64,000 bases of DNA, taken from positions 116,808,001-116,872,000 of the forward strand of contig OZ024741.1 of assembly GCA_964016885.1 (NCBI GenBank). The letters run 5' to 3'. How positions within the stretch are numbered: the stretch's first letter is position 1; each line of letters begins with the position of its first letter. The stretch is from Eledone cirrhosa. Lineage: Eukaryota. Of this stretch, positions 1 to 64,000 are shown one piece after another. Position numbers and translations under genes: made by a program. The notes under the pieces were generated by a model. It was not told where the DNA came from. It did no database searches and saw only the letters and a list, made by a program, of their open reading frames with translations.

Positions 1-504
1 CTAATTTTCCTATTATTAGTGCTAGCTAAATGAGAACTAATATTAGGGGTGGTAGAGAATGAAAGTTTAATAACATTTTTATTAAAAATACTATGGTATT
101 TATGAGAAGGGGGGAAATTTTTCTCTAAGATGGAGAAGAAAGACCTAGGGATGTTAGATGATACTTCCTGATTATATGGCGGGTTAAAATAAGTATTTAA
201 TCGCCTTCTATTTTTATTCTTACGGACTCTACCATTATCAAATGTCCCGCCATCGAGACTAGGGTTACTACAAGGATTGGTTAAAGCCGCATTCATAGAA
301 TCAGCCAAAATTTCATTAAGTCTATTACAGTTTCTACCTCCAGTAGATCTTCTGCTGCCCGGAATCCCATCAAACGGATTGGGGCCAATGATAGGATCAG
401 TAGGAGCAACATTATCAGAATAAGATCCAGCAAAATTATCACCAATGTGTGAGCGTTCAGGGGGTTCTACTTGTTTCCTAGAGGTATTATATTCACTATT
501 ACGA

Positions 505-505
<1 letters not shown>
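1..505 (-). mobile_element. Penelope-like element (Naiad-type) ORF fragment, RT-to-GIY-YIG linker, running off the window start
   Basis: Open minus frame reads ...KNRRRLNTYFNPPYNQEVSSNIPRSFFSILEKNFPPSHKYHSIFNKNVIKLSFSTTPNISSHLASTNNRKI, matching the FNPPY..V..N....F..L...FP..H....IFN.N.IK.S.S..PN block of PLE linkers. Abuts (TA)n at 506. Confidence 0.8.
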
Positions 506-575
<70 letters not shown>

Positions 576-710
576 AACGAGTAAGACCCCGACGGCTGAG
601 CTCAAGCTGTTTCGACGGCTAATTCTGGACTATTACCCACTCTACTACCCTAAGTATTGAGTACTTTGGTGCGTTATGGTCCACCTGGTTCCTTACCACA
701 TTTCCTTCGT

Positions 711-742
<32 letters not shown>

Positions 743-1367
743 CAGCTATGCCTGAAGCTAAATCCTCGATGATTTAGTGTTAAAGAATAAAAACTGATGA
801 TAAAATAAAATAATATTTTAAAAAATGATGCCCCGGAGGGTGTGTGACCCTAAGCTATAGCTTATTTAGTTTATAGGTAAGTTCAGCACTGATCCTTTGG
901 GATGGATGAGTACGCTGACTCTCACTTTTGGCCCTGGAACATTTTTCTGAAACACCCAGAGAATTGCTTATTGTGGCAGGCTAAACTTAGTGAGGGACTG
1001 GATACTTGGAGAGGAGATGGGCACTTCCAAGCATTTCTAAAACCCATTGAAATGCCATGATGGACTCACAGTCAAACATCTTGGGAGGGGGTCTGGTTGC
1101 ATTTGATTTTATTTTGATTTTAATTTGAATCGTATGACGATGATGATGGTGAAGATGAAGATGATGACGAATGGGGAGCAATGAACCCTTTTCAGGGACC
1201 CTGTGACTGATGGTGGCGGTGGTGGGTGTGGTGGTGATGATAGGGGTAACATATTTTCAGAATGGAAACCTGACCTGAATGTTTTCAACGGAATGGACTA
1301 CACTAAATAACGCACACCAGGGCCATGTGGTGTTGTTAAACTGGGACACGGAGCGTGTAATTATCGT

Positions 1368-1965
1368 ACCTACCTACCTACCTACCTACCTACCTACCTA
1401 CCTACCTACCTACCTACCTACCTACCTACCTACCTACCTACTTACCTACCTACCTACCTACCTACCTACCTACCTTCCAACCTACCTACCTATCTACCTA
1501 CCTGCCTGCCTATCTACCTACCTGCCTGCCTATCTACCTATCTATCTACCTACCTACCAAGCTAGCTAGCTAGCTACCTACTTACCTACCTCTCTATCTA
1601 CCTACTTACATACATACATACATATATACATATCTACCTACCTACCTACCTACCTACCTACCTACCTACCTACCTACCTACCTACCTACCTACCTACCTA
1701 CCTACCTACCTACCTACCTACCTACCTACCAACCTACCTACCTATCTACCTACCTGCCTGCCTATCTACCTACCTGCCTGCCTATCTACCTATCTATCTA
1801 CCTACCTACCAAGCTAGCTAGCTAGCTACCTACTTACCTACCTCTCTATCTACCTACTTACATACATACATACATATATACATATCTACCTACCTACCTA
1901 CCTACCTACCTACCTACCTACCTACCTACCTACCTACCTACCTACCTCTCTACCCACCTACCTAT
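1368..1965. repeat. (CCTA)n microsatellite with an internal ~250 bp duplication
   Basis: Directly visible. The interrupted block ctgcctgcc...gctagctagc...catacata occurs twice. Confidence 0.95.
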
Positions 1966-1989
1966 ATACATACTTGGGCCGAGCAACAG

Positions 1990-2345
1990 CAAAAAAAGAA
2001 TGGATCTCCGTCGGTTTCAATGACAAGTGTTCCAGTTGATCGATCAACGGAGCAGCCTTCTCATGAAATTAATGTATAAGTGACTGAGCATTCTGCAGAC
2101 ACGTGTACCCTGGACGTAACGCTCAAGAAGATTCAATGCGACACAGTGTGACAACGCTAGCCCTTTGAATTACAGGCAGAGTCCATCCGACAGGCATCTA
2201 AGCAGTTTCTGTCGACCCAATTGCAATCAAAAAGCATCAATTGCTTCACAGTTCTGATAAATGACACTTGCCAAGGATGCTACATATTACGATCAAACCC
2301 GGGACCAAATGATTGCGACGCGAATATGTTAACCCTGTGACTATG
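1990..2345 (-). mobile_element. Degenerate tRNA-derived SINE
   Basis: Reverse complement is similar to the SINE copy at ~5490-5790 (agggtacacgtg..., gttgacagaaactg) and has a tRNA-like head. Confidence 0.5.
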
Positions 2346-2549
2346 CTGTATTCATCAACAGAAATAGTGAAATGATCAAAGCTTATATCAAGGGAGCCAA
2401 CTGAGAAAAGTTAAACTAGAGTTGTCTACCTTAAAATGTAGCTTATAATTCGGAAATATTTGCTTAATAATTCTGAATTGGCAGTATCTGTAGAGTGCCG
2501 GACAACATGCTTTGTGGCATAGAGTTACAGCCCTTTATGTTCTGTATTC

Positions 2550-3238
2550 AAGCTGCTCTCACCCGCGCTCGTGAAACCGGCCGTACCACAGCCGTCTCAC
2601 CTCACCAGCGCCCTCCGAACACCTGCCTTCCTTTCCCTATCACTTACCACCCCATCATCTTACCTCTCCGGCGACATATTCTCCGTTTCTTCCGCACCCT
2701 CTCTTCTGACCCTGTCACTTCTTGCTTTTTTCCTAACCCACCTATCCCTGCTTTTAAGACCGCCCGTAATCTCCGCGACCTCCTGGGTACGCTTTCTTTC
2801 TCGTCCTCTCCTACGATACCACCCAGCTCTCATCTTTGTTCTCGTCCCCGCTGTAACACCCGTCCTTTCATTTCTACCCTCACCACTCTCACAGGCACCA
2901 ACAATTCATTCCGTGTCCGCCACCCCTTCACCTGCACCTCCACCCATGTTGTCCATGCCACCCGGTGTTCCCTTTGCGGGTCCTTATACATCGGACAAAC
3001 GGGACGCCCTTTGGTGGACCGTTTTGCTGAATATTTGAGAGACATACGACTCAGTATGGATACTCCCATCGTCTGTTATTTCCATTCCCCAGATCACTCT
3101 TCCTTACATGTCTCAGTCCTTGGTGTCCTTTTACATCACGGATCACAGGCTACACGCACCAGGACTGAACAGAGCCTGATTTACCACATTGGATCCTGTT
3201 TCCCTCATAGACTCAACTCCTCTCCCCAATTTCTTTAA
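2550..3238 (+). mobile_element. Penelope-like element C-terminal fragment with GIY-YIG endonuclease
   Basis: PITYHP...FKTARNLRDLL...CSRPRCNT...FTCTSTHVV...CSLCGSLYIGQTGRPLVDRFAEY...EQSLIYHIGSCFPHRLN: typical PLE Zn-finger linker plus GIY-YIG domain. Confidence 0.9.
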
Positions 3239-3491
3239 TATTACACATACACGTTCGTGCTTACTTCTGTATCCTTTGCCTCCGTCCCGTTTACCCCGTC
3301 CGTTATCACGCACTTGCTTGTATATTCACTCCTAGATTCCTATGGCTTTCTTATAGTCAGAAATATATACTCTTACAGCTGATACAAACCAACTAAATAC
3401 GCACACACACCTCTACTTCCCTCTTCACAGCGCTGTACATACACACACACACTTATATTACCATACTTTTGCTCACAGCTTCGCACTTACA

Positions 3492-3539
<48 letters not shown>

Positions 3540-3769
3540 TTTACTCACTTATACACACACATATCCTCCTAGCTTCGTACAGACGTATAATAACACACAC
3601 ACAGACACACACGCCACGCGCGCACACACACATATAGCTCTATATACAAAAGTTTTTTTTTACAATTTCAGATAGACGCGTTCCATCATCCACTTTTCTA
3701 AAAAAGTATATCATACACAAAACGCCAGCCTCACCAAGAGATGGCAACATGAATGGATCTATTATTTTT

Positions 3770-3950
3770 ATCTAAAGACATTATTTTCCGATTCCGCCCC
3801 TTCAATCTTTCTAATTTCTCATTCTTTCTTTTGATGAAAGACTAGCGTCCGAAACATCAAAACTCTCTTCCTGCTATTTCAAGCGTTAAACAAATATATT
3901 CCTTCCATATACTGTATCGATTGTGTTATTATTTCTGCATACCTTTTACA
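3770..3950 (+). mobile_element. PLE terminal-repeat-like segment with a degenerate hammerhead (3827-3862)
   Basis: Homologous to 47941-48130 (+) and 56365-56548 (-). Core reads TTGATGA-a-aga ctagcg tcc-GAAAC-ATC. Lies downstream of the GIY-YIG fragment. Confidence 0.65.
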
Positions 3951-4016
3951 CACACACACACACACACACGCACACACGCGCGGCGCGCTCGCACAAACAC
4001 ACACACGAGTATTCAA

Positions 4017-4242
4017 ACTATACGGCCATATAAAAAGATCAACTCGTGGTGTGAGTAGGTTATGCCTAGAAGGAAGCTTAGCTGGTAAGAGAAGCAAAGG
4101 CCGGCAGCCAGAGCGATGGCTTGACAATGTCAACTTATGGACTGGACTTGATCTTTGCTCTTTGAACTCTGCTGCTGGTGATCGAACTTTGTGGAGAGAG
4201 ATATCACATGTTAGTGCGCAGTCTGCAACTGGCGGAGTTTAG
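4017..4242 (+). mobile_element. RTE-clade LINE 3' end fragment
   Basis: YGHIKRS...LCLEGSLAGKRSKGRQPERWLDNVNLWTG...AAGDRTLWREI, the conserved RTE C-terminus. Confidence 0.8.
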
Positions 4243-4639
4243 CGTCACAAGAGATATAATTGGCCGTAGCACTAAGGCATCGTTTAAGCATAATAGCGGT
4301 GTATATGAAAACATATATAAACATTTTCCTCGTTGCTGAAGTAAAATTGTTTTCATAACGAAAACATTTTCTTTTTCTTTATTTTCCTCTGTATATATTA
4401 TAGATTTGCCAGTATATTTTGAAAATGTCGGACAGCGCTGTTTCAAGATTTGTTAATTCTTTAACAGCGACGCTCATTCGACCTGTACTGGCACGGAATA
4501 AATTATATGTTTTGTAGTTTTACTTGTCTGGTGACTTGATCTGAGACTACATGAAGAAACTAGAATAATTACTACGCGGAAGAAACATTTTAGCCATTTA
4601 AAAACACATATAGTGTTAGGTTCTTATTAATTATAGACA

Positions 4640-4890
4640 TGCTTTCCAGCATAGTTATGTCCCTTTACGATCTGAGTTCAAATCTCGCTGAGGTTAACTT
4701 TGCCTTTCATCCTTACGGAGTCGATAAAATAAAGTACCAGTAATACACTGGGATAATTGCTGGCCTTGTACCAAAGTAGAAAGAATTATTATTTCGAGGT
4801 TAACTTTGCCTTTCATCCTTACGGGGTCGATAAAATAAAGTACCAGTAATACACTGGATAATTGCTGGCTTTGTGCCAAAAGAAGAAACA
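4640..4890 (+). mobile_element. SINE with Meta-domain-like core, core duplicated
   Basis: gttaactttgcctttcatccttacggggtcgataaaataaagtaccagt occurs twice. Same core recurs at ~5160-5320(-), 9360-9560(+), 9860-10010(-), 11210-11350(-), 12780-12900(+), 37060-37160(-), 40050-40470(-, two copies), 50505-50690(-) and 53260-53450(-). Confidence 0.75.
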
Positions 4891-7811
4891 ATTAATGATA
4901 GAAATAGAAAGAATGTAGTAATTCTGATGATAAATCTCAACAATATGGCCGATGGAAAATACCTCAGGGGAGCTTCCTCTATGCTAAATAAACAGTCGTT
5001 CATGCTATTGGCCTGCAATTCCTAATAGGGACGGGTAATGATATATGTGGTAGCGTCGTGGACATTTAAACCTGGCAGAGCCCACACACTTCCAGTTATG
5101 AAAATAACCGATTTCTTCCCGAGGAAGAGAGATGTAGTAGGATAGAGATAAGAAGAAGACTCGACTCCTAGTATTTCACTGGTACTTTATTTATCAACAT
5201 TGAAAAAATGAATGGCAAAGTTCATCACAGAGAGTTTTGAAATCTGAGAATAATCAGCCGGAACGAATACCGCAAAACATTTTTCCCGACATTCTAACGA
5301 CTCTGCCAAGTCACTGCCTTTGTGGAGTCTCACATATTTAATATGAGTCGAAAAATTGATAAACTGAGATTAAACAACAACAAAAACAAAAAACTCAAAC
5401 AAGAATGTTTAAAATTCTGTTAAGTAAAAATAACAAAAACAACAACACAAGGGAGATAACTCCCAAAGACTATTACATTTGGACGTGGGCATTGCTAAGA
5501 AATTCGTTTCGCAATCATGGGGTTCTGTTATCGATCCTTAGGCATTGCATTTTGGGAAAGTGGCTTTAGCCTCACGTCAACCCATACCTTGTAAATGAAA
5601 TTGGGTTGACAGAAACTGAGTGAAAATTCGTCGAATTCAAACGTCACACTGATTCAACTTTCGAATTTATGTTAAGGGTACACGTGCCTGTAGAAAACTT
5701 AGCCCCTTCAATGTTAATTCAACTGTCGAACCTTCATTTGATCAACAAATTTACTGCTCGTCGTCAAACACTGACGGAGAATCCATGTTTCTAGTTATTT
5801 TTAAGTATACAGTTATGTCCCTTTCCGTTTTAAATTCAAATTGTACCAAGTGTCGACTTGCCTTTTGTTCTTACCAATCAAGTGATGAGACGATTTAGTC
5901 TACTGTTTCTCATCGTTTGAAATTTATGTCCCTGTGCTTTTGTTGGGAATCAGTACCTAAATTTATTCCCATGAAGGTGGCGAATTAGCAGAGTTATTAG
6001 GGCGATGGACTAAACATGCCTCGGTATTTGTTCCGGCTCATTTCGCACCCCCTTCTCTCTCTCACTTTCTCTGGAAGAACATGGTTGGGTACAAATTTAG
6101 AGAGTGGTGGGTTCCACCAAGTTTCAATGCCCAAGTTACACACAGTATGTCACTACGGCTCCCCTCGACTTTCTCTTTCTGGAGAGGGATGGGTTTCGCC
6201 AGGTTTAAAATGCCTAAGATATACCATGTGTTAGGACGCCGCCCATATGACCCCACGAGGGCCCGTAATTCCTTCTTGAAAAATATTCATTCATATAACG
6301 CATCTTAGATGTGAAAAAATAAGACACTAAGAAGGGGAGCAAAAAAAAATAATAATAATAAAATAAAAAAATAATCAATCAGAATGTTATTTATGTATAT
6401 ATTTAAAACTTAATAAAATGGAAAGGTTTGAATAAAATCAATCAGTTAAAACCTTTCATTTTTTAAATATGTTTATTATTTTTAATGTTTATAATATTCG
6501 GGGAAGGATTCAGGGAAACGTCTTTATAATTTGAAAACAATAAATACATATTTATATTTTACTTATCAACAGGTAGCTAGTGCTAATTTAAGATTGATAG
6601 CAGAGCCGGAAACTAAAATAATCACGTAAGCGACAGAAACATTACTTTTAAATCGTAGAATAGCAAAAACATAAATGTGAAACAGTTGAACATGTTGAGC
6701 AAATATTTACATTTATTTTGTATATTTGAGAATGTAAATTATTCCGAACTCTATATAATCGACTTGAAAAAAACAACAGACTAAAGTTTTTCGACAGTTT
6801 ATCATAAACAACCTTCAGGGTGGTATTTCTCTCCTAATATGAGTGCCGCCAGATATCTATTTATATGCTCAAGAAAACGATTGTGTTTAAAAACGTATAT
6901 ACTCTGTGTAGCTGTCCTTATTATATACTTAATAGTTTCATCTTCTTACTTCAAATTACCTCCGGTAAGGGAATACAAATATTTTTCCCCCGCTTCTTAT
7001 GCGATTGTTTACTAAACTTTTTAAAACATTCTCGAGTTATTAACGCTTTATCTTGCGCGCGCTCACACACGTGTATTAAAGTTACTAGATACAAACTAGT
7101 GTTTCATTTAATTCATTTAAGCCTATTTCTTTATATGTTTATGGAATTATTTATCTTTACATGTTTATCAACTTTATCTTTTCACTGCTTCGCTCTGTCT
7201 GCCTGTTTTTTCTTGTGTGCGTGCGTGTTTATAATTAAAACCTATTAATCCCCCCCCCCCCCCCCCCCCCTCATACTCTGCCTACCATGGACGTATTGTG
7301 GTCGAATGGTTGTTAAGAAGTTCGTTTCGCAATCATTAGGTCTCGAGTTCAAAGCATCTTAGGCAAGTTTAATTTATGATAAACCTCGGATCGACCTATG
7401 CCAAGCTGCAGAAATGTTGTTTTCGTACGTAAATATATTTTATTGGGATCTCAAGTGTATAAATATAGTTTGTTTACATTAATTACATTTTCATGAGGGT
7501 ACCTGGCTATTCCAGCAATTTGGTATCTCTCGTGGTAATGCCGTGTGTCCTGGCTTGCATCAAAAAGTTTTAGAGAACAACATCAGCATTCCCTGTTGTG
7601 TTTAATTGCGTGTGTATGTCTCCATTCTTTTTTCTTCTATAGGACTACCATAACCCCTTTTACATAGTCTGTGCCTAGCTTTAAAACTTACTTTCAAACT
7701 TGCGTCGTGAATATTACAGAATAAAAAAAATCAAATATATTCAAAACGGCGTCTTTCTTACGGCAGGCAGGCAGGTTTTGTTGGCCACGCTGAGGCTCAT
7801 ATCTTTGCCTA

Positions 7812-8210
7812 ATACACTGGCCCTATCTCCGAGCTATATGGCTATTATATCGATGCCTGCATCGGCACCCCTCACTCTCCCAGAATAGCTCGACTCCTAT
7901 CTGTCTTTCCTCTGCCTTTTCCACTCCTCCCTCGATTTCACTACCTTCATCTCCACCACCACCGTCCACTTACTGGATATCTCTGTCTCCATTGACCCCT
8001 CCCATTGTTCCCTCATCACCTATGTCTTCTTCAAGTCCACTGACACCCACTCCTACCTTAGCTTCACCTCATCCTACTCTACTCATACTAAACACTACTT
8101 CTCTCAATTCCTCCACTTCCGCTGTCTGTGCTATCAAACCCATGATTTCAAAATACAGGCTTATTGCACGACTAGACTCGTAGCTAGGTGAGGTTACCCT
8201 TCACCCTAGG
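7812..8210 (+). mobile_element. Degenerate Penelope-like RT fragment
   Basis: Frameshifted YTGPISELYGYYIDACIGT...SSLDFTTFIS...LLDISVSI...FKSTDTHSYLSFTSS...SQFLHFRCLC, corresponding to the PLE RYIDD / FLD / KPTD.H.YL / SQFLR blocks. Confidence 0.75.
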
Positions 8211-8234
8211 CCGTGAAATCAAACACATCACTGA

Positions 8235-8700
8235 CAAGACTGAAAAGACTAAAGCTTACTACCTGAAGCGAAGACAGTAGAGATATGCAGTGATATATGT
8301 ATGGAAGATCCTGGATGGGTTAGCACCAAACTTCGGCATTGAAGGCAAGACCAGCCCATGAACAGGACACCACTGTGTAGTGCGAAAAGTCACATCGATT
8401 GCATCACGAATAAGGATCACATATTGCAATAGCCTGGGGTTCAAGGTATCCCAGCTTTTTAATAAGCTGCCAAAAAAATCTGAGAGATCTACATGGTGTG
8501 CATGTAGATGTTTTCAAGAGACATCTTGACATTCTACTGATGAACCCACAGCTTGAGGTGAAGCGTAAATAAGGCCGGCAGTAACAAACTCCTTTTTGCA
8601 TCATTGGGCAACCAGGGAAGGCTGGTTATAGAAATTGTAGCATCAATGGCAGTGCCCCAGCATGGCTTCTGCCTGTTGGCTAAAACATGTAATAGAGTAA
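8235..8700 (+). mobile_element. CR1-like LINE 3' end fragment
   Basis: RYAVIYVWKILDGLAPNFGI...NSLGFKVSQLFNKLPKNLRDLHGVHVDVFKRHLD..DEP across frameshifts, followed by a short 3' UTR. Confidence 0.7.
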
Positions 8701-9255
8701 TATATAGATGTAGGAGGCTCAAGTGAAGAAAATAGCAACAATTAAACACACGCATACACACATACCAAAATATATACACACTTCAATAACATTCTCAAAT
8801 ATTGCTTGTACAGGTAATCAAAGTGTGTATACATTTTTTTTAGGACACCCTGTATATATAAGAGTGAGAAATAATCTATTTAGACGCAAACACAGAGTTT
8901 ATTAAATAGTTATCATTTTTCATTCTTTTTCTTTTGTTTCCAATTCAGCTGATGCAGTTTTATATGTGTAAGCCCTTACTGTAGCACATTAAACAATACA
9001 CGTTAACCCTTTAGCATTTACATTACTCTGTATATACTTTTGTATTTTCAAGGTAAAGGCTTTACCTCACATAATATCAAATCTATGAGATTTTCATATT
9101 TATTTTGAGAACAATACCTTAAAATCAGCATGAGTGGCCGATTACAGCTAGTTTGAAGAGAAAGAGGTGAGAGATTTCTAGCCAGATGTGGCTGGTTTAA
9201 ATGCTAAAGGGTTAAACAGTCTTTTACCAATTTATCTCTTTGTTTTCTTGTCTAG

Positions 9256-9320
9256 ATTCTACCATCAGAAAAAGAATTGGATGGCAAATCATCATTGGAA
9301 CTTGAAGAAATTTACCATGA
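9256..9320 (+). CDS. METTL24: METTL24-like methyltransferase, internal coding exon A (ILPSEKELDGKSSLELEEIYH[E])
   Basis: Pyrimidine tract plus tctAG acceptor, GTaata donor, 65 nt phase 0 to 2. Joins in frame (GA|A = Glu) to the next exon. Confidence 0.7.
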
Positions 9321-10460
9321 GTAATATACTTTGATTTTTCCATTATAATATCTAAAGGATGGTGGATTGGCAGTATCCATAAAGCATTGGACAAACATGC
9401 TTTGTGGAATATATGTTCTGAGTTCAAATGCACTGAAGTTAGCTTTGCCTTTCATCCTTACAGGGTTGATAAAATAAAGTACCAGTAACACACTGAGGTT
9501 GATTTAATTGATTCTCTCCTCCCCTAAAATTGTTGGCTTTGTTTCTAAATCAGAAACCATATTAACATCTAATGAAATATGCTGCTTATGTGTTTTAACT
9601 AATTTTGAAAATAACAAAACAAATTGGAAGAATTTTATAAAATAACTAAGTTTATCATTAGTAAGCTAATATTTAGCACATTGTATATATGGACTTGTAA
9701 CTCTTGATTAAGTCATGGAGATGCTGTCATGACATATATTGGGCATTTTAAACCTGACAGAGTCCATCTTCTCTCCATATTTGAAAATAGCTGATTTCTT
9801 TCAGAGAAGGAGAGAGGTAGAGAGGGAGAAGGTGAAGTAAGAAAGAGATATAGAGAAGAAATCAACCTCAGTATTGGTCTGGTACTTTTTTTTACTGACC
9901 TCTAAAAGATGACAGGCAAATTTGACCGTGGCAGGATTTGAGCACAGAGAGTCAGAATGAATATTGCAGAACCTTCTATCTAATGTTCTAATGACTCTGC
10001 CAATTTGCTGCCTATTTAGAACATTATCTAATAAAATTGTTTAAAATAAAATTATGAGGGAATGTTTTAATATAAGGGTAAATATTTTAAAATGAGCAGT
10101 TTTGTAATCCAAGGCAGTGCAATTTTGGTATCAAAAAGGTTTATTCTACATATTTTATGTCTACATATTCTACATTAGGTATTTTGTTGACTAGTATTAA
10201 GAACCCTTTGATTGTATTCCTTAACTGATTTATTCCACTTGCTAGTTTTCATGTATTTTCAAGCTAATTATCTGAAGAGAAGCATGAACACCATCAGTCA
10301 TTCCATTAATCCATTTATTTTGTTTTGCATAATTTTAACCCCTTTGATACTGTATTTACTATATTTCTAATGAAAGACACTGCTTATGGTGTTAACAATA
10401 ATCAAGAATTTGGAGGGATTTACTAATATAATTAACTTTCTGATTATTTAGCTGGTATTG

Positions 10461-10580
10461 GCACATGGCTTAGTGGTTAGAGAATTGGATTTGCAATTAT
10501 GAAGTTGCGAGTTGGATTCCCAGACCAGGCAATGTGTTATGTCCTTGAGCAAGACACTTTATTTCACATTGCTCTTTCTG
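10461..10580 (+). mobile_element. tRNA-derived SINE head
   Basis: ggcacatggcttagtggttagag (A box)...gagttggattcc (B-box-like)...gtccttgagcaagacacttt. Relatives at 15340-15655(-) and 20990-21180(+). Confidence 0.7.
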
Positions 10581-11459
10581 CCAGATGTGACCAGTAGAAA
10601 CTATCACCAATGGAAACATTGTTTCCTTAGTCCAATTGGCTGAGTCCTACCCTATTTGGTAAGTGAATAAAGTCTGGGATCTTGTCGAAAATTCTCATTA
10701 CTTTGTTTGCTGTATTTCTAATGAAAGACACTACTTATGGTTTTGAAAATAATCAAGAATTTGGAGGGATTTAGTAATATAACAAATTTTTTCATTATTA
10801 AGCTGGTATTTAAGGGCAGTATTGGTAGAGCATTGGACAAAATACTTTGCTGCATTTAGTTACAGCCCTTTACATTCATGGTTATATTTAGTAATATAAC
10901 TAATTTTCTGATTAGTCAAAAAGAGAAGTGCTGTGCTTATGACTCTATATTTAATCAGGAAAAGAAGGGCAGCATCTATAACCCTTTATTTGGCCAGGGA
11001 GGGAAGGGTAGGTCTCACGAGCCTTTATTTTTCAGAACCTTGGAGACTGGTGGGAGGAAGGGAGGAAGTTATTTTTGAACTGGAGACCTGGTCAAAATGC
11101 TTACAACAGTGGGAACTCCTGTTAAAGGCACCCAAGAGACAGGCATTGGTATTAAACCAAGCAAATTAAATAAAGTTCTCATAGAGTGGAGTAAATAATT
11201 GTTTCTGAATTAGGCACAATTCAGAATTGAATAATTCAACTCCAGTGCATTACTGGTACTTTATTTTATCAACCCCCGTAAGGATGAAAGGCAAAGTTCA
11301 CTTTGGCAAGAATTGAACTCAGAATGTAAATGACTGGAAGAAACACTGATAATGCTATTTTGATTGTCAGTTGTTGTCATTAATGTCGTCAAAATTCTCT
11401 TTAAGTGTGATTGTTGTATTGTAAGACATTAATCATCTATTTGTTGACTATTGTTGCAG

Positions 11460-11588
11460 ATTTATCGATGTTGTTCAGTACAAGTGCCATAAGATAACAC
11501 GTGTTGGATCATCAGGAGATGGAGGATGGAATATTTGTTTGGATAAAGGATATTTTCCCATAATTCCTTGTTTGGTATATTCATTCGG
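11460..11588 (+). CDS. METTL24: METTL24-like methyltransferase, exon B (FIDVVQYKCHKITRVGSSGDGGWNICLDKGYFPIIPCLVYSFG)
   Basis: ttgcAG acceptor, GTgagt donor, 129 nt phase 2 to 2. Carries the diagnostic Methyltransf_22 C....R.G...DGGW..C and C.VYSFG motifs. Confidence 0.92.
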
Positions 11589-11674
11589 GTGAGTTAACAA
11601 TATTTAGTAAAGCTCTATTTCATGATTCATTTTCAAACTTAGGAATACTTTTCAATTCTTCTATTTTAAATTTT

Positions 11675-12150
11675 CCTACAGTAAACCATTCTCTACAGTT
11701 AACATTTCCTATAGTTAACCAAGTCTTCCTACAGTTAAACCTTCCTACAGTTAGTCCTCCCTACAGTTAACCCTCCCCTATAGTGAACCCTCCATACAGT
11801 TAACCCTTCCTACAGGCAACCCCTCCTACAGTTAACTCTTTCTATAATTAACCCTGCCTACAGTTAACCCTTCCTACAGTTAATCCTCCCCTATAGTTAA
11901 CCCTCCCTGTTAACCCTCCCCTATTGTTAATCCTCTCCAATAGGTAACCCTTCCTACAGTTAACCCTTCCTGCAGATAACCTCTTTCTACAGATAACCCC
12001 TCTCTACAATTAACCCCTCTCTACAATTAACCCTCCCTACTGTTAACCTTCCCTACTGTTAGCCTTCTGTATAGTTAAATCTTCCTATATTTAACCCTTT
12101 CTCCTGTTAGCCCTCCCTATAACTAATCCTTCCTATAACGCTTCTATAAG
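11675..12150. repeat. Intronic ~19-20 bp minisatellite (ctacagttaaccctccc)n
   Basis: More than 20 diverged tandem units visible. Confidence 0.9.
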
Positions 12151-13159
12151 AATGGAAATTATATAATGTGGTGAGCTAAACTGTAGTCAACCAAATTTCA
12201 GTGACAATGATGTTGAAGATAAGAAACTGGATTAACAACCAAGAGTTTAGCAGTTCATATATCACTAACACTACATTTTGTCTGTAGTCAAAATACTTCA
12301 CCCTTAAAATGACACATTCTGCCTTGCTGTAAATAAAAAAAATTTATAAACAAATTTTATTTCCATAAATATTTCGCATAATAAACAAAAATAGTGATAA
12401 CAATAATTAAACAATGCAAAAAAAAGAAATAGTAGGCTAAAGGAAGGAACAGATTCTACACTCCTATCTAGGATTTGTATCTCAGCTGCCCCCTGCCTAT
12501 CTTTTGGACAAGGTGGCGAAAACATTGTCACAGAGAACAGCCAGCAACACCCACTGCATCAGCCATCTACCTCACAGGGCATTTTTCCCAGTTTTATGGA
12601 GGCAAATTGTAGTCTGGGGACTGAGGAGACTGGAGGCCTTGATGCAATCAGAATGAAAATGAAGTAGTTGAGGAAGTTTTGGTACTTTTTCTCTGTATTA
12701 CTATTGGCAGTGTACAAGTTGGTGGCTGATGAGACAAGGCTGGAGGGAGAGAACATAAATTATTACTACAGAATAGGAGGGCGGTGGATTGGCAGTATGG
12801 GTAGCATGCTTCCTGGCATAGAGTTATGGCCCATTAAGTTCTGATTTCAAATCCTGCCAAGATTAACTTTGCCTTTCTTCCTTACAGGATTGGTCTACAG
12901 AATAAGAACAGTTAATTTCAGTTATATGCTGAATCACATTAATATTCCTTGCAGCGACAGTCTCGATAGAATAAGCTTTAGCTTAGTTTCAACCAGTTGT
13001 CTCTGCATGTATAAGCATCATCATCATCATCATCTTTGTACTAAATCTGTTTTCCATGCTGACATGGGTTGGATGGGTTGCCACGTTCTGAGATTGGACA
13101 GGTCAGATAACTATGTCTTATATGTTCCATTTTGGTATGAATTCTTGCACTTAATTCAG

Positions 13160-13275
13160 CCTCCTGCCTTCTATCACTCGTGAACACAGTCCCGAGATAC
13201 TTAAACTTTTCTACCTGTTTCAGTGGAACTTCATTTACATGTACAGTGCACTGTGCAGGCTTCCTTGAGAGCACT
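13160..13275 (-). mobile_element. RTE LINE RT fragment
   Basis: VHVNEVPLKQVEKFKYLGTVFTSD...ELSARI. Confidence 0.7.
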
Positions 13276-13493
13276 TCTCCTTGTCCTCCTCCTTTTTCAA
13301 TCTTTTCTATATTTCATCTGCCTGTCACTTGCCTTGTGTATTGTCTCTCTGTTGACCACTAGCTACTGGTCTCTGTCCTATGAGGCATTTTTGCCCATCA
13401 CTGTCTTTGACAGCTTTTAGCTGCTTTAACAGCTGTTCTAGCGATGTTTTCTCATTTATATATATATACAATAATTTTTTTTTTTTTTAACAG

Positions 13494-13568
13494 GGTTGGT
13501 TTTGATTCTAGTTTTGATGTTGACATGAAAAAAGTCTTTGGTTGTGAAGTACATTCTTTTGATCCATT
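13494..13568 (+). CDS. METTL24: METTL24-like methyltransferase, exon C (VGFDSSFDVDMKKVFGCEVHSFDP[F])
   Basis: Poly-T plus aacAG acceptor, GTaagt donor, 75 nt phase 2 to 2. SFD......GCEVHSFDP is the family motif. Confidence 0.92.
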
Positions 13569-13939
13569 GTAAGTAACTACTTGTGTTGTAGTGTAGCTGT
13601 CACTGTTAGTAGTAGCATCAATAGTAGTATTATATTTGCCGTAGTAGTAGCAACAGCAGTAGCAGAATCAATAGTAGTTGTGTAGTTGTTGTATTTGTAG
13701 TAGTAGTAGTAGTATTGTATTAGTATAATTTAACAAAATGTTCTTACATAAAATTTATGATTGAAAGCTTGAATATAAATATTAACACTTTGAAACAAAT
13801 GACTTTGTATTGTAGAAACGGGTGATTCCAGGCAGTTTTACTGTCAAAAGGTTTAGTTGAATAAACAGCTGTCTTTACTTGAATATATATATATGTGTAT
13901 CACATTATATATCTCTATCTTTATCTTGGGTAAAATTCC

Positions 13940-14385
13940 CGAGATTCATGGACTAGTTCTCTCCAGCAGTCTCTGTCCTTCATCATCGCTTTTATGTCCC
14001 ATATTCCCGGAGACCAGTGTCTGTCCTTAGGACATCAACATGTCATCCTTAGTCTCCCTCTCCCAGCGTGTCTGTGTAGGAGCTCCCACAGGACCACTGA
14101 GTGCAGTGTCAGGTCTGAAGGTCAGTGAGCATGTCCAGCTAACCTCAGTCTCTTCTGTGTCACTTTCGAGCTGACTTTTGTGAGGCTCCCGTACAGATCT
14201 GAGTTCTTCATCCTCAGTGCATAGTGGTTTAATGTTCAGGGCCATCCTCAGCATCCCTGTGTGAGTCTCTTGATAAGTTTTGAAGTCTCAGACCTGTAAA
14301 GTGGCACAGACTTCACAGGGACGGAACTTCAGGTCTTTATGAAGGTCCAATTTCCACACTGACCTCAAACTGATCATGCCACCCA
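13940..14385 (-). mobile_element. Degenerate RTE LINE 3' fragment
   Basis: MLRMALNI...RRLRLAGHAH...LHSVVLWE-like blocks on the minus strand, with frameshifts. Confidence 0.6.
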
Positions 14386-15743
14386 CTAATATATATTAGT
14401 GCTAGTTTCGGCTAGTTACCTCTTCTAGCCTCTAGATGCTTGCAAAGTTTTCATGTTTTAGATTACAGGAAATCTACCTGTCAGTGACTTTGTATAAGTT
14501 ATTCTATATGTATATGCTTCTCTGAATTAAATATATTTTAGTAATCTTTTCTTTGAGATGTTTTGTATATTGATGACAAATAACCTTATATATATATATA
14601 TATTAGATATCACTATGAATTCTTGAAAATATTTAAATCTAACTCCTGTATTTCTTAGAGAGAAAAAAACACTTTGATACCTCATTTGTGAAATTTGGAT
14701 GAATATTTTAGGAACTATGACAATTTGAATGATCAGTGAATTGGTCAAAATCCTGCCTAATTAAGCCTAAATGAATGATTAGCCATATTTGTGATGTCAT
14801 ATCTTTGAAACTGAAATAATAATCATCTTCAAATTACACAAATTAATAGTGTCCATCGGATAGCAGTTGCCTATTTTTTTTCAGATTCTTGAAAATGAAA
14901 CTGTTTTTGGGGGTCAATTTTTACATATTTATGCTAAGCCTATTTTGTTGCACATAACAAACAGTTGACTTTGTTACGCGAGCGCAAGCTTTTTTATGTT
15001 TTCAGGCCTAGCTAAATCCAAAAGTACAAGCCACAGGGACATGAGGTTTTGGAACATTTATAGTAGATATAGCATTAAATAAATTGTGAGATTTTGGGAC
15101 ATGATACCATTTCAATAAAATTTTAATGGACTATTAAAAATGGATATAAACAATTAAATTACGGTGATTAAAGGCAGTCGTGGGCTTTTCATGCACTTTG
15201 AAGTATGGCTATATTTTATCTATAGGGTCTCAGTTTTGATACACTTGTACAGTGTATTATATCGACACATTATATATATATATATATATAAAATATATTA
15301 TATATATATATATATTAATAATATTATATATATATCAAAAGATAAAGACCCCCTTTGGTCACAAATGACCATGGGATTTGCACCTAGGAAGTTCCCCTCC
15401 GAGGCACAAGTCTGGGCAAGGTTGTTTGTGGAAGACCAATAATCGTCCATGCATAGCTTTTACCCTTCTCGATGCCACCAGTGTTACCCAAGGGAAAGGC
15501 AATGGCCATTACAGCTTGGCACCAGTCATGACACAACTCTACAGCTGAGTAAACTGGAGCAATGCGAAATAAAGTGTCTTGTTCTAGGACACAATGCATC
15601 ACCTTGCCCAAGAATCAAAATCACAACCTCCTGAGTGCAAGCCCAATGCGCCTGCATTTATATATATATTTATTATATATATTGTATATATATTATATAT
15701 ATATTGTATATATGTTATATATGTATTGTGTGTGTATATATAT

Positions 15744-15781
<38 letters not shown>

Positions 15782-15824
15782 ACAATAGTAATAAATGGAA
15801 AATATCACTATAGCATCATATTTA

Positions 15825-15880
15825 TTTTATTATACATATTTCAAGGATACTAAATTATAGTATGCTTTCATCAGATAAAA
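15825..15880 (-). ncRNA. Minimal type I hammerhead ribozyme motif
   Basis: ttttat CTGATGA aag-c-atacta(taatt)tagtat-c-ctt GAAA T atgt ATA ataaaa. Stem I is 6 bp perfect and an AATAAA follows. Confidence 0.8.
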
Positions 15881-16121
15881 TACAATATTTGAAGTATATG
15901 ATAGTGACATACCCAAAAAGCATACTACAATTTAGTATCCTTGAAATATGTAAAATAAAATAAATATAATGCTATAGTGATATTTTCCATTTATTACTAT
16001 TGTTAATATTATAATACTCCAGATAAAATTTAGCTGTAGAGTGTTTAATATCTGTTATGAACATAACTCTGTTGAATACTTATCAACAAATCATATAACT
16101 CATTGTTTATATATATGTATA

Positions 16122-16460
16122 TCATTTCATCATTTCATTTCATTTTACGTCCACTTTTCCCTGCTTGCAAGGGTGGGACGGGAACTGATGCTGGCTTGAT
16201 TTCTACAGCTGGATGCCCTTCCTAACACCAACCTCATTTACAGTGAGTGCTGGGTGCTTTTTTGCCGTGGCGCCTACACGACCACTTTACAGTGGAATGA
16301 TAGGGACCGCAGTCCCTATCATCTCATTTCTACAGCTGAGTAAACTGGAGCAATGTGAAATAAAGTGTCTTGCTCAAGGAAACAACACATCACCCGGTCT
16401 GAGAATTTAACTCACAACCTTTCGATTGCAAGGCCAATGCTCTAACCACTAAGCCATGTG

Positions 16461-16462
<2 letters not shown>
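16122..16462 (-). mobile_element. tRNA-headed SINE with RTE-like 3' tail
   Basis: Head ggcacatggcttagtggttagagcattggccttgcaatc. Tail shares ggatgcccttcctaacaccaacc with the RTE 3' UTR. Other copies at 27921-28240(-), 28785-29225(-) and 30602-31033(+). Confidence 0.75.
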
Positions 16463-16537
<75 letters not shown>

Positions 16538-16952
16538 CAGATATATATATATATATAATACAGATATATATATATATATAATACAGATATATATATATAT
16601 ATATATAATACAGATATATATATATATATATAATACAGATATATATATATATATATAATACAGATATATATATATATATAATACAGATATATATATAATA
16701 CAGATATATATATATATATAATACAGATATATATATATATATAATACAGATATATATATATATATAATACAGATATATATATATATATATAATACAGATA
16801 TATATATATATATAATACAGATATATATATAATACAGATATATATATATATATAATACAGATATATATATATAATACAGATATATATATATATAATACAG
16901 ATATATATATATACAATACAGATATATATATATATATATATATATATAATAC

Positions 16953-16992
<40 letters not shown>

Positions 16993-17064
16993 CAGATATA
17001 TATATATATATATAATACAGATATATATATATATATAATACAGATATATATATATATATAATAC

Positions 17065-17098
<34 letters not shown>

Positions 17099-17163
17099 CA
17101 GATATATATATATATATATATATATAATACAGATATATATATATATATATATATATATAATAC

Positions 17164-17201
<38 letters not shown>

Positions 17202-17224
17202 CAGATATATATATATATATATAT
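16463..17224. repeat. Compound satellite [(TA)n ATACAGA]n
   Basis: Repeated ataatacaga unit with variable TA spacers. It explains the spurious YI-rich ORFs here. Confidence 0.95.
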
Positions 17225-20200
17225 CATCATCATCATCAACGTTTAACGTCCGTGTTCCATGCTTGCATGGGTTTGGACGGGGGTAGTCCCACTTGAGGCA
17301 AGAGTGATTGTCTTGCTCGCATAGGACTGTCTGGCAGGTTTTCTACAGTTGGATGCCCTTCCTAACACCAACCACATTTACAGTGTGGGTCTGGGAGGTT
17401 TTTACCGTGTTGCCTACACGGCCACATTACAGCGTGGACTGTGTGTTTTTTTGTCGTGACACCTACACGATCTCATTTGTTTCGGCCTGGATGGCGCGGC
17501 ACCAACATAACTTTACATAGAACGGGGTGGTGTGGATGGGGTGGGGGTGGTGGCGGGACGGGGTGTATTTTGTTAGAGATGCCTACTGGCAAGGCGGGTC
17601 TTCTCTGTTACTGAGTACCGCCAAAGGTCTCGGTCCAGTGACATTGTCTTGGAGAGGTGTAAGTGTGTGAGGTCGGAGTTTATCAGCTCATCCCAGGTTT
17701 TTCTAGGTCTGCCTATTCCGTGGCTACCGTCTATCTTTATTGCCCTGCACTTTGTTATACAGCTATCGACTTTCATGCGCATCACGTGTCCATACCAACG
17801 CAGCCTTCTCTCGAGTAAACAACATCTGATCCCTCTTATCTCTAATTTTTTCCTTAGTTCGTTTATGCTTTGCCGTTCACGTATATTACTGTTACACATC
17901 CAGCGGAGCATGCAAGCTTCGTTCCTCTCTAGTCTGCGTATATCCTCTGCACACAATGCCCAGGTCTCACTACCATGCAACATTGCTGTTCGTATGCAGG
18001 CATCGTACAACCTGCCTTTCATTTTTAGGGAGAACCCTTTAGCAGCTAATAGTGGTATAAGCTCTCTGAACTTTTTCCAACCAGTTCTGACTCTAGCTAC
18101 AGTACTTTCAGAGCACCCTCCTCCACTGCTGATTTTATCGCCCAGGTAACGGAAGCTGTCCACTATTTCTATAGAACCCTCTGCGCAATTGAAAGAGCTA
18201 GTATTTTGTGGGTACTTGCTGCTACTTATTGCACCAGAACACCGGCCACATGTAAAATCTATGTTCTTAGTTAGCTTACCTGTGATCCCACTACATCTTT
18301 TATGCACCCATACTTTGCATTTAGGACATAAAATGGAGTTTCTACCTACGCCTTTCCTACACACCGAGCACGACCATTTCCCAGAAGGGACCGCCGCCTT
18401 GTTTTCTTTCCTACAAACTAGAACTTTGGTCTTAGCCAGGTTAATTTTAAGTCCTTTTGACTCTAGGCCGTGCTTCCATGTTTGGAATTTCTTCTCTAGC
18501 TCGGCCATTGATTCCACTATGAGTGTCAGGTCGTCTGCGTATAGGAGTTCCCATGGGCAGCCTGTCTTGAACTCCTCTGTTATAGCCTGAAGGGCAATAA
18601 TAAATAGTAGGGGGCTGAGAACAGAGCCCTGATGGACGCCAACTTTTACGCTAAACTCTTCACTATATTCGTTGTTAATTCTAACCTTGCTGACTGTTTC
18701 TTTATACATGGCTTGTATAGCCCTCACAAGCCATTCGTCAACGCCTAGTTTTCTAAGAGCCCACCAGATAATGGAGCAGGGAACTCTGTCGAAGGCTTTC
18801 TCCAGGTCGACAAAAGCTAAGTAGAGGGGTTTACCTTTAGCTAGGTACTTCTCCTGTAGTTGTCGTACTATGAAAAGAGCGTCTGTGGTGCTTTTGCCTG
18901 ACACAAACTCGAACTGCATTTCATCTAGGTCAATTCTCTCTCTGATTAGTTGCGCTATTACTTTTTCCGTGACCTTCATGACCTGGTCGATTAATTTAAT
19001 GCCTCTATAGTTACTCCTATCTAGGGCGTCTCCTTTACCCTTATAACAGTTAACGATGATGCTGCTATGCCAGTCCTTCGGAACAACCCCATTCTGTACG
19101 ACTTGGTTAACTATGCGGGTGACCATGGTGTGTCCCACCGTGCCAGATGCCTTCAGCATCTCAGCAACTATTTCCGAAGGCCCAGCCGCCTTACCCGTCT
19201 TCATATCCTTGATTGCCTTACTTATTATACTCCCCTCGACTAACACTGCTGGTCCCTCTATTGGGTCGATATGGGGGAGACTGTCTTTCTCCCATTTATT
19301 CTCCTCATTTAGTAGCCTTTCATAGTGACACTTCCAAGCTACCTTCTTATCAGTGTCGGTGATGGCAAGTATGCCATCATCGTTAAGTACACACTTCTCC
19401 CCGACAATATCACGGTTTTCCTTGACGCATTGCCTAGCAATCCTGAACACTTCACGTTTTTGGTCATCGCGTTGTAGAACATGCTTGAACTTTCTTTCCT
19501 CAGCTTCCCTTCTTGCTAAGTACACTTCTCTCCTAGCTTCCCTCCTGGCCACTTGATAGTCTACTCTACTTCCCCCGTCCCGCCATACTTTCCAAGCCTG
19601 CTTTTTGGCCTTAATTGACCCCTCCACCCTACTGTTCCACCACCATGTTACTCTCCTCCTGCCTACAGGCCTGCTCCAGCCACAGACTTCGTCTGTCGCC
19701 AACAGCAGGTTTGCTTTCAGAAATTCCCACTGTCCCTCTATATTGTCCGATTCTAGATGCTCTTCCTTACTGTCGAAAGCATCAAGTAATATGCTTTGAA
19801 ATTTATTTCTGGCTGTGGGGTCCTTTAGTTTCCATATTTTCCTCCTGAGGATAGTCCTCTTCTGCTGTCGAGTACGTCTCGTCCTGACTATGAGGTCGCT
19901 AATTATCAGTCTATGTTGGGAGGTGCATTCTTCATGGGGGAGGGATTTAGTGTTTACAACAGACACTCTGTCACGTCTTCTGGTAAGGATATAATCTACC
20001 TGGCTTGTGTGTTCCCCGGATCTATAGGTGATCAGGTGATTGTCACGTTTTTTGAAGTTAGTGTTACAGATAGTTAGGTTATTTGCAACACAGAATTCCA
20101 GGATTCTGGAGCCTTCCTCATTTCTAGTACCAAACCCATAGCCTCCATGGATTTCGTCGTAGCCGTCACAATGTTGTCCAACGTGACCATTTAGGTCGCC

Positions 20201-20409
20201 TGCAATAATTATATAGTCACTGTCAGATATTTGGGAGGTAGTTAGCAACAGTGTCTCATAGAATCTGTCTTTTATAGTGCCGGGCAGTCCGGATTGGGGT
20301 GCGTACGCAGATATTACTGTCACCGTAGTTCTATTGAGGACAAGTCGTATTTTAATTATTCTGTCGTTCACTCTATTTACGTCTATTATCTTATCTGCCC
20401 ACTTTTCTG

Positions 20410-20412
<3 letters not shown>
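17225..20412 (-). mobile_element. RTE-clade LINE, 5'-truncated, uninterrupted ORF (APE-RT-PHD finger), 3' UTR and (GAT)n tail
   Basis: ORF 17573-20412 has APE motifs (SAYAPQ, GDLNGHVG, DYIL), RT motifs (YRGIKL, FVDLEKAFD, GVHQGSVLSP, YADD, FRYLG) and C4HC3 CSVC..C..C...VHKRC...CGRC. Confidence 0.97.
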
Positions 20413-20462
<50 letters not shown>

Positions 20463-20463
20463 C

Positions 20464-20508
<45 letters not shown>

Positions 20509-20524
20509 TATATGATATATATAT

Positions 20525-20558
<34 letters not shown>

Positions 20559-20573
20559 ATATACGTGTAATAT

Positions 20574-20968
20574 ACAGTAATATACGTGAACGGCAAAGCA
20601 TAAACGAACTAAGGAAAAAATTAGAAATAAGAGGGATCAGATGTTGTTTACTCGAGAGAAGGCTACGTTGGTATGGACACGTGATGCGCATGAAAGTCGA
20701 TAGCTGTATAACAAAGTGCAGGGCAATGAAGATAGACGGTAGCCACGGAATAGGCAGACCTAGAAAAACCTGGGACGAGCTGATAAACTCCGACCTCACA
20801 CACTTACACCTCTCCAAGACAATGTCACTGGACCGAGACCTTTGGCGGTACTCAGTAACAGAGAAGACCCGCCTTACCTAAATACATAGTAAAATCTACT
20901 ACAGCCAGTAGGCATCTCTAACAAAATACCCCCCCCAACGTTAAACGTTGATGATGATGATGATGATA
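20574..20968 (+). mobile_element. Inverted 3' fragment of the same RTE family, with the 3' UTR internally deleted
   Basis: Near-identical reverse complement of ~17570-17892. Ends in aacgttaaacgtt(gat)n. Confidence 0.92.
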
Positions 20969-21179
20969 TAGTAAATATATATATATAAATGAAGGTGCAT
21001 TGGAAGCTTGTGATTTCGATTCTTGGGCCTGGTGATGTATTGTGTCCTTGCGCAAGACACTATATTTCGCATTGTTCCAGTTTATTCAGATGTAGAGTTG
21101 TGTTGTGACAGGTGCCAAGCTGTAATGGCTATTGCCTTTCCCTTGGACAACACTGGTGGTGTGGAGAGAAGAAACTGTT

Positions 21180-21275
<96 letters not shown>

Positions 21276-21758
21276 TATATATATATCATCATCGTTTAAC
21301 GTCCATGTTCCACGCTTGCATGGGTTTGGACGGGAGTTTTCCCACTTGAGGCAAGAGTGGTTGTCTTGCTCGCATATATATATATATTTATTAAAATAAC
21401 AGATTAAAGTTTAATCACAGAATCACTGCTTTCACCCTTAACAGGATCTTCTGAAACTAAAAAATATCAATCTGTGGATGCAGAAGTAAATATCTTGAAA
21501 AAAACGTTATAACCGAAGGAAAACAGGAAGACGATACTTTGGTTTGTGAAGATGTTCCCTGGCAATGAACAGAAAAAAAAACAAGGATAATTACGTCGTA
21601 ATGTGGAGCGATGAGAACAATTTCATGAAAAGTCAAAAACACGTTTATGGTATAAATGAAGTCATTAGACTAAAATTAATTTAGAATAACTGAATGATTC
21701 TCAGCTCTGGAGTTAAAGAATAATGTAAATAATAATAATAATGTAAATAATAATAATA

Positions 21759-24700
21759 AGAAGGAAAGGGACCAGAACCAACTGGACGAAAGAAATGAAT
21801 AGAGCTGTTATGCAATGTTACCTGAAGAGTAACCCCAAGGAAAAAGGCTATAGGAAACGGATGCATAACATCTGGAACGAGATTGGTCTATTTAAATTAG
21901 ATGAACAAAAATTGGCCGGGCAGGCTCGGGTAATAAGAACTAATGGGTGGATAAGCGAGCTGGAACTGGAGGAACTGAGCAGAGAGATTAGGTTGGAAAT
22001 GGAGAGTGGAGTATGCCAGGCAAACGAGCCAGTAGGAAATGAAGGTGAAGAGGTTGAGAGAACGGAGGAACCATCCGAAGCAGACAATGATCTGAATGCT
22101 GAAATAAATAATACCTGGAACAAAGATACGGCCATTGAGGAAATGAATGCTGACGGGCTAGGACAAGATTTGGTTGATATCCTAAACTTAGTGGTAGATG
22201 AAATGAACAATGATAGTGGGAAACCTATGAACCTAAGATTTGTAGACAGGAAAAAGTTAAAAGAAACAAGAGCTAAAGTAAACAAAGTCATCCCATACCT
22301 TGAGGCGAGGAGCCTTCACCAATGCAACAATATCCTCAAAGCAACAGAAAATGCGGTGAGGAAATTACTTGGCATAAAAGCAAGAGGAAACAACAAACAA
22401 GAAAGATCAGAACCTTGGTGGAAGAAACGACTGAATGGTCAAATCAAGGAAATGAGAAATGACATTGGAAAGCTTGAGTCCCTACTGAATGGGACACTAA
22501 AAAACATACACACTAAATATAGACTGGAAATACAAAACTCGGAGGAAAAAGTTAAATATTATTATAGAGGAACTGAAGCTACCCATTGTAGCAAAGAGTG
22601 CAAAAATTAGGCGATACGAGAGCAGAGTCAGTCAGTATAGACAGAACCGCATGTTTGACAACAACCAGAAGATGTTTGGACAGCTTGAAGGGAAAGAAAG
22701 AGGCAACGACTTGATCCCTGAGGTGGAACAAACTAAGACATTCTGGAGAGGAATATGGGAGCAGGATGTTAAACATAATGACCAGGCAGTCTGGATTGAG
22801 ACAGTTCAAAAGGAGATTGGTGAACAAACACACCAACATAGCTGAAACTCTTGAAGGGCAGGCCAAAAAACTAACCAACTGGAAATCACCAGGCCCAGAT
22901 GGTGTGCAAGGGTATTGGATTAAAAATATAACGTCCCTCCACCCAAAACTGACAACCATGTTCAATGACTGCTTGATGTCAAGTGAGGTTCCAGAGTGGT
23001 TGACAAAAGGTATCACAGTTCTGGTAATGAAAGACCGAATCAAGGGTAATGATGTTACCAACTATAGACCTATCACATGTCTGTCTGTAATGTGGAAACT
23101 GTTGACAAGCATTGTGTCTGAGGAAATCTACCATCACCTCCACACAAACAACTTGTTACCGGACGAACAGAAAGGGTGCCGAAAGAAGTCCCGTGGTACA
23201 AAGGACCAGTTACTTATTGATAAGATGGTAATGAGGAATTGCAAGAGGAGACACACTGGTCTTGCCATGGGATGGATAGACTACAAAAAGGTATTTGACA
23301 TGGTGCCTCATTCTTGGATCACCAAAAGCCTAGAGATCTTCAAGGTGGCAGATAACATCAGACAGTTGTTGAGCAAAAGTATGAAGTCCTGGAAAACAGA
23401 GTTAACATCAGCTGGAGAATCCTTGGGAGGCGTGAAGATCAAGAGAGGTATCTTCCAGGGAGATAGACTCTCCCCTCTGTTGTTTGTCTTGCCCTGAGGC
23501 CCCTGACCATTATACTGCGAAAAGTGAGAGCAGGATACAAGTTGGGAAAAGGAGAGCTTACCATCAATCACCTCCTCTTCATGGACGATCTTAAGCTCTT
23601 CGGGAAGAGTGAGAAGGAGTTGGATGTGCTTGTTGACACTGTCCGTATTTTCAGCAATGATATATGTATGCAATTTGGTATTAGTAAGTGTGGTGTCCTT
23701 GTGATGAAGAGGGGTAAATTGAGCAGAAGCAACGTAATCCAGGTACCAGCAGGTGAGATGATAAAGGAAATTGACACTGAAGAAAGATACAAGTATTTGG
23801 GTGTTCTGGAGGCTGATGACATCAAGAACAAAAACATGAAGGAATTGATAAGATCTGAATACATTCGGAGAGTAAGGAGCATATTAAAGTCACATCTGAA
23901 CAGTAGGAATGCCATAAGTGCAGTAAATTCCCGAGCTGTGTCTATTATTAGGTACAGTGCTGGAATTCTGAGATGGAATGTTGCCGAACAAAAAGAAATA
24001 GATAGGAAGACCAGGAAGCTACTGACTATCTACAACATATTCCACAAGAGGAGTGATGTCGATAGACTCTACTTAAGGAGATCAGCATTGAGGACTGTGT
24101 TCAGATGGAGAAAAACAACCTACACAAATACGTGACTGATAGTAGGGAGCCAATGCTCAGAATTGTACTGAAGGAGAGGACAATAGACCAGGGGATGTCC
24201 AAGGAGGAAATAACAACAAGGAGAAAGAGCAACCTTCATGAAAAATCCCTTCATAGTGCCTTCTTTGAGAAAACTGAATTCAGAGATCCACAGACATGAA
24301 ACTGGTTGAAAAAAGGAGACCTTAAAAAGTCTACAGAAGGAATGCTAATGGCTGAGCAAAAGCAGGCCCTCAAAACGAAGTGGCTGAAACACCATATTTA
24401 CAAGGAGGAGGCTAGCCCACTGTGCAGGATCTGTGGAGAGAGAGAGGAGACTGTGGCTCACATTGTATCTGAGTGTAAACACCTAGCCCAGACTCACTAT
24501 AAAGGCTGGAGACATGATGTGATAGGCAGGCTGATCCACTGGCACCTATGCAAAGTAAACAATTTACCACATTCTGAGAAGTGGTATGAGCATAAGCCAG
24601 AGTCGGTGATAGAAAACGATCAGGTGAAGGTGCTGTGGGATTTTAGGATACAGACGGACAAGAAACTGGAACACAATAGACCTGACCTGGTGGTTTTTGA

Positions 24701-25098
24701 CAAGGAAAAAAGATTGTGCCTGATTGTGGATGTGGCCTGCCCATTCGACACGAGAGTGCAAGAGAAGGAGAGGGAGAAAATTAACCGATACCAGGACTTA
24801 AAGTGGGAGGTAAAAAGGATTTGGAACTGCCATGAAATCAAAGTGGTCCCGATTGTCATAGGCGCACTAGGTACTATCTCAAAGAGTTTCCATGGATGGT
24901 TAAAGAAAATTGGCCCAGCCCCGCTTTTTGGAACACTTCAAAAGGCATGCTTGCTGGGAACAGCAATAACCCTCCGATACATCCTGAATATCTGAGGCTG
25001 CAGGTAGTGGCTTGATATTCATTTCAACAAACTTTCCAGTTAATCATCATCAATGACTGAGACTCAAAGAACAATAATAATAATAATAATAATAATAA
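21759..25098 (+). mobile_element. Dong/R4-clade non-LTR retrotransposon (RT + CCHC + restriction-like endonuclease), frameshifted
   Basis: [78 protein letters not shown]...IVDVACP...EKINRY. Flanked by (TAA)n, the known Dong target. Confidence 0.95.
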
Positions 25099-27310
25099 AT
25101 GCTGCTTGTGTTGGAAGAAGAAGAAGGAATGGGACAAGAACCAACTGGATGAAAGAATTGAATAGAACTGTCATGAAATGTTACCTGAAGAGTAACCCCA
25201 TGGAAAAAGGCTATAGGAAACGGATGCATAACATCTGGAACGAGATTGGTCTATTTAAATTAGGTGAACATTGAGGAAATGAATGCTGACGGGCTAGGGC
25301 AAGATTTGGTTGATATTCTGAACTTAGTGGTAGATGAAATGAACAATGATAGTGGAAAACCTAAAGAAATAACAGCTAAAGTAAACAGAGACATCCCATA
25401 CCTTGAGATGAGGAACCTTCACCAATGCAACAATATCCTCAAAGCAACCGCAAATGTGGTGAAAAAATTACTTGGTATAAAAATGAGAGGAAACAACAAA
25501 CAAGAAAGATCAGAACCTTGGAAGAAACGACTGAATGGTCAAATCAAGGAAATGAGAAAAGATATTGGAAATCTTGAGTCTTTACTGAATGGGACATTAC
25601 AAAACATACACACTAAAAGTGGATTGAAAATAAAATACAAAACTATGGGAAAAGAGCTAAATGTTATCATAGAGGAACTCAAGCAACACATTGTAGCAAA
25701 AAGTGCAAAGATTAAGCGCTATGAGAACAGAGTTAGTCAGTATAGACAGAACCGCATGTTTGAGAACAACCAGATGTTGTTTGAACAGCTTGAAGGGAAA
25801 GAAAGAGGTAATGACGTGATCCCTGAGGCTGAACAGACTAAAACATTATGGAGAGGAATATAAGAGCAGGATGTTGAACATAATAGTCAGGCAGTGTGGA
25901 TTGAGACAGTTCAAAAGGAGATTAGTGAACAAGCACACCAACATAGCTGAAACTCTTGAAGGGCAGGCCAAAAGACTAACCAACTGGAAATCACCAGGCC
26001 CAGATGGTGTGCAAGGATATTGGATAAAAAATATAACATCCCTCCACCCAAAACTGACAGCCATGTTCAATGACTGCTTGGTGTCGGGTGAAGTACCAGA
26101 GTGGTTGACAAAAGTACCACAGTTCTGGTAATGAAAGATCGAATCAAGGGTAATGAGGTTACCAACTATAGACCTATCACATGTCTGTCCATAATGTGGA
26201 AACTGTTAACAAGCATTATGACTGAGGAAATCTACTATCACCTCCACATAAGCAACTTGTTACCGGACGAACAGAAAGGATGCCGAAAGAAGTCCCGTGG
26301 TACAAAAGACCAGTTACTTATTGATAAGAGGGTAATGAAGAATTGCAAGAGGAGGCATACTGGGATAGATAGATTACAAAATTACAGGGGATGTCCAAGG
26401 AAGAAATAACAACAAGGAGGAAGAGCAACCTACATGAAAAATCCCTTCATAGTACCTTTGAGAAAACTGAATTCAGAGATCCACAGACATGGAACTGGTT
26501 AAAAAGAGAAGACCTTAAAAAAGCTACAGAAGGAATGCTAATGGCTGTGCAAGAGCAGGCCCTCAAAACGAAGTGAGTGAAACACTATATTGACAAAGAG
26601 GAGGCTATCTCACTGTATAGGATCTGAGGAGAGAGAGAGAGAGGAGATTGTAGCTCACATTGTATCTGAGTGTAAACACCTAGCTCAGACTCACTATAAA
26701 GACTGGAGACATGATGTGATAGGCAGGGTGATCCACTGGCACCTATGCAAACTAAACAATTCACCACATTCTGAGAAGTGGTATGAGCATAAGCCAGAGT
26801 CGGTGATAGAAAACGATCAAGTGAAGGTGCTATGAGATTTTAGGATACAGACAGACAAGAAATTAGAACACAATAGGCCTGACCTGGTGGTTTTGGACAA
26901 GGAAAAAAGATTGTGCCTGATTGTAGATGTAGCCTGACCCTTTTACACAAGAGTGCAAGAGAAGGAGAGGAAGAAAATTAACAGATACCAGGATTTAAAG
27001 TGGGAGTTAAAAAGGATTTGGAACTGCCATGAGATCAAGGTCGTCTCGATTGTCATAGGAGCACTAGGTACTATCTCAAAGAGTTTCCATGGATGGTTAA
27101 AGAAGATTAGTCGAGCCCCGTTTTTTTAACACTTCAAAAGGCATGCTTGCTAGGAACAGCCAGAACCCTCCGATACGTCCTGAATATCTGAGGCTGCAGG
27201 TAGCAGCATGATATTCATTTCAACAAACTTTCCAGTTAAATAACATCAATGTCCTAGACTCAAAGAAGAAGAACAACAATAATAATAATAGTAATAATAA
27301 TAATAATAAT
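25099..27310 (+). mobile_element. Second, internally deleted Dong/R4 copy in tandem
   Basis: Co-linear with copy 1 but lacks most of the RT (jump near 26360-26385). Same 3' UTR and (AAT)n tail. Confidence 0.93.
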
Positions 27311-27381
27311 TATTATTATTATTATTAATATATATATATATATTATATATAATAACAAAATTATGGTTTTTATGTTGGCAG

Positions 27382-27517
27382 TGTAAATAGAACACAAGTT
27401 CCGAATCTGTCTGCATTAAATTTCCATCCTATCGGAATAATGGATAAGACGGACATTGTCTACAAGTCAAAGTTTATGACACTGTTAGATATACGCAAGT
27501 TTTTACATCACTCAGAG
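27382..27517 (+). CDS. METTL24: METTL24-like methyltransferase, exon D (VNRTQVPNLSALNFHPIGIMDKTDIVYKSKFMTLLDIRKFLHHSE)
   Basis: ttggcAG acceptor, GTaagt donor, 136 nt phase 2 to 0. FH.IG and TL..I...L.H motifs are those expected after FDP in this family. Confidence 0.85.
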
Positions 27518-28361
27518 GTAAGTGTTATTGTGATTGTATATGTATATATATATAATGTGAAAATAATAATGTAGAGTTGAAGATGTTCCTTTTGTTTTTT
27601 TATATATTCAAACACATTTACAGTACACAATGAAAAAGATTATTACATGCAAAAAAAATTATAGAATTTTTTTAATAAAAATCTGTGTTTGCTGGAGCTC
27701 AGGTTATCTCATTTAATTTTTACTAACTTGTTTTTGCTCTTGTGAGCTCTTCAAAAATAATTACCAATGTTTTTTTCTACTGATGTATTTTTGATGTGTC
27801 ATTATTTGCCACTTATTTCCTTTGACATGTGTACATATATGTATATATAAGCAAGGCAAAATGATCATTAGAATAATGTCAGGGTCTTTGCAGACACACG
27901 CACACACATGTGTATGTATATCATCATCATCATTTCATTTTACGTCCGCTTTTTCCCTGCTTGCAAGGGTGGGATGGGAACTGATTCTGGCTTGATTTCT
28001 ACAGATGGATGCCCTTCCTAACACCAACCTCATTTACAGTGAGTGGTGGGTGCTTTTTTTCCATGGCGCCTACACGCCCACTTTACAGTGTGGGCTGGGT
28101 GCTTTTTTGCCGTGGCACCTCCACGACCACTTTGCAGTGGAATGATAGGGAACCCAGTCTTATCATCTCATTTCTACAGCTGAGTAAACTGGAGCAATGT
28201 GAAATAATGTGTCTTGCTCAAGGAAACAAGACATCACCTGGTGTATATATGCATATGTAGACAATTATAATAGACACAGAAACATGTTAAAGCAAATAAA
28301 TTCCTAATCTTCTTTCTTGCCGCTGTTTATATTTTTCTGGGTGCAATACTTGCTTATATTA

Positions 28362-28395
<34 letters not shown>

Positions 28396-28412
28396 GTATA
28401 TATATATATATA

Positions 28413-28775
28413 TTAAACATACGGTATATTGCCAAATATACTATACATACATTCATGTATACATCGCTATTTCAGAGCACCAACCCTAATATCTAATTTT
28501 TGCTGGACCGGCAATCACTCTGTGTAATCAGCTCCTGATTATTACTGGAATTCTATAAGAATCCATCTTCTATAATTTTTGGCGAAAGCAGGGGAGTACG
28601 TGGCTCTGATGAACGCCAACCAGCATGAAACAGGCTGTCAGCTTCTCTCCCTTCTTTCACCGAAAAGAAGTGACATAGTCACTACTTTAAAACTGATAGC
28701 GTATGGTCTTCTAAATGTTTTTAATTTAACATATAGTATGTTGCCAAATATACTATACATACATTCATATATATA
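28413..28775 (+). mobile_element. Retrozyme-like element, ~312 nt monomer plus partial repeat, HHR at 28602-28643
   Basis: ggct CTGATGA acgc caacca gcat GAAAC aggct GTC agct. gccaaatatactatacatacattcat occurs at 28431 and 28743. TA flanks. Confidence 0.8.
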
Positions 28776-29238
28776 TCTATGTATATCATCATCATCACCA
28801 TTTTACGTCCGTTCTTCCACGCTAGCATGGGTTAGACAGGTTGTCCTGCCGTGGTCAATGTACGGTCGGCTGACCTTGTCTTGATCATACGGGAACTGAT
28901 TCTGGCTTGATTTCTACAGCTGGATACCCTTCCTAACACCAACCTCATATACAGTGTGTGCTGGGTGCTTTTTTTTCCCATGGCGCCTACACGTTCACTT
29001 TACAGTGTGGGCTGGGTGCTTTTTTGCCGTGGCACCTCCACGACCTCTTTGCAGTGGAATGATAAGGACCCCAGTCCTATCATCTCATTTCTACTGCTGA
29101 GTAAACTGGAGCAATGTGAAATAAAGTGTCTTGCTGAAGGAAACAACACATCACCCGGTCCAAGAATTGAACTCACAACCTTTCGATTGCAAGCCCAATG
29201 CTCTAACCACTAAGCCATGCGTCTTCATATATATATAT

Positions 29239-29404
29239 TGTCATATACAATTGTCACTGCTGGCGCAGCTCCTGCTTCGGCAGTCCAGGTCTGCAATTCA
29301 TTCACCCAGTGCCTGGCAGACAAAAAAGTGCTGCCATAAAATGGGTGGTGCAACCTAACTTTGGTAACTTAATGACCCCGAGCAACGCCGGGCTTTAATG
29401 CTAG
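29239..29404 (+). mobile_element. Helitron 3' end fragment (inverted copy of the adjacent element's end)
   Basis: cccgagcaacgccggg hairpin then CTAG|T. Reverse complement of 29484-29645. Confidence 0.8.
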
Positions 29405-29483
29405 TATATAAATATATATATATATATATCAGTTCCCGTATGATCAAGACAAGGTAGTATATATATATATATATATATATATA

Positions 29484-30589
29484 CTAGCATTAAAGCCCGG
29501 CGTTGCTCGGGGCCAGTAAGTTACCAAAGTTAGGTTGCACCACCCATTTTATGGCAGCACTTTTTTGTCTGCCAGGCACTGGGTGAATGAATTGCAGACC
29601 TAGACTGCCGAAGCAGGAGCTGCACCAGCAGTGACAATTGTAGTTTCGCCTATGGATATTATCTCTGTGCAAAGAAGTGTTGAAATTTATTGTTTCACAG
29701 TACTTGCGCAACACGCACGTAGACGATGCCAGCTGAACAACAGAGCTGTGATGGAGTGGTTCTGCATGGTTGTCTAATGTGTGTTTTCTAAATTTAAGAC
29801 AGTAGGGAGGGGTGTGATATGGGGGAGAGTTAGCTGCTGTTTCTAGCAGGTTTAGTGACCTCATAGAGGATATGTGTTTTCTAAATTTAAGACAGTAGGG
29901 TGTGGTGTGATATGGAGGAGAATTAGCTGCTGTTTCTAGCAGGTTTAGTGACCTCATAGAGGATATGTTTTCTAAATTTAAGACAGTAGGGAGTGGTGTG
30001 ATAGAGGGGAGAGTTAGCTGCTGTTTCTAGCAGGTTTGGTGACCTCATAGAGGATATTATTGTGTATAGTAAATAAACTGATACTTCTTTCTTCCACGTT
30101 CGTTGAGAGGTTTTAAAAAAGATTTATCGCTATTTTTTTTGTTGTTGAATAAATTTATCTGTTGCTTTTGAATAATTGTTGTTTCATATGAAATGTAATA
30201 AGTTCTCTTTGTCATTGAAGTAAATAAATGTTTGACCGTTCCACACTCAAAAACAAACGTTCTCTCTCTCTCTCTCCCTCTCACGCTCTTCTCTCTCTCT
30301 CTTCGGCGTTCCTAAAGGAAGTTTGTAAGCATGTATATAGTTTTATTGAATTTTAAGGGGAGTAGAGAGAGGTAATCAGATTCTATTAGAGGGGTAAAGT
30401 GTCATGTATTTAGTTTTATCGATTATTTCCATAATTGTGGGTGAGTTTGAATGAAATAAATAGTCGTTGACCTAAGACCATTTACAACATTCTTACAGAC
30501 TTTGAGTCGAATCGGTTTGAAATTGTGCAAATGTATAAACATGGAACATGTACACACAACAACAACAATCTGCCTTTTATAGATAATGA
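29484..30589 (-). mobile_element. Non-autonomous Helitron with three internal ~94 bp tandem units (29779-30056)
   Basis: 3' CTAG with subterminal cccgagcaacgccggg hairpin, and 5' a|tcattatctataaaaggc on the minus strand. Confidence 0.75.
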
Positions 30590-31194
30590 TATATATATAT
30601 ATTTAGTGGTCAGAGCATTGGCCTTGCAATCAAAAGGTTGTGAGTTCTATTCTCGGACCGGGTGATGTCTTGTTTCCTTGAGCAAGACACTTTATTTCAC
30701 ATTGCTCCAGTTTACTCAGCTGTAGAAAGGAGATGATAGGACTGGGGTCCCTATCATTCCACTGCAAAGTGGTCATGGAGGTGCCACGGCAAAAAAGCAC
30801 CCAGCCCACACTGTAAAGTGGACGTGTAGGCGCCACGGAAAAAAAAAGCACCCAGCACACACTGTAAATGAGGTTGGTGTTAGGAAGGGCATCCAGCTGT
30901 AGAAATCAAGCCAGAATCAGTTCTCGTATGAGCAAGACAAGGTCAGCTGACCAGACACTGCCCACAACAGGACAACCCGTCTAACCCATGCTAGCGTGGA
31001 AGAATGGACGTAAAACAGTGATGATGATGATGATATGTATGTATATATATATATATATGTATGCATGTATATATATACATATATATGTATGTATATATAT
31101 ATACATATATATGTATGTATATATATACATATATATGTATGTATATATATACATATATATGTATGTATGTATATATATACATATATATGTATGT

Positions 31195-31798
31195 GGCCAT
31201 TGACTCCTAAGAGCTCCTTTGCTCTTTGACAGGTTTTGTTTTTAGTCCTGCAGGATGTCCAAAGTCACCCTCCTCACCAAGAAATCTTGGTGGGGTTGCC
31301 AGTTTAGTCGCCAACGACCCGACTATGAGACAGGTTGTACTGGGATACATGTTACCAGTAGCACCAACTGGTGACCTGATAAAATCACCGGGAGAGATGA
31401 CCCCTTAGCCTTTGTCAAGGCAGAATTCTAGGAGAAGGAAAGCTCTGATATAACATCTGCAACTCTGATGGTATCCAATGATGTTGACTTGTTCTTCTTT
31501 TTGGTAAATATCATCTTGGTTAAGAGAGTGGGACTGGCTTTGTGCAGTGCCTTTGCTCACTATAAAAGCTTCACGGCACAGGCATTGCTTTATATCTGGA
31601 GATCTCTCTGCACTTGTCATCACATGGTACCATGCGCCCTGCACTATGTGTCAATAATTGTCACAAGTGTAGTGTTTGTACCAGAGTTTTCAAGTCACTG
31701 GCTGGACTAAAAAGTCACACTCGTTCAGCGCATCGGTAGGGGTTCTCCTACATGGATATAAAGTAGTGGCCGTACTCGAAAACGAGTTGGCAGCCACC
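31195..31798 (+). mobile_element. Degenerate LINE (probably RTE) 3' end with C2H2 finger
   Basis: IWRSLC...[17 protein letters not shown]. The 3' part is repeated at 48490-48712, and both are flanked by (TATG)n. Confidence 0.55.
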
Positions 31799-32393
31799 AT
31801 ATATGTATGTATGTATATATATACATATATATGTATGTATGTATGTATATATATACATATATATATATGTATGTATGTATATATATACATATATATGTAT
31901 GTATATATATACATATATATGTATGTATATATATACATATATATGTATGTATGTATATATATACATATATATGTATGTATGTATATATATACATATATAT
32001 GTATGTATGTATGTATATATATACATATATATGTATGTATGTATGTATATATATACATATATATGTATGTATGTATGTATATATATACATATATATGTAT
32101 GTATATATATACATATATATGTATGTATGTATATATATATATATTAAGTGTATTGAGTTCAAATCTCAAGCATTCCTTTACAATGAAAATAGCTCCAAGA
32201 AAAGAATATTTCTGTGCCATGTAATAAATACAAATCAATATATATGATGAAACACAGATACCAACATATCTTTGTTTATATAGCAAAAGGAATAAAGTTA
32301 GCTAGAATGAAATATACTAATTATAATATTACAGCCTGCCTACATCGATTTAAAATAATAAATCAACACAAACAAACAGTATTGGCAAATGGC

Positions 32394-32463
<70 letters not shown>

Positions 32464-32725
32464 ATATATGTTTGTATATGTATGTATGTATATATATGTT
32501 TGTATATGTATGTATGTATATATATGTTTGTATATGTATGTATGTATATATATGTTTGTATATGTATGTATATATATATATGTTTGTATATGTATGTATA
32601 TATATGTTTGTATATGTATGTATGTATATATATGTTTGTGTATGTATGTTTGTATATATATGTTTGTATATATATGTATGTGTATGTATGTATGTATATA
32701 TATATATGTATGTATATATATGTAT

Positions 32726-32766
<41 letters not shown>

Positions 32767-32768
32767 TA

Positions 32769-33480
32769 TCATCATCATCATCAACGTTTAACGTCCGTGT
32801 TCCACGCTTGCATGGGTTTGGACGGGGGTATTCCCACTTGAGGCAAGAGTGATTGTCTTGCTCGCATAGGACTGTCTGGCAGGTTTTCTACAGTTGGATG
32901 CCCTTCCTAACACCAACCACATTTACAGTGTGGGTCTGGGAGGTTTTTACCGTGTTGCCTACACGGCCACATTACAGCGTGGACTGTGTGTTTTTTTGTC
33001 GTGACACCTACACGATCTCATTTGTTTCGGCCTGGATGGCGCGGCACCAACATAACTTTACATAGAACGGGGTGGTGTGGATAGGGTGGGGGTGGTGGCG
33101 GGACGGGGTGTATTTTGTTAGAGATGCCTACTGGCTGTAGTAGGTTTTACTATGTATTTAGGTTACTGAGTACCGCCAAAGGTCTCGGTCCAGTGACATT
33201 GTCTTGGAGAGGTGTAAGTGTGTGAGGTCGGAGTTTATCAGCTCGTCCCAGGTTTTTCTAGGTCTGCCTATTCCGTGGCTACCGTCTATCTTTATTGCCC
33301 TGCACTTTGTTATACAGCTATCGACTTTCATGCGCATCACGTGTCCATACCAACGTAGCCTTCTCTCGAGTAAACAACATCTGATCCCTCTTATTTCTAA
33401 TTTTTTTTTTCCTTAGTTCGTTTATGCTTTGCCGTTCACGTATATTACTATTACACATCCAGCGGAGCATGCAAGCTTCG
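32769..33480 (-). mobile_element. RTE LINE 3' end (same family as 17225-20412)
   Basis: Near-identical to 17225-17922, including the 3' UTR and (GAT)n tail. Confidence 0.95.
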
Positions 33481-33500
33481 TGTGTGTATGTATATATATG

Positions 33501-33531
<31 letters not shown>

Positions 33532-33570
33532 GTATGCATATATATGTATGTATATTGATGATGATGATAC

Positions 33571-33601
<31 letters not shown>

Positions 33602-33784
33602 TATGTATGTATATATATATATGTATGTATTTATATATATGTATGTATATATATATATGTATGTATATATATATATATGTATGTATTTATATATATATGT
33701 ATGTATATATATGTATATATGTATGTATATATATGTGTATATATATGTATATATATGTATATATATGTATATATATATATGTAT

Positions 33785-34756
33785 GAAGGGAAGCAGAGGA
33801 AAGAAAGTTCAAGCATGTTCTACAACACGAGGACCAAAAATGTGAGGTGTTCAGGATTGCTAGGCAATGTGTCAAGGAAAACCGTGATATTGTCGGGGAG
33901 AAGTTTGTACTTAATGATGATGGCGTACTTGCCATCACTGACACTGATAAGAAGGTAGCTTGGAAGTGTCACTACGAAAGCTACTAAATGAGGAGAATAA
34001 ATGAGAGAAAGACAGTCTCCCCCACATCGACCCAATAGAGGGACCAGCAGTGTTAGTCGAAGGTAGTATAATAAGTAAGGCAATCAAAGATATGAAGACG
34101 GGTAAGGCGGCTGGGCCTTCGGAAATAGTTGCTGAGATGCTGAAAGCCTTTGGAACGGTGGGACACACCATGGTCACCCGGATAATAAACCAAGTCATAC
34201 AGAATGGGGTTGTTCCGAAGGACTGGCGTAGCTGCATCATCATTAACTGCTACAAGGGTAAAGGAGACGCCCTAGATAGGAGTAACTATAGAGGCATTGA
34301 ATTAATCGACCAGGTCATGAAGGTCACGGAAAAAGTAATAGCGCAACTAATCAGAGAGAGAATTGATCTAGATGAAATGCAGTTCGGGTTTGTGTCAGGC
34401 AAAAGTACCACAGACGCTCTTTTCATTGTACGACAACTACAGGAGAAGTACCTAGCTAAAAGTAAACCTCTATACTTAGCTTTTGTCGATTTGGAGAAAG
34501 CCTTCGACAGAGTTCCCCGTTCCATTATCTGGTGGTCTCTTAGAAAACTAGGTGTTGATGAATGGCTTGTGAGAACTATACAAGCCATGTATAAAGAAAC
34601 AGTCAGCAAGGTTAGAATTAACAACGAATATAGTGAAGAGTTTAGCGTAAAAGTTGGTGTTCATCAGGGCTCTGTTCTTAGCCCCCTACTATTTATTATT
34701 GCCCTTCAGGCTATAACAGTGGAGTTCAAGACCGGCTGCCCATGGGAACTCCTATA
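33785..34756 (+). mobile_element. RTE LINE central RT segment in the opposite orientation, running into the gap
   Basis: [10 protein letters not shown]...FVDLEKAFDRVPR...GVHQGSVLSP...CPWELL, with one frameshift and one stop near 33975-34005. Confidence 0.95.
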
Positions 34757-34956
34757 NNNNNNNNNNNNNNNNNNNNNNNNNNNNNNNNNNNNNNNNNNNN
34801 NNNNNNNNNNNNNNNNNNNNNNNNNNNNNNNNNNNNNNNNNNNNNNNNNNNNNNNNNNNNNNNNNNNNNNNNNNNNNNNNNNNNNNNNNNNNNNNNNNNN
34901 NNNNNNNNNNNNNNNNNNNNNNNNNNNNNNNNNNNNNNNNNNNNNNNNNNNNNNNN
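34757..34956. other. Assembly gap (200 N)
   Basis: Run of n. Confidence 1.
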
Positions 34957-35100
34957 AATATGGTTCAAAATGTTATCCACCTCCTGGGTGATTTTTATTA
35001 TATTTTTACCCATAATCTTCCAATACTTTAGTGTATGTACACTCCATATTCTTCGGAGTTTTCGGCTTGTATTGGCCGATAGTACTTCTTGTGGTTTTGA

Positions 35101-35143
35101 TTGCCCTGATGAGTCCTTAATAGGACGAAACATTGTTGGCTAA
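35101..35143 (+). ncRNA. Minimal type I hammerhead ribozyme motif
   Basis: ttgcc CTGATGA gtcc ttaata ggac GAAAC att GTT ggc(t)aa, followed by AATAAA. Confidence 0.85.
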
Positions 35144-35400
35144 TAAAGACTTTTGATGTATTGAAGGCTTCTTTGTTTTATTTTCATAATATATATATAT
35201 ATATATACATATATATGTTAAGTATTTCCGAAGAAAAAGCAAAGGAAAAATGGGTGCTCTATGTATAGAACAGAGCTATTTAATTAGAAAGTGAACAACC
35301 TCTCTGCCTGATGAACGATCTAGGCGTATGTTAATATTATCTAGGCTGCTGAAACCTTTGGTAATGGAGTAGTTATATATTGTGTTGTTCACTTTCCACT

Positions 35401-35437
<37 letters not shown>

Positions 35438-35481
35438 AAGTTAAATAAAAGTCAAATGATTAAAATTTAGCTTCGTTTATT

Positions 35482-35536
35482 ACTGCTATATATATTTCAG
35501 TGACAGCCATCTTTGGCTGTCACCTCTTCAGGCAGT
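35482..35536 (-). ncRNA. Type I hammerhead ribozyme motif
   Basis: actgc CTGAAGA ggtgacagcca aaga tggctgtcact GAAA T atat ATA gcagt AATAAA. Confidence 0.88.
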
Positions 35537-35647
35537 TTGAATTAGTATGGTATAGACAAGTACATATGTTGTTTAGATGTATGATATTGTCAATACTCTG
35601 ATATGCCCAGTTCCTTGCTGGGTTGTTAATTCACTGGGGAACTGGAG

Positions 35648-35693
<46 letters not shown>

Positions 35694-35711
35694 ATTCACT
35701 GGGGAACTGGA

Positions 35712-35754
<43 letters not shown>

Positions 35755-35932
35755 AGCTAATTAGAACACTCGATTAATCCCTTTACTTCCCTCCAAAGAA
35801 GAGGTATTATCTCGAAAATTAAGGATATTTAAATAAATTTAAGGTAAAAGACTAATTGTCAACAATATCTTTTGCATTTGCATTTATATTCTATATCCAT
35901 ACCTGCATTGTATTGGCCTTCCAACTCCAAAC

Positions 35933-36006
<74 letters not shown>

Positions 36007-36170
36007 ATAAGACAGTATATAGAGAAAAATACACAATGAGGTATGTGTTGAATTATAGGGGATATAATACCACCAGAGTGAAAAACATAGTGTCTACGAA
36101 AGGAATGGAGAATACATATCAATTAGAAGAATAAATTAAACTGTACAGACCTTCCGTGTATAACTATAAA

Positions 36171-36247
36171 CACATGGACATGCTCTATAGTATGTTTCGC
36201 CACTAATAAAGTGTAGATTCATACCGTTGACGGCTTATCAACAGGTG
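36171..36247 (-). ncRNA. Hammerhead motif with U3:A8 core, inside an element with ~80 bp inverted ends (36006-36085 / 36322-36400)
   Basis: cacctg TTGATAA gcc...ggc GAAAC atactatagagcat GTC catgtg. Confidence 0.65.
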
Positions 36248-36492
36248 GACCAACAATATATCAGATAACTAGTATACACACATGGTGGGAAGAGAAAACA
36301 TGCACGCTATATAGCCCATAGTTTTTACCCTGGTGGTATTCTATCCCCTATAATTGAACACATACCTCTTTGTGTATTTTTCTATATATACTGTCTTATA
36401 AAGAACTCGGAATCGATTCCTTGAGCTCATCAAATTATAAGGGATTAACATGAGTCTTTAACTCGGTTTTTTTATTCGGTATATATATATAT

Positions 36493-36950
36493 ATTAGGAT
36501 TGGTGCTCTGAAATACCGATGTATACACGAATGTATGTATAGTATATTTGGCAATATACTATATTGTTTAATTGAAACATTTAGAAGACCATACGCTATC
36601 AGTTTTAAAGTAGTGACTATGTTACTTACTTCTTTTCGGCGAAAGGAGGGGGAGAAGCTGACAGTCTGTTTCACGCTGGTTAGCGTTTATCAGAGCCACG
36701 TACTCCCCTGCTTCCGCCGAAAATTACAGAAGCTTTATTCTTATAGAATTCCAGTAATAATCAGGAGTTGATTACACAGAGCGATTGCCGGTCCAGCAAA
36801 AATTAGGTATTAGGATTGGTGCTCTGAAATAGCGATGTATACACGAATGGATGTATAGTATATTTGGCAATATACTGTATGTTTAATTAAAAACATTTAG
36901 AAGACCATACGCTATCATTTTTAAAGTAGTGACTATGTCACTTACTTCTT
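36493..36950 (-). mobile_element. Retrozyme-like element, 316 nt monomer x ~1.45, HHR at 36656-36697
   Basis: Same family as 28413-28775. ggct CTGATAA acgc taacca gcgt GAAAC agact GTC agct. A ~140 bp direct repeat occurs at 36493 and 36809. Confidence 0.8.
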
Positions 36951-37189
36951 TTTTTTTTAACTCAAAATACACGGAACCAGATCAGATGCCGCAAAGCATC
37001 CCATCCAACTCTTTAATAGATCTCCCAATTAATTCTATTGACTTGTTAATCATTTTCTACACCGTGGGGATGAAAGGCAAAGTTAACCTCGACAGGATTT
37101 AAACTCATTGAGTCGGAACAAATATCAGAGTAATTAATCCGACGCCCTTACGACTCTGCCTATGTGCCACCTACACACACATAAATATA

Positions 37190-37615
37190 TTTATAGGCGC
37201 ACACAATCAGACACAGACACAGACAGAAAGACACACATAGGCACAAACACACAGACACAAATCCAAACATGAACACAAATACGCACGCACACACGCACAC
37301 ATGTATACAAACATATACACACATACAGACACACACGCATAGAAACACGCACACACACATGCTCAAACACAAACACACACACACACACACACACACATAT
37401 ATGTACACACCTACATACACACAAACACACGCACACACGCACAGGCACATATAGACACAGACACAAACACACACACGGAAACATACACACACATACAGAA
37501 ATACACCGCCAAACACAACCACACATACCCACACAGACACAAACACATATATACACGTACACACGTACATATATAGACACACACACACACGTACATATAT
37601 ACATAAATATGTGCA
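37190..37615. repeat. Degenerate (CA)n
   Basis: Directly visible. Confidence 0.9.
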
Positions 37616-37699
37616 TGACGTTAATTATAAATCAACCATTGATATACTCCTGAAATATTCAATCATTGCAACAAACAGTTTCATCTGGAGCCTCAAGGG

Positions 37700-38350
37700 A
37701 ATCTACAATCTTTAAAAATAGCCCACATTAAATAACGTAGTTTTAAATACACTGTATCAAATACATTCAGGAAACCAAAAAGGTATCTGCCAACCTCTAA
37801 AAACTCAAATGGGGCATTACTATTAAAAAAAGTGTCTCATATTGGGGAGAAATGAGGCAAAATGGGGAGATTTTACACAATGAAATCTATACCCATTTTC
37901 ACAAGAGAAGACATCTCTCACCCACCCCAAAGTTGTTGGGAGATCGCCCCGTCGGACGGGGAGAGATTACAGGTCTGCATAGCTTGTCAATACTGTCCCT
38001 CGTCCTTTGGTTAATGTCATTATCATACCTGTTCACAAAATCCAATGGTCATAGAAATGGATCAAAACGTATCTTCCACCTTTTCTTTACCGACGATATG
38101 AAGTGGTGTGGGCCAAATATCAACCAAATCAAAAAACAATTGGACATCATTATCCAATTTTCCACAGTCATTGAATTGAAATTTAGCGAGTCTAATGGAA
38201 AATTTTTGATAATGAAACATGGAAAGGTGATTATACGTAGTAGTAAAATGTGTAAAAATCTAACCATGAACGACTTGGACATGAAGAGAACTTCAAATAT
38301 TCATAAGTAACAAAATGACAAGGAATGAATATCAAGGAGAATAAAGAACT
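37700..38350 (+). mobile_element. Highly degenerate R4/Dong-like RT fragment
   Basis: LSLVLWLMSLSYLF...IFHLFFTDDMKWCG...LDIIIQFS..IELKF resembles the HLL.MDDLKL....L..V..FS.DI.M.F block. Confidence 0.6.
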
Positions 38351-38427
38351 CTCTGCCTATAACAAAACCGTTGCTCCCCACCCTATATATACGTACATAT
38401 ATATATTTTTATATATATACATACATA

Positions 38428-38471
<44 letters not shown>

Positions 38472-38536
38472 TATGTATGTATATATATAAAAATATATAT
38501 ATGTACGTATATATAGGGTGGGGAGCAACGGTTTTG

Positions 38537-38586
<50 letters not shown>

Positions 38587-38588
<2 letters not shown>

Positions 38589-39847
38589 GGGGTAACAAAT
38601 TATTGTTATAGGTAGTCCACTTAGGTGTAGTCCAGTTATGGTACTCCGGGTAGTGGATGATATCAACGCTTGGCTAAGTTTGACTCAACAAGGACAACAG
38701 TATCAACTGGTCGACGTTGTCGGCCGCAAAGAGCTACAGTACCGGTATGTCCCACTGTAGGCTATGTGATCTAGAACTACTGTATATCCTTAGAAATGTA
38801 AAAAGGCTACTTAACAACAAGTTAGAAAGATCTATTTTCTGCAGACACAGGATCGCCACTAAATTCATGTGATTTAAACCTCCGTGAATCGAACCGACAT
38901 AACTTAGCTTTCAACTTAGGATACCCACTACACTGCACGAACCACCACAGAAATATAATCATTAAGTACATTCTAGCCTTCTTAGTTCTATACCACATTA
39001 ATGTCTGTAAGTACCTCATCAACCTATAAGCATATCTCTTCTCAGCTGCTGTCAGCACTTGATCCTAAATCCAAGAACATTTCAAAATACTACTACAACA
39101 GAACTTTACCTTCCTCCTGCTATAATTATAGTCAGCATGTTTTCTCTTTATATTTATGTATATATGTGTATGTGTATATATATATATATATGTTTGTGTG
39201 CATGTGTGTATATATATATATATATGCCTCCTTAACCTCTGTATTAACTTGCCCATTATTTTGCTACTTTGTTAATGTTGTCTTATACATGTATGTTATT
39301 GATGATGAGAAAGCTAGACAACACTCTCATCTAATATAGACCACACAAATCTCACTACAGTGATAAATCCTTCGTCTGTCAGATAATAACCGACTCTTAC
39401 GGCCACCTGACCTACATTGTTTAAAGACACCAGCCTATCTTTACAATAGATATAATACATCCCATGACAGCTTTTACATGCCAATTTTATACATCTGCCT
39501 CATGTCAGCTAGTTTTACACGCTAAAATCGTAGATATACTATACTTCCCACCTAGATTGATGTTGTGATTATTTCAAATAATTTATTGCTAGCATTGTTG
39601 ATATTGTTGTTATTGTTCTGACTGAATGCCATTACTACTACATATAGTAGCCATGCCTGTATATTCTTTTCATTCTCACAAGCTCCGATGAACTGACTGG
39701 TTATAACTTTGTATTGGCGATCGAGTAACGTGAAAATAAGCGGATAGCGATCTCTAGACCTACCAGTTCAGAGAAACAATTGTCAGCAATGTTATTAAAA
39801 ATCTTTTTTGTATAGCAAACCGTGTCACTCTTCTTTCCTGATTTATT
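38587..39847 (+). mobile_element. Unclassified TA-inserted element (~1.26 kb)
   Basis: Both ends recur, joined together, at 55410-55760. Confidence 0.6.
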
Positions 39848-39872
39848 ATATATATATATATAAAGAGAGAGG

Positions 39873-39908
<36 letters not shown>

Positions 39909-39940
39909 GAGAGAGTAATTCATACCCCCCCCCCCCCCCA

Positions 39941-39972
<32 letters not shown>

Positions 39973-55409: not shown

Positions 55410-55760
55410 ACGGGGTAACAAATAATAGTTATATCCAGTCCCCTTAGGTGTAGTCCAGTTATGGTATTCCGGGTAGTGGATGATATCAACGCTAGGCTTG
55501 GTTTGACTCAACAAGGCGTATTCATAGTGCCATTACTACTTCATATAGTAGCCTGTATATTCCTTTCATGCCTGTATATTCTCTTCATTCTCGCATGCTC
55601 CGAAGAACTGACTGGTTATAATTTTGTATTGGCGATCGAGTAACGTGAAAACAAGCGAATAGCGATCTCTAGACCTACCAGTTCAGAGAAACAATTGTCA
55701 GCAATGAGATTAAAAACCTTTTTTGTATTGCAAACCATGTCAATCTTCTTTCCTGATTTA
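55410..55760 (+). mobile_element. Internal-deletion derivative of the 38587-39847 element
   Basis: 55410-55517 matches 38587-38693, and 55527-55760 matches 39625-39845. Confidence 0.7.
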
Positions 55761-55782
55761 TATATATATATATTTATATATA

Positions 55783-55926
<144 letters not shown>

Positions 55927-56258
55927 ATATATATATGCTTGTGTGCGTGTGTCTATATATGTATGTTTACATGCATGAAATGAATACACTAAGCTTTAGA
56001 TTTAATAGAATGTACAACCACTGATTCCAGCTATTTGTGCTATCATATATTTTGGTTTCTAGTAATTCTCAGAGGAATTGGTTCACCAAATGCTTTGCTT
56101 AATTGTTTTATTTATTTTTTTAAAAATTTTATTCTCTCTCTTAGATTTCAGGTATTTTTTGAAAGCAAAGCATTGGTACCTAAAATACTACTGTGGGCCT
56201 TGCAATGCTACTGTGGGCTCTTGCAATGCTACCGTGAGCCCCCTGGCTAGTCCATCAC

Positions 56259-56548
<290 letters not shown>

Positions 56549-56899
56549 TAAAAATAACAGGTTCATTCATGTTGACATCTCTTGTGTGTGTGTGTGTATC
56601 TAAATCTGTATATATGATGGACTCTCCCATCGATTTCGACGTATAAGAATCCGAACAACGTATTCAGTTCATTCAGTTTGGATGTTTATGTCGGGCATGA
56701 CATTATAGACCTGCTAAGGATTTGTAAGCAAGTCCTCAGATTGTGCAATGGTGAGGTTTACAGGATAATGTTGCTGGTATGTTTGATAATGCTTTTCTCC
56801 TGCCTCTGTCAGTATATATATATATACATATACATACGTGAATTTGTATATATGGCGATTTACCGTGTTTCATATACAAAGCTATGTTAGAGTTAATGC

Positions 56900-56949
<50 letters not shown>

Positions 56950-56987
56950 ATATATATATATATCTATATGTGTGTGTGCGTGTGTGT

Positions 56988-57079
<92 letters not shown>

Positions 57080-57394
57080 CTCTGTGTGTGTATGTATATA
57101 TATTCATATATCACACTGCTGGAATCTAATCACTGGAAATAATGAGTTTCCAAAAGCAGCACCTGGGAGTTAAACTTATCATGGACTGGCGTCCCAACCA
57201 ATGGTGATGCGGTTCTGGTATTCACCATCGTCTAATGCCTAATGAGCTTACCAGCCTGAGGTAGTCATTAAATATTCTAATTGCTATATTTATGTACAAT
57301 GGTTATCATTGTGACTCAGGTTTTTATTTGTTTGTAAAGATTTATTCGTAGACGTGGGCATGACTAGATGGCTAAGAAGTTCACTTCACAGCAC

Positions 57395-57970
57395 CACATG
57401 TGAGACGACAATACATGTGATGATAATACATGTGAGACGACAATACATGTGAGACGACCGTATGTGTGAGTCGATTGTATATTTGAGAGCACATTACTTG
57501 TCAGTGGACACTACATGTCACACAATACTACAGGTGAGGCCATAATACATTTGAGACGATCGTACATGTGAGACATAACCACATGTGAGCACACATTACG
57601 TGTCAGAAGACACTACATGTATGACGACACTACAATATGTCACGGCGCTGGGTGTGAGGCACCACTACATGTGAAACACCACGACGTGAGACCATATTAC
57701 ATATGTGACGAGGCTACATCTGAGACATCACTGCATGTATGACAACCATGCACGGGAGACAACAATGCATGTGAAACGATGCTACACGTGGAACGAATCG
57801 ACATATGTGAGACAGTACTACATGCAGACATCACTGCGTGTAAGAAGACACTATATGTGAGACGACATTACATGTGAGATGATACTACATGTTAGACAAT
57901 ACATGTGAGACAACACTACTTGTGAGACGACAATAAATGTGAGTGTGGTAACATAACATGTGTGACAACA
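57395..57970. repeat. ~21 bp minisatellite (actacatgtgagacgac-like)
   Basis: About 25 diverged units visible. Confidence 0.85.
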
Positions 57971-58109
57971 AATCGCTATTTTTCTGAGCCGAGGTTTGAG
58001 AAACAGAAAAATAGAAATAAAAAAATATCATTTTTGTTTGTCGTTTTATCAGGAATACTGAGGGATTAAGATAAATTCGATTAAACTAACCCATCTATAC
58101 TCTCACACG

Positions 58110-58151
<42 letters not shown>

Positions 58152-58585
58152 CCTGCCAACCTCTAAAAATACAATAAACACACGTGTTTATTTTATTTAG
58201 AAATGAAGAAAATATAAAGGCTGCAAGCTTGCAGCACATCTTGTGCATATATTTTAGTGATGGTGATGTAGCACCCATCAACAGATGTGTAGTGCTCACT
58301 ATTATATGGTGTTTTACTATAAGTACCAAGCATTCCGCTATAAGCACCAAAAACATTCCAACTATAGGGCAGGCTACGGTAAGGCAGGCACAAATTTTGG
58401 TAATATTTTAGTTTCAGTAATGTATTTACAATAGTATAAATTTGCCTTAAATTCATGATTTTGTAACAGTGTTATTTCTACATACAGGGTGATACCTTGA
58501 CCCACAAATGTGAAATACTAGAGCCGACTTTTATGCAAGGTCTATAGAAAATTCTAGATTTTTTGGCCCAATATATATATATATA

Positions 58586-58982
58586 TCTATATATATAAAA
58601 GCAAGTCGGTCTGTGTTTGTGTACAAATACTAGGCTCCTTTTAACTTTTGAAGTACTAGGCCAATTTCAACCAAATTTGGCACACGTATTGCTTATATGC
58701 CAGAGCAGGTTTGGGACAAAAACAAATTTGAAAAAAAAATAGATATTGGGGCCGAAAAATCGATTTTGTGTGTGTATCTGTCTGTGTACAAATACTAGGC
58801 TCCTTTTAACTTTTGAAGTACTAGGCCGATTTGGCATGTGCTATTGAGGCGACCTCTCATTGGCTCGCCAATTAGCTGACATAAGCTGACATGCACTCAG
58901 AAATTGCTAGCTAAGCCATAAACGACCTTGAACAATTCGGGCTGTCATTCATTTCCCGAGCAACGCCGGGTACATCTGCTAG
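58586..58982 (+). mobile_element. Non-autonomous Helitron
   Basis: A|TCTATATATATAAAAG start and cccgagcaacgccggg hairpin + CTAG|T end. Contains an internal ~50 bp duplication. Confidence 0.82.
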
Positions 58983-59382
58983 TATATATATATAGATACC
59001 GTATATACTCAAGTAATAGTTGATCTCATATAAAAGTCGACCCCGCTATTTTGGGCGAATATATATACATATATATATATATGTATATATAAAGGTTTAC
59101 ATATATATATAAAGTCATAGATAAATATGTGTTTTGCAACGGGTCACTTAATTCTGTTTAGTTGACTGTATATCTGGTCGATTTATACATGCTGTAGAAA
59201 TACTCGATAAATACTCCATCGTAACCACCGCGAAGGGGCTGCTTTCGGTTATTTGTCGGAGATTTCTTAATAGGAACCTTTATTCTTATAGCTTGATCTA
59301 ATTGATTTGTATATGGTTAATTATGCTAATTGGGAGAGGAAACGGTATATATTTTATCTAGTGATTCTATAGACATGTTTTA

Positions 59383-59456
<74 letters not shown>

Positions 59457-59594
59457 TATATATATATATATAAGGTATATATATATTTGTAGAGATATAA
59501 AGTGAGAGAGAGAGAGAGATAGAAAGATATGTCACTCATTGATAATTTTAAGTGCAATATCCAACACACACACACACACACATATGTATATATA

Positions 59595-59693
<99 letters not shown>

Positions 59694-59771
59694 CAGCTCT
59701 CAAAATAGATTGAGCATTGTTTTACTTCTTCTTTTTTCACATCCATGGATATATTTTGCTACATACATGCA

Positions 59772-59806
<35 letters not shown>

Positions 59807-60649
59807 ATATATATATATATATAACAAAATAAGATGCTGAGATTACATAAATCGTTTAATCATTATAATTACTAACAGAAAAACCACCCGAAAGGTGGTT
59901 TTCTGCTAGCATGTGTAGTGTATATATTGATATTATACGCAAGTATATATACATGGAGATATGATACGTCAAATAAAATCGTAATTGACAATATACACAG
60001 AAATTGAAGAGAGACTGTGTTACACTGTCTTATGTAATCAGTAACGTAATCCATGACACATTAAAAAAAAAGACGATATTATATATAAACTGCATTACGA
60101 GAAAATTAGTGACATAAAATTAATGTTTTTTTAAGCGATCGCCACCGGAAGTGTTGACATTTGAACATTTTAAAGAAGTGAATCTTTAAATAAGTAATAG
60201 AATATATTTAATGAACAGCCACGAAATTTAGTAGATAAATTATGTAATATTTATTCATTATTTATTCAAAGTAATCCAACTTATTTTACTAATGGGATAA
60301 AAAATTATAAACCGTACGCAGTCCCGCGCTTCTTACTTTATTATAATTTAGATTTCGACGGTTCTCCATTCTGGGCACACGAGCAGAAGGTCGTGTGCTT
60401 ATTCCTGCCGGCAGCATATTAAATGAATCGGATTTCATCTGAGGATGCCGTTCTCATAACAACAAATGCATGAAGGACTTCTCGATTGCATGGAGAACCG
60501 TAGAAATAATTATTATGATTAAACGATTTATGTAACCTCATCATCTTATTTTGTTATTTTTTAAATAAAAATCTCCATCGTAACTAAAAACTGCGATTGT
60601 CGAGAGCTTTCTCCTGCTTGCTACTGTTTTTACCAACAAATCTCTTTGG

Positions 60650-60688
<39 letters not shown>

Positions 60689-61776
60689 TATGTTCATACA
60701 CAGATCAAGAAAGCGCTAGCTTAGATTTCAAGGCTCCGTTATGGCCGTTATTCATGAAATTGCGGACGCTGGTGCAGAATGCGGAGAGGAGTGATCAAAA
60801 TCATGACCACGGATATACAAAGTGTTTTAAAAAAATTAGATATCATTTGAGATGTAAATATCCCAGAAACTACAAAGTCTAAGGTGATAAATCTGAGCAG
60901 CCTTAATGTTGAGCAACTTAAGATTTATTTTTCAAACTTTGTCAACATTACGACTTTAACACACTATGTACATTTTAATGTGACAACCTTGGGCACATAT
61001 GTATAGAATTGAAAGTGCCTGTTGGTAACCAGCTTGACCACAATCGATTATAGAAAATTATCACAGGGGTAGTGGAAGCAGTTTTCAATTGGGGTGGGGG
61101 AGGGGGGTGAACATTTGGTCAATTTAGTTGTAGTGATTAGTTTAGCTGTTATATATCAACCAAGAAAAACTTCGATATGCGATAAACATGACATGTACAT
61201 AAATTATAGCTCATATACAAATAGATGTGTGTTTTGGTAGTCTGGAGAGAAAATATAATTATTGGAGAGTGAGGCGGGGGGCATTGCTCCCCTAGTTCCA
61301 CAGCAGCTGCATGAATACATGAATAGTAAAGTTGAAGATAACGCTCTAATTTGATCATTTTCATTAAGGAATTTCACATTTCCTTATTAGTTCGTTATGT
61401 GTAGCTTGGAACGTCCTAAAGTCTTCCTAAAGTCATATGCTAATTAATTCTTCATACACACACGTATTTAGGACGGCTATTCATCCAAGCTAAAGAGAAT
61501 TAATAAAGAAGTACGAAAAATACTTCATAAATGTGAACTAACTTGAGCCTCATCGTGTTTTCAATATAACATACTTAAAAGAATATTTATTCCCTACTTT
61601 TACAAACACACACACATACACACATATATATATACACACACATATATATATTCACATATATATATATACATACACACACATATACATACATACAAACATA
61701 TATATATATATGTATATATATACACAATGTATATATATGTATATATACACACATATATATATATAAATGTTATCTA

Positions 61777-61811
<35 letters not shown>

Positions 61812-61819
61812 ATATATAT

Positions 61820-63029
61820 ATGCTCTTCCAATTCCTTTGGAAGAGGCGGGCTCCTTTGGTGAAAAGATCCATCTGCTGCCAACACCCTTCTAACGGAGAG
61901 CTGGGGATGCCGTGGTTGGCGATGTGCAAACACGCGCTCAGGCTGCGGCATCTCTACGTATTCCTCACCGGACAACCGGTGTGGGTCCCGTTCGTGAGGC
62001 GAGCCTTCCCACGGCTCGTCTCGCTGACCGAGCTGCAGTCCTGGGTCAAGCAAAGACCGAGGAAAATGGGCGACTGGCACATCGAATGTGCTCAGGCGCT
62101 CACAGCCCTCTGGCAGGCGGACCCGGCGATCAGTGGAGACTCCACTTCGTCATTCTATAGAGAGTTGATCCGCAGCAAGTGCGACGACGCGCTCGGTGAA
62201 ACTCTAGGCGTAGAGGAAGATGAACTGGCCAGTCTGTTCGGTAGGACCTTCCACCCGGGACCGATGGACAACTTACAAAAGTCCCTGGCCTGGCAGTGCT
62301 ACCGAGGAGCTCTACCAGTTCGAGACAAGCTCTACACACATGGGCGCCCGAGCAGGGACCCTGCAAAAAAGATCTGTCCGAGGTGCGTGCGTAGCGAAGA
62401 AACCGTCGCGCACGCATTCATACACTGCCCGGGCGTCACCGACCTGTGGGGCTATGTAGAACGACTATTGTCGCGGGTGGGACCAATCCGGTTGACGACC
62501 GAGTCCATTGTCATGATCAAACCGCCACCCTCCTTCAAAAACGAAGGAGAGGCGGTTTTCCTTTGTGTGATAGCTATGGGAAAGAGGTTGTATGGTGGAC
62601 AAGGTTGAAAGGGCTGAGGTCAGACACCTTTCTCTCCGGCCAACAACTGATTCTTTTTTTCAAATACCACTTTGGAAGAAGAATCAGGGTGGAGAGAGAG
62701 GTGCTGTACCCCAGCAAGTTTTATGAAAGGTGGGTGAAAGTGGCGAGAATGGCCCGAGTGAATGGGCCTTCTCTCTATATCAGCCCGTAGGTTGAGGAAA
62801 ATGAGGAGGATAGGAAATGAGTACAAACTCTTCGTACTCCTGGAGATGAGGGTTTCACATTTTTTCGGGCGTATGTGTTACCCATATAAACTGTTCCCCC
62901 CTATTGGGGAAAATCGACTAATTTTTTAAATTGCATTTGTGATAACATTTTACACGTTTTTATTGTATGTAAACTTCCCCCTTTGTATTTGTCCCCTTCT
63001 TTTGTGCCCCTGTGGCTAATAAAGAAACA

Positions 63030-63030
<1 letters not shown>
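61820..63030 (+). mobile_element. L1/Tx1-clade LINE 3' portion
   Basis: LFQFLWK...GELGMP...ALPVRDKLY...[16 protein letters not shown] (zf-RVT), one frameshift. 3' UTR ends AATAAAgaaac before (TC)n. Confidence 0.88.
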
Positions 63031-63121
<91 letters not shown>

Positions 63122-63417
63122 CACAGATATATATAACTGTATGTCTACCAACACATCTACACACACAGATATGATGTGTATATATAGGTATATATATATA
63201 TATATATGTATGTGTTCTGTGTGTGTATAAATATATGTATATATATGTATATATATATGTATGTGTTCTGTGTGTGTATAAATATATGTATATATATGTA
63301 TATATATGTATATATATATAGGTATATGTATATATATATATATGAATGTGTTCTGTGTGTGTATAAATATATGTATATATATGTATATATATATATAAAT
63401 ATGTGTATATATATATA

Positions 63418-63471
<54 letters not shown>

Positions 63472-63587
63472 TATGTATATATATATATACATACATATAT
63501 ATATATATACATATACCTATATATACACACCATACCTCTGTGTGTCTATGTGTTGGTACACATACATTTATATATATATATAAAACA

Positions 63588-63622
<35 letters not shown>

Positions 63623-63655
63623 CATTTATATATATATATATATATATATATCATT

Positions 63656-63689
<34 letters not shown>

Positions 63690-63691
63690 TC

Positions 63692-63747
<56 letters not shown>

Positions 63748-64000
63748 CATTTATATATATATTTATATATATATATATGTATGACATTTATATATATATA
63801 TATATGTATGACATATATATATATATATATACCTATCTTCAGAAGATCTCGTTAAGGGTGAAAGCAGCCATTCTCTGCTTAAACTTTAATCTGTTATTTT
63901 AATAAATATTTGGTCTATGGTTTTTATATATTTGATATATATTTATCCTTATCGAGCCCTCTGTATTTGATATATATGTGGATATATATATATATATATA

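Follow-up and report, generated by a model that had tools for sequence, protein, structure and literature searches.

A 316-nt hammerhead repeat with PLE-like ends in (TA)n: a probable non-LTR retrozyme

Retrozymes are parasite RNAs known from many animals, and the repeat family described here likely belongs among them. In the closest described systems, the metazoan non-LTR retrozymes (Cervera and de la Pena 2020, PMC7229834; Li, Clavereau and Pollet 2026, bioRxiv 10.64898/2026.07.22.740005), a non-coding unit of 170-400 nt with GC below 45% carries a canonical type I hammerhead with a short stem III, is found in more-than-unit copies, has a structured monomer and shares its genome with Penelope-like retrotransposons (PLEs). 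The present unit resembles them in all of these features and differs in that its two whole copies have one hammerhead each. Metazoan PLEs mostly have minimal hammerheads and retrozymes canonical ones (PMC4209133; PMC7229834). As an element such a repeat is ordinary, since many invertebrate phyla, a mollusc among them, have yielded reports of the kind; we found no cephalopod retrozyme in print (for PMC7229834 this refers to the main text, and its supplement could list some). For the mobilising enzyme of animal retrozymes and the use of the circle as template, the arguments to date draw on co-occurrence and homology. A review of 2020 saw no motif in the repeats that points to a partner (PMC7761336), and pLTR homology in Xenopus was added by the 2026 preprint (bioRxiv 10.64898/2026.07.22.740005).

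PLE insertions (Frangieh et al. 2024, PMC11167929; Craig et al. 2021, PMC8557442) are partial tandems of the pLTR with an optional tail of 30-40 bp, which is set by two reverse-transcription starts in an AC-rich stem-loop, and their targets are AT-rich (PMC11167929). Our unit shares with them an AC-rich 3' end that is internal and lies past the hammerhead, away from its cut, an AT-rich or (TA)n target and a variable 5' end, and copy B adds a candidate for the optional extension, of ~30 nt; it differs in having no RT or GIY-YIG ORF, in its period of 316 nt as against ~3 kb, and in a hammerhead that is canonical, not minimal. MRC1 and other non-autonomous derivatives of Chlamys PLEs (PMC8557442) are also non-coding head-to-tail insertions of PLE-type structure, but they are algal, their 3' ends resemble those of their partners, and most Chlamys elements lack hammerheads. 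For our unit, comparison within the window (the whole 64,000-nt stretch analyzed) gave no candidate partner PLE. We consider it probable that the 316-base repeat is a non-LTR retrozyme, and that a PLE copied its units into (TA)n sites, beginning at a favoured position on a template that was either a circle or a multimer.

The window holds two whole copies, A and B (Table 1), and BLAST found no further copy of the unit in it. The initial annotation had recognized the same non-coding unit at 28413-28775 (+) and 36493-36950 (-), which is borne out by an alignment of 338/371 positions (91% identity, E 1e-149). It had also read each copy as longer than one monomer, with periods of 312 and 316 nt, and the BLAST self-repeats agree: in A, 28412-28465 recurs at 28724-28777 (48/54 identical, period 312), and in B, 36952-36808 recurs at 36636-36492 (138/146 identical, period 316), so that both copies wrap around at a one-unit period. 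Because four nucleotides present in both halves of B are missing from A, 316 nt is the likelier family period. The duplicated parts of A and B begin and stop at different positions of the unit, again as first described, and the two copies have the partial tandem structure with variable 5' end of a PLE-type insertion product. At 312/316 nt and 38-39% GC, the unit lies within the range of short non-coding retrozymes (~150-450 nt, GC <50%). No endless reading frame runs around it, its longest ATG-started frame is 78 aa, and the longest antisense frame (92 aa, in B) has no protein relatives.

Table 1. Positions in the window of the two copies, their hammerheads and their junctions
Feature	Position	Strand	Remarks
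Copy A	28412..28777	+	~1.15 units (1.2-mer) of the 312/316-nt repeat
Copy B	36492..36952	-	~1.45 units (1.5-mer), period 316
Type I hammerhead of A	28588..28661	+	core from 28606, predicted cut after C28639
Type I hammerhead of B	36641..36712	-	core 36693-36687, predicted cut after C36660
Recurrent 3' end of the family, at the passage from unit to (TA)n	36522..36529	-	equals the end of A; AC-rich
~30-nt extension of B past the recurrent end	36492..36521	-	B only; candidate PLE-type "tail"
(TA)n-type microsatellite, 5' side of A	28362..28411		likely target site; TRF 28362-28413
(TA)6 directly 3' of B	36480..36491		

Each copy contains one hammerhead, as previously noted. That of A has an extended stem I with a UAC bulge, loop II CAACCA and a pseudo-palindromic stem III, and is damaged by one C.A mismatch in stem II; that of B carries G8A at 36688 and a variant letter in loop II at 36682. 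One lesion per copy apart, the open stem I, conserved core and loop 1-loop 2 contact residues of a canonical type I hammerhead are present. Both lesions had been read correctly from the start, but the consensus loop II then proposed, uaacca, is B's private variant, because in the wider family C occupies 36682 in 99% of depth, with CAACCA as the majority loop. The related proposal that each copy supplies the other's intact base holds for G8, which is the family majority (95-96% of depth at 36688); for stem II we infer that B's base is the majority from the lack of a contrary row among the 40 listed of 76 variant rows.

The closest Rfam model, Hammerhead_HH9 (RF02275, clan CL00010), aligned to A over model positions 1-77 of 77, with the UAC bulge, CUGAUGA, CAA loop II, GAAAC and GUC in register, at 18.8 bits (E 0.046) against a gathering score of 52; the unit has a shorter upper stem I. 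Judged by its sequence, the unit hammerhead shares its ribozyme type with HH9 and stands outside the HH9 family itself. Copy B gave no hammerhead match at E up to 5, and nothing across the window reached an Rfam gathering threshold. The window-wide Rfam results by E-value consist, among the rows listed (above a further 245), mostly of microsatellite matches to miRNA models.

The wider family was surveyed in contigs of three public runs (X1-X3) from one sample. Distinct family contigs on the 316 nt numbered 3930, 4172 and 4539 per run and covered all 29 bins; a contig number is not a copy number, and summed depth was not used as one, but at this scale the contigs match the many genomic copies of a non-LTR retrozyme. 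The family is abundant and its hammerhead core mostly intact; the C of the cut site is replaced by U in 13-20% of depth, and in 8-11% the first pair of stem II is broken. A head-to-tail joint (36815 to 36500) is present in 8, 6 and 8 contigs of the three runs; no full dimer was seen, and each of the contigs listed falls short of a complete unit. The 2026 preprint defines an active retrozyme by two complete motifs (bioRxiv 10.64898/2026.07.22.740005), and A and B, with one hammerhead each, therefore fall outside that definition. Two metagenome loci found with a 20-nt probe were dismissed as chance, since only 22 nt of the unit matched and no hammerhead stems were present.

The 3' ends of the family point to the mode of insertion. 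Loose ends at 36522 occur in 24, 33 and 31 contigs of X1-X3; the end site as a whole (36522-36529) is 131-138 nt past the ribozyme cut. Of the 18 loose-end rows listed, beyond which lie 675 more, three show this (TA)n end, one shows a minor (TA)n end at 36541, and the remaining 14 show sequence of the unit or of subfamilies. Within this list, 36522 alone is a strong loose end of the flank type; at 36559, 36564, 36575 and 36804 the unit simply continues, and these ends were not accepted as termini. The count at 36522 could be inflated by microhomology, the unit being TA-like there, or by stray microsatellite contigs; a control confined to the window gave 0 non-family matches. The last unambiguous unit base of A is 28766, its end being blurred into (TA)n as far as 28777. 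B ends ~30 nt (range 27-37) past A; this end is seen in copy B only, the contig reference stretch having stopped 6-8 nt from it, and by arithmetic random ends on a 316-nt circle would lie 25-45 nt apart in ~13% of cases. The ribozyme cut coincides with neither of the two ends. The permutation is probably non-random, the 3' end of A being the recurrent end of the family. In the main texts of PMC7229834 and bioRxiv 10.64898/2026.07.22.740005, the word "tail" has 0 occurrences and a (TA)n junction is not described.

Both copies abut AT-rich or (TA)n sequence, the target type of PLE insertions. A 9-nt word, TATGTATAT, flanks A on both sides and is indistinguishable from the microsatellite. Target-site duplication was rejected for both copies, A offering only this microsatellite word and B only an offset 8-mer.

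The canonical hammerhead, the ~316-nt low-GC unit, the wrap-around, the abundance, the absence of a protein relative and the PLE-like (TA)n ends together support what the initial annotation proposed, a retrozyme mobilized by a PLE. The free permutation that it implied is rather doubtful; on such a view the circle would be primed at many points through short TA/A microhomology with the target, and both ends would permute freely. A and B do differ at both ends, all four of their junctions show short T/A-rich microhomology, and more-than-unit cDNA from circles is a published proposal (PMC7761336); the minor end at 36541 (6 contigs) and the loose-end rows beyond those listed also leave room for scatter. 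However, A ends where the one strong flank-type loose end of the list lies, and elsewhere in the window ends that bear a hammerhead stop within a narrow band downstream of the ribozyme. With A's end recurrent and B's ~30 nt beyond, the pattern fits two fixed reverse-transcription starts of a PLE combined with variable 5' truncation.

Hammerheads across the window show an association with (TA)n. A (TA)4+ run lies 82-199 nt downstream of 9/9 strict hammerhead motifs in the window, one of them next to a Hydra-clade PLE RT, against a background of 15-24% for such placement (15% for the 82-199 nt band) and 3/14 in an upstream mirror control. A hand-picked tally gave 13/14, or at worst 13/17; the core-like matches at 12621, 21822 and 25185 were left unscored because no stems were seen. 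A Hydra-clade PLE RT fragment (51594-53016) has hammerheads and (TA)n at both ends. Pfam returned nothing for the four PLE-like frames and RVT_1 for two LINE frames, and we found no solved structure of a Hydra-like homologue. In inverted PLE pairs in the window the two ends differ by 72 and 90 nt, as against 30-40. Beyond (TA)n, the unit has no homology to the 11 other hammerhead-bearing (PLE) ends in the window.

It is unlikely that A and B are simply 5'-truncated ends of an autonomous PLE with tandem 316-nt hammerhead units, without a separate retrozyme RNA. Truncated PLE ends are common in the window, PLE insertions are 5'-truncated, carry tails and prefer (TA)n (PMC8557442), and PLEs with tandem hammerheads have been described (PMC7229834). 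Yet both copies wrap into the unit upstream of the hammerhead and not into coding sequence, the hammerhead is canonical, and neither a protein relative nor a tblastn match of 120 Hydra-like proteins to the unit was found. No family contig continues into unlike sequence (share 0) and no listed loose end leads elsewhere, although the contigs are short, so that rare linkage to a PLE could be missed. An RT plus GIY-YIG ORF linked to the hammerhead repeat was found neither at A and B nor attached in the contig rows listed.

Under the preferred reading, copying of a retrozyme by a PLE, a locus with at least two units would be transcribed and its hammerheads would cut, perhaps by forming dimers at the pseudo-palindromic stem III. 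The monomer would be ligated into a circle, or an uncut multimer would persist. The PLE RT-endonuclease would then nick (TA)n, and reverse transcription would start inside the RNA, at the AC-rich site 131-138 nt past the cut or at a second site ~30 nt further, leaving the tail. It would pass the hammerhead and one unit length and stop variably, producing 1.x-mers in which the 3' end is a preferred one and the 5' end varies. A and B would be decayed products, neither of which alone would release a monomer. Variant sharing between the halves of a copy does not separate circle from multimer.

We advance more tentatively, as a possibility, that the junctions are the fingerprint of a Penelope enzyme: two fixed internal starts separated by ~30 nt, targeting of (TA)n, and reverse transcription across an intact hammerhead on a 316-nt circle. 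If so, ends with the tail and (TA)n signature of PLEs would reduce the mobilizer question to a simple count on a map of the ends, and would be direct mechanistic evidence, past co-occurrence and pLTR homology, for PLE proteins as the agents that retrotranspose retrozyme circles. At 316 nt, the unit would also offer a minimal template, its start site already mapped, for a cell-free or existing in vitro PLE assay.

Permuted pieces also arise from DNA circles or recombination. That A and B are satellite-array fragments dispersed at the DNA level (by recombination or extrachromosomal circles), with the hammerhead a relic, is very unlikely: B has no clear target-site duplication, and Xenopus multimers cluster at centromeres and telomeres (bioRxiv 10.64898/2026.07.22.740005), but the (TA)n junction lies directionally downstream of the hammerhead, in common with PLE ends, and the core is mostly intact across the family.

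Among the observations that count against the preferred reading are the cut-site and stem II variants of the family, the end differences of 72 and 90 nt in the inverted PLE pairs, cleavage in vitro of only 1/9 Xenopus retrozyme dimers (bioRxiv 10.64898/2026.07.22.740005), and an active fold of our unit that is predicted to lie 8-12 kcal/mol above the minimum-energy fold. In computed folding the monomer closed as a circle beats 150/150 shuffles (z -3.6 and -5.5); the antisense strands also fold well (z -3.2), and structure is therefore no proof of an RNA.

Copies A and B, each longer than one monomer of the focal non-coding repeat, are identical at 338 of 371 aligned positions, and this alignment agrees with their internal repeats (see the table) in bearing out the initial annotation, which had described them as one unit with periods of 312 and 316 nt. 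No third copy lies within the window. In both copies the sequence 5' of the hammerhead is the focal unit again, at one-unit period, indicating a template with a 316-nt period, either a circle or a multimer. We also considered that A and B might be a solo terminal repeat of a Penelope-like retrotransposon (PLE) and rejected this reading: a truncated coding PLE would reach its ORF, the arrangement that the annotation had named as refuting a retrozyme, whereas both copies wrap into the unit upstream.

Copies of the focal unit and further hammerhead-like motifs of the window
Feature	Positions	Strand	Description
Copy A	28412-28777	+	first 54 nt repeated at period 312 (48/54)
Copy B	36952-36492	-	first 146 nt repeated at period 316 (138/146)
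Hammerhead-like motif 35531	35433-35640		(TA)n end downstream; 77% like 42559
Hammerhead-like motif 42559	42463-42640		(TA)n end downstream; 77% like 35531
Hammerhead-like motif 45762	45720-45870		(TA)n end downstream; single
Hammerhead-like motif 46208	46160-46365		(TA)n end downstream; single
Hammerhead-like motif 56472	56364-56600		(TA)n end downstream; single

Each copy carries one hammerhead, whose stem I (GGCU/AGCU) continues past a bulge as a long lower helix. The remaining elements of the motif are CUGAUGA, stem II (4 bp, capped by 6 nt), GAAA, stem III, which is short, and GUC. Both lesions annotated earlier are present: a C.A mismatch in stem II of copy A and a G-to-A change at core position 8 (G8A) in copy B. 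Rfam gave no match in the window at the gathering threshold; at a relaxed threshold, copy A aligned with positions 1-77 of 77 of the hammerhead model HH9 (18.8 bits, E 0.046; gathering threshold 52), and the bulge UAC in stem I stays in register, as does CAA in loop II; copy B gave no hammerhead match. Judged from these motifs, the architecture is canonical; Cervera and de la Peña set canonical hammerheads against the minimal ones of metazoan PLEs (PMC4209133). Stem III is pseudo-palindromic, and because two copies of it cofold (-11.4 and -8.3 kcal/mol, versus 0 for a single 12-mer), dimeric cleavage would be possible.

Folded as circles, the natural monomers reach -73 and -82 kcal/mol, below 150 of 150 shuffles (z -3.6 and -5.5); for their antisense strands z is -3.2. 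A fold constrained to contain the active hammerhead lies 8-12 kcal/mol higher in nearest-neighbour models, in which three-way junctions are penalised and neither tertiary contacts nor Mg2+ are taken into account. In the preferred rod predicted for copy B, stem III pairs with the core start and stem I with the cut site, a hint that this fold may shield a circle from renewed cutting.

Three public runs (one sample of one study, none recorded as RNA and possibly not independent of the window's source) contain 44-54% of copy B's words. Aligned to one monomer of copy B (36500-36815, 80% likeness), 3930, 4172 and 4539 contigs from 16.3-17.1 million records fit the monomer and cover all 29 bins; these counts, which are not a copy number, show that there are many divergent copies of the unit. 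G8 is retained at 36688 in 95-96% of depth, and position 36682 in loop II is C in 99%, which corrects the loop first proposed, UAACCA, to CAACCA for the family. Among 40 of 76 variant rows there is no further variant in CUGAUGA, GAAA or the pre-cut GU; the cut-site C is replaced by U in 13-20% of depth, and stem II has its first pair disrupted in 8-11%. A head-to-tail joint spans the reference's cut point in 8, 6 and 8 contigs, confirming the period and not full dimers, because that point falls within copy B's own duplicated part. In each of the three runs, the share of aligned contig sequence that continues into unlike sequence is 0. None of the contigs listed spans the whole unit, and their shortness leaves room for a rival explanation, a PLE with tandem focal units in its terminal region; a tblastn search of the focal unit with 120 Hydra-like proteins gave no match, and copy B's 92-aa antisense frame has no relatives among 1.84 billion proteins. 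Loose ends at 36636 and 36737 belong to a divergent subfamily that differs on both lower stem I arms; their consensuses are complementary by eye, though possibly not from the same contigs, a hint of covariation.

The insertion ends were examined in the 18 listed of 693 loose-end rows. Ten follow the unit onward and were clipped at indels or the reference edge, four represent the divergent subfamily, and one, from 6 contigs, is a minor end in (TA)n at 36541. The other three fall at 36522, where the unit passes into (TA)n and then mixed sequence (24, 33 and 31 contigs), a pile that unrelated microsatellite contigs may inflate; within the window the junction has no non-family match over 24-31 nt, a weak control for a large genome. 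Copy A has its 3' end at this site, which in copy B corresponds to 36529-36522; the unit is TA-like here, which leaves an uncertainty of about 7 nt. The ribozyme cut is 131-138 nt upstream, and the site itself falls in an AC-rich stretch directly past a predicted hairpin. Copy B extends beyond this site by about 30 nt, ends at 36492 and there meets (TA)6; this end is known from copy B alone, and the reference monomer's edge is 6-8 nt from it. In the green anole PLE, reverse transcription begins at two internal sites inside a stem-loop that is AC-rich, the distance between them being the optional 30-40 bp tail, and proceeds on AT-rich targets, in vitro without need for hammerhead cleavage (PMC11167929). 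PLE insertions that are truncated at the 5' end, form partial tandems, carry tails or target (TA)n are described by Craig et al. (PMC8557442). Two random ends would lie 25-45 nt apart with a chance of about 13%.

(TA)4+ begins 82-199 nt downstream of the core in all nine hammerhead motifs of the window that pass a strict stem filter, and is found downstream in 13 of 14 of a hand-picked set (three stemless matches excluded unscored), compared with 3 of 14 in the upstream mirror. Against this stand background rates of 15% in the 80-200 band, picked after data inspection, and 24% in 55-240; the motifs, which include families and inverted pairs, are not independent. At least six hammerhead families occur in the 64 kb; (TA)n is all that the focal unit has in common with 11 other hammerhead ends. 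Inverted pairs have ends 72 and 90 nt apart in length, not 30-40, which argues against a neat fit. The stretch 51795-52889 aligns with residues 1-365 of a homologue, P0001 (E 1e-135), and contains RWK, DKT and YRDD, with CxCx5C in 107 of 120 homologues; by these residues the fragment bears the marks of Hydra-clade PLEs, which insert into (TA)n (PMC8557442), and the genome therefore has PLE machinery for this target.

Non-LTR retrozymes measure 170-400 nt, carry type I hammerheads and have PLEs as proposed mobilisers, and their circles have been demonstrated in coral, mussel and axolotl (PMC7229834). In a 2026 preprint, retrozymes are reported to co-occur with PLEs, to show homology to PLE terminal repeats in Xenopus and to be frequent as monomers; one of nine retrozyme dimers cleaved. 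The focal family matches at each sequence-level feature that could be tested; its retrozyme-like identity is highly probable, and it is likely a new member of the non-LTR retrozymes. The full mechanism, in which such a retrozyme uses a preferred PLE-type start, is moderately favoured. More-than-unit copying off circles is a model already proposed (PMC7761336; PMC4209133), and the junction signature is the part of the finding worth following. A literature search that covered only a minority of subscription journals and repeat databases turned up neither this family nor retrozymes with tails, which does not establish novelty.

Several further structures accompany the window's hammerheads. At 51594-53016, the Hydra-clade fragment has a hammerhead (core from 51747, -) antisense to the ORF and 48 nt upstream of its ATG at 51795; the ORF is retained from its start through YRDD, breaks off there and is followed by the hammerhead end in inverted copy (52935, +), with (TA)n at both outer ends. 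If the outward ends are RT starts, the RNA copied was antisense to the ORF; the word "antisense" does not occur in PMC8557442. A small hammerhead at 34957-35190 (core from 35106, +, GUU cut) ends in (TA)n; the opposite strand carries an open frame, starting with ATG, that overlaps the ribozyme and continues into an assembly gap, possibly a second such antisense ORF start. An inverted hammerhead-end pair at 41024-41438 (41211, -; 41341, +; 96% identical, lengths 90 nt apart) and a related copy at 15780-15990 (at 15874, preceded by a short piece in inverted orientation) have the layout of typical inverted PLE structures without an ORF. Decayed frames at 2477-3238 and 7794-8191 resemble, by eye, the GIY-YIG endonuclease of a PLE, preceded by CxxC, and a piece of PLE RT; Pfam gave no match on either.

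The window is AT-rich animal DNA, rich in (TA)n microsatellites (106 TRF rows), with LINE fragments (RVT_1 at 17576-20608 and 22718-23494) and SINE-like repeats, which we take to be octopus-like from their look. The open frame at 17576-20608 (-) is 1011 codons long and encodes an endonuclease, an RT and a PHD-like finger; it represents a LINE that is nearly intact, and related pieces occur near 20537-20881 and 33935-34757. A frame at 53685-54158 resembles, by eye, a Helitron helicase fragment.
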